Part shown: piece by piece, positions 1-64,000 of the stretch | How positions within the stretch are numbered: the first letter of the stretch is position 1 | Layout: each line of letters begins with the position of its first letter | Source: Phaeosaccion multiseriatum | Lineage: Eukaryota > Protista > Ochrophyta, other classes | Assembly: GCA_965112735.1 (NCBI GenBank) | Contig: OZ218961.1 | Span: forward strand, 868,001 to 932,000 | Direction of reading: 5' to 3' | DNA length: 64,000 nt | Notes under the pieces: generated by a model | Seen by the model: the letters and a program-made list of their open reading frames with translations, nothing else | The model's database searches: none | What the model was told of the DNA's origin: nothing | Made by a program: the position numbers and the translations under genes

Positions 1-1714
1 CAACAGCAGCAGCAAGGCGGGAAAGAAGAGCCCTTCAGGCACTAAGAAGAGAGGCAGAGACGTCATGAACCGCACCACAGTCGGGCCTCCTCCTGCTCCA
101 TCTGCTGCCTTCTCCTCCTCCTCCCCGGGGGGCTTTGTGCCCTCCAAGAAGCCCTTCAAAAAAGTCTCTAGGGAGGCCTTAGCGTGGCCAAATAGGTTAC
201 CGCAAGTCGGAGATCAGGTATGTCAAGGAGTGTGATGTGTGTGTACGTGCCTGCGTCGTGCGTTTGTTTGCGCAAGTGTGTGTGTGTCTGTAAGAGAGAA
301 AGTGTGTGTGTGTGCGTGTGCGTGTGTGTGCGTGTGTGTGTCTGTAAGAGAGAAAGTGTGTGTGTGTGTGTGTGCGTGTGTCTGTAAGAGAGAAAGTGTG
401 TGTGTGTGCGTGTGCGTGTGTGCGTGTGTGCGTGTGCGTATCCTCCCATCCCAGGGGGGTTGTCCCCACCTCCGTCCGTTCCAACTCTCTTTGCCCTGCC
501 CCTTTCCCACACACCTCAATTCCACCTCCCTCACCCCACCCCCCCCCACACATCCACACGACTGATTATCGACGATCGATTAATTATCGAATTATCGATT
601 GTGTATGTGCTTTGCTTTGCCCCTCTGCTCTATCCAAAGGTGGCGGCGAAGGTTGCGTCTCACGACCTGTGGATCTTGACTACTGTGGTGGGGTACAATC
701 CCGCAACGGAAATCTACGAAGTCATCGATGATGACGACCCTACAGAAAAGAGGTGTGTGAGAGAGAGAGAGAGTGTGTGTGTATGTGTGCGTGTGTGTGT
801 GCGTGTGGTGTCTCCCAGCACTACCCACCCGCCCTCTGCTCTTCTCCTATTCCCGGTTTAATTAGTCCCCTCCCTTTATTCTCATTCCCCCCCCCCTCTC
901 TCTCTGTGTATATATATATCCTCTGTGCCTCTGTGTGTATATATGCATCTCTCTCCTCTCTGCCTCTCTCTGCCTCCTCTCTCTCTCACCAGGCACTTCT
1001 TCTTGCAGCGATGGCAAGTGGTCAACATGGCCCGTCCTGGAGAGGCCACGGGCACGGGATGGCAGGCAAGTACACGCACGCACCCACACACACAAAACAC
1101 AGACGCACGCACGCACCCACACCCGCACAAAACATACACAGGCATACACCCACACACATACACAACACACACACGCAGACACGAACGTACACGCACGCTG
1201 CCCGCTCTTCTTCTCCTCTGTCTGCTCACTCTCCTCACTCTCCTCCCCCTCTACCCGCCCACTTAACTCTCCTCTCCCTTCCCCTCTCTCTACCTCCTCA
1301 TCCATTGCCTTACTGCAGGTTGGTGAGCGTGTGCTGGCCATGTATCCCGACACCACGTCCTTCTACATTGCCGCAGTCAGCGCTCGGCCCTACCAGAAAG
1401 GACCAGCAGGTGGGCGAGTGAGAGAGCGAGCAAGAAGAAGGAAGGGAAGGGTGGACCTGTGGCTTTACTTTCCTTTCTCTTCAATTGAGTCTCCCTTGTT
1501 ATACAGTTGTAGACTTGTCTCGTTTCAAAGAAGAATCGACTTGCTTGTCGGTACATGCTTGCATCTACTCATTGTGCCCATGTCTTCTTCTTCCTCCTCC
1601 TCCTCCTCCTCTTCTTATTCTTATTCTTCTTCTTCTTCTTCTTCTTCTTCTTCTTCTTCTTCTTTCTCCTCCTCCTCCTCCTCCTCCCCTCCTGTACATA
1701 CACGCCGGCCGTGC

Positions 1715-1749
<35 letters not shown>

Positions 1750-1932
1750 TGCAACCCCCCACCCGGCCAAGCAGCAACAGGAGGAGGTAGCAAGGGTAGA
1801 GCATTGCTTGACACTTGCGTGATCCAATTCGATGGAGATGAAGATGAGTCTGGCACCCTCCCTGACCGACACATCCCTGCGCGCTTCGTGTGCTACATGC
1901 CCCCGCGGAGAGGCGGTAGCAGCAGTGGTTGA
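1..1932 (+). CDS. SGF29: SAGA-associated factor 29 (tandem Tudor), 5' partial, spliced
   Basis: Exons <1-217, 640-752, 993-1065, 1319-1409 and ~1772-1932 splice in frame to VGDQ|VAAKV..WILTTVVGYNPATEIYEVIDDDD..VGERVLAMYPDTTSFY..CVIQFDGDED..RHIPARFV, matching the two SGF29 Tudor domains. Confidence 0.85.
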
Positions 1933-2030
1933 ATACGCGCGAGAACGGCGGCGGTCTGATGGATAGACGTACATACCACCACACCAACACGCATACATTC
2001 ACACGTTGCGGGCGCGCGTGCGTGCGTGTG

Positions 2031-2069
<39 letters not shown>

Positions 2070-2611
2070 ATTGATACAAACGGTGCCCACATACACAGGG
2101 GTACTATTGGTGTGATGGAGGGGCAGAGGGGGGGGGGATTTTGGGCGTTTTTTACCCGCGCATGCATACACATACACGAGCATGCCATGTGTATTCTTTC
2201 GTGCGTGTGTGTGTGTGTGCGTGTGCGTGTGCGTGTGTGTGTGTGTGAGAGAGAGTGAGAGTGTGCGTGCGTGCGTGCGTGCGTGCGTGCGGGCCGGGAC
2301 GGGGGGGGGGGGGGTAGAGAGAAGTTGGGGAGGGGAGGGGAGGGGAGGTGTCTTTTGCAGGCAAATCTTCAGTTAGACTTTTAGTCGTCACCGTTTGTGC
2401 GAGTATGCTTTGCTAGAAGGCTCTGTCACGTGTGGACGCAGGCAGCAGCAGGGACTTGCACCAGACACCAGATACCATACAATGTACGCAGAACGAGAGA
2501 GAGAGAAAAGAGATGAAGGCATAGCGAGAGATAGAAACAAGAGAGGACGAGAGAAGCGAGAGGAAGCCACAGAGAGAGAGAAGGGTGAGAGAGAGAGAGC
2601 AAGGAGATTGC

Positions 2612-2760
2612 GTTGGTTGGTTGGTTGGTTGGTTGGTTGGTTGGTTGGTTGGTTGGTCGGTTGGTTGGTTGGTTGGTTGGTTGGTTGGTTGGTTGGTTGG
2701 TTGGTTGGTTGGTGGGTCGGTTGGTTGGTTGGTTGGTTGGTTGGTTGGTGGGTCGGTTGG
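2612..2760. repeat. (GGTT)n microsatellite
   Basis: About 37 near-perfect GGTT units seen directly. Confidence 0.9.
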
Positions 2761-3369
2761 TCTCCGAGGCAGCACAAGCAGGAGGAGAGGAGAGGAGCAT
2801 CGGGACGCGGTGAGAGTGACAGCGCTGTACGTTGTTGCTTTCGAGGGGCGGGGGCGTACTTATTGACTTAATAGGGACTGGACTGAATGAACTGATTGCC
2901 CGGCACTCCAGACCCGGCACGGTCTTCAGCTGCCACCTGATCCGATGGCGATGGCGGGCATGATGGACGTTTTCGTTCATGGGAAGGACGAGCTTCTTCG
3001 AAGCTTAGAGAGAGGGACACAAGAAGTATGTATTGCATAAAAATAACAGTGAAATACCAGTGCGTAGTCAACAGTGAGTAGGTGGGGAGGAATTTATTGG
3101 CTTGAAGGTGTGTGTGTGTGTGTGTGTGTGTGGAAGAGAAGAGGGGAAGAGAAGAGGAGAAGAGACCCCCCCCCAGCTGTGATTTTTGGTCCACCAACCC
3201 GTCCACTTCCTGCTCGCACATTCTCCCCATTCTCTTCGTTCTCTCTTCATCCTCTACCTCTCTTCCCCCTTCGGCCTTCCATTATACTCTATGTTGGTAC
3301 CTATCGTATGTGAGAAAAAATAGTGAAGCTGGCGAGCACAGCGACGAGCAACAGGCGAGACTACGGCCG

Positions 3370-4305
3370 ATGAATCCTCAAGAAGGTGCAATGGCAGACG
3401 ACAAGGGAAACGCCACTGCTGAGCCGTACTTCTTCCAGACCAATGGAGTGCCAATGACAGCTAAGGGTTGCGTACTACACCTCGGAGTCGGCCCCGGAGA
3501 TGGTGGGTGTGGCTTGCTAATATGGACCCGCCCGTCTTCGCCCATTACTCAGCACCCTCCTCATGCGTTCCCCTCTCTCTCCCTCTAACCCTTCCCCTCT
3601 GATGCGTATCCTTTTCTCTGACCCCTCACCCCCCCTCCCCTGTCTCCGTCGCTCTCTCCATTTTCTCCCCCGTCTCCTTCTCTGCCCCTCTTCCTTGCAA
3701 CCCTCTGCTGTCCCTCTGCTTTCCTTTTGGAGTGCAGTTGCAAACAACATTATCACCGTGGGCAGTGAAAGCCGTGCCCGCATCCTCTGCTCCCTTCTGG
3801 ACGGATCCTTGGCGCCCTTGGGTTCCTCGGAATCGGACACCCCAACCTCGCCCACTGCGCCCAGTGTGCGTACTATCCGCAGCAGCCGAGGCTTTGTCAC
3901 GCACACAGGCAAGGAGAAGGAGCAAGTGGCAGGAAGGAGGGTGGAAGGGGGTTGGAGATGAAGATATTCATGCACATTTGATGTGCAACACCCCCTTTGA
4001 TGGATGTGCGTGTGCTCCTCCTCCTCCTCTCGTCGTCGTCGTCGTCGTCGTCTTCCCCTGCGTTTCTATCAACACAACTGGCCTGATCTGACCACCTTTC
4101 CCATCATTCCCCACCTCTCTTGCCCCCCCCTCCCCCTCCCTTCTTGCTTGCACAGGCCGCTTCCGAGGTGTGCCTGTAACTATCGTGTGTATTGGGATGG
4201 GGTTCCCTAATATGGACTTTATGGTTCGCGAGCTCAGGCAGGTGAGAAAGAAAGCTTACTTCATGCTTTCCCTCATAGGAGTTACACCATGAGGTGTGAG
4301 CAGGG

Positions 4306-4350
<45 letters not shown>

Positions 4351-4635
4351 TTCCTTGTCTGAGGGGAGGGCGCTTATCTGCTTTCTATATCTCTGTCCAC
4401 CTCTCAATCTCTCTCCCGACCCCTCTCTCTTTCCCTCCCTCTCTCTTTGTCTCTCTCTCTGCCCCCCCCCTACCTCTGCTCCATAGGTAGTGGAGGGTCC
4501 CATGTTGGTGATACGGCTAGGAAGCTGCGCCAGCCTGCGGGACGACTTGCCTATTGGGGGCGTGGCAGTGGCGAGTCAAGGTTCCACCTTCGTGCGTCAA
4601 AACCCTGACGCTTGGAGTTTGGCATGGGCCCAGGG

Positions 4636-4680
<45 letters not shown>

Positions 4681-5248
4681 CAGAAGCAGCAGCGACGGTG
4701 GCGGCGGCGGGAGGAGAAGGAGGACGAGGAACGAGGGGGGTGAGCAGGAGGATGAGAAGGAGGAAGGAGACGAAGAGGAACAGGAACAGCAGGAGGAGGA
4801 TGATGAAGGAGAGGATGCAGCACAGACAAAGTCCCACAACCGTCCAGTCAACCCGACCTCCCCTCCTCCTCCTCCCTGCTACGTGTTCCACCACGTCGTG
4901 GCTGCTGACGCTGCCCTCTCCAATGCCTTGCTGGAAGAGCTGCGAGCAGAGGCGGCAACCGCTGTGGAAGCTTCGGGGGTAGAAGAAGGTAGGTCCTGCT
5001 TGTCCATCGTGCCCATTGTTCGTACCGCCTCCCCTGTCTCTGGCAGGGTAGTGGTTTCTGAACTTGGTATGGTCTGGGCGATTTGCAATGTCCCCTTGCT
5101 TGCTTTTTGCTTATTTTGGTCGATCCACGCAGTAATCTTACGGGTATACACACATGCGCCCACCCGTCCCTTGGGATTCATTCCTCCCCTACCCTTGGCT
5201 TTCCTTTTCCTCTCGTAAACCCCCGCAGAAGCAGAGGCCACTGGCCAC

Positions 5249-5279
<31 letters not shown>

Positions 5280-6319
5280 CTGCCACTTCCAGCAGCAGCA
5301 ACAGCAACAGCAGCAGCAGCGGCGGCGGCGGTGACAAAAGCAGCAGGAGTGACAGTGGCAGCAGAGCAGTTGACAGGAGCAATACTTCCTTTCCGATGGT
5401 GGTGATGGGCTGCCTAAATGCCACAACGGACAGCTTTTACAGCTCGCAGGGGCGTCGAGATGGGATGTTTGAGGACCGAAATGAAGCGCTCCTTGCCGAA
5501 CTTGGGGAGCGCTACCCCAACCCGAATCAGCAGGTGTCAACGCTGGAGATGGAGACGTTTCACCTCCTGTTCTTGGCCCGCTTGTGCAGCGCTACTGCCG
5601 CTGCTGCCGCTACTACCACTGCTCCTGCTACTACCACTACTACTGCTACTGCGCCTGCTACTGCCACTACTTCTACACGGATACCTGGTGTCGGGTGAGT
5701 GGTGAAAGGGGAGGAGATGAGAGAAGGAAGGAAGGTGTGTACTGACACATGTGGGCGCCGCTACTGTTACACCCGGGTCCGGGGCCCGGCTGCTCTGGTT
5801 TGAAGGGGGGGTCGGCTGAGTGACAAGGAGAGGAGATGAGAGGGCGTGATAACGGTGCATACGTTGGGTAATGTTGAATCTCAGTATTATGTCAATGGCC
5901 CAGACCTAGGCACATAAAGAAGGAAGACCACATTGAATCTGTGCTTCAGATGACTCAAATGTTGTTCATCCTCTTGGAATTATTGTTTGTATGGGTACTT
6001 GTTTTGCAGTCAAGACGCAGCTCAGGGAGTAAACGGGACTACAGAAGCAACTGCAGCACCGGCCGGCCCACCCGCAGCAGCACCAGCAGCAGCAGGGGGA
6101 GGAGAGGGAGGAGGGGGGGTACCACACACCATCCGCGCAACAGCAGCTTCTCTCGTGCTCGCTAACCGCGTTGGGCCGGGCATTGCCATCGACAAGGAGC
6201 AGATTGCTCTGCTGGAGAGGAAGGCGGGGAAGGCTGTGCTTCGAGCGCTCGTGCGAGTGGCTGCTGGTAATGGGACCCCATTCCCGCGAGGAGTGAGGGG
6301 GTCATCAGTGAGGGATTGA
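3370..6319 (+). CDS. Uridine/purine nucleoside phosphorylase family protein (PNP_UDP_1), 6 exons, low-complexity insertions
   Basis: Spliced product contains VLHLGVGPGD|VANNIITVGSESRA, SSRGFVTHT|GRFRGVPVTIVCIGMGFPNMDFMVRE, VIRLGSC, NATTDSFYSSQGR, LEMETFHLLFLA and ASLVLANR. Start is ATG 3370 or 3391. Confidence 0.82.
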
Positions 6320-6544
6320 GTGAGTGAGTGAGTGAGTGAGTGAGTGAGTGAGTGCGAGCATCTATCTGAGTGCAAGAGTGAGGACGTGAGTCAGTGAAGG
6401 ATTGAAGGATAGAGTCAGTCAGAGGCTTGGTATTTAGTGAATGTCGCTCGTCCATGTTGCTCCTTAGAGAGTCACAGATGGGCAATGGGTGCGACTGGCT
6501 GCCCGCTCCTCCGGCTGACGCAGTCGATAACATATCAATGGTAG

Positions 6545-8347
6545 TCATGCCGCACCGGTGACCCGCATCACCACCACCCCCGGGTTTTGTTCATCCCCCC
6601 GTGCTTCGACTCCTGCTCTCTCCTGCAAGTAGGCCAACACCACGGGCTTGAGAACGCTGATGCCGTCTTGTCCGTGACGGACTCGGCCTGTGACAACTTC
6701 GATCTCAACCCCCGCCTTCGCCTCTGAGAGCACGCACCGAAGCGCTGCCTTGCTTGTTCCCCTGGTGAAACCGCGCAAGTCCACCTTCGTTCCAGGCTCC
6801 GACCAGTGTGTGTAAAGCCCTGCCGACACGGCCTCTGCATACAGCTCGTCAGCAGCCTTCTCTTCTCCACCCTCCTGCACAGCATCAATGGTGGCGTTGT
6901 AGGCCGCTGTGTCAGGAGCGATTCCTTCCTCCTTCATATCGTTGAACAGCCTCAGGGCCTCCACGTGTTGCTTGGCCTTGGCGCATGCGTCAATGGTGGT
7001 CGTGTAGCTCCTTACATCGGGAGGGATTCCTTCTGCCTTCATCTCCTGCAATAGCCCCAGTGTCTCCACGTGCTGGTTGGACTTGGCGTATGCGGCGATG
7101 GTGGCGTTGTAGGAACGTACGTTGGGGTGGATTCCTTCCTTCTTCATCTCCCTCAATAACTCCAGTGCCTCCTCGTGTTTGTTGGCCTTGGCGCATGCAT
7201 CAATGGTGCTGGTGTAGCTAACTACGTCAGGGGCGACTCCTCCTGCCTTCATCTCCCTCAATAACTCCAATGCCTCCACGTGTTTGTTGGCCTTGGTGCA
7301 TGCGTTCATTGCGACGTTATATATGAATACGTCAGGGGCCAGTCCTTCCTTCTTCATCTCCCTCAATAGCCCCAGTGCCTCAACGTGTTGGTTGGCCTTG
7401 GCGCATGCGTCAATGGTGGAGTTGTAGCTGATCACGTCAGGAGCGACTCCTTCCTTCTTCATCTCCCTCAATACCCTCAGTGCCTCAACGTGTTGGTCGG
7501 CCTTGGCGCATGCGTCAAGGGTGGAGTTGTAGCTGATTACGTCAGGAGCGACTCCTTCTGCCTTCATCTCCCTCAATAACCTCAGTGCCTCCACATGCTG
7601 CTTGCCCTTGGCGCATGCGTCAATGGTGGCGTTGTAGCTGAGTACGTCAGGGGCGACTCCTTCTGCCTTCATCTCCCCCAATAACCCTAGTGCCTCCGCG
7701 TGCTGCTTGGCCTTGGCGCACGCGTCAATGGTGGCGTTGTAGCTCCATACATCGGGACGGAGTCCTTCTGCCTTCATCTCCCTCAATAACCTCAATGCCT
7801 CCACGTGTTGGTTCACCTTGGCGCATGCGTTGATGGTAACGTTGTAGCTGATTACTTGAGGGGCAATTCCTTCTGCCTTCATCTCACTTAATAGCCTCAA
7901 TGCCTCAACGTATTGGTTGGCCTTGGCACATGCGTTAATGGTGGAGTTATAGGTTACTACAGTGGGTGCGATTCCTTCCTTCTTCATCTCTGCCAGAAGG
8001 GCCAGTGCGCCCTTCCACCGCCCGCACTTCCCAATGACAGAAATCGCAGTATTTAGGCAGTACAGACCGGGCTTCAGGCCCTCGCGTCGTGCTCGTTCCA
8101 GAGTAGGTGCAACCCTCTTCCAATCCTTGCTCTTGCCCAGAGCTTGGATCTCCTTCAGGAGCCGCATCTGCCTCGACTTGTCACCCCGCTTAGTGGAGAA
8201 GCTGGACCATTGCTGCTGCAGCGGCTTCTGCTGGTGGAGAGTGGAGTCGGTGCGCCGTTCTGCTCCAAGTCCTGTTCTCCTACCAGTGCAGGAGGAGTAG
8301 CAGGTTCTCGCCACCCTCCTCAACGACATCACTCGCATCAGGATCAT
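6545..8347 (-). CDS. Intronless P-class PPR-SMR protein (12 PPR repeats plus C-terminal Smr domain), probable mitochondrial presequence
   Basis: 35-aa repeats PDVISYNSTIDACAKANQHVEALRLLREMKAEGVA. C-terminus VDLRG..IEVVTGR..VLKPVVLAYL..NPGVV is Smr-like. Arg/Ser-rich N-terminus MILMRVMSLRRVARTCYSS. Confidence 0.92.
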   Translation of the reverse strand: MILMRVMSLRRVARTCYSSCTGRRTGLGAERRTDSTLHQQKPLQQQWSSFSTKRGDKSRQMRLLKEIQALGKSKDWKRVAPTLERARREGLKPGLYCLNTAISVIGKCGRWKGALALLAEMKKEGIAPTVVTYNSTINACAKANQYVEALRLLSEMKAEGIAPQVISYNVTINACAKVNQHVEALRLLREMKAEGLRPDVWSYNATIDACAKAKQHAEALGLLGEMKAEGVAPDVLSYNATIDACAKGKQHVEALRLLREMKAEGVAPDVISYNSTLDACAKADQHVEALRVLREMKKEGVAPDVISYNSTIDACAKANQHVEALGLLREMKKEGLAPDVFIYNVAMNACTKANKHVEALELLREMKAGGVAPDVVSYTSTIDACAKANKHEEALELLREMKKEGIHPNVRSYNATIAAYAKSNQHVETLGLLQEMKAEGIPPDVRSYTTTIDACAKAKQHVEALRLFNDMKEEGIAPDTAAYNATIDAVQEGGEEKAADELYAEAVSAGLYTHWSEPGTKVDLRGFTRGTSKAALRCVLSEAKAGVEIEVVTGRVRHGQDGISVLKPVVLAYLQERAGVEARGDEQNPGVVVMRVTGAA

Positions 8348-9254
8348 TTGTTTTTGTATACATGTAGCTCTTCCCTCTTGCGTCTTTCGTATGGAACGCC
8401 ATCTGTGTTTGAGTAGTACAACACGTGCACCTGCTCGTCTCTTTTTCTCTCTCCCTTCACGCGCACACACACGCACTTTCAGTTTCTTAGGTGACTCCTA
8501 TTTAATACGCCCTCTCTCTCCCTTCGTGGACGACGCTGCTTGCCTCTGAGCGAAGGGGCGTCGCCGAGGAGGAAGATGGTGAAATGGAGGAGGAGCGGTA
8601 GCAGCTGTGGAGGCGGCGACAGAAGAGGGAGGGGAGGTATTCCAATTGGAGTCTCTTAATATCGGCGGTATACAGAGAGTGGCGTAGCTACTGCTTTGTG
8701 ACGATACCACTCATCCGGCAGACCGAGACGAGTCTTGTGAAGAACGTGGTGAGTGGCCCTCAGAAGAGCGTGTACTCTCAGCCATGCTCATCACAGTCAG
8801 TGCAGTGTCTTTCGGGGATTCATGATCATGACGTAACGTATGAAACACATGTAACGCATGTAGTGCGTGTAGTGCAGGTGCGAGCCCCTCCACCACATAG
8901 TCTGCCCCTGGGAGGAATTGGCGTGCTGTCTCGCATGCAGCGATGAACGAGCGACACAGTCATGAACGACCGGCACAGGCCCGTCTGCCTTTGCCCCAGC
9001 AGGACCTGCGCTGGTCCCGTAGGAGAGAGTGGAGCGCTTCGGGGCAGCTGCTGGAGTGGCTTGGCTTGCCTCCCTCCGAAGAGAGAGAGAGAGAGAGGTG
9101 AGCTGGATTAGATGTGATTGGGACGAGAGTGAATGCGTGTGGGTCCAGAGACCAGTACAGAGGAGGAGCAAGCACAGTACTTCGAACAACAGGGCTTGTG
9201 TGTGTAGTATTAATCGAGGTCAATAAACTCAATGAACTGAAGTTGGCACTAACA

Positions 9255-9794
9255 TTACGCTCCAGCGCTGGCCGAGGCCGCCTCTGTTGCCGCCCCCGCC
9301 GCTGCCGCTTTCTGTCGACTCTCCTCCTCCTCCCTCTCCATCTCCTCCATCGCTTGGCGGAAGCTCTTGGCGCAGTGGGATCGCTTCGGACTGAGCATCG
9401 TCTTCATAAACTCCGCCTGGGGCGTGGTGTAGTACGGGTTGTCTCTCACAATTGGCACAAAGCCATCCGGCTTCTCCCACTGCGGGTCGTGGGTGTGGCT
9501 GTTGACATAGTACAGTGCCCCGCTCTCAGGATCCACCTCCTCCACCCACTCCGGCGGCTCCCACTGACTTATCCCACTGGCGGAGTGGAAGTAGTATGTA
9601 GACCCATCCTCGTCGTGAAGCTCGTACCAGCACTCCTCGTCTGCCTCTCCATCATCATTGTCGCTGGAGTCTTCAAAGATACGTAGAGGGTCGCTGCCCT
9701 CCTCGCCCTCCCCCTCACCCTGCCCTACGAGCAGAGCTACGTGGCTGGGAGCCAGATGATACCAAAGCCCAGGCCCGGAGTGAAGCTCGTGCAT
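9255..9794 (-). CDS. Tandem WW-domain ORF or orphan exon
   Basis: WYELHDEDGSTYYFHSASGISQWEPP and WVEEVDPESGALYYVNSHTHDPQWEKP are two canonical WW domains. The true 5' end is unclear. Confidence 0.65.
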   Translation of the reverse strand: MHELHSGPGLWYHLAPSHVALLVGQGEGEGEEGSDPLRIFEDSSDNDDGEADEECWYELHDEDGSTYYFHSASGISQWEPPEWVEEVDPESGALYYVNSHTHDPQWEKPDGFVPIVRDNPYYTTPQAEFMKTMLSPKRSHCAKSFRQAMEEMEREEEESRQKAAAAGAATEAASASAGA

Positions 9795-9835
9795 GCCTCC
9801 TCCGGCCGGCGACTTCTAACAGGCGCTGTCGGAAC

Positions 9836-10054
9836 TCATGCCGCACCAGTGATCCGCATGACCACCCTCCCGGGGTTGTTTTCGTCTTCCCATGCTTCGA
9901 CTCCTGCTCTCTCCTGTAAGTAGGCCAACACCACAGGCTTGAGAACGCTGATGCCGTCCTCACTGCCTCGACCAACTTCGATCCCAGCCCCCGCCTTCAC
10001 CTCTGAGGGCACGCACCGAAGCGCTGCCTTGCTTGTTCCCCTGGTGAAAGCGCG
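9836..10054 (-). pseudogene. Smr-domain coding remnant downstream of the premature stop in PPR copy 2
   Basis: After TAA (10055-10057) the frame continues RAFTRGTSKAALRCVPSEVKAGAGIEVGRGSEDGISVLKPVVLAYLQERAGVEAWEDENNPGRVVMRITGAA*, collinear with copy 1. Confidence 0.8.
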
Positions 10055-12046
10055 TTAGCCCCCGTACCTCCCAGGCTCCGACCAGTGTGGATAAATCCCT
10101 GCCGACACGGCCTCTACGTACAGCTCGTCAGCAGCGTCCTCTTGTCCACCCTCCTCCAAGGCACCAATGGTGGCGTTGTAGGTCCTTTCGTCAGGAGCAA
10201 TTCCTTCCTCCTTCATCTCCGTCAACAACCTCAATGCTTCCACGTGTTGGTCGGCCTTGGCGCACGCGTCAATGGTCGTATTGTAGCTGATTATGTCAGG
10301 TGCGACTCCTTGTGACTTCATCCCCCTCAATAACCCCAGTGCCTCCACGTGTTGCTTGGCCTTGGCGCATGCGTCAATGGCGGAATTGTAGCTGATTACG
10401 TCAGGAGCGATTCCTTCCTCCTTCATCTCATTGAACAGCATCAGAGCCTCCATGTGTTGCTTGGCCTTGGCGCATGCGTCAATGGTGGTCGTGTAGCTCC
10501 ATACATCGGGATGGATTCCTTCTGCCTTCATCTCCTGCAATAGCCCCAGTGCCTCCACATGTTGCTTGGCCTTGGCGCATGCGTCAATGGTGCTGTTGTA
10601 GCTGATTACGTCAGGAGCGATTCCTTCCTCCTTCATCTCATTGAACAGCCTCAATGCCTCCACATGTTGCTTGGCCTTGGCGCATGCGCTGATGGTGGCG
10701 TTGTAGCTCCTTACATTGGGATGGATTCCTTCCTCCTTCATCTCCCTCAATAGCCTCAATGCCTCCACGTGTTTGTTGGCCCTGGCGCATGCATCAATGG
10801 TGCTGGTGTAGCTGACTACGTCAGAGGCGACTCCTTCTGCCTTCATCTCCCTCAGTAGCCTCAGTGCCTCCACGTGTTCGTTGGCCTTGGCGCATGCGTC
10901 AATGGTGCTGGTGTAGGATCGTACATCGGGATGGATTCCTTCCTTCTTCATCTCCCTCAGTAGCCTCAATGCCTCCACGTGTTCGTTGGCCTTGGAGCAT
11001 GCGTCAATGGTGGTCGTGTAGCTCCTTACATTGGGACGGAATCCTTCTGTCTTCATCTCCCTCAACAACCTCAGTGCCTCCACGTGTTGCTTGGACTTGG
11101 TGCATGCATCAATGGTGGTGTTGTAGCTGATTACGTCAAGGGCGACTCCTTCCTCCTTCATCTCCCTCAATAACCTCAATGCCTCCACGTGCTGCTTGGC
11201 CTTGGCGCATGCGTCAATTGTGGTGTTGTAACTGATTACGTCGGGGGCGACTCCTTCTGCCTTCATCTCCCTCAATAGCCGCAATGCCTCGACGTGCTGG
11301 TTGGCCTTGGCGCATGCGTCAATGGTGACGTTGTAGCTCCTTACATTGGGAGCGAATCCTCCTGCCTTCATCTCCCTCAACAACCTCAATGCCTCCACGT
11401 GTTGGTTGGCCTTGGCGCATGCATTAATCGTGGCGTTGTAGCTCCTTACATTGGGATGGATTCCTTCTGCCTTCATCTCCCGCAATAGCCTCAATGCCTC
11501 CACGTGTTGGTTGGCCTTGGCGCATGAATCAATGGTGCTGTTGTAGCTGACTACGTCAGGGGCGACTCCTCCTGCCTTCATCTCCCTCAACAACCTCAAT
11601 GCCTCCAGCTGTTGCGTGGCCTTGCCGCATGCGTTGATGGCGGCGTTGTAGCTGATTACGTCAGGTGCGATTCCTGCCTTCTTCATCTCTGCCAGAAGGG
11701 CCATTGCGCCCTTCCACCGCCCGCACTTCCCAAATGCGGAAATAGCAGCATTCATGCAGTACAGATCAGGCTTCAGGCCCTCGCGCCGTGCGCTCTCCAG
11801 AGTAGATGCAACCCTCCTCCAATCCTTGCTGTTGCCCAGAGCTTGGATCTCCTTCAGGAGCTGCACCTGCCTCGACTTGTCACCCCCCTTCGTGGAGAAG
11901 CTGGACCATTGCTGCTGCAGCGGCTTCTGCTGGTGGAGAGTGGAGTCGGCGCGCCGTTCTGCTCCAAGTCCTATTCTCCTACCGATGCAGGAGGAGTAGC
12001 AGGTTCTCGCCACTCTCCTCAACGACATCACTCGCATCAGGAGCAT
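10055..12046 (-). CDS. Intronless PPR protein (16 repeats), tandem paralog of 6545-8347, truncated before Smr
   Basis: Same repeat consensus and N-terminus (MLLMRVMSLRRVARTCYSS). An alternative in-frame ATG lies at 12127. Confidence 0.88.
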   Translation of the reverse strand: MLLMRVMSLRRVARTCYSSCIGRRIGLGAERRADSTLHQQKPLQQQWSSFSTKGGDKSRQVQLLKEIQALGNSKDWRRVASTLESARREGLKPDLYCMNAAISAFGKCGRWKGAMALLAEMKKAGIAPDVISYNAAINACGKATQQLEALRLLREMKAGGVAPDVVSYNSTIDSCAKANQHVEALRLLREMKAEGIHPNVRSYNATINACAKANQHVEALRLLREMKAGGFAPNVRSYNVTIDACAKANQHVEALRLLREMKAEGVAPDVISYNTTIDACAKAKQHVEALRLLREMKEEGVALDVISYNTTIDACTKSKQHVEALRLLREMKTEGFRPNVRSYTTTIDACSKANEHVEALRLLREMKKEGIHPDVRSYTSTIDACAKANEHVEALRLLREMKAEGVASDVVSYTSTIDACARANKHVEALRLLREMKEEGIHPNVRSYNATISACAKAKQHVEALRLFNEMKEEGIAPDVISYNSTIDACAKAKQHVEALGLLQEMKAEGIHPDVWSYTTTIDACAKAKQHMEALMLFNEMKEEGIAPDVISYNSAIDACAKAKQHVEALGLLRGMKSQGVAPDIISYNTTIDACAKADQHVEALRLLTEMKEEGIAPDERTYNATIGALEEGGQEDAADELYVEAVSAGIYPHWSEPGRYGG

Positions 12047-12796
12047 TTCTAAGACATTGCTGCTGCTGCTCTTCTGTAGCTGCTTTTGTGCACTTTTTAA
12101 GCTCTTGCTCTTCGTATGGAACGCCATCTGTGTTTGAGTAGTACAACACGTGCACCTGCTCGTCTCTCTGTCTTCGCGCGCGCGCACACACACACTTTCA
12201 GTTTCTTAGGTGGCTCGTATCAATAAATACGCCCTCGCTCTCCCTTTGTGGACGAGGCTGCTCGCCGATGAGCGAAGGGGCGTCGCCGAGAGGAAGATGG
12301 TGAAATAGAGGAGGAGCGCCTAGCAGCTGCGGAGGCGGCGGCGGAAGAAGCAGGGGTGCTCTCCCACCGACCATGAGGAAACAATCGTGAACAGCTTGTG
12401 AAAGGCGGCATGGCAGTTTGGTGTCTGGGCCGGCTGTGGTGGCCTGCTCTCGCCAGCAGCGACGAGGAGAAGAAACACTTCTCAGGTGGTGTCTGCGATG
12501 CTATAGACCTCGTGATTTCATGGCAAGGGCGGCCTTCATCGCATTCGCAGAGTTTTGAAGTGCCACGATGGAAGTCACGAAGCAAGAATGGGGACTACTA
12601 AGAATTACGGAGAAGAGGAGAAGCGGGGAGGGGGGGGGGGGGGTGTCGTCATATCACTTTCCCCCCTTTCCCCAATCCAAGGTATATCTTACATATATTT
12701 TTACGGTGGCTCAACACTAGAGAGGGAGAGTGAGAGGGAGGGGGAGAGAGAGAGAGAGAGATACACAAGCAGAAGCCCTTTCTCGTTCTTGCTTCC

Positions 12797-15700
12797 TCAC
12801 CACCCCACCCTTCTGCTCGTCGACTTGTGCATGTGTGCGCGGATACTCGCCTCAATTTTCCGCATGAAGCTCTCTTTCATTGATCCATTGTACAGTGGCA
12901 TGAACACAGCGCGGCCTACTCGCCTCCCTCCTCCTCCTCCTCCTCCTCCTCCTCCTCCTCCTCCTGCTGCTGCTGCTGCTGCTGCTCCTGCTCCTCCTCC
13001 TCCTCCTCCTGCTGCTGCTGCTGCTCCTCCTCCTCCTCCTCCTCCTCCTCCTCCTCCTCCTCCTCCTCCTCCTCCTCCTCCTCGTCCTCGTCTTCGTCCT
13101 CCTGTACCCGTGAGTGTTGCTGCTGCTGTCCCTTCTCCTGCTGCTGCTGCTACTGCTCCTCCTGTTGCCTCCCCCCCTCCGCCTCCTCCTCCAGCTGCGT
13201 TTACAACTCCCTCTCCACCTCCCACACCCCCGTCGCCACCTTCCCCTTTCCCTTCTCCTCCTCCTTCCCCTTCAAGCCCCCCGTCTCCTTCTTCTCTTTC
13301 TTCTCCTTCTCCTCCTTCTGCTCCTTCCCTTTCACCCCCCCACCCCCCTCCTCCTCCTCCTCCTCCTCCTCCTCCTCCTCCTCCTCCTCCTCCTTCTGCT
13401 GCTGCTGCTCCTCCTCCTCCTCCCCCTCCTCTTCGTCCCTCTGCAGTCGTCTGCACTCCACCGATCTTCACCCCCTTCACTACGGTGTTGTACACCCTTA
13501 CAGTCCTATACACAACATCATCCCCGGAGGGGTGGTCTTCTTCCTCGTCCAAGGTGCCTTGAATCATTGCCCTGGTGAAGAACAACGTACACACACACAC
13601 ATGCACATAAACACACGCACACACACACATGCATATACGGACACACACGCACATAAACACACGCACACACACACACATGGACATACACACGCAAACACAC
13701 ACACGTACATACACACATGCAACGTAGGACGTGGCTGAGAGGGAGAAAGAACAAATATGCTCACAGAAGCCTCACTGACGTACTGCCACCCACTGACGTA
13801 GTGCCATGGCCTCGGGCACCCTTACCGCCCCCCTCCTTCCCTACTTCCCTCCTAATCTCTCACACCCTGCACACCCCTGCCCCCCTCCCCTCTAACCCGT
13901 CCCTCCCTCCCTCCCTCCCTCCTCCTCCCTCCCCCCCCTCTCTCCCTCCCTCCCTCCCTCCCTCCCTCCCTCCCTCCCTCCCTCCCTCCCTCCCTCCCTC
14001 CCTCCCTCCCTCCCTCCCTCCCTCCCTCCCTCCCTTCCTTCCTTCCTTCCTTCCTTCCTCCTTTCTTCTCACTGACCTGGCGTCGGCAATCGTTGTCTTC
14101 GCATTCGCCGCCCCCCCTCCCAGGCCTTGCGCCCTCCTCTGTTCTCTCACCGCAATCACGTGTTGCGCTCGCGATTCCTTTAACAACCCCTCCACTACAC
14201 GGATCCTCACCGCCCAGGGAGCCGCATCACTTTCCCCTAGTAGTTCTCGTATGAGTCCCAGCCACTCCGGACGGCTCAACGCCTCGGTGATGGTCATGTT
14301 CCATACAGATGGCGCCGGAGAGGATGAACCACCAACCGTTGTACCACAACCACCACCACCAGCATCCGCACCAGCGGCAGCAGCAGCAGTAGGGGAGGAT
14401 GGTTCCTCAACCCCCCCCCCCCCCCTCCCCTTACCTCCTCCCCGACTTCCCGAAGCCCCGCCTCTACCTTTGGCTCTACCCCCTCTTCCTCCCCCCGCCC
14501 CTTGGCGTTTCACCAGCTGCCGACCCTTGCCGTTTTGCTGCTCCTGCGACGACCCAGGGGGCTTGGTCCTGCGTCCTCCTCCTCCTCCTCCTCCTCCTCC
14601 TCCTCCTCCTCCTCCTCCTCCTCCTCCTCCTCCTCCTCCTCCTCCCCCTCCTCCTCCCCCTCTGCCGCCGCCGCCACCCCGTTTAGTAGCGTTGCCACCC
14701 GGTGAGGACTCGGTCCCTGGCGACGCAGCAGCACCGTCGGGACCGAAGCTGGTGTCTGGCTGCTCTCGACTTCTGTTAGTGGTGACTTCTCGGCTTCCCA
14801 AATCGAGACTGCTGCTGCGTGAAAGCAGTCTCCGCCCCCCCCCTCCTCCTCCTCCTCCTCCTCCTCCTCCTCCTCCTCCTCCTTCATCCAACGTGCCACA
14901 AATACCTGCCCCGGTGCTTTCGATGTCGTGTTGGAACTGAGCTCGAAGCTTCTTGCTCAAGGAAGCACTCTGTATTGGGAGGGAGAGGACAGGAGAGGAG
15001 GAGAGAAGAGAGAGGGAGGGGGGGGGGAGGGAAGTGGGGAGGGAGGGAGGGAGGGAGGGAGGGAGGGAGGGAGGGAGGGAGGGAGGGAGGGAGGGAGGGA
15101 GGGAGGGAGGGAGGGAGGGAGGGAGGGAGGGAGGGAGGGAGGGAGGGAGGGAGGGAGGGAGGGAGGGAGGGAGGGAGGGAGGGAGGGAGGGAGGGAGGGA
15201 GGGAGGGAGGGAGGGAGGGAGGGAGGGAGGGAGGGAGGGAGGGAGGGAGGGAGGGAGGGAGGGAGGGAGGGAGGGAGGGAGGGAGGGAGGGAGGGAGGGA
15301 GGGAGGGAGGGAGGGAGGGAGGGCGCCGCCGCTGGCATGAGGGAGGAGACACAACATGGGAATTGAATAGAACGGAACCGACCTTCTGCAGGTTGAGGGA
15401 TGGCAGTGGATGGGTGGAGGGACACAACGAGGGATGGCAGTGGATGGAGGGAAGGAAGGAGAGAGGGAGAGACGGCAGTGGCAGGAGGGGGGGAGGGAAG
15501 GATGGCAGCAGATGGAGGGACGAAGAGACAGGAGAGAGATGGCAGTGGATGGAAGGGAAGGGAACCAATACCGACCTTCTGCAGGTTCTTGAGGGTGTCC
15601 TTCTTCTTGTTGTTCATGGTGTGAGAAAGGTTAGACACCCAACGGATCTCCGGCACAAGGAAACCGCCAGCGTAGCCAGGGTGTCCCTGATTCCCCTGGG

Positions 15701-16022
15701 GGAGTGGTGATGGTGGATGGGAAAGAGTATGGCAGTGGATGGGGCGGTGGGGGGGGGGGATGGCAGTGGATGGTGCCAGACATGGGGGGGGGGGGGCAGA
15801 GAGCAGCAGTGAGCGAGCAGACAAGGAACGGCTCAAACCGACACTGAAACTGAAACGGAAATTGAAACTTACCGAGCGAATGAGTTGGTTCTCCTTGGCG
15901 CGCATGTCAATTGTGATTTCATGCTTGATGCGAGGCTCAGCCTGGGGGGAGGGGGGAAGGCGTAAAAGGGGTTGTGTAGGGGGGGGGGCGGAGACGAGAG
16001 GGCGGGAGTTGAGGGGAGGAAG

Positions 16023-16070
<48 letters not shown>

Positions 16071-19000
16071 GAGAGGGAGAGAGAAAGAGAGGTCGGGAGG
16101 GAGAGAGAGAGAGGTAGGGAGGGAGAGAAAGTTTGAGAGGGAGAGAGAGAGAGGTAGGGAGGGAGAGAAAGTTTATAAGCATACGGCGACTTTTTGTACA
16201 CGTATGATGCTTACCTTCTTCCACATGAGCAGGAGCAGAAAGATGCGCGCCCTTCTGCAGACAATGTACGAACGTGCCATACTTTGGATGTGCAGATAAG
16301 ACGCCCTAAAGAACGACAGGCTGCGGCCAACCTGTGAGTGAGTGAGTGAGTGAGTGAGTGAGTGAGTGAGTGAGTGAGTGAGTGAGTGAGTGAGTGAGTG
16401 AGTGGATTACAAGGGCACTTGATGTAGTATCGGGGTGCAGAGGGGTTGGCGTCCCTCCCAACGTGTGGTTGTCCTAGCCCCAGCCGGTATTGCCTTGCTT
16501 TGCTGGAGCCTTCAACCTTCACTCACCCAGCAGCCTACCAAACTGAAACTCTCACTCACCTTGGATGCCATGGAGTTTTCCTTGAGCATAGACACAATCA
16601 CGGCCTGTACGTTGTGCTTGCGACGACTGCGGCAGGCGAAGAACCAACGCTTGGACAGCTTGAACACGGGTATGAGCTGCGGTGGGGGGGGGGGGGGTTG
16701 GAGGAGTGGGGGGGGCAGGAGAGTATGAGCGTATGGGAGCAGTTCTTCACACGCGGCGCGCGCACATAGAGAGCAGAGAGACGCGCTTACTCTCTCTGTC
16801 ACCCACCCACACACACACACACACTCACACACACACATACACACATACACACACACTCACACACACTCACACACACACATACACACATACACACACACTC
16901 ACACACACACTCACACACACACACACATACACCCACACCCACACACAAGCACATCCGCACATGCGCCGCGCACACACGCACACGCACACGCACACGCACA
17001 CGCAAACATACCTTCTCGTGGTTCTTGTGCATGAAGCTGCGAATGTAGTGACTGCGATAGCACCGCTGAATGGCGCTCGCGCTCCTCTCCCGCAGCACTT
17101 CAAAGTTATGCTTGGCCTTCAATCGCTCAATGTGAAACATGAGGTCCCGGAGTCGACTCAGCCGAGCTGCGTTGGCGACGACGTGGAGTAAGCCTTGCTG
17201 AAGGAGGATTCGCATGCGTGTTTTCTCGCGGTTGAGTTTCTTCTGCTCCTTCTCGGCGATCTTTTGACGAAGTCTTATTGGTTGGGTGGGTCGCGTAGGT
17301 TGGGTGAGTGGATGGGTGGGTGGGTGGATGGTTAGTTGGGTTGAGTGGGTTGAGGAGGAGGTGGGTGGGTGGTAGGGTGGGCGGGTGAGTGGGAGAGAGG
17401 GAGGTTTGGCTGTTCAGTTGTTCGGTTGGAGGGTTGGTTGTTTGGTAGGTTGTTTGGTTGGTTGGTAGGTTGGTTGATTGGTTGGTTGGTTGGTTGGTTG
17501 GTTGGCAGGTTGGTTGGTTGGTTGGTAGGTTGGTTGATTGGTTTGTGTGGCTCTGTTGGTTGATTGGTTCGAAGGGAGGGGGGAAGAGAGGAAGAGGAGG
17601 GCAGGGAGGGTAGGGAAACTCTCGACACATCAACACACCACAATCACTCCCTCCCTCCCTCCCTCCCTCCCTCACTCACTCACTCACTTGCGTAACTTTT
17701 CCCTCTCCATCTGCTCCCTTCTCATCCTGGCCTCCTTCCTCTGCAGGTGTGTCCTCAAATCCCTGTTCTTGGCGTTTCGAATGGCCGTGGTGCTCTCGTC
17801 CTGCCTGCCATCCCTCCCCACTTCATCCAAGACACTCAGAGAGGAACAAGACATCATGTCGCGGCTGCTGCCCCACTCCCCCAAGGAGGTTTCCTCTTCT
17901 CTCCCTTCACCTCCTTCTCTTGCCTTATCACCAACCGCTCCCCCTGCGCTTGATGTCCTTGACACGACGTTGGCCCACCTTCCCACGCCGTATGGGGTCG
18001 TCCGTGCGCCGCTCCGCCCCGTTCCTACAGACCTCACTCCCTTCGAGCCGCCCCCCGCGTCAACAAGAGAGGAGGAGGCCGAAGCTCCTCCTTCTGCTTC
18101 CCCTCCCCCCCTTCCTCTTCTGCTTCCGACACCAGCAGTGCTGATAGTACCACCTCTACCACTACCCGCTGTCCCGCCACTCCGGCTACCCCGCGGCACA
18201 TCAAGCCGACCGCCTTGCGGCTGCTGCCGAGAGACTGGACGCCCAAGCCCCACTACACTACTGCTGCTACTACCCGGCATTCCTCCTTCTCTTCCCCTCC
18301 CCCCTCCTGCCCCTCCTGCCCCTCCTCTTCCCGACTGCTCCTCCCACTCCATGCCATTGGTGCCTGTGCCTGAAGCACCGCCCCCCGGGGGGGTCTCAAC
18401 CGTTACAGAATTCAGAGCGATATTAGGGCCGGACCACACCGCCAGCAAGTCTCTCTCCATGTCTCCAAACGGAAAGTCGGGGCGCCGCTCCACTTTAGAC
18501 AGAACCGAAGACATTGCCCTTTGGGGGGGTGGGTAGTAAGACAATGGGTGGGTGGGTGGGTGAGGTGGATGGGTGGATGAGTGCGTGGGTGGGTGGGTGG
18601 GTAGGTGTGTGGGGTGGGTGGGTGGGTGGGTGAGGGGGTGGGTGTGGTGGTGGAGACAAAGCGGGAAAATATTTAGGCAACACACATACACACGAAATAC
18701 CCCTCCTCCACACACACTCAAACTCAAACTCCCCCCCATACTTACGCGTACGTAACACATGATATCTACCATTACGTATACTCGATACTCACTGTGCGAA
18801 CTGGGCCTGTCGAAGGACGGCAATCCATACAGCTCTCCGCACCACCCTTGCTCGTTGCTTGTGCGGTGTCCGAAGGATGACGGACTCACAGTCCCAGTGA
18901 GGTGTCACCAGCGCCACTACCCTCTTTTGCACCACAGCGGGGTGAACAAAGCCGTGAAGCCCCGCTCCTCCCCCCGCCTTAGCCGTTACTTTTTGCCCCC

Positions 19001-20499
19001 CTAGCGACCGCTTCTTTTTGTTGGCCCCTTCTGTCATCGGTCGTCGTTGCTGGTGCTGGTGCTGCTGCTGCTGCTGCTGCTGCTGTCCTCCTCCTCCTCC
19101 AGCTCCGAACACCACCGGTCCATCGCCCCCCTCCTCTCCGTCCCCTGCTCCTCCTGCTTGTCGCCCTCCCATGAGTGGCGAGCCCACATCGCCAAACATG
19201 ATTGAGTCAGGTGATGCAGATGCAACAGTTGGTGATGCAGCGGTTGATGCCCTCCCTCCTTCCCCGCCCAAAACAGAGCCCCCCTCATGAGGCAGCGGTG
19301 ATCGATCGCTGCTGTCGTCATCCACAGAAAGTATCGTTGCGTCATCAAAGTGGAGGCTGATGCCGCCTTCCCCGAGTAACCGCGAAGGCGCCGAGAAGAG
19401 ACCTCGTCCTCCTCCTCCCGTTCTTTCTCCACCACCACCTCCTCCTCCTCCTCCTCCTCCTCCTCCTCCTCCTCCTTCTCCTCCTCCTCCTCCTCCCCCC
19501 CCCCCTTCTCCTTCCACTCCCCAAGAGGACGAGTGCTGATCCAGTGGGTGAGACGCGGAGGAGACCGACTGACTGCGTGAGGCTCCCACCCCTCCGCTTC
19601 CTCCTCCTTCTCGTCCGGCACCGGCAGCTGCACACGAAAGCGGCTCCGCAGTGGAGCGCGCTGTGACGAGGTAGGGAAGGGAAGGGGGGATCCTCGCCCT
19701 AAGGTGGGCAATCGAAACAGAGCTCGTCTTGGGGCGGGTGCCTCGCTGGCGGATCAGACCATTTCTGCTCCTCCCGTTGTTGCTGCTACTGCCACTTCTG
19801 CCACCCCCACCCCCGCCACCACTAGTTGTAGGAGTAGTAGTGGCACGAGCAGGAGCACCGTACTGGTGCTGCTGCGTTTCAGTCTCGTTGTTGTTGTTGT
19901 TGTTGTGGTTGTTGTTGTTGTTGTTGTTGTTGTTGTTACCCGTGGTGCCGATGCTGCTACCATCGAGGCCGCTTAAGTGGTTCTGGCCACCGTTTCCGCC
20001 GCTGGTGTGGATTGCGAAGGTACTGGAGAGGCTAGTACTACTGCTGCCCATGGCACTGACCTCCGGTACGGCGGCGCCATGGGTGGGGGCGTTGTCCCCG
20101 AAAGTGTTGTATGTGAAGCTTTTGCTTTCCTTGAAGACGGTCGACGCCCGTGACACGGCGGTACTGCCCAAGTTAGGGTAGCCTGACTTGGCGCGGTGTT
20201 TCTTTACATTCAGGAATGGGGAAGCGTCCTGAAGACCAGCCAGCAGCACAGCAGGAAGCGAACAGAGGGAGGCACAGTTGGACTACAGACTACAGGAGAG
20301 CAAAACTTGCCCCAAGACAAAGGGAAAAGAAGAGTTACCATGAGACCACTCCTTCCTCGTCCTCGCTCACCAGGTTCTCCAGGGCCCGTAGCCGAAGGAT
20401 GGAGGCTTGTGGCACGTAGGGAACCGCGGGTTTCTTCTTGGCACGCTGCTCCGGCTGAGGCGGGACCTGGCCCTGCTGAAGGAGCTTGCCTACCGTCAT
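12797..20499 (-). CDS. Large uncharacterised IQ-motif/coiled-coil protein with Gly-rich tracts, about 10 exons
   Basis: Phase-consistent GT-AG chain: MTVGKLL..ENL|DASPF..AQ|AMSSV..K|[17 protein letters not shown]..|LIPVF..|[27 protein letters not shown]..|AEPR..|GNQG..|SASL..R|AMIQG..VGW*. Two IQ-like motifs. Confidence 0.62.
15037..15323. repeat. Perfect (GGGA)71 tract inside an intron
   Basis: Uninterrupted GGGA units seen directly. Confidence 0.95.
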
Positions 20500-20712
20500 G
20501 CTTTCCTGGTCGCCGTCCCTTCCTTCACGACTTCCTTGTCTCGTCTTGCATACTACCGGGTCGGAGACTGTGTAATCTCTGTACTTATCAACTTTCCAAC
20601 TTGTGTGGTGCTTCCATAAGTCAATGAATGTAACCGTAAAATCCCTTTCTCTCCTTTTCCTCTCTCCTTTGACTTTCTCTCTGTACCTCTCCCCTTCTCT
20701 TGGGCTCAAACA

Positions 20713-22081
20713 ATGGCCGACCCCCACGAGCTGAGCGAGGAGAAGAAGAGAGACTATGGCTACGGGGTCCCAAACTGGTCGCCGTACTATAAGATGGAGG
20801 GGGAGTACGACCCCGAAGCAGAGAGGCTCAAGTCTTCCAAATTCCTGGCGTATGATAAGTTGATACCGCCTCAGTACGTGCCCTTGGAGGAGCATGAGAG
20901 AACCGACGGACTTCGGCGGCTGTACGGGAAGAGCGTCAAGTGCGCTCTGGGGTGGGACTACGAGAGCAGCGCGGATGGGAGGAGGCTGAAGGAGATCGGG
21001 CAAGGCCTGCCCACCTGGAGTCCGCTGTACAGAGGGGCCTTGGACAAGTCGAAGAAGCAACCATCTGCAGCAGCAGCAGAAGAGGAAGTAGCAGAATCAG
21101 CAGCAGCAGCAGCGGATTCTAAGAAAATCCTGCTGGCAGTGGCTAGCGCACCATCGATAGGGGGGGGCGAAGACTCGTCCGGCAGAGGGTCGGGACAGAA
21201 GGGGCAACAACAACGTCAACAGCAGAAACCACAACAAGTAGAGAGTCAGAGTCAAAGTGACCAGGAGCATGGCCCTACGAAGAGCAAGGAGGCCAGTGAC
21301 AAGCAGCAGCAGGGTGCGATGCTGACCAGAAAGGAGTTTGAGAAGCTGAAGAGAAAGGCTGCCCGAAGAGCCCGGGGGGGTCCCGCCGCGGCCAGGCATT
21401 TGGATAGAGGCTTCGTGGCCATGACAGAGAAGCTCAAGGCAGAGCGTGGTGAGGAGGAGAGGAGGAGAGAGGAGAAGCAGGCACGAAAGCTCAGGGCCGT
21501 CATGGAGCAGGGGGAGAGGTTGAAGGGTTCCGCGTCTATGCCTTCACTGCCCAAGCAGGAGCAGCGGCAGCTCAAAGCGCCTTCCTCAGGCACTAGTGCC
21601 AATCAGCGAGAGGTAAGCTCATCAGTAGTCCCCTGTGCCCAAGCGAACATGGAGGAGGAGGAGGAGCAGAGGCAAACCACCAAGTCCCAGTCCAACATGA
21701 CCGCGAAGGAACGAGGTGCGTACGTGCCTCACTGAGTGCAGAGGGACAGAGGGGACACAGGGGAGAGAGGGAAGGGAAAGTATGGCTCGTCTGACAGCTA
21801 AGCTCTGACACGCATGACGAGTGAAGCAGCTTCCCATCCCCTATGCGGCACACACACACACATCACTCATACACACACACTCACTCTCTCTCTCACACAC
21901 GCGAGCACCGGCTTGGTCATTCACTGACATACCTGCCTACCATCCCACAGACTACGGATACGGCTTCCCCGCGTGGAGCCCCTTCGCGTACCACAATGCC
22001 GCTCTGGAGGAGCATCTCAAGAAAGACACGTACCGGACCTGCGCGCAGGTCATAGGAGACTGTAAGTGGACGGGTTGGTAG
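20713..22081 (+). CDS. Uncharacterised protein with a repeated (R)DYGYGxPxWSP motif, 2 exons
   Basis: Exons 20713-21715 and 21951-22081 join in phase 1 and recreate RDYGYGFPAWSPF. The same motif appears as RDYGYGVPNWSPY and KEIGQGLPTWSPL. Confidence 0.72.
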
Positions 22082-23366
22082 TATGGGTGGAGGGCACGGG
22101 AGTATTTTTCTTAAGCAGACCGGTTGGTAGTTCATCGTGAGAAGGTCGGGTTGACGAGCTGCTAGTTCGGAAGGGACAGGAGACAAGGAAGTAGTTCATC
22201 CGAAGTAGACGGATTGGGTATCTCATTGGAAGTAGACAAGAGACTGGAGTGTCCCAACAACGGCCTCCTCGCTGCCCGCGCCCCACCGGGACGGAGAGAA
22301 ACCGGGCAACACTGCTTGTTCTCCTCTGACTCAACCATCTCCACTCCTCCTCCTCCCTGCCAGATGGACCTACGCGCCAACTCGCCCCCATCACCAAATA
22401 CATGGACGAAGAGAGGAGAATTATGGCCTCCACCAAACCCTTCTAACAAGGCGGTGGGAAGTACCGAGCAAACTGGTTCTACGCATTGTTCGGCCATCTG
22501 TGAGGGAGGGCGAAGGGGGGAGGGGGAAGGGGGTGAGGCGGCGTATGTCTGGGGTGGGTGGGTGGCGGGTAGGTGGAGGTGGATGGGGGTGAAGGAGGGA
22601 GAGGGATGGACGGATGAGGCTGAATGCCGGACGGCTGTGACCCAGACACATACACGCATGCGCGCACGTACACACACACACCCACACACACACACACCAC
22701 ATGCGCGCGCGTACACGGTCGGTGTTGCTCTTCTTTCTGTAGCGAGGGCGATAAGCCCATATGCCCGGTATTTAGGAATAGCGACGGGTGGTGAGACAAC
22801 CACATGATAGCGAGGGATGGAACGACCCCGTACTCTATCGGAAGATGCACACAGCCTACCTTTGTCCCCTCAAGTCAATGAGGGGAGTATCAGGACTTCT
22901 TTGGATGAGGGGTGTCAGGACTGAGGTGTACAGAGGAGGAGTGAGGAGGTCGTAGTGGGGGGCCAGGAGAGTGACCAGGAAAGTCGCAGAGGATAGACAC
23001 ATGCAAGTACAGTAACGCCGTATTTTTCTTCTACACACACAAAACGCACGCACGCACGCACGCACGCACGCACACGCACACGCACACGCGCACACGCACG
23101 CACACGCTCGCACGCAGGCGAGCTGTTGAAAAGCTTGTCAATTTTATTTACGACGAAGAATATAAAATCGTAAGATACGGCACCACCCCGGGGAAAAAAA
23201 TTTTGATCCCCCCCCCCCTCGTGGGCTGTCAGCCCGCCAACCACTGCCATCCATTCGAACCATCCTCTGCCATCCATTCGAACCATCCTCTGCCATCCAC
23301 CCACTTATGACATGGACTCAGCCATCTCCTGCAGCATTGTGCTGCGTGCGCCCCTTTGGCCGAGGG

Positions 23367-24959
23367 TCAAGTGACGCCATCCCTCCCTCTTGGTCCTCCT
23401 CTGCCTCCTCTCCCTCTCAAGGGCAGGGTCACACAACTTCGCTCCACAGACAGCACGAACCTCACAATCTCCTTGACCTTGCACTCCTCCAACAGTGAGC
23501 CTGCGTCGTCTATATCTCTGCGGCCCCACTTCACTACATCCGCCACCGAAGCCCCTCCTTCCCGAATGAGTAGCTTCGCGACTTCGAACCGACGGGGCTC
23601 ATCTCCGTATGTCGGGACTGCTGCCTCCCAGAGCGGCGTACAGCATCGAGCCCCGGCATTGGCGTCCGCACCCAACGAGAGAAGTGCCCGCACAACTGGA
23701 GTATGTCCTAAGATGGCGGCGATCGCCACCGGGCTGCGTCCCTGCTCGTCGAGCTTGTCTATTGTCGAAGGGCTTGCTGGTGTCAAAAGCGTCCGCACAC
23801 AGTTCACGTGTCCGTAATGAGCAGCGACGCGAAGTGGCGTAAACCTGCCGGGGTTGACTTCAATATCCACCTTAGCGTTGGCGGCGATCAGCTCCTGGAT
23901 CACCAACGCGTGACCGCTGTGGGCCGCAGCGTACAGCCCAGTCCTACCCACGTCATCTCTGTGCGTCGCATCTGCTCCAGCCCGAAGCAAACGCCTCACC
24001 ACAGACAAGTTCCCACCCTGGCAGGCTGCGGTGAGGAGGCAGCCGCCCTCCAGTGTAAGCAGGTGTACGTTCGCACCGCTTTCAGCAGTACACGCACCAC
24101 GGGCTCAAACCCCAATAAACAGGGATACATGAGCGGTACAAAGCCTTGATGGTCCCAACGGTCGACGTCCGCACCCGCAGAGAACAGCTCTTGGACGGCT
24201 TGATGATGCCCGTTTCCAGCGGCTATGTGCAGGACGGAGAGACGCGGAACGCTCGGCACATTGTTATTGCCCGGCAAATTGAGTTGTGCGCCTGAGGCGA
24301 GCAGAACGCGTAGGACCGCAACGTCGCCTATCGCGGCGGCATGGGAGAGGGCTGTTGAGCCTTTGGGGTCATTGAGGTGCACATTCGCACCAGCTGTGAG
24401 GAGCTGCTGTACGACAACGTGGTTCCCAGTCACGCTGCTGGCACACATTAAAGGAGTCAGGTGTTCGTACGGTTTTGAAGTGTAGGCATCCACCGAGGCC
24501 CCCTCCTGCAACACGAGTGCTACAACGTCCGCCCTTCTTCGGTGCGCGGCCCTTGCGAGGGGTGTCATCCCTAAGGCGTCAACGGGCTCGTCTAGGCAAG
24601 CCCCCGCCCCCCCTCCTTGCCCAGTAGCGCCCGTAATGCCATGTCCACCGCACGCAAGTCTCTGGTCTCGATCACTTCGCCAAGGCGCCTCGCCTGGGAC
24701 CGCATTAGAAGAGGAGAGAGAAGAAGGGAGCGAGCGGGCTTGAGTGAAGAAACACCACGTGGGGCCATGAAAGAGGTGAAGTACTTTCTGGGTGGCTTCT
24801 AAAAAGCCCCACCCGTCCAACCTCCTCTGAACGATCAGATCTTCGTACCTCCTGGCTGAGTTTTCGTGTGGCACCCCTCGGCATCGTGGAGGAGGAGAAG
24901 AGGGGCCGCCGTCTCGCCTCTTCTCTTTCGCGGATGTACTCGTCATAAATTTCATTCAT
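23367..24959 (-). CDS. Ankyrin-repeat protein with two apparent frameshifts (assembly error or pseudogene)
   Basis: Exon 1 24959-24822, then an intron with CTAAT branch point to 24693. About 9 ankyrin repeats (GMTPLARAA, LTPLMCAS, GSTALSHAA, GRTGLYAAA, FTPLRVAA). Frame changes at ~24601-24613 and ~24076. Confidence 0.75.
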
Positions 24960-25357
24960 CTTCTCCTCCCTCCCGTCCCTTTTCCTGTAATAAGCCTCCT
25001 CCCTCCCTCCTTTAAGCTCGCTCTGACCTCCGTTAGACCCACGCCCTGAGGATGGATGAAATGTGAGACGCAGAAAAATACAAACGGCGGATAATGATAC
25101 CTTTCATTGTCGTGTTGGAATCCGCGCAACAGGTTGGCTTGTGTCCGTGCAGAAGAGAGGGGGATTAGAGAGGACTTAAAAACTTGCAGATCCAGCCGCG
25201 GGCTGCGAGACATCCTGCCGACGGATAGGGTCATCACGGCGGCCGGGAAGTGGGTGCCGTTTAAAGGGCAAAGTCCATTCGCCACCACCACCATTACCAC
25301 TAGTCCAGCTCCAGAAAGCTCCCTCCTCCCCACCATCAGCCTCCCATCAGCCCCACG

Positions 25358-26488
25358 ATGCAGGAGGGAAGTGGTGGTACTGGAGTTGGGAGCAGTGCAG
25401 AAGAAGGGACGGCAGCAGCTCGGGACGCCGTAGCCGTCAACGGGTATAGCAGCAAGGAGACGGGAGTCGCGGTCGAGGGCAGCAACGGCCTTGATGGCGA
25501 CCCCCAGACCGGCGGAAAGGGCCTCGTCCCTGCCACAGAGTCGAGGGGGGATGTGCCGTCTTCTCTCCAGCTCTGTCAGCAGCAGGAGGTGGGCTGCTCC
25601 TTGGGAGGGAGCATTGGGCTGATCCCCACCGGTCTCCGAGAGTGCCTTGTACCCATCAAGATTAACATTGAGAGCGACGGTATGCGAGTGCTGGATACAG
25701 TCGAGTGGAACCTGCATGACGACCAGCTCTCCCCAGAGGCGTTTGCTTCGCTCATGGCCTCCGACCTCGACCTTTCGGACGGTATGGAGAGGGCGATCGC
25801 CCTGCAGATTAAGGAGCAATTAGACTGCTTCGAGGCCGCCACGCCGCTGTGGATGCAGGAGGGGGCGAGTATGACTCGTGTGCTGAGAGGGCCGCAAACT
25901 TACAGCAGCAGCAGCAGCAGCACCGAGAGGAAGAGGAAGAGGAGCAGGAGTAGTGAAGGCACTGGTGCTGCCACCACCGTCAATGGAGCAGGAGGGGGAG
26001 GAGAAGAAGAAGGAGAAGACCAAGAGAAGCAGGCAGAGACAGCACCCGTGCTATTGTTGCACGAGGTAGGGGTGGAACTGACGGACCTCCGAGAGCTCAG
26101 GCTTGACATACGATTGGGCGGTATCAGGTACACAGATCGACTGGAGTGGGACATCAACAATCCTCTCAACGACGCTGCCGAGTTCGCCAGGGTAACCGTC
26201 GATGACCTGGCCCTTCCGCAGGAGTTCGAGAACGCCATTTCCTCGTCTATTCACGAGCAATGCGTCAATATTTTGCAAGTAGCGTGCCGGGTGCCGGGCA
26301 AAGTGGTGCTGGCGAAGACTGGTGATGGTGGTGGTGGGGGGGGGGTAGCAGGCCGCAGCTTGGTTGGGGGCGGGGGGCGTGCAGTGAGGAAGCGGCGGAG
26401 GGGGAAGGGTGCAGAGGAGGAGGAGAACGAGGAGGAGGGGGGGGGGCAAGAACGTGAACAGGACGACTCAAGGGAGAAGAGCAACGGC

Positions 26489-26537
<49 letters not shown>

Positions 26538-27766
26538 GCAGCAGCGGCAGGACAAAGATTAAGAATGGGAAGAAGGTACAGAGCAACGAAGGAGATGGGG
26601 CAGGGGCTAATGCTTACAACTCTGGCGGCACGGACAAAAGCAACATCATAAGAACGAAGGGAGAAGCCAAGGAGTGGAGCCACAGTGTGCGCCTGGTGGG
26701 TCCCATGGAGCAAATGGATTTCCGGTCCGAGGTGTACAAGTACTATCGCCCGTCTTCGCACCCCTCCCACGCCGTCCTCCGTCTACAGGAAGACCTCTCT
26801 CATCGAGGGGAAGGAGGAGGCATGCCCCACGGGGGCTCTTCTTCGGATTCGAGCTTTCGCCTCTCTGGAGGAGGCACCAACCGCTCTGACATTCTGGAAA
26901 GAATGGCCCATTTGCATTACGTAAGGGGCCCCCCTCCCTTTGGTGAAGGGGATCCACAGGAGCAGCTGCAGCAGCAGGAGCAGGGGCAGAAAACCAGCGC
27001 TGCAGGGGGCGGCGGCGGTGACGGCGGCGGTGGAGGGTCGGGATCGTCATCGTCAGGCGGACACAGGAGTGGCGGGGGTGGGGGTGAGGGGCCTGACGGG
27101 GGGCGTAGAGGAAGTCACCACAGTCATAACAGTCATAACAGCAGCAGCAGCTCTTTGACATCTGCAGCAGGGGCGGGTCGACAGGGGACAGTGCAGGGGC
27201 AGGGGCAGGCTATGCCAGCAGAAGAATGGGGCGGGGAGGGGGGCACCGGGGCTGGGGAGGGGAGCAATGGCGTGATGGAAGACCAGGAAGCAGCAGCAGT
27301 TAGTAGTACAGCAGCCGGAAGGAGAGCAGCTGCGGCAGTCACCTCCTCCTCCCCCTCTTCATCATCTGCCACTGCCCCGACCACCGCCTCCGCCTCGTCC
27401 CCTTCCTCCGCTTCTTCCAAGTCGAGAAGCGACAACAACAAGAGAGGCACGCCCCCTTTGCCGCCCTCGCAGCAGGCAGAGGGGGGCTTACTTCAGGGGG
27501 CGCCGCATCAGCAGGTGCAGCAGCAGGGAGGAGGAGGTGGAGGAGGAGGAGGAGGAGGAGGAGGAGGAGAAGGAGGAGGAGGAGGAGGAGGAGGAGGAGG
27601 AGGAGGAGGAGGAGGAGGAGGTGGCGGTGGGGGGGGGGGGGGGGGGCGGGGACGGGGGCTTCTTGCAGCAAGCAGTGGCGCAGCAGCAGCACCATCAGCA
27701 GCAGGATGTGCACGCGCAGCAGCGACAACAACAACAACAGCAGCACCAGCAACAGATTCAGTGGCA

Positions 27767-27811
<45 letters not shown>

Positions 27812-29518
27812 ACAGAAGCTCCATCAGTATCAGCAGCAGCGAGCCCAGCAGTTTCAGCAGCACCCCGCTCCGCCGGCCCAGCAGCAGCAGCAGCCGCAGC
27901 AGCTACACCCGTCGCCCTCCCATCCCCAGCCTCCCCCTCCTCAGCAGCAGCAGCAGCAGCAGCAGCAGATGGCACCCTCTGAGGCGATGCTGGCTCAACA
28001 GGAGAAGGAAAGGCAGCAGAAGAAAGCACTGAAGAAGATGAAGAGACAGCAGCTCGCACAGAGGAAGAAGGCGGAGCAGCAGCAGGCGATGCTCGTGCAG
28101 CAAGAGCATGAGCGACTCCAGCACCAGCAGCAGCAGAAGCAGCAACAACAACAACAGCAGCAGCAGCAGCAGCAGCAGCATGAACTTGCCCTCTACCAAC
28201 AGGCACAGCAGGCGCAGTTGCTCTCTCCCTCATGGATGGGTGATTACAGGTAAAGTGGCAGTCCGAGTCAGCAGGGAAGGGACAGAGAGGGGGGTTGAAA
28301 GGAGCAGGAAGGAGTGGACGTCTTCTTTTGACCCCATGCATTCCAGTTCGATCGATCCATTCCTTCGATGATTGTGTTGCTTTCTTTGTTGCTGTTGTGC
28401 CTTCTAGACAGCCCCCTCTATCCTGGCACCTTCGCCGCTGCTGCCGTCCTTTGGAAGCTTTTGACTTCATTTGGCCTTCTCGCAAGTGCTGACTCTCTCC
28501 CCGCACCACCATCGGTGTATTCTCCTCCTCTTCTCCCCTCCCATCTCCTCTCCTCTCCTCTTCTCCCCTCCCTTGTCTTCTCCTCTTCTCTCCTGTCCCA
28601 TTCCTCTCCCCTCCTCCACTCGCCTCCTCTCCTTGCCTCCCCTTCCTCTTCATCAGCCATACACAGCAAGGACAGGGCCAGCAGACACCACCGCCTCACC
28701 CCCAGCAGCAGCAAATGCTCCAACTGCAGCAGCAGCATATGGGCCAACAACAACAACAGCAACAGTTGGTGCTACAGCAGCAGCAACAGCAACAGCAACA
28801 ACAACAGCAACAGCAGCAGCAACAACCGCAACAACAACGGCAGCAGCAGCAGCAGCAGCAGCAACCGCAGTACCACCATCCCCACCAGCAGCAGCACCAG
28901 GGACAGGGACAGGGACAGGGACAAGGACAACACGTGTCTATGCTTCAAATGCGTCAGCACCAGCACCAGGAGCAGTACCATGAGCGGCAGCTCCACCACC
29001 TCATGCTGCTTCAGGACGATCAACCTCAGGACCAACAGCAGGGGCAGGGGCAGGGGCAGCATGCACCGTCCACCGCCGCCCCACCGCCGCCACAGCCGGG
29101 GTCGCAGGGCTCACACCAGCAGATTCTGCCAACACACCAGCAGCTACAGCTACGACAGATGCAGCAGCAGCAGCAGCAACACCAGCAGCAACAGGCTCAG
29201 CAGCAGCATGGACAGGGGCAGGGGCAGGGGCCGATTCAGCAGCAGCAGTTGGTGATACAGCAGCAGGATGGCGCAGCACAGTCGTCTCCAAGAGCAGGTG
29301 GGGGCGAAGGAGGAGGAGGAGGAGGAGGAGGAGGAGGAGGAGGAGGAGGAGGAGGAGGAGAAGGAGGAGGAGAAGGAGGAGGAGGAGGAGGAGGAGGAGG
29401 AGGAGGAGGAGGAGGAGGAGGAGGGGCAGATGGGAATACGAATGGGAGGGTGGGCATGGGACGACAGCAGCAGCAGCCACCCTTGGATCCGTCGAACGGG
29501 ACGGGTCAGGATGCCTAA
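25358..29518 (+). CDS. SNF5: SNF5/SMARCB1/SFH1-family chromatin remodelling subunit with long Q/G-rich tail
   Basis: Two SNF5 repeats: LVPIKINIE..LDTVEWNLHD..SPEAFA..ASDLDL..IALQIKEQL and LRLDIRLG..YTDRLEWDINN..AEFARVTVDDLALPQEFENAISSSIHEQ. One frameshift at G18 (27629-27646). Intron ~28250-28657. Confidence 0.85.
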
Positions 29519-29520
29519 GG

Positions 29521-29573
29521 ACATGAAGCAGTGGGTACACGCCAATGGACACCCCTGCGACTGCCAGGACTGA
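29521..29573 (+). pseudogene. 3' remnant of the F-box-like/ankyrin-like family
   Basis: Encodes MKQWVHANGHPCDCQD*, nearly identical to the C-termini at 47129 and 54305. Downstream sequence resembles 54306-54400. Confidence 0.8.
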
Positions 29574-29998
29574 GAGGAGAAAAGCTGGCAAAGAGAGAGA
29601 GAGAGAGAGAGGGAGAGAGAGCTGGGGCAGATGGCAAAGAGTGCGACAGTGCGACAGCAGGTTACTAGTACGGTGGTAGGGGGTATGTAGTTGAGCGCAT
29701 GGTTTGCATGGTTCAGAGGTCATTATTCTCTCCGCCACAGCGCGCTAAATAGCAGTCAGAAGGCATGAGCGGGAGACAGGGCCAGAGTGGAGATGGCAGC
29801 AGCAGAGGAGAGAAGTGGGGAGAAGCAGGAACGGAGGAGCAGAGAGAGAGAGGGGGGGGGGGACAGGATGGCGAAAGCAGCAAGCAAAGTATTGATAAGC
29901 TGATAATTATATTTATACACCACACATTCTTTCAGAGAGGGGGGATGATTTATGTCAAGGCCACTTCTGGCTTATACCATCCGCTCGCTCTCTGTTTC

Positions 29999-31013
29999 TC
30001 AGTCCTGGCAGTTGCAGGGGCAGCCATTGGCGTGCACCCACTGCTTCCATCTCCTCAAATGCTGTGGCCTCGATATGCCATTCTTCCTCCCCATACCATT
30101 CTCCGTACTCTCTGTCCCTGATGACCTGCGGGCACGACTTTTCGTCCCACTCGCACCACACTTGCGCTAATCGGAGGCATTTCAGCGCGGCAAGGCTCTT
30201 ACCGAGCGCGAGTGCGAAGAAACACACCTCAGCATTCCAATTGCAGAGGTGGCGAGCATTGGTGTGGAGGAACTGCAGCACCTCGAGATGGCCCCCTCCA
30301 GCTGCAAACCAAGCCCCACTACGCCACGCGATGTGTTCATTCTCTTCCAGCAAGGCCCTTGTGGGAGGATCCTCGAGGAGCCACTTCACGACGGGGATAT
30401 GCCCAGCTCCACATGCTTCGGCCCAAGACGGGCCAAGATCAGCATGACCTTCTTCCGACACCAGCCACTTGAGCATGTCCAAATGTCCCTCCTTTGCAGC
30501 CCAGACACACACGGGGCGGCGGGTACCGTACCATGGGCACTGCTCCTTATCGGGAAGGTCCTCCGAGCGCAGCCACTTCAGTACTGTCAGACCATGCTTT
30601 CTGTTCTTCGCTGTCGCCTCACACACCCTTCGATCCCAGGCACAGTCCTTGCCATGGAGGGCCTTGCATACCTCGACATCTCCGTAGCCTCACACACCCT
30701 TCGATCCCAGGGACAGTCCTTGCCATGGAGGGCCTTCCATACCTCGACATCTCCGTACCGGGCAGCGGCCTTGAATAGCTTGGCACTTAGCTCCAGCCCC
30801 TGCGAACTTCATGTCGCCCAGCCAGTTCACGCACTGCAAAGAGCTGACCACAGATGAATAGCCTGTCTTCCCTGGTGGATACGAAGCAGCGTAGTTGGCC
30901 TTCCACTCCTTGCACACACCAGCCACGAAAAAGAAGTGCCCCTTTCCCACGGAGGAGAGAAGTCGAGCTGTATCCCCCCTCAGACTGCATGGCGCGAAAC
31001 CATCTGTGACCAT
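29999..31013 (-). pseudogene. Pseudogene of the F-box-like/ankyrin-like repeat family
   Basis: Homologous to 47129-48169 and 53304-54305. Frameshift at ~30800, a 71-bp tandem duplication (30616-30686/30687-30757) and a 1-nt insertion at ~30047. Confidence 0.85.
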
Positions 31014-31470
31014 GGTTTCTGGCTGCAGTACTGTAGTACTTCGCTCGAGGGCACAGCAGCACGCAAGGGATTTTGCTGAGACAGAGGAGAGAAGAAGGGA
31101 AACTGTAAGGGGCCGACTCTCTTTCTAGTGCTGCGGGTACGTACTTAACTCCCGAGACGGACGGTGGGGATAATTTGTCTTCTGTGAGAATGGAGGAGAA
31201 AGGCAACAACACCAACACAGAACTTGCTGCTTTTCCGGCCTCACTCCTGCTTCCCCGCCCCCACGCCCGCTCACCCGGCCCCTCCCTTCACCTACTCCGC
31301 TTTTCTCATTGTGCGTGCCGCTGCTGCTGCTCCCCTTACGCAGAAACTCAAAAGGATCGACTCATTCATACATCAGCCTGCTTGCTGCCTTTGGCTTTCC
31401 TTGCTGTGTCTGAGTGGGGCTTGGCTGGGAGCAGCAAAGCAGCAAGGCAGCAAAGAGAAAGAAGGAAGGG

Positions 31471-32880
31471 ATGAGCCAGGTCCGGGGAATGACAGTAGCC
31501 TCCACCGAAGCGCGCGGGCCTTCCGCCGATGCCGTGGCGTCCAAGGCTTCCGAGCCACCGGCTGCAGCACCCGCAGACTGGGATGGGGTGGAGGTACTGA
31601 GTGTGTTGGCTGCGAATGTGGGCTCCTTCCGCAGTCTGTGGGGCCTGTGTAGTGAGGTGGATGCAGTAGCCGGCAGGCGAGTTGCCCTGCACGGGACCAT
31701 GTCTAAGGCTGTTCAGGGCAGAATCCTGGACATGCTCGAGCACCAACAGCGATTGGATTTGAAAGGAAGGACCTTTTCTGCTGCTATTGGGAAGTGGCAG
31801 ACCACCCAGGGCTACCAGGGGGAGAAGGGTGGTGATAATGATGATCAAGTTCGTGGCAGGCGTTGCTTCTCCATCGCGGCGGTGACGCTGGGGCTCACCA
31901 CCTCTTTGTATCCCGGGGCCTCTGACGGGACGAGGATGGCGGACATTGCCCGTGTGCAGGCAGGGCTGACAATGCTTCCTCCTTCGCTCAAGCATCTTCG
32001 CTTCGGGGACTACTTTACGGCTCCTGAGTTACGCCTCTTGGACTTGTTTCCACTACTGGAGAGTTTGCATTTCGGGGACGCTTTCGATGGAGAGGTTCAG
32101 CTGCCGCACGGCTTGGCGGAGCTGAGCTTTTCGCACCTCTCCGCATTCAATCGGCAAGTGACCCTTCCTCCATCGCTGCGCAAGATTACTTTTGGGTGGC
32201 ACTTTAATCAGGCTGGCTTGATTCTACCCGAGGGTCTGGAGGAAGTGGTCTTTGGCCCTCTGTTTGATCGGCAAGTGGCACTTCCCTCGTCGCTTCGGAA
32301 GATTACCTTTGGAGAAGACTACGATCAGCGGGACGTGCTTTTGCCCAACTGTCTAGAAGAGGTTTGCTTTGGGGACGCTTTCAATGAGCCCATAGTCCTT
32401 CCCTCATCGCTGAGAAAGATTTTGTTTGGTTATCACTTTAATCAGCGCTTGACTCTGCCCGGCTCCATAGAAGAGGTGGATATGGGCCCCAGGTTTGAGC
32501 ACCCTTTGGTCCTTCCCTCCTCACTCCGCAAGTTGCGTTTTTGTGAATCGTCTTGGTTCAATCAGCCATTGACCCTTTTTCCTGCCTCTCTTCGGACTCT
32601 GGAGCTGGGCATGTGTTACAAGCAGCCCTTATCGGATCTGCCTGATGGGCTGGAGGAGCTCAAGTTTAGCGAGCCCTCGTTGTTCAATCATCCACTCACC
32701 CTTCCTGCCTCTCTTCGGATTCTGAGGCTGGGGAGGAAGTACACACAGCCCCTCTCGACTCTGCCCCCCGGTCTGGAGCTGCTCGTCGTTTCAGAGAACT
32801 TCGACCTCCCTGAGGACCTGCCCGAGGGTGTTGAGGTCAAACGATTGAAGGCCCTGCACTGCCACGGCATAATCTTTTAG
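31471..32880 (+). CDS. Intronless FNIP-repeat protein with putative F-box-like N-terminus
   Basis: About 13 x 21-aa repeats LPSSLRKITFGxxFNQPL, typical of FNIP. Confidence 0.85.
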   Translation: MSQVRGMTVASTEARGPSADAVASKASEPPAAAPADWDGVEVLSVLAANVGSFRSLWGLCSEVDAVAGRRVALHGTMSKAVQGRILDMLEHQQRLDLKGRTFSAAIGKWQTTQGYQGEKGGDNDDQVRGRRCFSIAAVTLGLTTSLYPGASDGTRMADIARVQAGLTMLPPSLKHLRFGDYFTAPELRLLDLFPLLESLHFGDAFDGEVQLPHGLAELSFSHLSAFNRQVTLPPSLRKITFGWHFNQAGLILPEGLEEVVFGPLFDRQVALPSSLRKITFGEDYDQRDVLLPNCLEEVCFGDAFNEPIVLPSSLRKILFGYHFNQRLTLPGSIEEVDMGPRFEHPLVLPSSLRKLRFCESSWFNQPLTLFPASLRTLELGMCYKQPLSDLPDGLEELKFSEPSLFNHPLTLPASLRILRLGRKYTQPLSTLPPGLELLVVSENFDLPEDLPEGVEVKRLKALHCHGIIF

Positions 32881-33333
32881 TTTTCTGGCTGCTCGACAAC
32901 GCTGATTTTACTCGTCTTGCGTGGCATCTCTTTGTGATGAAGGAGGAGGAGGAGCCCAAAAAAAAAGAAAAGAAAGTAGGTTGATCGAGATCCGATGAGG
33001 TTCAGAAGACCCAAATTTTCCCAACCCTGTTACGTGTTCGAGTGGTCTAAGAAGCTCGACTCAAGTTCGAGTATACAATGTATGCGAGAGTTCAAATCTC
33101 TCCGTTTGCAATTTTTTCTCTTTTTCTCTTTTTTTTTTTTTTTTTTTTCACTCCTCCTGGCTCCTCCATTTCCCCTCTCTCCACACACACACACACACAC
33201 ACACACACTCATTCTCTCTCTCTCACTGTGTGCGTGTGCAGCGTGCGTGACCGAGTGCTTGGGGGTTCCTGCTAAGCAGAGAGGTCCGATGGCAGTGGAT
33301 GGCCTCAGAGAAGGGGGTTCTGGCGTATGGGAA

Positions 33334-33862
33334 GATTTGTGTGTGATTTATGTGTGATTTTGTGTGATTTCATGTGATTATATGTGTGATTTTGTGTGAT
33401 ATTGTGTGTGATTTTATGTGATTATATGTGTGATTTTGTGTGATTGTGTGTGATTTTGTGTGATTTTGTGTGATTTCATGTGATTTTGTGTGATTTTGTG
33501 TGATTTTATGTGATTATATGTGTGATTTTGTGTGATTGTGTGTGATTTTGTGTGATTTTGTGTGATTTTGTGTGATTTATGTGTGATTATGTGTGATTTT
33601 GTGTGATTATGTGTGATTTTGTGTGATTTCATGTGATTATATGTGTGATTTTGTGTGATTTTGTGTGATTTTGTGTGATACTGTGAGTGATTTTATGTGA
33701 TTATATGTGTGATTTTGTGTGATTTTGTGTGATTTTATGTGATTATATGTGTGATTTTGTGTGATTGTGTGATATTTTGTGTGATTTTGTGTGATTTCAT
33801 GTGTGATTATATGTGTGATTTTGTGTGATACTGTGTGTGATTTTATGTGTGATTTTGTGTGA
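33334..33862. repeat. About 530-bp minisatellite, consensus TGTGATTTTG (~10-bp unit)
   Basis: About 50 variant units, almost C-free on the + strand. Confidence 0.92.
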
Positions 33863-34128
33863 ATGAATGCAATTTATTCAGAATTTATTAGAACAAAGAA
33901 ACACCCCTCAGCCCCAGTGATCGCCTCTCGACAAAAGGATGAGTCGGTGGAGCTGCGGCTAGGCTCTTGCTCTGGCTAAGCACCTCGCTGGCCAGTCTCG
34001 CCGCTCCTTCTCCTTGAGTCTAGTAAACTCTCCCCCCCCCCCCTCCTTAACATATCTGTCCTACCATAAACATCCATCTCTAACCCAGTCTAGCTGCTCT
34101 TGCCTGCTGGACACACACACAAGCCTCC

Positions 34129-36196
34129 CTACTTCTCGAGATCCGCCAGCTTCCGGCCCCCTCCCCACCGAACCTTCTTCTTTTCGCCGTCCTCGCCACC
34201 GCCGGCCCCACCAGCAGGCCCATCGTCTCCTCCTCCACCACCACCTCCTCCTCCTCCTCCACCTCTTCTCCAGCTCCCTCCTCCCTCCGCGCCACCCCCA
34301 CCGTAACGATCACCCCCTCCTCCTCCCCCCCTGTCCCCGCCATAGCCACCGCCCCTGTCACCTCCACCACCGTAGCGATCTCCGCCACCGTAGCGATCCC
34401 TGCCACCTCCGTACCCGCCCCCGTCATTGTCCCTGCCGTATCCTCCTCCTCCTCCTCCTCCTCCTCCTTCACCTCCTCCTCCCGATCGCCTCCAGCTGCC
34501 GCTCTCGGGCGCAGCAGGACCCTCTCCAGCTCCGCTGCCGTAGTCCCTCCTTCCTCCTCCTCTGTCGCCATAGTCTCCCCCACCACCACCACCACCTCCA
34601 TCACCGTATCCTCCCCCTCCGCGTCCTCTCCAGCCCTCTCCTCCACCGTCGTCTCCTCCTCGTGCCCCTCCACGACTGTACCCGCCGTCGTCACCGCCTC
34701 CTCCTCCTCCTCCTCCTCCTCCATCACCGCCTCGTCCCTGCGTGCGCCAGCCTCCTCCCCCACCTCCTCCATACCCTCCACCCCCCCCTCCATACCCTCC
34801 ACCCCCTCGCCTATCCTGATCGTACGACTGCTGCGAAGGGTTGGACGCTTCCTCTGCCGCTCTGGCCTGGTCTTGCATGTTCTGCTCGGCTTTCTGGGCC
34901 TCCATGCGCATGCGCTCCTCCTCCTCCCTCTCCCTCTTCTCGAGCTCTCGGGCCGCCTCCTCTTCAGCGAAGATTGCCTCCTCCTGGCGGCGGCGTGCCC
35001 TCGCCAGTTTGGCAGCTCGCAGCTCGAACCTGCGGGCAGAGAGATGGGTCGATGGATAGGCAAGAGAGAGGGAGAGAAGAGAGAGAATGGTGGAGGGTGG
35101 TGTCCGGGAGGGGGGAGGCGGGGGAGCGTAAGTAACAGGTTCAATGGAGCCAAAGGCCCGACTTCTTACAAGCGGCAAAAAACAAAGAGTTCAGCAGAGA
35201 ACGATAAGTGTACACCAAACAGCAACAGCAACAGCAGCTGAGCACAATCAGAAGGACAGACCCCAACACCACAAACACACGCAAATCTCCTCTTGCCACT
35301 TGCACCATCTGGACCAGAGGCGGCAACTGAGATACGACAACACTCACTTGGCTCTCTCCTGCGCGGCCTTGAGCTCCTCTTCAAAGCCCACCCTCCTCTT
35401 GGAGAGAATCTTCTCCTCAAAGCCGGCGCAGTGGGGCTGGATGTGCATCACCTTGGCCTTGGCCACCTTGTCTTCCTCCCACTGCTTCCTGTGGGAGACG
35501 AGGTGTGCCTGCCAGCGCCGCTCGTACTCTTCCTTGTCCTTGCCAACTTGAGCAGTGTACTTGCTCTTGAGTACAGGCATCTCCTCCTGTCGCATCGCGC
35601 GAGTGATGTAGTCCAGTCGCTTGGCCTAAGGGGCAAAGGGGGGGGGAAGGGAGGGGGTATGGAGTGGGTGGGTGGAGGGGAGAGAGGGAGAAAGAGAGAG
35701 AAGGGTAGAGGAGAGGGGAAGGGAGGGGGTATGGAGTGGGTGGGTGGAGGGGAGAGAGGGAGAAAGAGAGAGAAGGGTAGAGGAGAGGGGAAGGGAAGGG
35801 GTAGGGGTGTGGGTGGGAGGAGGAGGAGAGAGAAGAAAAGGAGGGAAGGAGAGAAAGAGAGGGAGAAATGGGTAAGTGTGGGCGAAGCAACACCAAAAGC
35901 GCCAAGACGCGGTAAACGACCGGAGAAGACAAGACAAGCAGCACAGTGCACAGTGCCGTCTCGTGTGACTTTCGTCTCAGCGTGAGGTGAGGGGATGAGA
36001 TGAGAGAAGTGCAAGCAGTACTAAAGTGTGGCAAGTGTGTCCCAAGTGTGGCAGTATCAGTTACTTTGAAAGTTTTGCGTTCAGCGAGGCAATGTCGCCT
36101 CTCAAACAAGAGGTGTCAGATCTCGGGGTATCGTCACCTACGGCCACACAACACACAAAGAGAGAGACAGACACACACGCCCTCTCTCCTTGCAGT

Positions 36197-36254
<58 letters not shown>

Positions 36255-38373
36255 AACGAATGCACCCCTGCACCCTGCTCCCTCAAACCGATCCCAACCA
36301 TATCCAACAACACAAGCAACTCAATCCCCTCCACTCCACTCCGGCCCCCACCCCACCGCACCGCACGCACACGCGCACACACACACACACACACATGTAC
36401 CCATTCATTGACATACCTGTGCCTTGAGCTTCTGCGAGAGCTCGTCCTGCTCCCTGGCGGCCTGATCCCTCTTCTTCTTGATGAGCGCCTCTCTCTCGGA
36501 GCCCTCCATCTCGTCCAAGCCTCGGGTATCCTGGCCGAGGGATCGGAGCTTTTGCTTCTGCTCGGCGAGGGTCATTTCATCCTCCATCTTTTGCATCTTC
36601 TCACGCTCTCGCAGCTTGGCCTCGCGCTGTTGATTTGAATCATGGATAGAGTGGTTGAATGACAGATAGATCGATAGATAGATAGTAAGGTAGGAGAGAG
36701 GCACGCAGGGCAGGGCAAGAGGGAGGGAGAGGGGAGAGGGGGGGAAGGCAGTGGCATACGTGCGCGTCAGAGATGGGTCGTCAACTTGTACACCTCGGTC
36801 GAGCAATCATTCAAAACCACAACTGCCCAAGGAACGAAAATAACACACGCACGCCCTCTCGTTGCTCCTCCAGCAAAGCTATTCATCAACTCTGGAGCAC
36901 TTGGAGCTACCAATGTCGATATCAATTTCCTCGCCATCTCAATCTCTGAACACTTGTCTTCACCCAGTCTGTAGCAATGTAATAACTCACCTCCAGTCTG
37001 CGGCTCTCCTCCTCCTTTCTCTTGGCCTCGTCCTCGGCCTTGATGCGCGCCGCCTCTCTCTGCCGCTCCTGCTCCTTGCGCTCCTGCTCCTCCTTGCGCT
37101 TCTCAATCACCTCCTTCCTGCCCAATGCCTCCTTGTGCTCGGCGTCCACGTCCCCGAGCACACGTGCGAAGAGGTTCATCCTTCGCTGTCGCTCCACCTC
37201 CTGTCAGGGCCAGAGCCCCAAGAGAGAGAGAGAGAGGGGGGGGGAGAGGGGGGGGGGGGGGGGGTGAGGAAGGAGCCACACCCCCACCTATCTACCCTAC
37301 ACACCCACGCGCACGCCCATTCCCACCCACACACATGGGTGGCATACGACACCCACCTTGGTCTCTGCCATGCTCTGGCTGCCCTCCATGGTCCCTAGCA
37401 CCTTGTCCATTTGCTTGGCCAGCACCGTGAGCTGAGTGCGCATCGAGTCTCCCTCCAGCTTGGCCTGTTGGTTGTACACGGGGTGTACGTGTGGTGGGTG
37501 TGGTTTGTGAGTTGGGGGGCGTGTGTGGTGTCCGGCGTGGGCGTGATGTGTGGGTGGGTGCAAACAAATAAAAAAGCGGGGGTCGACATGAGTAAAGAGG
37601 AGAAGTGTGAGATAAATAGAGCGGCAGAACAAAGTCCAAAGAGTCGCCGCGCACTTGAGTAAAGAGGAGAAGTGTGAGATAAATAGAGCGGCAGAACAAA
37701 GTCCAAAGAGTCGCTGCGCACTCTCATTTGAAGGCAGGCTTGCTTGCGTGCAACCAAAATCACAACAACAAAGCAACCACAGAACGAATGAGCGAATGCA
37801 TGCCCCCCATCATTTCCTTTCTCTTTCCCTCCTTCCCCCAACTCCCTTTTCCCCTCCCCCCTCAACTCTCACTCACCTGCCCAAACCGGAGGCACTCTGC
37901 CTGATGGTCGATGGTCATGGACAACTGCCTGGACTTGACCGCTCCCACGATGATCTTCTCCACCTCAGTAAAGTTGATGGAGAGGTTGCTAATGTACGCC
38001 TTGAAGTTGACGAGGCTCACTGTGTGGTAAATGTTGCCCAGCTCCTCCAGCAGGCGCAGCACAATGACTCGTTCGAGGGTGGGCAGGTAGCACTGCAGGG
38101 GAGGGATGGATGGAGGGAGGGAAGGAAAGAAGGAGGGAGGGAGGGAGGGAGGGAGAGAGGGAGGGAGGTAGGGAAGGGCGATGAGAAAGAGTGGGTAGTG
38201 ATACACAAGGGGCACTATCAACTCTTCTCACTACAAAGTGAGCTCCAATCACTTCCACACACACACACACACACTCACGCCCGCACACACACCCCCACAT
38301 CCACGTATCCACACCCTCAACCCCCCACACACCCACCGCCACCTATACACATACACATACATCCCCACCCCAA

Positions 38374-38404
<31 letters not shown>

Positions 38405-41400
38405 CACACCTTGAGCTGGTCAGGCTGCTCCCCTAGCCACTCCAAAATGGACTGCATCTCTTGCGCGATGGCGAGGGGCTGAACAGGCGACTCCAGCTGC
38501 TCGTAGAGGGTGCGCAGCTCCGGCGCGACGGCTGCCATGACGCCCTTGGCCACGAGTTCGGAGAGGAGGGAGGCGCGGGAGGGGTCGGTGTTGAAGCCGA
38601 GAAGGGTGGCCATGCGCATGTTCTTCTCCTTATTGAGGTCGTCGTCCTCGTATCTGTTTTGTGGGTAGGGTAGGGGAGGGGAGGAGGGGAGGAAGGAAGG
38701 AAGGGAGGGAGGGAGGGGGTAAGAATCACACATAGACCACCACCCTCTCTCTCCACCACACCACCCTTCCACCCCTCTCCATCTCAAAACTGGGCCATGG
38801 CAGTGGTCGTACTAACCTGATGGTGGTGCCGGCGTCTCCCCCCTTAACCTCGGGGATGGACAGCGTGGCCAGCAGCACACAGCTCGCCTGCTGAGTCCTC
38901 TCTGCCAAGGACATGCCCTTGTTGAACTCCCTCCCCAGGATGAAGTACCTGTACCAGGCATAGGCGTGGAAGAGGTAGTTGTCGCTCACCCAAAAGATGC
39001 GAGTTAGCTTCTCGTAGTACGAGGCCATGAGTCGAGCCTTGGGCACCTTCTTGCCGATTTGCATAATGTTGTAGATGTCTTCGACGGTTCGGAAACCCTC
39101 GGTCCAGAGCTCCAGGGTTGCGGCCACCTCGAGCTGGGGAAGCAAAGGAGGGCGAGGAGAGAGGAGGTGGAGGGAGGAAGAGGAGGGGAGGAGGATCATG
39201 AGGAGAGGAGGAGGAGCATGCGGAGGGAGGAGGAGGAGGTGGTGGTGGAGGGAGGAGGAGGAGGAGGAGGAGGAGGAGGAGGAGAAGGGGGTGGAGGGAG
39301 GAAGAGGACGAGGAGGATCAGTTGGTGATACCGCCGCAGCGGGCAGGAGAACAACGAATCTCTACTCGTCCTTTCCCTGGACAACGGACGAGACTTTCCT
39401 CTCTCACCTGCGCAAAGCGAGTCTGCAAATGCATCTCGATACCCTCGTGGCTCCATCCCTCCCAGCCCCTGAGCCTGTTGGTGGTCTGGGCAGCCGTGTG
39501 CTTTTGCAGGTTGGCAATGTGCTGCCTCATGGTGTCACAGAGACGGCGGAACTCGGTGGTGCGCTCGTAGCTCTTGCAGAACTGAAACGCCTTGGTGCAG
39601 GTGGTGTGGTAGACTTGCTCCAGCTTGCTGTTGGTCTGGGGAGGCAAGGAAGTGTATGGGAGGGAGGGAGGGAGGAGGGAGGAGGGAAGAAAGCAGGTTG
39701 AGACGACGCAAGATAGAAAAGCACGGACGCATACACACACATTCGCACATCCATACACACCCACTCAAACTCACACTCACACACACACAAACGTCTTCGA
39801 GGCCTCTAGAGGACTAATTGGAGAGTAAATGAGTCTACATCGCCCCCTTCTTGAGGGCTGCAGAGCGTATATTTTGTGTACTATCATCGGCCAAGAAGTG
39901 CTTTACGTTGTGTTGAGATCAATCATGTGACGTATTCCGCTCCACACATTCATGCATGAGAGAGAGAAAGAGGAATGAAATGAAACGGAAGAAAGAAGGA
40001 ATGATGCACGTCACTGAAGAACGAATGAAACGGATGACTCCCACTCACTGTCCTGACACTCAATATCCATCCCGTCCTGACACCCCCCCCCCCTCCTTCA
40101 CACTGCCCCTGTCCTGACACCCCTCACCTTGAGAATGTCCAGCACGGCTCTGTATGTCTCCCACAGGAACTTGAGCCATGGCACCACCACCTCTCTGTCT
40201 GTGCGCTCCTTGCCGCCCTCCTCCGTCATGGTGGAGAGCATAAGAGACTCCGGGGAGACCTACGGGAGGAGGAGGAGGAGGAGGAGGAGGAGGAGGGTTA
40301 GGAGGGGGAGGAGAAGGAGGAGGAGGAGGAGGAGAAAGAAGAGGAGAAAGAGGACGACGCCCACACCTACACACATGCGCACACCCACACCCACACAGAG
40401 ACACACACGCTTACCTCCGCCTCGAGATCCCCGATCTTGCTTGCCTCGAGCAGGGTGCGCTCGTTGGCCATCTGCCGAGCGGCGAGGGCCTTCGCCTCGG
40501 CTCGGTCCACGAGGTGGGAGATGATCACCTACGGTCGGTTGGTTTGGGGTGTGTGTTTGTTTGGTTGGGTTGGTTTGGTTTGCAAAGTTGTTGTAGGGTT
40601 GGTTTTTTTTGGGGGGGGGGGGGCAATGGGCGAGCAAGTAAGGGCGTGGGGTAAGAAAAAAGAAAGACAGTACCAGTGTTGTGAGGGGGGGGGGAGGGAG
40701 GGTGATAAAAAACGCATCGAAATAATCACCCCATGGAAGCAGGGCTGAAGCCAATTCGCTGTGGTTGTTGTTGTTGGTGGTGTTGTTTGCGTTGTTTGTG
40801 GTGTTGTAGAGATCAGATTACGATAAGTGTGTTTGTCGACACGGCCGCAGAGACTGTTATCTCTGGGCTCCGACTGGGGCGGCATCCACAGCGTGAAATC
40901 ATCCTTTCTTCATACAATAGTTGGCAACAGATGGGAACAACAACAACAGCTACAGCTACATCTACAACAACAGCAAGACCAACCCAGGCTCCCTCTACCC
41001 CACAGTCGCAAAATGAAAATAAAGGAAGAAAGAAGTAGGGCAACACTTCCAAAATGTATGTAGCTCGAAACAAAACAAGGAAGAAAGGGCCTTTTCTCAT
41101 CCTGCTGGAAATGATCAGAGTACGATAAGTGTGTTTGTCGACACGGCCGCAGAGACTGTTATCTCTGGGCTCCGACTGGGGCGGCATCCACAGCGTGAAA
41201 TCATCACTTCGTTCCCAACAGAAAGAAGGCACTTGAAAAACAGAACAAAAGCGAGTGAAACAATAATTTCTTGTGTACCTACGCACCTCAAGGGACTGGG
41301 GCGCCTGCTGCTGGGCCATGTTGCGGTACTGATGGAGACCATCCTGTTGAGGGAAGAGGAGAGGAGAGGGGACGAAGGCAGGCAGGGAGGGAGGAGGGAG

Positions 41401-42509
41401 AGAGAAAGTAGGAGGCGATACGGCGCAAGGAGAAATGCTGGTCGTCAGAGGCCTGAACCGAATGAAGACAGCAACGCAGGTCCTTTTCAGATGTTTTCTG
41501 TAGGCCTTACTCACTTCGCCCACCCACCCCACACACACACATACGTAATTCTTAGGTTCATTCCTCGAAGTCAATATCTTGCCCCCCCCCCCCCTCCCAC
41601 GGAAGGTATCCCGACTCTTCCGTCATCCTTCCACCGCGCCACCCGTGGACGCCTTCGACCTGTTCCTTCTTGTACACGCACGTCAGACACCTTAGCCTTG
41701 CACATCGTTGCCTTCGTGCACATCTTCCTGCTACGAGCACTGCATTAATAATACAAGTGCGGGTCCATCGCCTCTCTCTTGTTCCTGCCTCTTGTATACC
41801 AAACATTTGCCCCAGTGGAGTGGACCACTAGAAGCGACACACACACACACAAACACCCGCACTAACACCCTATCCACCCACGCACACACACACACATACA
41901 CACGTACCTTGGCCTCTCTGTGCTTCTGCAGATTAACGCAGAGATCAAGGTACTTGATCATAATCTTCTCGTAGATCTGCTGCCACGTCTTGTAGCGACG
42001 CTGGGCAAACACACCGTGCAGCAGCTCCAGCGCTGCCGCATGGTTGCCAATGGCAATGAGCTCTGTGCGGGGCGGAGCAAGGAGAGGGGATTAATGTGGG
42101 CGGTCGGGCGAAAAGGGTGTGAGGAGGAAGAAGCAGAAAAACAAGATACCGAAGACCGCAAGGAGCAGCAGGCAGACAAAGTCGAGCCGGCATAGTGTAG
42201 ATTGGGGAGGAACGATGGTGTGGAAGCAGAAAGAGCCTTTGAAGGGAAAGAGAGCCAATAGGATCCACCATTTTTCATCTTTCAGCGGGTAGCCCTTGCC
42301 ATCGCCACGACTGATGATGCATCACCACGACTGACGATGCAACTCAGCATGCGATATCGTCCACCAGCACCTCATCCTCTCCGCCCCCCCCCCCCCCCGA
42401 GCTGCTGCTGCTCCTCTTCGTCTCCCTCCCCCCTTCCCTCTTCGCCGCTTCCCTCACCATTGGCTCGCTTCAGAGCATTCTCTGGCTTATGGAACCAAGT
42501 CCCCACCAT
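34129..42509 (-). CDS. EIF3A: Eukaryotic translation initiation factor 3 subunit A, multi-exon
   Basis: [17 protein letters not shown]|ELI.., [49 protein letters not shown] region, [13 protein letters not shown] and an RGG-rich tail. Confidence 0.96.
36046..36149 (-). ncRNA. Candidate intronic box C/D snoRNA (target unassigned)
   Basis: On the host strand: C box GTGACGA (36131-36137), D' CTGA (36116-36119), D CTGA (36057-36060) and a 10/11-bp terminal stem GTGTGGCCGTA/TACTGCCACAC. Confidence 0.62.
40808..40910 (-). ncRNA. SNORD31: Box C/D snoRNA, SNORD31/snR67-like, copy 1
   Basis: C box AGGATGA, guide TGCCGCCCCAGT, D' CGGA, C'-like GTGTCGA and D CTGA. The guide is complementary to the LSU rRNA P-loop CTGGGGCGGCA. 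Confidence 0.72.
41107..41215 (-). ncRNA. SNORD31: Box C/D snoRNA, SNORD31/snR67-like, copy 2
   Basis: Perfect C box GTGATGA (41201-41207), the same guide and D', D box at 41115-41118 and a short terminal stem. The 93-nt core is nearly identical to copy 1 while the flanks differ. Confidence 0.8.
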
Positions 42510-42885
42510 GCTGCTGCTCCTGCTGCTGCTGTCACCACTCCCTGCGGCAGCGCCCTGCGTCCCTGTTCCCTGTGTGGTCTTTGCTCAAATCAACTGGCTC
42601 CGTCCACACACCACAGCTTCGTCTACATACGTAACGGTACGTATTTCCAAAGATGCCCGTCTCCCTGATTGATTGAAGCAAAGCATTTTTACCAAAGGGA
42701 GAGAGCACTGATAGCAGGGAGAGCGAGTCTTCCTTACAACGACTGTAGCGGTCAGGCAGCAGCAGCAGAAAGAAGCTTCGAGTAAAGAAGAGAGAGCCTC
42801 TGAAAATTCATCTGGCACTTTCAGAGGAGAGGAAGGGTCGAGCAACTTTGTTCGCCAGGCGTGTCCTGAGGTCCACGCGGTAGCC

Positions 42886-43573
42886 ATGCCTACTACTGCT
42901 CCTGGTGCTGCCACTGGTGGTGTTGCTGCACAGGCGTCTACGCGCCTCGCACTTTGCATCGGGTCGGCAGCTTTGGCCGCTCAATGGCTTGGGCTCAGGT
43001 GTGAAGCCTTTATGCTCCCACCCTGTCGCACTTCAGCTTTGCAACAACAGCAGGGGGCAATTAGGAGCAGCAGCACAAGCAATTGTAGACGGCAGGAGCA
43101 GGCCATGCAGAGGTGCGAGTAGTGCCTCAGGCATTTGCATGTTCAATCTACATGCACGTTGTTGCTTCATGTATGTCATCACCCTCACTCTCACCCACTC
43201 CTTTGGCATCCTCGCTTATCCCCTCACCCTCACTCTCACCCACTCCTTTGGAACCCTCGCTTGCTCCTTCAGCAGTGGTGCGTCGTCGCCGCCCTCGAGG
43301 TTAGGCCGAAAGGCAGGAGCAGCAGCTGTGTCATTAGCATCCGCATCATGCAGAAAGGCCTTGTCGCCCTTGCGTGCTGCTCTCGGTGATGCAGAGGAGG
43401 TAAGCCAATGGAGAACACGTCATGCTGCGTTGTCTGATGTTCCGCGTCCTGTTTCTTAACTCCCTATTGTATGTCTCCTGTATCTCAACTCCCTCCTCTC
43501 CTCCCTGTCCCTCCCTCCCTCCCTACCCCTCGCCTGTCCTGTCCCTGCCCCCATCCTCCCCCCTCCTGTCTCC

Positions 43574-43604
<31 letters not shown>

Positions 43605-46158
43605 TTCTCTTCTCTTCCTCCCTCTCCTCGGACAGGATGACGAAAACGACGAGGACGAGGACGAGGCATTAGCCTTTGACGAGCAACTGTTCACAGGAGA
43701 GGGCACAACGTACGACCAAGAGGCCGTCGACAAGCTGTTTGAGAGGATGGAGATTGACATGGAGATGGATGAGGACGGCCTCATAAAGCCCCCGGATAGG
43801 GCAGAGCTCTTGGAACGTGAGTACCATTGAGTGCCATCCATGCACTCTGCGTAGGGGAAGGATGGCAGGGGAGGGATGGGATGGGGGACATGTGAGTCAA
43901 AGAGAAGGAAGGAAGCACGGGACCTGGCCTGCGCGAGTGAGAGGGGAAGGAAAGGAAGAAAGTAGTGGAGCACTTGACTTAGGCATACATGTAGCTTTCC
44001 GTTCCCTGACTTAGGTATACACGTACGTAAGCTTTCCGTTCCCTCAACGCCACCTCTTCTCCGTCCCTTGTGTCCTCCTTTTTGGCCTGCCATGCATGCC
44101 CCAACCCCCCCCGTCTCTTTCACTCACTCACCCTCTCCCTCACTCTCTCTCTCTCGCCCTCTCTCTCTCCTCTTCCATTCTCTCCCATCTCTCACCCCCC
44201 CCCCCCCCCTCTCCCTCTCTCGCACACTCCCTCTCTTTGCTCCCCCCTCCCCCTTGCTCGCAGTGATGGACTCAAGAGCGGCAGCAGATGGCGACGACGG
44301 GGAGAGCACCGCGAACATGAATGACGACTTTAGCGTGCCTATGCCGCCATACGAGTTTCAGGTCGGAGCATGTAAACCTGTGGGACTGTGGACTGTGTGC
44401 TTCTGCACGTGTCTGAGTTGCGTTACATGGGTGTGAGTCACCACGTGTCGGTGTTGTGTGTACGTGTTGTGTATCTGTGTTGTGTGTTCGCTGCCGTACA
44501 TTCGCTCGTTGTGGCCAAGCGGCGCTCGCCTCACACCGTCCGTCCCGTTGGCCACACGTTCCCTTTGTTGCTATCTTGGGCATCGCCTGTTTCATCGCCT
44601 CCCCTCACCCTCCCCCTTTCCCTCCCCTCCTCCGCTACAAACCCCCTATTCTCTTTCTCTCTCCCTTCCTCCCTCCCTCCTTCCATCCCTTTTCCCCCTC
44701 CCCCCCCCCCTCACACACACGGTTTCATCGGTTTCATCTTTCCAGTTCCCTGGGGAGTTCGGAAACCCCAACGTGTGCACCGACCCTTCTTGGAACTATC
44801 TCATGCTTACCATGCAGTTCCTGGGCTTTCCCTTCCGAGTCATCAACACGGCTGGTATGGAAGACGTCGGGCCAGCTCTGGTGATGGGGGAGGAGTACTA
44901 TGACAACCCGGAGGACGTGTTGCTAATGGTGCCTAGGAGGTTCGCGCTCAGCGACTTCATTTCGAGCGAGAAGAACATTCAAAAGGAGGTCAACAAGGTG
45001 AGGAGGGGAGAGAGGGAGAGAGGAGAGGGGCGGTTGGAGATGTGGAGGTCAATGATCGAAAGCGAGTGTATTGAGTTCAGAATGGTTTACCAACTACCCA
45101 TGTTGACCATCGATTTTACCACTCACCCATTACCTGAGACCAGCACACACACACACACACACACACACGAGAGATGGAAGGAGTGGGGACGCTGTGTGAA
45201 GGAGGGTACGTCTTTTTCTACCCCTCTCTGTCTCTCCGTCCCTTTGCTTACCACACGTCATCAACACCACATGAGCGTTTGCATGCCCGCGTGTGTACGC
45301 CTAAAGCAAACGTGTGATGTGGGCTCCGATTTGTGATGTGCGTCTGTATGCACCCCCTTCCCCTTGTACACCCCCCCCCCCAACGATGGATGGCTGGCAG
45401 GTGATGAAGTCTTTCCTGGCCATCATCAACAACAAGGTTCAAGACACAGAGGTGGAGGACAAGCTGATGCATGCGCTGGAAGACAGCCTCATGAGGGTGA
45501 GAGGGAGTTGAAAGGGGCGTGCGAGAAACGACCAAACGAGGGGCACCCTCCTGCCTTCCTCCCTCTCCCCTTCTGTTTTGCCTGCCCGCATCACGTACTC
45601 CATCTCTTCCCTCCCTCTTCTTCCTCCTCCTCGCCCTCCCTCCCGCCCTTCCCTCCCTCCCTCTTTTCTCTTCCTCTCCCCTCCCCCTCTCACTCTCCCG
45701 CCCTCCCCTCTCTCCCTCCCTCCACCCACCCCTCCTTCCTCTCTCCCTCCGCCCACCCTCTCTCCCCTCCCTCCCCTCCCTCCCTCCCTATCCGGTATAC
45801 TTCCTTTCCTCCTCATTCACGATGCCTTTCCCCTCCTCTCAGATTGACAACCGCCTGAGCAAGTTCAGCGAGGACGATGCCATGTTGTCGGGGGATAATG
45901 CAGAGATGAGCGACTTGTGGCTGACTGTGATCCTGTACCATGTGACCACAGCCCTCTCACACTTGTTCAAGTGGAAGGTGAGAGGAGGGAGGAAGCGAAG
46001 AGGGGGGGGGGCAAGGCAGGAAGGCAGGGAGAAATGGACATGGTAGCATTCAAGCACACACGCACGCGCACGCAGACGCACAGAAACCGTACTCACTTGC
46101 CCCTGTTCCACCACTGCTGATGTCACTCCCCCCGTCCGGCTTGGGTCTTTTGTTCTCC

Positions 46159-46204
<46 letters not shown>

Positions 46205-46336
46205 ATGCCCAAAAAGTGTGGGGTTCACATCAGGCGCTACATGAAAGACGCTCTGTCGATGGATATTTGGAAGGAGATGGCCCCTCCCAAGGACCTCATT
46301 ATCAAGCGATATGAAGCCATGAGGGGCGAGGTCTAG
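42886..46336 (+). CDS. DHAR/CLIC-like glutathione-S-transferase-fold protein, probably plastid-targeted, 8 exons
   Basis: C-terminal half ALEDSLMR|IDNRL..MLSGD..SDLWLTVILYHVTTALSHLFKWK|MP..IRRYMKDAL parallels the DHAR C-domain. Hydrophobic N-terminus ending CEAF. Acidic insertion. Confidence 0.68.
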
Positions 46337-46625
46337 ACATCGCACATACATACATATACATACACATGGACAGACTAGAGACTGGCACTCCAGGGGGGGA
46401 CAAGGGGCTCCTTGTGACCATCACCATCACCAGACAGAAACGGCCCTTTATCCAACTGCCCTCTCTGACCCTCTCTGAGGAGAGTGTTGAGTTTGTTATA
46501 AATAAATATATATACATAAGAAAGTACATACGCAATTTGAGAGGGTGTTTTGTTTGTTTGTTTGTACAGTCTCTCGCAGGGGACAGAGCGGCCAAGCAGG
46601 GCGCCATCCGTTGTCGACTCCAGCG

Positions 46626-46709
46626 CCGTCCCTCTGGTTAGGACCCTCTCCCTCCGTCCCTCTGGTTAGGGCCCTCTCCCTCCGTCCCTCTGGTTAGGGC
46701 CCTCTCCCT
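46626..46709. repeat. 3 x 28-bp tandem repeat
   Basis: CCGTCCCTCTGGTTAGGRCCCTCTCCCT at 46626, 46654 and 46682. Confidence 0.9.
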
Positions 46710-46949
46710 TACCCGCACCATGCTACTCTACGCGCCCAGCTGCCTGCGTGTTGCCGTCGATGCCTTCCTTGGAGCATCCCCCCGGGGCAACCGTTGACGG
46801 CCCTCCTCTTTGCTCCCTCATTTACGTCTGACCCATTATCGATCGCACAACAGCAGGAGCGATGCTCGGCCCGCCCTGCTCTACCGCCGGTGTCCACTGC
46901 TTCACAGCCGCTCCGCAAAGCTCCTCCAAGCAAAGCGAGCCCCCGTCAC

Positions 46950-47005
46950 TGTCAAGCACTTGTCAAGCACTTGTCAAGCACTTGTCAAGCACTTGTCAAG
47001 CACTT
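46950..47005. repeat. 5 x 11-bp tandem repeat TGTCAAGCACT
   Basis: Seen directly. Confidence 0.9.
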
Positions 47006-47128
47006 GCAAGGTATCCGACAACCCTCGCTCATTGACAGTCCCTCCAGAGCAGTCAGCACGGCAGCAGAGCAGTGCCACGCTAAGCTACAGATCTGCACCA
47101 TATATCTTCCACGACAGTTGAACGCCCT

Positions 47129-48169
47129 TCAGTCCTGGCAGTCGCACGGGTGCCCATTGGCGTGCACCCACTGCTTAATCTCCTCAAAGTCTTTGGCGTC
47201 GATATCCCACTCCTCTAGGTTAGGCTCTCCCAACACGGTGTCCCTGATGACCTGCGGGCACGACATTTCGTCCCACGCACACTGCACTTCCTCCGATCGG
47301 AGCCACTTCAGCACAGCAAGGCTCTTACTATTCAAGACTGCCTTCATACACACCTCCGCATCCCAATGGCAGAGGTGGCGAGCACTGGCGTAAAGGAATT
47401 GCAGCACCTCGAGGCGCCCCTCGTCAGCTGCGAAGTAAGCCCCCTTGCGCCAATAGCCGTCTTCATTCTGTTCCAGCAAGGCTCTCGTGGGAGGATGCTC
47501 GAGAAGCCATTCCACGACGGGGACATGCCCACCCGCGCATGCATGGGCCCAAGATACGGAACGAAAGTCAGCGTTTCCTTCTTCAGACAACAGCCACTGG
47601 AGCATCTCTAAGTGCCCTTCCTCTACCGCGCAGACACACATGGCGTAGCCGGTACCGTACCATGGGCATTGCTCCTTGTCGGGAAGGCCCTCTGAGCGCA
47701 GCCACTTTAGTACGGTCAGGCCATGCTTTCTGTTCTTCGCTGCTGCCTCACACACATCTCCACACACGTCTCCATCCCAGGGACAGTTCTTGCCATGGAG
47801 GGCTTTGCATACCTCGACATTTCCGTACTGGGCTGCGGCCTTGAAGAGCTGGACACTCAGTTCTAGGTCCTGCTGATCTGTTGTCGCCCAGTTGACGCAC
47901 TGCACAGAGCTGACCACAGATGAATAGCCTGTCTTCCCTGCTGGATACGAAGCAGCGTAGTTGGCCTTCCACTCCTTGCATACACCAGCCACAAAACAGA
48001 AGTGCCCCTTTCCCACATACGCCAACATGACGCAGAGCAGCTCGAGCTGTGCCAGGACCTCGTGGCAAGCTTCAAAGAGAAGTCCATTCCCTCCTTCATT
48101 CGAAGCGGTAGCACTGGCACCAGCACTACTCGCTGGTGGTGGTGGTGCTGCTGCTGGAGACCGTCCCAT
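47129..48169 (-). CDS. Intronless ankyrin-like repeat protein (GHLEVLQWL..CPW type) with F-box-like N-terminus
   Basis: LELLCVMLAYVGKGHFCFVAGVCKEWK followed by repeats such as CAVEEGHLEMLQWLL, AADEGRLEVLQFL and CPW/CHW/CAW. Confidence 0.82.
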   Translation of the reverse strand: MGRSPAAAPPPPASSAGASATASNEGGNGLLFEACHEVLAQLELLCVMLAYVGKGHFCFVAGVCKEWKANYAASYPAGKTGYSSVVSSVQCVNWATTDQQDLELSVQLFKAAAQYGNVEVCKALHGKNCPWDGDVCGDVCEAAAKNRKHGLTVLKWLRSEGLPDKEQCPWYGTGYAMCVCAVEEGHLEMLQWLLSEEGNADFRSVSWAHACAGGHVPVVEWLLEHPPTRALLEQNEDGYWRKGAYFAADEGRLEVLQFLYASARHLCHWDAEVCMKAVLNSKSLAVLKWLRSEEVQCAWDEMSCPQVIRDTVLGEPNLEEWDIDAKDFEEIKQWVHANGHPCDCQD

Positions 48170-48265
48170 CCTCCTCCAGCGTAGATTCACGCGATCTGTG
48201 ACTCTGGTTGAGGAGGCCGTGAAGATGGCAGCTGATGACTGGCTCGTTTCTCTGTCGATCTCTTT

Positions 48266-48445
48266 TCAGTCCACTACGTCCTGACACCTAGTACTGCCCA
48301 TGCCTTCCCCTCGAGCGCTCTCTCGCTCAGTCAGGCTAACTGCTAATACTGATAATTGTTTATATTGTGTAAGGGGGGGTAAATGCGATTTCCAGGGGGT
48401 GCCAAAGCAGGGCGGGCAGACGCGTCTGCCTCGCCCCTACTCCCA
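48266..48445 (-). repeat. Split direct repeat B2 (180 bp)
   Basis: Identical to 48850-49029. Confidence 0.95.
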
Positions 48446-48500
48446 TCCACCCCGTTGGATTCCCGATAATCCCACTCGTCCCCCCGGGCCGGGCGGGTGG

Positions 48501-48846
48501 GGAAACTTTTGCTGTCGCTGCCGTCTCCTTCGCGCGGTGGACTGCTGGGCTGCTCCGCCCCTTCGCTGTCCTTCTCACCGCGCTGAGCTCTTCGGCACTT
48601 GCTACAACTCTTTCGACGCCGTACTCGCGTCGCCTCCTCTTTTACAGTAGTGAATGCTAAATTCTTGCTCTACCCCGGTGGGCTGAGCGTCATACGTGGC
48701 CGCACGGGCCATTGGGCCCTCGCGTCGGTCGGCGCGGCGTGCCCTTGCCTCCATCCATTTTTTCTGTGACTGCCAGTCCTCCCCGTTTCCCGAAAATACG
48801 TTTTCGATACTATCGACTCGTAAACTCGCTCTGCTCGAAAACTACT
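48501..48846 (-). repeat. Split direct repeat A2 (346 bp)
   Basis: Identical to 52581-52926. Confidence 0.95.
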
Positions 48847-48849
48847 TTT

Positions 48850-49029
48850 TCAGTCCACTACGTCCTGACACCTAGTACTGCCCATGCCTTCCCCTCGAGC
48901 GCTCTCTCGCTCAGTCAGGCTAACTGCTAATACTGATAATTGTTTATATTGTGTAAGGGGGGGTAAATGCGATTTCCAGGGGGTGCCAAAGCAGGGCGGG
49001 CAGACGCGTCTGCCTCGCCCCTACTCCCA
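48850..49029 (-). repeat. Split direct repeat B1 (180 bp)
   Basis: Identical to 48266-48445. Confidence 0.95.
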
Positions 49030-49160
49030 ACTACACCCGCTTGAAATCTCATGTCTCCTTCCCCCCTTCTCCCCTAGTCTCCCCTCTGGCCCCCAACTTC
49101 TACGGCACCGATTCCCTCGCTCATGGCCAGCGTATTCGTTACCTCAGTTGACTCCGTCGA

Positions 49161-49279
49161 GTTCTGGCGGATGTAGACGATGAAGCAGTTGCTCTTCCAT
49201 GGTCCCTATCGCTGGACCTGGACGTCCGAGAAGTCCTTCGCCGCGATGGTCCTTGCCGCGCCGATCTGAAGAGGTGCCG
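49161..49279 (-). pseudogene. Tyrosine recombinase C-terminal remnant
   Basis: Reads H-L-F-(R, 1-nt loss)-IGAARTIAAKDFSDVQVQR*GPWKSNCFIVYIRQN, matching the HSxRIGAAT..GRWxS..Y box II of DIRS-order recombinases. Confidence 0.78.
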
Positions 49280-50719
49280 TGCTGATCTGCTGCCTTGTTG
49301 CCCGACGCTACATTGTCCGCTGCTACACTGTCTACTGCTCAGCTGCGGTGATGCTACGCTGCCTACTGTCGCATTGCCAGCCGTTGCTACGCTGCCCTCT
49401 GCAGGGGTCCTGCCGCTGTCGCACTGCCAGCCTGCTGCGCTCCTTATGCAGCTGTGCTGCCTACTCCTGCCCTGCCTGCTGTTGCGCGGCCTTCTACGGC
49501 TAACCGCCTACTGCTGCGCCGCCTACTGCTGCGCCGCCCGCTGCTGCGCTGCCTGCTGTTTCACTGGCGGTTGCTGTACTGCCTGCTGTTTCGCTGCCTG
49601 TTGCAGCTCTGCCTTCTGCGGCGCTGCCTGCTGCTCCGCTGCCTGCTGCAGCTGCCTTCTGCGGCGCTGCCTGCTGCTCCGCTGCCTCCTCCTGCGCCGC
49701 CTGCGGCTGCGCGGTGTGCTGCTTCAGTGTCTTCTGCCGCACCGGCTCCTGTTGCGCTGCCACTTGCTGCTCTGCCTGACGTTGCGCTGCCTGCCGCTAC
49801 TGGGCTGTAAACTGTCGCGCTATCTGCTGCTCGCCACCTGTTGCGGCGCCGCCTTACCGCTGCACTGCCTCCGGCTGCTCACTGCCTTCAGCTGCTGCTA
49901 TGCTGCACGTTGCCTCGCTGCCTACTGTCGCGCTGGTTCCGTCTTTCTGCGGTTGCTTAGCGCCTGATGCTGCACGGTCTGCTGTTGCGCTGCCTTCCCC
50001 GGTACTGCGCGCTGCTGCGCTGCCTGCCGCTACGCTGCCTCTAGCTTCTGCTCTGCCCTGCACTCCATCTTCGGCCTGCCCGATGCTGATCTACGTTTCG
50101 CTTCGCCTGCCCGCTGTTGACTGCCTTCTGCGTAACTCTACGAGCTGCTGCCCTACCTGCAGCTGCTGCCCCGCTTCCAGCGGCTGCACTGCTTTCCGCT
50201 GCCATGAAGGGACTGCTGTGTCCAGCCGCTTCATTGCATACTGCTGCACCGCACGTTGCCTCGCAGATCGATGCTGCGCTGCTGTCTACTGCTGTACTAC
50301 GTGTCGTTTCGCAGCCGCCGCTGCCTACGTTCTGCTCTGCTTAGTGCTGCTGCGCTGCCTCCGGCCTCTGCTACCTCGCGCTGCTGCCCTGCTTCCAGCT
50401 GCTTTAGTGCGTGTTGCCTCGCCGCCCGCTGCTGCACTGCTGCTGTACTTCATACTGTGTACCTTCGCAGCCCGCTATTCCACTGTCTCGGATGCTATCC
50501 TTTAGGCGGCTGCCCTGCTTCCGGCTGCTGCACTGCCTTCCGCTGCGGAACTTCGAGCTGCTGCGACACTTCCAGCTGCTGCACTGCACGCTGCATCGCA
50601 GCCCGCTGCTACACTGCCTTCTGCTGCTGCCATGCTTCGGGCTGCTGCTGTGCAGCATACTGCTGTACCTTCGCAGCCCGCTGTTCCACTGCCGTCGGAT
50701 GACTGCCTTACTTCCAGCT

Positions 50720-52307
50720 GGTCCATTGCCTTGTGCTGCTGCACTTGGAACTGCTGCGCCACTTCCATCATCTCTCGTACTGCACGTCGCATCGCTGCCC
50801 GCTGCTGCCGCGCTGCCTCATGCTGCTGTACTTGGAGCTGCTGTGCCACTTCCATCATCTCTCGTACTGCACGTCGCATCGCAGCCCGCTGCTGCGGCGC
50901 TGCCTTCTGCTGCTGTACTTGGAGCTGCTGCGCCACTCCCATCATCTGTCGTACTGCACGTCGCATCGCAGCCCGCTGCTGCGGCGCTGCCTTCTGCTGC
51001 TGTACTTGGAGCTGCTGCGCCACTCCCATCATCTGTCGTACTGCACGTCGCATCGCTGCCCGCTGCTGCGGCGCTGCCTTCTGCTTGTGGGGGGGCAGAG
51101 GGGGAGAGGGCAGCAGCATTCGGGCGTGTCAGCCTCAGGGGCACGTGTGGACGGAGCAGGTCATCGCTCCTGCCAGCATCGCAGGACTATCCCCATAGGA
51201 CTATCCCCATAGGACCATCCCCATAGGACCATCCCCATAGGACTATCCCCATAGGACCATCCCCATAGGACCATCCCCATAGGACCATCCCCATAGGACT
51301 ATCCCCATAGGACCATCCCCATAGGACTATCCCCATAGGACCATCCCCATAGGACTATCCCCATAGGACTATCCCCATAGCACTGTCCCATAGGACCATC
51401 CCCATAGGACTATCCCCATAGGACTGTCCCCATAGGACCATCCCCATAGGACTATCCCCATAGGACCATCCCCATAGGACCATCCCCATAGGACTATCCC
51501 CATAGGACCATCCCCATAGGACCATCCCCATAGGACCATCCCCATAGGACTATCCCCATAGGACCATCCCCATAGGACTATCCCCATAGGACCATCCCCA
51601 TAGGACTATCCCCATAGGACTATCCCCATAGCACTGTCCCCATAGGACCATCCCCATAGGACTATCCCCATAGGACTGTCCCCATAGGACCATCCCCATA
51701 GGACTATCCCCATAGGACCATCCCCATAGGACCATCCCCATAGGACCATCCCCATAGGACTATCCGCGGCGCTGCCTTCTGCTGCTGTACTTGGAGCTGC
51801 TGCGCCACTCCCATCATCTGTCGTACGGCACGTCGCATCGCAGCCCGCTGCTGCGGCGCTGCCTTCTGCTGCTGTACTTGGAGCTGCTGCGCCACTCCCA
51901 TCATCTCTCGTACTGCACGTCGCATCGCAGCCCGCTGCTGCGGCGCTGCCTTCTGCTGCTGTACTTGGATTGCTGCGCCACTCCCATCATCTGTCGTACT
52001 GCACGTCGCATCGCAGCCCGCTGCTGCGGCGCTGCCTTCTGCTGCTGTACTTGGAGCTGCTGCGCCACCTCCATCATCGTCGTACTGCACGTCGCATCGC
52101 AGCCCGCTGCTGCGGCGCTGCCTTCTGCTGCTGTACTTGGAGCTGCTGCGCCACTCCCATCATCTGTCGTACTGCACGTCGCATCGCAGCCCGCTGCTGC
52201 GGCGCTGCCTTCTGCTGCTGTACTTGGAGCTGCTACGCCACTCCCATCATCTGTCGTACTGCACGTCGCATCGCAGCCCGCTGATGCGGCGCTGCCTTCT
52301 GCTGTAC
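50720..52307. repeat. 87-bp tandem array (about 4 + 6 units) interrupted by a nested insertion
   Basis: Unit GCTGCCTTCTGCTGCTGTACTTGGAGCTGCTGCGCCACTCCCATCATCTGTCGTACTGCACGTCGCATCGCAGCCCGCTGCTGCGGC. Period confirmed at 50871 versus 50958. Confidence 0.9.
51086..51765 (+). mobile_element. Nested insertion: ~98-bp unique head plus ~41 x 14-bp repeat tail, flanked by an 18-bp direct duplication
   Basis: GCGGCGCTGCCTTCTGCT at 51068-51085 and 51766-51783. Tail (GGACYATCCCCATA)n at 51184-51765. Confidence 0.62.
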
Positions 52308-52580
52308 TCTCTATCCCCCATCGTCGTCTTGGTCCGTGTGTGGGCGGTGAAAACCCCACCTAGAGTGGCAATTGCCTTCGACACTCGAGCCACCGCCCGC
52401 ATGCTCGTGACTGCTGGGCTGCCCCATGCTGCCCTTACCGTGCTGAGCACTGAAATACTTGTGACGACTCTCAACGCTGAACTTGCGGTGCCTCCTCTCC
52501 AGACCACAAAATACGGCTGATCTGAAAAGATACGCCTCGTAGAAAGTCCCGGATCCCCTTCTCGTATAGCGGCGTCCCCC

Positions 52581-52926
52581 GGAAACTTTTGCTGTCGCTG
52601 CCGTCTCCTTCGCGCGGTGGACTGCTGGGCTGCTCCGCCCCTTCGCTGTCCTTCTCACCGCGCTGAGCTCTTCGGCACTTGCTACAACTCTTTCGACGCC
52701 GTACTCGCGTCGCCTCCTCTTTTACAGTAGTGAATGCTAAATTCTTGCTCTACCCCGGTGGGCTGAGCGTCATACGTGGCCGCACGGGCCATTGGGCCCT
52801 CGCGTCGGTCGGCGCGGCGTGCCCTTGCCTCCATCCATTTTTTCTGTGACTGCCAGTCCTCCCCGTTTCCCGAAAATACGTTTTCGATACTATCGACTCG
52901 TAAACTCGCTCTGCTCGAAAACTACT
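52581..52926 (-). repeat. Split direct repeat A1 (346 bp)
   Basis: Identical to 48501-48846. Confidence 0.95.
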
Positions 52927-53303
52927 TTTCTCTTTTTCCCTTCGATCTCAGAGGAGCAAAGCAGCAGTGCCGCACCGGGGGTTGAGACGGAGAGAAAGGA
53001 AAGTGGAAGGGGCCGCTATTCCCTTTCTTGTATGTGAGTAATTGCATGCTCCCGCGGGATGGTATTGGTTGTCTCCCCTTTATCCTCCCGGTCTCAGCGT
53101 TGCTGCCTCCCTCCACGCCCGCTCATCCGACTTCTCCCTACTCCGCTTTCGTTTGCTTGCATGCATACTGTTGCTGCCCCCGCTCCGCAGAAGCTCCAGA
53201 GGATCGACTCGTTCGAGGCTTCATTTGACACCGCCTTCTGCGGAGACTAGGCGGGTAGCGGGCTTTGCAAGAGGGGGCGCGCGTATCTACGCTGCAGAGG
53301 AGG

Positions 53304-54305
53304 ATGGCAACGAGTAGCGCTGATACCAATGCTGTCGCTTCAGATGAACGAGGGAATGGACCGCTCTTTGAAGCTTGCCACGAGGTCTTGGCACAGCTCG
53401 AGCTGCGCAGCGTCGTGTTGGAGTACGTGGGAAACGGGCACTTCTGCTTCGTGGCTGCTGTGTGCAAGGAGTGGAAGGCCAGCTACGCCACTTCGTATCC
53501 AGCAGGGAAGACAGGCTATTCATCTGTGGTCAGCTCTGTGCAGTGCGTCAACTGGGCGACAGATCGGCAAGGCCTCGAGGTAAGCACTAAACTCTTCTGG
53601 GCCGCTGCCCGATACGGAGATGTCGAGGTGTGCAAGGTCCTCTATGGCAAGGACTGTCCCTGGAATAAGTATCTGAGTCTCGCAACGACGCAAAATAGAG
53701 GGCATGGCCTGAGCGTACTAAAGTGGCTGCGCTCGGAGGACCTTCCAGACAAGGAGCAGTGCCCATGGCTCGGGAACGGCTCCATCATGTGTGCCAGCGC
53801 TGCAGAGAGAGGGCGCTTGGAGATGCTCAAGTGGTTGATGTCGGACGAAGGGAATGCCGTAACTTATTCCGGAGCTTGGATCTCCGCATGCCAAGGGGGG
53901 CATGTTCCCGTCGTGGCTTGGTTCTTCGAGCATCCTCCCACCCGAGCCTTGATGGAGGAGAATAGAGACGGCGAGTGGCGCAAGGGGGCGTTGTTTGCAG
54001 CTGACTCGGGCCGCCTCGAGGTACTGCAGTTCCTCCACACCAATGCTCGTGACCTCTGTGATTGGAATCCTCACGTGTGTTTCAACGCAGTCACGCACGG
54101 CAGGAGCCTTGCTGTGCTGAAATGGCTCCGATCGGAGGAAGTGCAGTGTGAGTGGGACGAAGAGTCGTGTCCACAGCTCATCAGGGACAGAGTGTACGAT
54201 GAATGGTATGGGGAGGGTGGGATATGGAACATCGACGCCAGAACCTTTGAGGAGATTAAGCAGTGGGTGCATGCCAACGGACACCCCTGCGACTGCCGAG
54301 ACTGA
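53304..54305 (+). CDS. Intronless ankyrin-like repeat protein with F-box-like N-terminus (paralog of 47129-48169)
   Basis: High similarity along the whole length, ending KQWVHANGHPCDCRD*. Confidence 0.82.
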   Translation: MATSSADTNAVASDERGNGPLFEACHEVLAQLELRSVVLEYVGNGHFCFVAAVCKEWKASYATSYPAGKTGYSSVVSSVQCVNWATDRQGLEVSTKLFWAAARYGDVEVCKVLYGKDCPWNKYLSLATTQNRGHGLSVLKWLRSEDLPDKEQCPWLGNGSIMCASAAERGRLEMLKWLMSDEGNAVTYSGAWISACQGGHVPVVAWFFEHPPTRALMEENRDGEWRKGALFAADSGRLEVLQFLHTNARDLCDWNPHVCFNAVTHGRSLAVLKWLRSEEVQCEWDEESCPQLIRDRVYDEWYGEGGIWNIDARTFEEIKQWVHANGHPCDCRD

Positions 54306-54984
54306 GAGGAGAAAAGGCTGGTACACAGAAGGGAAGAGAGAGAGAGAGGTATACGGTGGATGGCACAGAGTGCGTCCGAGTGCTTTGGCTGACTTACTGA
54401 CTCAATGCTGCGAAGCGAGTGCCTGTACACACATTGATACTGCAGTTCGTGGGCCCTTGCTCCCAACGATCAACACCGGGGGCATGGTGGCCGGGCCCCC
54501 CCCCCCCCCCCCCTGGTGACTCTAGCTGACACCAGGTACTGACTGACACCAGGCACTGACGTGGGACGGGCCATGCCAGGGACTCAGCTGTGGCCTTCGC
54601 AATCCCGTCGCCCTGCTTGCGTCTTGTTTCGAAAACGTGTGTGTGGGCAGGGTTTCAGTCTGCTTAGTTGGTGAATATGCAAGCAGAGCGAGGTTATGGT
54701 AGCCTAGTTGCGCGCGTCCTTGAGCCATCTGAAATAATGGAGAATACATCTCAGTCACACCCGTGGTCGCTCACTGACTCATTCACTCATGGTCTCCAAC
54801 CAATCGGTCTCTGCCGTGAACTGAGCATGTAGCAGCAACAACAGCAACACTAAGGGTGGCCAATGCGTAGTAGTACAATAGCCGTCGCTTGCCTCTCCTT
54901 GCCTTTTCCTCCTGGAGTGATCCACCCCAGCCAGACTTGAGCTTGGCTTGTCTCCCCTCTTCCCTCGTGGACTGACTTGACGGA

Positions 54985-56142
54985 TCAACATCCCCCCCGC
55001 TCGAACTTGTTTCCCCTCTCGTTGAGCAGGCCAAAATGCCTCTCGGTCTCCAACCCTTCCTTTCTGTTGCCGTCGGCCATCTGAAAGAGGTACATGCTCA
55101 CGCTTCTTTCTCGAGCCCACTGCAGCACGCCCCTGGTAAACGCCGCAGCATTCTCCGCTGTGGCGTGCTTTGCCCCCCTCGTCGGCCAACCTGTCTCTCC
55201 GACCACAACCTCCAAGCTGTCGTCCGCCTCCTCCCTCGTCGCTCCTCCTCCTTCTTGTCCTTCTCTCACTCTACGGACGGCCGCGACAACTGCGTCGTAC
55301 ATTCCAGACATGAGGTCGGTGTAGCGCGTGCCTTGATCATCGTAGCCCTGCCCTCCATTGCGAAAGGTGGCATACTCGACCGACACGTCGGGCCCAAGGG
55401 CAAAGTAGGGGTAGATGTTGATCAAGAAGGGGCTCCCTCGCTGCTTGGCCTTTTCCTCGTACAAAAACGCCACCACGCCCTGCATCACCTCCAGCACTGA
55501 GGAGTCGAACTCTCCCCTACTGGGCGGGTACGACATGCCCATGATTGACATGTCAAGCGGAGTGGTAACCTTCACCAGCGGGTGGCCTGCCACATCGAGA
55601 GCCTCTCGCAACCCTCTCAAATTCTTCACCAGAATAGAGACAAAGCGTCCCCTATTCTGGTGCGAAAGGACCTCGTTCCCGACGCAGATGGTTAGCTTGG
55701 GGGCCATCTCTGGCTTGGGAAGCTGTATGTGGTCCTCTACCCAGTTGGTCCAACCCTTTCCGCCCCTGATGCGAAGAACTTCATGGTTGGGCACGGCCAC
55801 CATCACCGCCGAGATGTGGTCCTGCTGGAGGTAGTGCGAGTAGGTCTTAACGTTTGTGTCAAACAACTTCACTGCCTGTACGCCTCGGTACGACAAGGAG
55901 GGAGTATCGGTCTTCGGCTGCTGCTGCTGCAGAGCACGTATCGTGGAGGACACCTCGGAAGGTCTCCAAGGTCGCGAGCTCAGTTCTCCGACGTTGACTC
56001 CGAGCAAAGCTCCGCCAGCAGCGGCGGTACAGGAGGCCGCATCTGCATTACTAGTGGGAGGAGGCAGTTGCTGCTGCTGCGGCTTTGCGACTTCTCCCTG
56101 GAGCGCCTTCCGCAACTTCCTGAACACCTTCTTCAGCACCAT
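54985..56142 (-). CDS. Glycoside hydrolase family 17 beta-1,3-glucanase, intronless CDS
   Basis: GVNVG, ICVGNEVL (acid/base Glu), PFLINIYPYF, VVVGETGWPT (nucleophile Glu), ERHFGL. Confidence 0.92.
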   Translation of the reverse strand: MVLKKVFRKLRKALQGEVAKPQQQQLPPPTSNADAASCTAAAGGALLGVNVGELSSRPWRPSEVSSTIRALQQQQPKTDTPSLSYRGVQAVKLFDTNVKTYSHYLQQDHISAVMVAVPNHEVLRIRGGKGWTNWVEDHIQLPKPEMAPKLTICVGNEVLSHQNRGRFVSILVKNLRGLREALDVAGHPLVKVTTPLDMSIMGMSYPPSRGEFDSSVLEVMQGVVAFLYEEKAKQRGSPFLINIYPYFALGPDVSVEYATFRNGGQGYDDQGTRYTDLMSGMYDAVVAAVRRVREGQEGGGATREEADDSLEVVVGETGWPTRGAKHATAENAAAFTRGVLQWARERSVSMYLFQMADGNRKEGLETERHFGLLNERGNKFERGGC

Positions 56143-56508
56143 TTCCCACTGCTGAAGTGAGAGGGCCCAATTGACCCTATGGCTTCTCCATTTTGGGGGG
56201 AAAGGGGGGGGAGAGGGGGGTATGGAAGGGGGGCTTATTTCTGAGTCTCTGATTCAGTGAGTCAGAGAGGGAGGGAGGGAGGGAGGGAGGGAGGGAGGGG
56301 GGGAGAGAGAGAGTGAGTGAGTGAGTGAGGGAGAGGGAGGGAGACGGGAAGAGGGGAAGAGAGGGAGGGAAGGGTGGAGGGTGGAGTGAGTGAGAGGTGA
56401 GTAAGTCATGAAATCTGCATAATAGTAAAGATGTTTCCCTCCGTCCCCTCTCTCCGTCCACCCACTCCTCCTAGATGCCGTGGGTTGATACAGGACACGT
56501 CGGACGCG

Positions 56509-57732
56509 ATGGGGGGCCCTACTTCTGGAGGGTGGACTTACAAGGACGTGGAAAAGTCTTTCAAGGGTTTGGAAGGCTTGTCCTCGGCCAACCCGCACAT
56601 GATCGACGTGGTGGACTTCAGAGATCCGGTGCGTGAAAAGGGACTCAAATGGAGGGGCAGGGGTGGTTCCATGCTCATGTCACGTATCTGCTCCCCCATC
56701 GGTGGCACAGGGAGGGAACTCGGCCCGCATTCAGAGCTTGCTGCATGATGTGCCGGCGCCCCCTGGATCCTCCGGGTCGCTTTTGTGTTACGGTGTGCAG
56801 GGCTACGACGGCTTCTTCGGTAAGTTCAAGCGTGCTCTCCCACCTGGCAGAGTATTGCAAACAGAATGCGTAAAAGTTCTTCTCCTGTCTACCCTGCTTC
56901 CCGTTCCCTGGCAGTTCTGCCAGCAGCGCTGTCCCCGCAGCAGCAGGTTGGGCTCGCTCGGGACTGTCTCGAGCGATACACGAGCCCCTCGAACCCGTCC
57001 AATCTCCGTGAGAAAGAAGCAGAGGGGCTGGAAGGTGGAGATGAGGGTGACAGGAGCAAGGGGAGTGGAGGCGAAGCGCAGCAACATGTGCTGCCGAAGT
57101 TGGCTTGGGTCACCCTTGGCTACCACTTTCGCTGGGCTAGTAGGTCGTATGACCCGGAGTATCAGAGTGTCTTCCCCCCTGACCTGGCAGCGCTGGTCCA
57201 GCCTTGGGTTAAGCGAGTGGGGCAGCGAATTCAGCCGCAGGCGGCAATCGTGAACTTCTACAGCCCAAAGCGCGCCATGGGAGGGCACCGTGACGAGGTG
57301 GAGCTCACCTGGGAGCACCCCGTGGTGTCCATAAGCCTGGGCTTGAACGCCATATTCTTGCTGGGCGGGCTGGGCAAGAGCGACCCTCCCTTGGCCATGT
57401 ACCTGCGCAGCGGAGATGTTGTGATCATGGGGGGCGCCTCACGTCTGCGCTACCATGGCGTGGCAAGGGTGATCCAAGCGTCGGACGCAGGAGGAACAGG
57501 GTGCTTGTGCTTACCGCGTTCGTCGCAGAGGGAAAGAGGCTGCTGCTGCTGCTGCTGCTGCTGTGATGCCGGCGGGGAGGAGGAGGGGGAAAGGGATGCC
57601 TCTGTGCGGAGATACCTGCGTCAACATCGAATCAACATCAACGTGCGCCAGGTGCTTCCAGATGGGGTCGACTCCTTTCCTCCGCGGCCAGAGAGCCCTG
57701 CGAGTGGCAGGAGCAGCGCGGGCGTTGGTTAA
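56509..57732 (+). CDS. ALKBH1: AlkB homolog 1, 2OG-Fe(II) dioxygenase, 3 coding exons
   Basis: KLAWVTLGYHF, QAAIVNFY, GHRD, PVVSISLG, LRSGDVVIMGG, YHGV and RININVRQV. The HxD..H..R motif is intact. Confidence 0.9.
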
Positions 57733-59417
57733 AGGGAGGGTGGAGACACATGTGGACAGACGACGAACATCTTGGCGAGGGGCCCTTGCGCGGCGTTTTT
57801 GTCCGAAGGAACTACGTCAGCGCTCTGTGTAACGCCAAACGGACTTCAAGAGGACGCGGCCAAGCATCCGTCTCGTTTGGAGCAAGTGTGTGCTGGAGAA
57901 TAGAGAAGGAGGGTGGGCTCGGCTGACGCACTCTCGCGGGGGCGGGTTGCGGCGCTCTTGCTTGCTTCGAGAGGGGAACATCAACGATCATGGAATGTTA
58001 TACGCCTTTCTCGGGCAGGGTCTTAGCGGCGGTTTGACACCCACCCCGTCCTGATCATGGGCAGATCCGGGCACTTCGAGGCTTTAGCCGCAAGAGCGAG
58101 AAATCAGAATGGAGAAGAACACCAACTTTCCGTCCTCGGCTGTTGGGGTGCAGTCCCTGCTGCAATTTGAGACGGCAAAGCAGACGAGGCATCAGAGGGC
58201 AGCGGGGGAGGGCTGGAGGGCGGAAGCAAGTACACATCGCGCACACGCTCTGGAGTGAGTTGAGAGCGCCTCTACAAGGGCATACATACAGTGTACAGCA
58301 TGCAGCACCGACACACCGGCAGCGTGGAGTCGCAAGGGGCCAGCGCCGGTTAGCGCTGCTTCCGCAACGCACTCATCTTGCCCCCTTACCCCCCCCCCCC
58401 CAACCTTACCATACAGAGACTATGCCTGTGCGTGGTCGAGGCATGCTTGAGGGGCTTCGGAACTGGCCTTTGCCACTCCCCTGGTGTATCGCCATTTCCC
58501 TGCCATTCATAGGTTTGTCGCTGCATTGTGTGGAGGGGGCGCGTGGAAGGACAATCTTCACGGCCGTATAGCCTTTACGACAGGTCGAAGCAGGGGGTGA
58601 TACAAGCCCCGCAGCAGTGGTACCAGCCGACTGCCGACTGGAGTGTTTGCTACCGCAGCCGAGGGCAGGGGCGGGGGGTGGCCTTGCGGAGTGGCCGACT
58701 ACCTCAGTCTCAGCACCAGCACCAGCAGCAGCAGCAGCACCAGCAGCAGCAGCAGCACCAGCACCAGGTGCAGCGTCAGGTGCAGTCAGCTGGTGAACAT
58801 GTCGCCTTTGGGCCGTGGGACAGCGCCGCAACCGCAGCAGCCACGTGCAATGCGGTCCTGTCTGTGGTGCATCATCGCGTGCATACCGTTCCTTCTTGTC
58901 CAGTATATTTCTATTATCTAATTCGCTACTTAAGGTATACATTCTATTGTGAGTGAGTGTGAGAAAGTCTTTTTTTCAAATCAGATCAACCCCAGCCAAC
59001 TAACACGCAAAATGCCTCGTCTCGTACCCGTAAAACACTTTTCCGTATATATACAAAAGACCCGTTCAAAAGCCCGCCCTCTTCCTCCCTCCTCCTCCTT
59101 TGCCACTCGAGCAGACCGCACGCAGCACATTGACACACACGCACATCGCCTGTGGGGAGAATGGGTGTGAATCATCCCTTCTTCTCCCCCCTGCTGCATG
59201 CAGTCCGTTTGCCTCGCCCCGTCATACCTCCTCTGCCTGATCTCTCATCTATCTATATGGATCGTCTACGATTGTATATCGACATCATTTGTGCTGTCTC
59301 CCAGCCACTCCACTCACGCCCACCCCACTCCGCGGCGCGAACGAAAGTCACAGGACTGCCATCGAGTGCCATCCTATCCAGGCGCTCACCCACTGCCATC
59401 CGCTGCCATCCAGACGT

Positions 59418-60508
59418 TTACCCAAAGCCCCTGCCTCCGTTGGCCAGTCCTGGGGATCCAGGGCTCCTTGAGTCAGGGTTGAGAGGAGCCTGTGCCACCT
59501 CTTTGAGGTTCTGAACGCTCTCTGCGATAATCTTCCACTGCCCAGAGATGCGGTACATCAGGCCGTTGTCCTTGGCGAACTTCTGCACCAGAGGGCGGAG
59601 GGCAGCGTACCTTTTGGTAGTTTGGTTGGGTTGGGTCGGTGGTTTGGATTTGGTGTTGGCAGCAGAGGAGGGAAGGAAGGAGGGAGGGTTGGGTTGAGTG
59701 TTTCGTCTCTTGTCCTTCGAATCAGAGACGCCACCCCGCAAGCCTCTGGACCCCTTCTTCGCCCATACGCCTCTCTCTTGTCCCTGCCCTCTGAATGGCC
59801 TGACTGCCTGACTGACTACTTGACTGACTGACTGACTGACTGACTGACTGACTGATTGACTGGCTGCGTGCACTCACTTGTAGCGGGGCATGGTTGGGAA
59901 AAGGTGGTGTTCCAGCTGGTACTGCATCCCGCCCCACACGTACTCAGACACGGGATCATTGCACTTGGCATCTCTCGAAGTCCTGAGAACAGTAAAGAAA
60001 GGCAGAGCAGAGTAGAGGGAGGAGGGAAAGGGGGTCGGTGAGGCCTAGCAACGAGCATCGACGTGGGTGCGCGTGTATGTGGGTAGGGTATTCAAACCTG
60101 AGACTGAAGCTGGGAGCTGTGCCTACAATGCACAAGCACCACGCTTACCTGAACTGCGCGTCGACAAAGCTGACGTCATCCTCGGGCATAATGTAATCTT
60201 CAGCGGTGTGTGTAACGGTTACAATGGTGGCCGTGAGGGCTCCTCCCAACAGCATGTGTCCGCCGGCCACAGCCGGGTTGACGAGACTAAAGAGCAGGGC
60301 GTAGTGGACTCCGAGGCAGGCAAGCTCATCCCAGTTCTTGAACTTGAAGCACGAGCGAATCGAGTCCACTCGCCTGAGGAGGAAGGGAGGAGGGGAGGGA
60401 GGGGAGTGAGTGAGTGAGTGAGGAAGAGAGAGCGTGGGTGGGAGGGAGGGGCCTCTCCCTCCATGTAAGGTCGTATCTGGGTGATGCAAACCGACCCCCC
60501 CCCCCCCC

Positions 60509-60540
<32 letters not shown>

Positions 60541-62625
60541 CAAACACACACGCACACCATGCATTACGTAAGGCTCTCTCGCTCGCCTCACTTACCACAG
60601 TGCGAAGGTCAGGGAGAAGGGCAGGGGCCAGTAGATGTGCTGCCACTTGCGGAAGAAGGTATCACGCTTGGCGTCGGGAGCCCACCACCACACCGCCGGC
60701 TCAGTCTGTTGTGTTGTTCACGCAACGCAACAATACAACCCCAAGAGAAAAGGTTTAGATTCTGTTCCAGTACTGACTGACCCAAGAAAAGCGACATCAT
60801 TGGGCGAAAGTTGAGTCGCGACTGCTCTTCCCCTCCCTCCCTCCCTCCGTCCGTCCCCCCATCTACTGCCATCCCTCCCTCCCTCCCTCCCTCCCTCCTT
60901 CACTACCTACCATAATGTCCTCATCCGTGCCCACAACGTTGGTGTGTGCATGATGCTTGTTGTGCTTCTCGCTCCACCACTTGGAGCTCAGGCCTGCGAA
61001 GACGGCTCCAAAGTTGCGCATCATGGAGGGCCACTTGCCCCTCCCGTGCACGTAGTCGTGTGCCAGCCAGCCGCAGGTGGTGTGCCCGACGGCGAGGATG
61101 AGGGTACCCAGCCAGGGGTTGGTCTTGGCGACTACCACTCCCTGTTGTTGCGGTTGTTGTTGTTGCGGTTGTGGTGGTGATTGTTGTTGTTGTGGTGGTG
61201 GTGGTGGTTGTTGTTGTTGTTGTTTTGCATCAGACGCGCGGAGAGAGGGGGGGGGGTGGAGGAGGCAAACATGTGTGAGTGGAGTGGGGCTAAGAAAGAG
61301 CAGAAAGTACATTCTCTGACGGACTGGACCCCCTCTGCAGCAGTGTCGACTACCTACTAGCGCCCTACTTACCGCGGCGTACGTCAACAGCTGCGTAGAG
61401 AGGAAGAAAGCCTCGGGTATGGCCTTGCGCTTGAACCACCCATCCTTCACCAGTTGGGCACGGAACTCACGAAACGCCTTCGTCTGTGCACGGAATGGAG
61501 CAGGCAGACAGGAAGAAGGGCAGTGTGGTGGTGAGGATGTGAGGAAAAGGAGAAGGCGAGTTGGGGTATCCGAGGGCTCGAGGGCTCGACGGTCCAGGGG
61601 AGAGACGAACAACATGACGATGATTTGTGACATTGTTGATCCTGAACCTGGCTCTGGGCCCTCATGACCCTATGCCTCACAGGAGATCAGACGAGGCGCA
61701 CACGCACAGCCTACAGCAACGACACTTCACAAGAGAAGACGGGCAAAAAATGACAAAAAAAATCCACTCTAAAAGGGGGGAAAGAAAGCAAAGCACATCG
61801 AAAACAAAACCTCCAGCCACAGTGGCGCACACACGCACGCACAGACCCACACACCTGCTCGGAGGGTTCCTTGGGCTCCGTGCCCCTTGCTGCGGGCATT
61901 CTGCTGACCATCTGCATTGCCTCCTCTGAGTGGAAGGCTGTGAATTGGTCAGTGGCATCCCCTCCCTGCTCAGCACCGACAATCACACACATACACACAC
62001 AGATAATGGGGAAGAGGGGGGTAGGTGAGAAAAGAAGAAGTCCGTCGACGCACAGGCAACCAAGCAGCAGAGCACAACAAATGGGCCCTCCAACACTCCG
62101 GAAAACTGACGAGACTGCCGGATCTGTGTCCCAGCAGTCAGCCTATCTGCCCTCAAATCTCCCCCATACTCGGCTTGAGGAGTATACCCAACCCCCTCCC
62201 CCTCTAGGCTTTGAGTAGTAGTTGCTGGTCTTACTTACATCGAATGCATCTATCCAGTGTTCGCCTGCAGGGTGCTTGGCCCTCCATCCCGTCAGGTCGA
62301 CCACTTTCTCGCCGAGCTGCACCAACAGGCGCTTGTCCTTCTTCTTGCCGTCTTTGCCGTTGCTAGGCGGCGAGGAGGTGGTGGGGCCCTCTGCCGTCGC
62401 TACCCGAGTGGCCGTATCCACAGCTACTGCTGAAGACAAGAGCCTCATTGGTGCCCTTGCCGTCCATCTTGCTCCCCCGCCTGACGCTGCTCCTGTTGCC
62501 GGTGTGGCTCTGCCTACTGCTGGTGATGATGCACTGCCGAATGTGTTGATGGAGGGCGCGAAGGCCGAAGCTGAGCCAACGACCAATGCAAACACACCAC
62601 TGACGCTCGCGGCAATCGGTGCCAT
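59418..62625 (-). CDS. Plastid-targeted cytochrome-b5-fused front-end fatty acid desaturase
   Basis: Signal peptide plus ASAFAP. Heme motif HPAG. His boxes HDYVH, HNKHH and QLEHH. Eight phase-consistent exons. Confidence 0.9.
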
Positions 62626-63060
62626 GCTCACTGCGTGCTACTCCTGCTGCTACTGCTGGATGCACCTGCTCCTTCGCTGCTTACGGCGGCCGTTCGTAGG
62701 TCGCAGCGCAGCAGCAGAAGGTAGTGGTGCAGCCACTTACTCCGTTTGTGGCCCTCAATCGAGGTTCGCGTCGTCAGTACGTGGGTTTTGCCAGGACGGA
62801 AAAAAAAAAATCACTCTCGACGTCGCTGCTCTCCTGGATTGTGCAAGTCTCAACACTGGACGCACGACCAGATAGAGGATGCCTCCGTGGGTTTGCTGCG
62901 GCGCCACTATTTTAATTATGGCTCAATTGCTTGTTGAGGGGTGAGTTGGTTGGCGTTGTGACATCACCATTCACAGTTGGCGTACCCAGGGGGGAGGAGA
63001 CAAGTTGGTTCTCCTCCTTCCTCGATGACTCGTCAATTTTGCTTCCCTGATGGAGAACCA

Positions 63061-64000
63061 ATGACTTTAAAGTGGTTGAAGAGAAGCACTCGAGCAGGAC
63101 TCTTTGCGCGGAGAAAAGCTGCGGCAGGAGGAGGAGGAGCAGCGAGAGTATCAGCTCGCTTGTTATTCTGCTCCTCGCTCGTCTCGGTCTCCCACCAGGT
63201 AGCAGGGTATAATTTGGGCTGTCAGCTGACCTCACAGCAGCAGGCAGGGAGGCAGCGACCTCTTCCCGTCCTTCGACCGGCCGGCAGCCGTAGGTGGGCA
63301 ACGATGCCCCCCCCGCGGAAGCGACCGAAGACTGAGGTGAAGACTGAGAGCAGCAATGCAAGCGGAAGTGAGGCGAGCGATTTGCTTCCGGCACCGGGGT
63401 GGTTCGACGCGCGCAGAGCCAGATGTCTGACCGCCGCGCGCAAGCCTCTCGCTCATGGTAGGTGGCTTCTCGAGCATCAGCCTCCTGTGCGTGCTCCCGC
63501 TCTTCGTCATACTCTCCCTCATTCACGTACGTAGGCAAGAGCGTTGTGTACTGGATGCACCGCGAGCAGCGCTGCAGCGAGAACTGGGCCATGCTCTACG
63601 CCAAGAACCTCGCGGACGAGGCGGGGGTGCCCCTCAGGGTGGCCTTTTGGTGAGTGAGGCAGGGCCGGGAAGGAGGCAGGGAGGGAGGGGAAAGAGAGAG
63701 CATAGGTAGGCGACGGAACCGCCAAAGAGTAGAGCAGAACAGAGCAGATCACCCTTTCTTTCAGTTTCAATTCCAGCTTGTAATACGTACCAGTCACGGC
63801 ACGCTCCTGACGACTGAGCTCGCGCCGAGCGCATGCACTCACCTGTGCTCGTCGTCGCTTGCCTGTCTTGTCTTGTTGGTAGCAGAGGGCTCCTCTCATC
63901 TGGAGCTGCCACTGCTGACTCGACTTGTGCTGCATTAATCCCCGCCCCCCCCCCCCCTCTCTCCGCTCTCTCTCTCTCTCTCTGTGCCTACCCCCCCCTC
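63061..64000 (+). CDS. PHR: Class II CPD photolyase, 3' partial
   Basis: Exon 1 to 63457 and exon 63535-63649 give GKSVVYWMHREQRCSENWAMLYAKNLA..PLRVAF, the class II photolyase N-terminal motif. Confidence 0.85.

Follow-up and report, generated by a model that had tools for sequence, protein, structure and literature searches.

Two neighboring genes of the ochrophyte Phaeosaccion multiseriatum encode long arrays of unusually uniform PPR repeats, and raise the question of whether they constitute a re-programmable RNA nuclease system, as an earlier note on this DNA had proposed, or encode RNA-binding members of a family in turnover. The window analyzed here is the whole 64,000-nucleotide stretch of contig OZ218961.1 (assembly GCA_965112735.1, positions 868,001 to 932,000); positions are numbered within it, and the features of the two genes, A and B, are collected in Table 1. 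The reading that we favor, with a probability of roughly 0.6, is that they are local duplicates within an expanded family of intronless P-class PPR-SMR genes, and that their products are organellar RNA binders that probably do not cleave RNA.

Both genes are uninterrupted minus-strand open reading frames (ORFs), bearing out the claim of two intronless paralogs, and the arrays contain no further stops or frameshifts over 1.8–2.0 kb. Their DNA homology runs from 6545 to 8634 in gene A and from 9836 to 12356 in gene B. It includes ~290 bp of alignable DNA 5′ of the ATG and extends no further than the terminal TGA in either copy (9836–9838 in gene B), and the 129 N-terminal codons are 91% identical in DNA, confirming the near-identical N-termini and upstream DNA, and the end of homology at the stop codon, that had been described for this pair. 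Gene B has an alternative in-frame start at 12127, and an upstream ATG, out of frame in gene A, is conserved within the shared 5′ DNA. The description of the genes as a tandem pair holds in that they are neighboring paralogs within 6 kb; they are not directly adjacent, as a WW-domain ORF (9255–9794) lies between them. A tblastn search across the window returned no additional PPR, Smr or N-terminus copy. GH17 and SNF5 ORFs are also present in the window; searches with them gave distant matches or none.

Table 1. Features of genes A and B, with positions numbered within the window.
Feature	Position	Strand	Description
Gene A	6545..8347	-	Intronless PPR-SMR coding sequence, 600 aa plus TGA; start is the first Met conserved with gene B
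Gene A Smr domain	6548..6784	-	Fold present; VDLR for LDxH, TGRV for TGxG
Gene A PPR array	6806..8065	-	12 units of 35 aa, the first and last divergent
Gene A N-terminal presequence	8171..8347	-	~59 aa; Arg/Ser/Thr-rich, putatively mitochondrial-type
Upstream DNA of gene A	8348..8634	-	Common to gene B; 5′ UTR or promoter
Smr-homologous tail of gene B	9836..10054	-	In frame behind the stop; ends with TGA at 9836–9838
In-frame TAA	10055..10057	-	Separates PPR array from Smr-like tail
Gene B	10055..12046	-	Intronless PPR coding sequence, 663 aa, terminated by the premature TAA
Gene B PPR array	10085..11764	-	16 units
Upstream DNA of gene B	12047..12356	-	Homologous to upstream DNA of gene A

Tiled strictly at 35-residue intervals, gene A shows 12 repeats and gene B 16, reproducing the counts first reported, and Tandem Repeats Finder detects a 105-bp unit in 10.5 (A) and 14.5 (B) copies with 80–81% matches. 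Pfam PPR_2 matches 11 stretches of the gene A product (E = 3e-134) and 15 of the gene B product (E = 7.5e-187); both consist of tandem 35-residue motifs without L or S variants, which places them in the P-class. Mean identity between units is 70–73% in protein and 79–82% in DNA, and lag-35 identity reaches 0.74 (A) and 0.79 (B), against a median of 0.27 in a comparison set of 193 proteins (the pooled output of word-based and exhaustive PPR searches). Synonymous codons are likewise common to the units (GTA in 22 of 24 at position 1, GGA in all 24 at position 31), in agreement with the claim that the 105-bp units are unusually alike in DNA. The internal units read D/N-A-C-A-K at positions 9–13, with A10, C11 and K13 in 23 of 24, and among the tiled units Trp is confined to unit 1.

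Nearly every unit has N or T at residue 5 and D or N at residue 35, in an order that differs between A and B, as had been observed before; canonical code pairs occupy 9 of the 10 internal units of gene A and all 14 of gene B (23/24 overall). In terms of the 5/35 code, units 1–12 of gene A spell ? ? U U U U U U A U G ? and units 1–16 of gene B spell U U C C U U C G G A U U G U U ?. Under the published PPR code, the predicted RNA target would be approximately UUUUUUAUG for gene A (units 3–11) and approximately UUCCUUCGGAUUGUU for gene B (units 1–15).

Aligned with one another, the two arrays share a colinear backbone with at least six whole-unit indels. The synonymous divergence, dS, is ~0.45 among units and 0.15 for the flanks, and the youngest unit pairs (B3–B10, dS = 0.10; A6–A7, dS = 0.14) are younger than the gene duplication dated by those flanks. 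Because whole units have been gained and lost and some unit pairs postdate the duplication, repeat recombination appears to be ongoing; these events show arrays reshaped by recombination at the level of the repeat. Together with the differing code orders, they sustain the proposal that repeat recombination alters predicted specificities.

The assignment of both paralogs to the PPR-SMR class largely stands for gene A and, in this assembly, falls for gene B. The Pfam Smr score of gene A is 18.3 bits over the full-length protein and 22.2 bits with the tail on its own, below the threshold of 25.7. The family profile matches the Smr domain of N4BP2 (E = 5e-6), and the AlphaFold2 model of the domain (pLDDT 77) finds its best Foldseek matches in the Smr domains of N4BP2 and MutS2; despite the sub-threshold Pfam score, profile and modeled fold indicate that gene A effectively carries a C-terminal Smr domain. 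Its motifs, judged also against PMC3858433, lack the His of the LDxH characteristic of subfamily-2 Smr domains (VDLR instead) and the last Gly of TGxG (TGRV instead). As SOT1 itself has LDVR yet cleaves RNA (PMC6662315), the VDLR of gene A is not disqualifying. The TGxG motif is needed for RNA endonuclease activity in SOT1 (PMC6662315), and TGRV is predicted to impair cleavage by the gene A product.

Gene B is not a PPR-SMR gene in the assembly, because the TAA precedes the Smr tail, the ORF ending nine codons ahead of the Smr-homologous segment. That tail is missing four codons at the TGxG site (V-GRG), gives no Pfam Smr match, and compares with gene A at dN/dS = 0.56; its LDxH site reads YGG-stop-R, and YGGLR in sample S2. 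Contigs from three runs of sample S1 carry the TAA, while sample S2 has TTG (Leu) and an open frame, and one contig from the same sample as the reference has TGLG at the TGxG site of gene B. Stop and indel are polymorphic at the gene B tail, both between and within samples. A 27-nt GT..AG intron (with CTAAC) spanning the TAA is unlikely, because the segment aligns codon for codon with the coding sequence of gene A and a sense codon takes the place of the TAA in sample S2; stop-codon reassignment was rejected, as TAA, TAG and TGA each end other ORFs in the window. With the Smr motifs of gene A incomplete and the Smr tail of gene B cut off by the stop, cleavage by these two copies is improbable, and the nuclease reading put forward earlier is not supported at this locus.

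The existence of further paralogs had been named beforehand as a check, and the reads indicate many. Read-derived contigs include copies of both genes in sample S2, and most contigs placed on the region are only 90–95% alike, therefore indicating many paralogs; ITGRG appears in loose read ends, and there are paralog fragments with an intact TGRG. Neither a word-based search nor an exhaustive HMMER search of 1.84 billion representatives returned relatives above 50% identity, exact look-ups found the window's proteins absent from protein collections, and no paralogs or orthologs were recovered from metagenomes by protein search or by a 23-nt unit pattern. The nearest named relatives among the top 150 matches, most of which are without a name, are PPRs of ochrophytes and dinoflagellates, none above 50% identity. 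Similarly uniform PPR arrays occur in dinoflagellate or unassigned sequences, one of them fused to Smr. Protein P0047 (ENA contig) has a lag-35 identity of 0.86 and the motifs VDLH and VTGYG, and P0068 (JGI metagenome) is a PPR-SMR protein with a lag-35 identity of 0.56.

In the favored reading, A and B would have arisen by local duplication in a poorly sampled stramenopile alga, within an expanded family of intronless P-class PPR-SMR genes specific to its lineage. Their products would enter an organelle, the mitochondrion being the likeliest: the N-terminus of gene A is presequence-like and without a signal peptide, having no acidic residue before position 30 and no hydrophobic core. This composition agrees with the mitochondrial destination suggested previously; for 'organellar parasites' as targets no support was found. 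In the organelle, the proteins would bind single-stranded RNA, with residues 5 and 35 (N/T × D/N) of each repeat reading one base. The arrays are young and consensus-like; whole units are gained or lost, single units are duplicated or converted, and point changes fall on code as well as non-code positions, so that the paralogs gain different predicted specificities. The likely activity is sequence-specific RNA binding, which may protect or define transcript ends or act near a start codon. The sample-polymorphic stop and the degenerate Smr domain fit birth-and-death turnover of the family.

The alternative that survives best, although we consider it unlikely, is a re-programmable family of guided RNA endonucleases, in which shuffling sets the specificities in an Rf-like arms race against mitochondrial transcripts or selfish elements. 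The unit shuffling and code changes between paralogs, the large family with some members bearing the canonical ITGRG, and the precedent of SOT1 as a PPR-SMR protein acting as a guided RNA endonuclease (PMC6662315) all speak for it, as does position 2, a PPR code residue (PMC6662315) and the most variable site in the unit, with 13 nonsynonymous changes and 1 synonymous. The two genes at hand do not fit it well, however, with TGRV and VDLR in gene A, a Smr tail behind a stop and without a TGxG site in gene B, and an overall dN/dS of ~0.4. Nor is nonsynonymous change enriched at code positions 5 and 35: on a tree of the 24 units, a small sample, these residues together carry 7 nonsynonymous and 5 synonymous changes, versus 107 and 62 elsewhere (p = 0.76), and positions 2, 5 and 35 combined carry 20 and 6 (p = 0.13). 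Entropy across unit positions is highest at 2, 6, 29, 25 and 32, with residues 5 and 35 about tenth or lower. The label 'TALE-like' is therefore an overstatement, because variation peaks at positions 2 and 6 and not at residues 5 and 35; the units, ~72% identical in protein, are not repeats that are identical save for their specificity residues. Equally doubtful to us is a genome-wide, fast-turnover PPR-SMR family in which shuffling and 2 × 2 code flips create specificities and the members with intact TGxG are guided organellar RNA endonucleases. If true, this would be a naturally occurring equivalent to designer PPR nucleases, engaged in an Rf-like arms race outside land plants, with the strain-polymorphic stop of gene B a snapshot of birth-and-death turnover.

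Somewhat less probable again is that one or both copies are functionless decay products of family turnover, with gene B a pseudogene in the assembled strain. The dN/dS values (0.4–0.6, with 0.5–0.56 for N-terminus and Smr tail, but 1.2 for the last unit) make relaxed constraint possible, so that one or both copies may be non-functional, and the premature TAA, the four-codon deletion, the polymorphism between and within samples, and the degenerate Smr motifs of gene A are what decay would produce. Yet both arrays have stayed open over their full length, their code pairs are canonical in all but one of the internal units, most comparisons give dN/dS < 1, and PPR proteins that lack Smr are an ordinary, functional architecture. 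That the difference in copy and unit number is an assembly artifact of a repetitive region is very improbable: Logan contigs are shorter than either array and many fit two places, but the units are individually distinguishable because they differ by ~20%, A and B have distinct flanks with the unique WW-domain gene between them, and A-specific and B-specific exact-match contigs occur in the second sample.

PPR-SMR proteins are normally few, ancient and repeat-degenerate, and a large, young, near-consensus family with a clean N/T × D/N code would depart from that pattern. The RNA targets of such a family would be predictable straight from sequence; it would offer a test of PPR specificity evolving by unit shuffling outside land plants, and the engineering of RNA-binding or RNA-cleaving proteins could draw on its natural scaffolds and Smr domains. 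The locus alone, of more modest value, documents unit-level recombination and Smr loss or degeneration within a family.

Plant PPR-SMR proteins (SOT1/PPR53, GUN1, ATP4/SVR7 and PPR-SMR1; PMC3858433, PMC6662315) have, like gene A, a P-class tract followed by a C-terminal subfamily-2 Smr domain. They are organelle-targeted, as the proteins of this locus would be judging from the presequence, and the VDLR of gene A resembles the LDVR of SOT1 and EMB2217. Their repeats are degenerate, whereas those described here are near-consensus (~72% identical), and they form a small set of ancient orthologs rather than an intronless, many-membered, recently duplicated family; at this locus, by contrast, TGxG is broken in gene A and Smr is severed in gene B. 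PPR-SMR proteins are already reported from heterokonts (PMC3858433, PMC6662315). SACEK-type P-class PPRs and PPR-SMRs occur in dinoflagellates and red-algal-plastid lineages (cryptophytes, alveolates, stramenopiles and haptophytes; Safonov and Berdieva 2025, summarized in PMC12787238) and are defined by S-A-C-E-K at positions 9–13, a downstream Trp and consecutive repeats (PMC12787238). They also have runs of highly similar repeats, x-A-C-x-K at positions 9–13 (D-A-C-A-K here) and some Smr fusions, but the present units differ at positions 9 and 12, the internal ones have no downstream Trp, and the best identity is ≤50%. Dinoflagellates reportedly have 1–5 PPR-SMRs per species (PMC12787238), whereas this genome apparently has many.

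The Restorer-of-fertility-like (RFL) clusters of flowering plants likewise comprise clustered P-class paralogs with birth-and-death evolution, specificity shifts and probable mitochondrial targeting, and the locus shares their pattern of clustered, fast-evolving P-class paralogs, with two in close proximity and more indicated by the reads. RFL proteins, however, are without Smr, and their repeats are not homogenized in DNA; genes A and B appear to fall outside the land-plant RFL clade, their named near matches (≤50% identity) being from ochrophytes and dinoflagellates. TAL effectors resemble the locus in their tandem repeats alike at the DNA level, in reading one base per repeat, and in a repeat number that varies between paralogs. 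Their repeats are >90% identical and vary almost only at two specificity residues, whereas here the variation is scattered with its maximum at positions 2 and 6, and RNA is the predicted target. Designer or consensus PPRs (dPPR, cPPR) are built on near-identical 35-aa scaffolds, with the base set by N/T at position 5 and D/N at position 35. Genes A and B have this same 2 × 2 code, but they are natural genes, and their units differ at 10 or more other positions.

Two long uninterrupted minus-strand ORFs, the intronless PPR paralogs gene A and gene B, were located by ORF scan within 6545-12356. BLASTN of the two halves yields a single homology block (A 6545-8634 = B 9836-12356) that extends from ~290 bp before the ATG to a TGA in each copy, confirming the claims of the earlier note that the paralogs share their N-termini and upstream DNA and that homology stops at the stop codon. 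Over their first 129 codons the genes share 91% DNA identity, and a 40-nt upstream block, identical in both copies, occurs nowhere else in the window. The genes are not strictly adjacent, being separated by an unrelated WW-domain ORF whose ATG lies only ~42 nt downstream of the gene B terminal TGA, an unusually tight spacing. No further PPR, Smr or N-terminus copies were found in the 64-kb window. A conserved upstream ATG may mark an alternative start or a uORF; in gene A, two 13-nt indels put it out of frame. A CCT-type trinucleotide block sits ~600 bp upstream of the gene B homology block.

Features of the PPR gene pair and its surroundings (window positions)
Feature	Position	Strand	Remarks
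Gene A	6545-8347	-	start = first Met common to both paralogs
Gene B	10055-12046	-	alternative in-frame Met at 12127
Gene B Smr-like tail	9836-10054	-	in frame, behind TAA
Upstream ATG (ATGGCGTTCCATACGAA)	8405-8420; 12112-12127	-	conserved; in frame with gene B coding sequence
WW-domain ORF	9255-9794	-	two WW domains, Pfam E 2e-17
CCT-type block	12927-13431		500 bp; poly-Pro/Ala or poly-Gly ORFs on both strands
SNF5-domain ORF	25358-27982	+	
FNIP-repeat ORF	31414-32880	+	Pfam E 3e-41; adjoins low-GC stretch
Low-GC stretch	32001-34000		only one in window; GC 0.457 vs ~0.57 elsewhere
GH17 glucanase ORF	54985-56142	-	

Tandem Repeats Finder detects a 105-bp unit (80-81% matches) in 10.5 copies in gene A and 14.5 copies in gene B, and Pfam assigns 11 and 15 PPR_2 stretches, respectively. 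Tiling at 35 residues gives the 12 and 16 repeats originally counted (A1-A12 and B1-B16, the first and last units divergent); these are assembly counts, the contigs from public runs being too short for unit counts. Internal units, within and between genes, average 79-82% DNA and 70-73% protein identity and have synonymous codons in common (GTA in 22 of 24 at position 1, GGA in 24 of 24 at position 31). Their likeness thus reflects recent common ancestry or conversion, beyond protein-level constraint alone. The uniformity is as unusual as had been noticed: when each protein is compared with itself at a 35-residue offset (lag-35 identity), A gives 0.74 and B 0.79, compared with a median of 0.27 for 193 control proteins pooled from two PPR searches.

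At the code residues, 23 of the 24 internal units carry N or T at position 5 and D or N at position 35. The standard PPR code predicts the RNA reading ? ? U U U U U U A U G ? for gene A and U U C C U U C G G A U U G U U ? for gene B, so the two genes do order these residues differently. Unit-level alignment reveals a colinear backbone (A1=B1, A3=B4, A4=B5, A5=B6, A9=B10, A10=B12, A11=B13, A12=B16) that is broken by whole-unit indels (B2, B3, B7, B11, B14, B15; A2, A8), and code changes are present at homologous units: A3 is ND (N at 5, D at 35) whereas B4 is NN, and A6/A7 are ND whereas B8/B9 are TD.

The non-repeat flanks of A and B differ by dS ~0.15, and internal units by a mean dS of ~0.45 (dN/dS ~0.4). 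Some unit pairs (dS 0.10 for B3-B10, 0.14 for A6-A7, 0.10 for A11-B13) are as young as the gene duplication or younger, so unit duplication or conversion continued around and after it, supporting the proposal that repeat recombination reshapes specificity. On the unit tree, positions 2 and 6 have the most nonsynonymous changes, with 13 apiece, and positions 9, 15, 22, 25, 29 and 32 come next; residue 5 has 3 nonsynonymous and 3 synonymous changes and residue 35 has 4 and 2. Among the units of the two genes there is no nonsynonymous enrichment at residues 5 and 35 (Fisher p = 0.76); addition of position 2, also listed among PPR code residues (PMC6662315), gives p = 0.13. Genes A and B therefore do not support positive selection at residues 5 and 35, nor, with changes concentrated at positions 2 and 6, the label 'TALE-like'.

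The description of both genes as PPR-SMR applies to the predicted fold of gene A, but in gene B a TAA precedes the Smr-like tail. The last 80 residues of gene A fall short of the Pfam Smr cut-off, at 22.2 versus 25.7 bits. A profile including three PPR-SMR relatives matches the N4BP2 Smr domain (E 5e-6) across both motifs, and the top Foldseek matches of the AlphaFold2 model (pLDDT 77) are the N4BP2 and MutS2 Smr domains; together they identify the modeled fold as Smr. VDLR replaces LDxH and TGRV replaces TGxG. In SOT1, whose own motifs are LDVR and TGTG, RNA cleavage critically needs TGxG and DNA cleavage LDxH (PMC6662315); by analogy, RNA-nuclease competence of gene A is doubtful. In gene B the in-frame TAA (10055-10057), overlooked in the earlier note, occupies the exact site of Leu in the gene A VDLR, four codons are missing from the tail at the TGxG site, and the tail has no Pfam Smr match. 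The nuclease activity proposed for the pair is thus doubtful at both copies. The A vs B dN/dS is similar in the tail (0.56) and the N-terminus (0.50), indicating that the gene B stop is recent.

Contigs from three runs of one public sample (S1) confirm the TAA. The sole contig over this site from a second sample (S2) has TTG (Leu) there, with a 3-nt insertion and one more substitution, and its frame is open through the Smr tail; one S1 run has a 12-nt insertion that restores TGLG, with the stop retained. A 12-nt indel at 9972-9973 is present in run X7 and absent from X1 and X3, stated to be of the same sample, which suggests heterozygosity or a mixture of strains. Most contigs placed on the region are only 90-95% alike, and half have two possible positions, indicating many paralogous units in the genome, and loose ends in four of four runs read ITGRG followed by the same downstream sequence, deriving from paralogs with the canonical motif. 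Further paralogs, as anticipated, are thus indicated; an arms race of programmable endonucleases is possible at the level of this family, although we consider it rather unlikely. S2 also yields exact-match contigs specific to A and others specific to B, which shows that that sample has both copies as well; an assembly artefact is highly improbable.

The N-termini of A and B are Arg/Ser/Thr-rich, with neither an acidic residue before position 30 nor a hydrophobic core, a composition that, in an alga with a complex plastid, would favor the mitochondrion. We conclude that the observation is real, if partly misdescribed by the earlier note, and read A and B (probability roughly 0.62) as two products of birth-and-death turnover in an expanded PPR-SMR family of sequence-specific RNA binders, probably mitochondrial, with nuclease activity doubtful in both copies.

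No close relatives of the window proteins were found in any collection searched. The best PPR matches, at ≤50% identity, are from the ochrophytes Chrysoparadoxa, Chrysophaeum, Ectocarpus and Octactis and from dinoflagellates. In a collection of 5.8 billion proteins, the SNF5-domain and GH17 ORFs have at best distant relatives; the source organism is very poorly sampled.

The pair is not unique in repeat uniformity: lag-35 identity is 0.87 in Symbiodinium (P0137), 0.86 in the ENA protein P0047, 0.65 in Effrenium, 0.62 in Noctiluca and 0.56 in P0068, a PPR-SMR protein from a JGI metagenome. P0047 (contig ctg9477, L001 10001-12697) has at least 10 nearly identical SACEK-type repeats and then an Smr-like segment with C-terminal motifs VDLH and VTGYG; it is an independent homogenised PPR-SMR case in another organism. 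Plants have few PPR-SMRs (Arabidopsis has eight), and heterokonts have them too (PMC3858433). Dinoflagellates have 1-5 per species, and 'SACEK' PPRs, in which similar repeats follow one another, have been described for dinoflagellates, heterokonts, cryptophytes and haptophytes (PMC12787238). At positions 9-13 the A/B units carry D-A-C-A-K, which is a variant of the SACEK block. This kind of protein is therefore already known; the novelty lies in how uniform the repeats are, in the clean 2x2 code and the apparent family size, and in a tandem pair that combines unit indels with polymorphic Smr loss.

Follow-up and report, generated by a model that had tools for sequence, protein, structure and literature searches.

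A gene-less element with split direct repeats and T-run ends, probably a non-autonomous tyrosine-recombinase retrotransposon

To our knowledge, non-autonomous retrotransposons of the tyrosine recombinase (YR) kind have rarely been documented. The textbook example is TOC1, a DIRS/PAT-type element that has a coding helper family, TOC3, and whose repeats of 217/237 bp and spacer of 123 bp were reportedly described by Day et al. in 1988. TOC1 belongs to Chlamydomonas reinhardtii, and is documented there as a non-autonomous YR retroelement (PMC9940879, PMC5613634). Split-direct-repeat YR retrotransposons are characterized by the order A1-...-B1-A2-...-B2, with A1 identical to A2 and B1 identical to B2 (PMC4157794, PMC8547959). 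In Cafeteria burkhardae, Ngaro elements with A1-[..]-B1A2B2 repeats occur together with scattered solo AB units (PMC8547959), and Ectocarpus has 15 Ngaro and 5 PAT-like families, such elements being abundant in this related lineage (PMC12477816). In DIRS elements the two ends and the circle junction carry one and the same short stretch, which for DIRS-1 was proposed to be the recombinase crossover site (PMC7192593).

Self-comparison of the window, by which we mean the whole stretch of 64,000 nucleotides analyzed, confirmed a 4.7-kb element with the order A1-internal-B1-A2-spacer-B2 on the minus strand, as a sequence-only reading of this DNA had described it. In the proposed sense the element begins with the 5' terminal repeat A1 (52581..52929; also X2), which matches its internal copy A2 (48501..48849; X1) at 349/349 nt, and ends with the 3' terminal repeat B2 (48263..48445; Y1), which matches its internal copy B1 (48847..49029; Y2) at 183/183 nt; all four lie on the minus strand, and both pairs are identical, as had been claimed. 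BLAST gave 98% over 197 nt for the B pair because the alignment ran on into a half-similar tail; the point at which the B1/B2 match ends is the same in all copies. A2 and B1 overlap by 3 T within the T5 run (48846..48850) at the internal B1/A2 junction, which reads ACTAC-TTTTT-CAGTCC on the plus strand, and we propose that crossover takes place in this run, which would then match the sequence at the circle junction. Between A2 and B2 is a spacer of 55 nt (48446..48500, minus strand) that is conserved in all copies and solo units. Its edges weakly resemble both edges of the internal region, and A2-spacer-B2 therefore looks like an internally deleted unit. Just inside A1 there is a partial, degenerate copy of the A repeat (52409..52498, minus strand; about A positions 40-140, local alignment score 56), and this stretch aligns at 74-78% with interior parts of A copies at other loci. 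The window copy is positioned between two head-to-head ankyrin-repeat genes. An outer inverted repeat of 1 kb was considered as the element termini and rejected, its arms being two ankyrin-repeat paralogue genes.

The internal region (49030..52580, minus strand) is non-coding and, in keeping with the earlier description, about half of it consists of tandem repeats, the arrays found by TRF summing to about 1.8 of 3.55 kb. They include a CTG-rich degenerate 15-bp array (49447..49798; 23.5 units, 68% matches) and an 87-bp array, variable in unit number among copies, which TRF found as two blocks (50727..51085, 4.1 units, 95% matches; 51766..52304, 6.2 units, 96% matches). Nested inside the 87-bp array is a patch (51086..51765, plus strand) of 97 unique nt followed by (AGGACYATCCCCAT) x 41.7, the latter a 14-bp tandem array by TRF (51183..51765). 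This patch is flanked by an 18-nt duplication (51068-51085 = 51766-51783), is present in the window and contig-10 copies and absent from three older copies; its sole other match in the assembly is at C7:18105-18211, near the contig end. No ORF of at least 80 aa in the element had a Pfam match at E<=0.01, which agrees with the reported lack of an RT or gag ORF, and the internal region has no Pfam domains. The decayed recombinase also reported there was not borne out: neither tblastn nor Pfam revealed a YR or RT remnant inside the element, and tblastn of the whole window with the YR and upstream ORFs of YR elements from the same genome gave nothing below E=0.15. Since no RT, RNase H or YR domain or remnant was found, the element could belong among YR retrotransposons only as a non-autonomous member.

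When the 67-Mb eukaryotic assembly was searched for further copies of the A and B repeats, the family proved to be dispersed over 13 contigs at sites whose flanks are unrelated, with five interior-bearing copies and no fewer than 14 solo A-spacer-B units. The interior occurs at only 5 full loci and as one fragment. The split-repeat plan recurs at four loci other than the window (one on C10, two on C2, and one on C12), again with unrelated flanks, which excludes a single-locus accident. Between the window copy and the contig-10 copy, which occupies an unrelated site, 7/2831 bases differ (0.25%), showing that copying was recent; the remaining interior-bearing copies diverge by 1.1-4.4%. We concluded that the element is a real mobile element and has been copied recently. 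The solo Y-spacer-X units are 587 bp long and 82-99% alike, and one locus is a head-to-tail tandem, [..internal-X][Y-internal-X]. The family is mostly outside satellites, scattered on chromosome arms. Two leads to an autonomous master were followed and rejected. The contig-10 copy (C10:1913558-1928520) spans 15 kb, and its extra length comes solely from a nested 10.4-kb Copia-type insertion (RVT_2, integrase SH3 domain); divergent A-like matches of 71-72% on C11, C3, and C12 had no YR or RT match nearby.

Comparison of the repeats within and between copies revealed concerted evolution. Within each copy A1 and A2 are 99.2-100% identical, whereas the A repeats of different subfamilies are 8% divergent and distinguished by a 10-bp indel. 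Lineage-private changes are paired, occurring in both A copies, at alignment columns 113, 309, and 347, with only 4 unpaired. As for the B repeats, B1 and B2 of the contig-10 copy share a private change, and those of the copy at C2:4.66 Mb are distinguished from each other by about 10 differences. The pattern expected from repeat regeneration was found for the A pair and in part for the B pair. As A1 equals A2 in every copy despite the 8% difference between subfamilies, the A pair is homogenised, and repeat identity is therefore no clock for age. Recent mobilisation, which had been deduced from the identical repeats, holds by virtue of the 0.25% divergence from the contig-10 copy; the argument from repeat identity does not, the pair being homogenised.

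LTRs are homogenised in the same manner, and the 587-bp solo units resemble solo LTRs, as they would if the element were a rearranged derivative of an integrase-type LTR retrotransposon (LARD/TRIM) with Y-spacer-X as its LTR. Such a derivative would have two complete LTRs with TG...CA ends, a PBS/PPT, and a 4-6-bp target duplication. We rejected this reading as scarcely credible: a second complete LTR is missing, and another Y comes immediately after the "LTR"; TG...CA ends are absent, and nothing resembling a primer-binding site follows the repeat; the "duplication" consists in every case of a T run, whose length varies; and the odd arrangement is constant across all copies.

The ends of the family are precise. 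On the plus strand the left ends, 15+ in number, invariably read (T)TTT followed by CAGTCC, and the right ends read ACTAC followed by TTTT(T), with CTAC in most copies and CTAG in a few. In the window copy the outer end of B2 is TTTT+CAGTCCAC and the outer end of A1 is ...AAAACTAC+TTTT, both on the plus strand, the latter being common to every right end of the family. A T run of 3-5 is present at every end, compared to the single T5 at the internal junction. A flank-repeat test gave no regular target duplication at the flanks, with 1/10 insertions clearly above control, and such a duplication was therefore rejected. Solo unit L015 has an imperfect flank duplication of 17-19 nt, and the flank similarity of the window copy is marginal. 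This end pattern agrees with that of DIRS elements in having a T run common to both ends and the internal junction and no integrase-type duplication.

Insertion into a T run without duplication would also suit a rolling-circle, non-autonomous Helitron/Helentron-like element arranged as a tandem heterodimer and inserted between T's. Elements of that kind carry internal tandem repeats and occur as head-to-tail tandems. The 5' end of the family admits a reading as TC, CTAG is the terminus of a few copies, and the genome has one Helitron_like_N locus. However, most 3' ends are CTAC, not CTRR; a T takes the place of the A expected before the 5' end; the 30 nt next to the 3' end contain no terminal hairpin, nor does the 5' end recur in inverted form nearby; and the single Rep locus in 67 Mb is on a contig without any copy. 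On the tests of the ends, hairpin, and Rep locus we rejected this reading, which also leaves the A1/A2 homogenisation unexplained and is very unlikely.

The flanks likewise bear on a Penelope-like or LINE-dependent element that inserts through target-primed reverse transcription and forms partial tandems that would mimic split repeats. Flank similarity does occur on occasion, strongly at L015 and marginally at the window copy, the targets are T-rich, and, as Penelope-like elements form partial tandems, the copy at C2:1.72 Mb resembles [5'-truncated unit][full unit]. We regard this origin as highly improbable, because a flank duplication is missing at most insertions, no hammerhead ribozyme or any other Rfam match was detected at E<=1, and the upstream unit is one fixed internal-deletion form in all copies and solo units, not a variable 5' truncation; it was rejected on the last two grounds.

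The T-run cores at both ends and the junction, the short Y-spacer-X unit that occurs alone many times, and the head-to-tail tandem could all be accommodated by a Crypton-like DNA element that circularizes and integrates through a YR without reverse transcription, the split repeat then being a deleted unit in tandem with a full unit and recombination taking place at a T-run core. The genome also holds several YR matches that look YR-only. Nevertheless, the private changes shared by A1 and A2 in every copy would require repeated gene conversion, the order of short and long units is identical in 4/5 interior-bearing copies, and 20+ insertions are not readily produced by cut-and-paste, all of which make this explanation unlikely.

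We favor the reading, to which we assign a probability of roughly 0.65, that the element is a non-autonomous YR (DIRS-order) retrotransposon with split direct repeats in the Ngaro/PAT/TOC1 layout, and to this extent the identification in the sequence-only reading is supported, the YR being deduced from the structure. The family is an addition to a known kind of element; the sequence family itself is new. In the mechanism we propose, an RNA spanning A1 to B2 would be reverse-transcribed by enzymes acting in trans, and the ends would be rebuilt from the internal B1/A2 junction, one template yielding both A copies, as the concerted evolution suggests. The product would connect B2 to A1 via the T run, and a tyrosine recombinase would presumably effect a crossover between it and 3-5 consecutive T in the genome. 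Such a crossover would leave both ends bordered by a T run, without a true target duplication, which is the pattern seen; subsequent A1xA2 recombination would yield the solo A-spacer-B units, again as seen.

A retrotransposon moved in trans needs a helper, and the earlier claim was that an active autonomous partner should exist in this genome. The genome does contain two young YR element families, with YR ORFs of 385 aa (loci L068/L070) and 390 aa (L067/L075-78) that give a Pfam Phage_integrase match above the cut-off and overlap an ORF of 772/790 aa. Copies of these families are 98-99.9% alike with intact ORFs, and their A-like units also occur solo and in tandem. Their repeat plan, A1...YR-B1-(linker)-A2-spacer-B2 with A1 5.5 kb upstream of A2, is the same as that of the present element; in contrast, 81 nt separate B1 from A2 in family I, whereas B1 and A2 overlap here. 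At the loci of the two families there was no RVT_1 match, and their upstream ORF had no Pfam or PDB sequence match to RNase H; structural look-alikes of that ORF hint at RNase H, as a lead only, its AlphaFold model having a pLDDT of 31, too low to be of use. Both families have other end sequences and lie in 165-185-bp satellite arrays, whereas the present family is mostly outside satellites and in T runs; their target is therefore probably different. No similarity was found between the element ends and the 3' regions of the two families (3.2 kb per locus) by blastn at word size 7, by Smith-Waterman alignment against shuffles, or in the blocks conserved between both families. In the assembly the junction motif of the present family was found solely in its own copies, and no copy has a YR, RVT_1, or related match closer than about 20 kb. 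More distant YR loci, which are candidates for a helper, lie at C15:2080651-2082448, where a 344-aa YR adjoins an 893-aa ORF, and at C1:638630-641695, C10:1884534, C15:285522, and C1:3519006. The search for a gag-RT/RH-YR master thus gave neither a YR or RT match near the copies nor ends shared with the two YR families, so that it is the structure from which use of a YR is deduced. Young, intact elements of the same layout do exist, as the earlier claim required, and an autonomous partner in this genome is plausible, although none with matching ends or junction was found. It is rather unlikely, in our estimate, that the family is mobilised by YR retroelements with unrelated ends, through recognition of the split-repeat geometry or the T-run core, or by a divergent YR element specific for T runs.

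In layout the closest likeness is to TOC1, since both elements are gene-less, a few kb long, and arranged as A1-internal-B1A2-short spacer-B2. They differ in that TOC1 has a recognised coding relative, whereas none was found in the assembly for this family; TOC1 comes from a green alga and the present element from an apparent stramenopile, and a relation in sequence is not expected. With the stramenopile Ngaro elements, the element shares split direct repeats and solo AB units; the Ngaro elements carry genes for Gag, RT/RH, and YR, whereas this one encodes nothing, and T-run insertion, the habit of this family, is not described in the available text for the Ngaro elements of Cafeteria and Ectocarpus. 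The likeness to DIRS-1 of Dictyostelium is the short sequence common to both ends and the junction; DIRS-1, however, is autonomous, with inverted terminal repeats and an internal complementary region, whereas the present element is non-autonomous with split direct repeats.

What is of real interest is the identity of the enzymes that move the family, its junction motif being confined to its own copies. If mobilisation were by YR retroelements with unrelated ends or by a divergent T-run-specific YR element, either case would offer a natural system in which to ask what DIRS-type machinery recognises in its substrate. The family matters for annotation, with one copy between ankyrin-repeat genes and relatives dispersed on chromosome arms. 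As a clear instance of such an element in what seems to be a stramenopile alga, the family combines precise ends with a homopolymer crossover site, and has solo units, a tandem form, and paired private mutations. Taken together, these features provide evidence from nature that each cycle rebuilds the two A copies on a single template.

Self-comparison of the window between 46 and 55 kb gave two pairs of direct repeats: the A pair at 48501–48849 (A2) and 52581–52929 (A1), identical at 349/349 positions, and the B pair at 48263–48445 (B2) and 48847–49029 (B1), identical at 183/183. BLAST gave the B pair as "98% over 197 nt", the excess being an extension of the alignment into a half-similar tail. 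The plus-strand order is B2, a 55-nt spacer, A2 joined to B1, a 3.55-kb interior, and A1; as A2 ends there in four T and B1 begins with four T, three of them in common, the junction reads ACTAC-TTTTT-CAGTCC. On the minus strand, the proposed sense of the element, this becomes A1-internal-B1A2-spacer-B2, which is the canonical PAT/Ngaro plan (PMC4157794, PMC8547959) and confirms the layout proposed in the sequence-only reading. Tandem arrays with 15-bp, 87-bp, and 14-bp units make up about 52% of the interior. No ORF of the element contained a Pfam domain, and the decayed recombinase attributed to it is not recognisable. Rfam search of the element gave no match; a Penelope-like reading was rejected, as Rfam showed no ribozyme and the upstream unit does not vary in form.

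The 87-bp array is broken at 51068–51783 by a 680-bp patch of 97 unique nt plus 41.7 copies of the 14-bp unit, its edges forming an 18-nt duplication. Within the family (this gene-less element, 48263–52929, and its copies) only one copy besides that of the window has the patch, the one on contig 10, with a shorter array of 332 bp. The sole further match to the patch in the genome, C7:18105–18211, has a contig end at a distance of 18 kb, which makes a subtelomeric source possible.

The element lies in the common upstream region of two head-to-head ankyrin-repeat paralogues (47129–48190, minus strand; 53265–54305, plus strand). The arms of an outer 1-kb inverted repeat (47126–48135 versus 54309–53308, 80%) are these genes, and the repeat was rejected as part of the element. 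A glycosyl hydrolase family 17 gene (54985–56142, minus strand) adjoins the right-hand paralogue.

The window corresponds to C12:868001–932000 of a eukaryotic assembly (67 Mb, 22 contigs), searches of which gave 49 matches to A and 37 to B, on 13 contigs. Five loci carry the interior: the window copy, C10:1913558–1928520, C12:1612945–1616771, C2:1718576–1723031, and C2:4663328–4668252; an extra interior fragment lies at C1:2422234. The window and contig-10 copies are homologous up to the T runs, beyond which their flanks bear no relation to each other; outside the arrays 7 of 2831 bases differ (0.25%), bearing out the recent copying that had been proposed. The remaining interior-bearing copies diverge from the window copy by 1.1%, 3.5%, and 4.4%. 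The contig-10 copy was rejected as a master, its length of 15 kb being due entirely to a nested 10.4-kb element of Copia type (RVT_2, integrase SH3 domain). Three ORF segments of that insertion (L061:3419–8296, G000:C10:1914313–1924677), of about 350, 726, and 547 aa, share a frame broken by single TAG and TGA stops; it also contains inverted duplications, 1927 bp and 393 bp long, each 100% identical.

At least 14 further loci (587 bp, 82–99% identity) consist of B, spacer, and A only, matching the "solo AB repeats" reported for Ngaro in Cafeteria (PMC8547959). The C2:1.72-Mb locus has a head-to-tail form, [end of interior-A][B-interior-A]; there, at L064:1946–6531 (G000:C2:1718446–1723031), 128 nt of interior end plus A precede B-interior-A, without the usual B-spacer unit. 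The C12:1.61-Mb copy has lost both ends (B2 runs from position 123, A1 to position 152) and lies inside a 185-bp satellite, the other interior-bearing copies lying outside satellites; a YR (tyrosine recombinase) element is about 27 kb away. At G000:C2:5116789–5116838 there is a lone 98% match to the first 50 nt of B, with no other family part near.

All left ends read flank, three to four T, CAGTCC, and all right ends ACTAC, four to five T or more, flank; the junction motif occurs at seven genome sites, all inside the family. Four T at each end of the window copy versus five at the junction imply a target of about three T. To look for duplications beyond the T run, we compared the left flank of each insertion with its own right flank, using mismatched pairs as control. 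Only one of ten insertions, the solo A-spacer-B locus L015 (G000:C13:598228–598818), had a clear repeat, an imperfect 17–19-nt direct duplication beside the T runs; the window copy was marginal (an 8-mer 12 nt away, equalled by 4% of controls), and the other tested insertions had none. The family is therefore without regular target duplication; it is dispersed and targets T runs.

Pfam Phage_integrase scored above cut-off at 13 loci in the assembly. These form two families, whose YR ORFs, 385 aa long in one and 390 aa in the other, are 66% identical; copies are 98–99.9% alike within each, and both lie in 165–185-bp satellites. Besides these, the genome has more distant YR loci. In each family the end of an upstream ORF of 772 or 790 aa overlaps the YR ORF, downstream of which come direct repeats, B1 ... 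B2, that stop where inter-copy homology does. In one of the two, family I, a second A repeat lies 5.5 kb upstream of the first (C12:1648306–1648818 versus 1642153–1642807), so that the whole element reads A1-[ORFs]-B1-A2-B2 and spans about 6.8 kb. RVT_1 had no match at the loci of either family, and 297 readable aa of the upstream ORF had no Pfam or PDB match; look-alike clusters from a language-model search offer a possible RNase H there as a lead only. A-like units of family I also stand in regular tandem (C6:2367006–2369250, C15:1996460–2013655, C16:515691–523764) at spacings of about 0.8 kb and 2.1 kb; what is repeated in these arrays is either the solo AB unit or some short relative that is non-autonomous. 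The gene-less element had no sequence similarity to the readable 3' regions of the two YR families, and no YR or RT match fell within about 20 kb of any of its copies. None of the YR elements read is tied to it; the active partner that had been expected is plausible, but was not among the elements read.

The repeats themselves have evolved in concert. A repeats of the two subfamilies are 8% apart and differ by a 10-bp indel; A1 and A2 inside each copy are 99.2–100% alike. In a column-wise alignment about 28 subfamily differences were present in A1 and A2 alike within an element, as were three lineage-private changes (columns 113, 309, and 347); only four A changes were unpaired, and no A1-versus-A2 difference was common to different copies. 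The two subfamilies have the same spacer, so the composite is older than their split and the A copies were homogenised after it. At position 7 of B, an A-to-T change private to the contig-10 copy stands in B1 and B2 alike; the exception is the C2:4.66-Mb copy, whose B1 and B2 differ at about 10 sites. Such paired changes are what would be predicted if both copies were regenerated from one template, as with LTRs, and they argue against plain DNA copying of a tandem. A Crypton-like YR element moving at the DNA level explains the family in part: it accounts for the cores in T runs and for the short units that stand alone, yet leaves the paired mutations unexplained. The 3' end, the hairpin, and the helper (the genome has a single Rep locus) all speak against a Helitron/Helentron reading, and an integrase-type LTR reading is contradicted by every structural feature. 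Repeats regenerated from one template provide no clock in their identity, and the use of that identity to date the element did not hold, A1 and A2 being nearly alike in every copy though the subfamilies have diverged. As to the kind of element, we judge the sequence-only reading right: by its structure the family is probably of the split-direct-repeat YR retrotransposon type, and non-autonomous.
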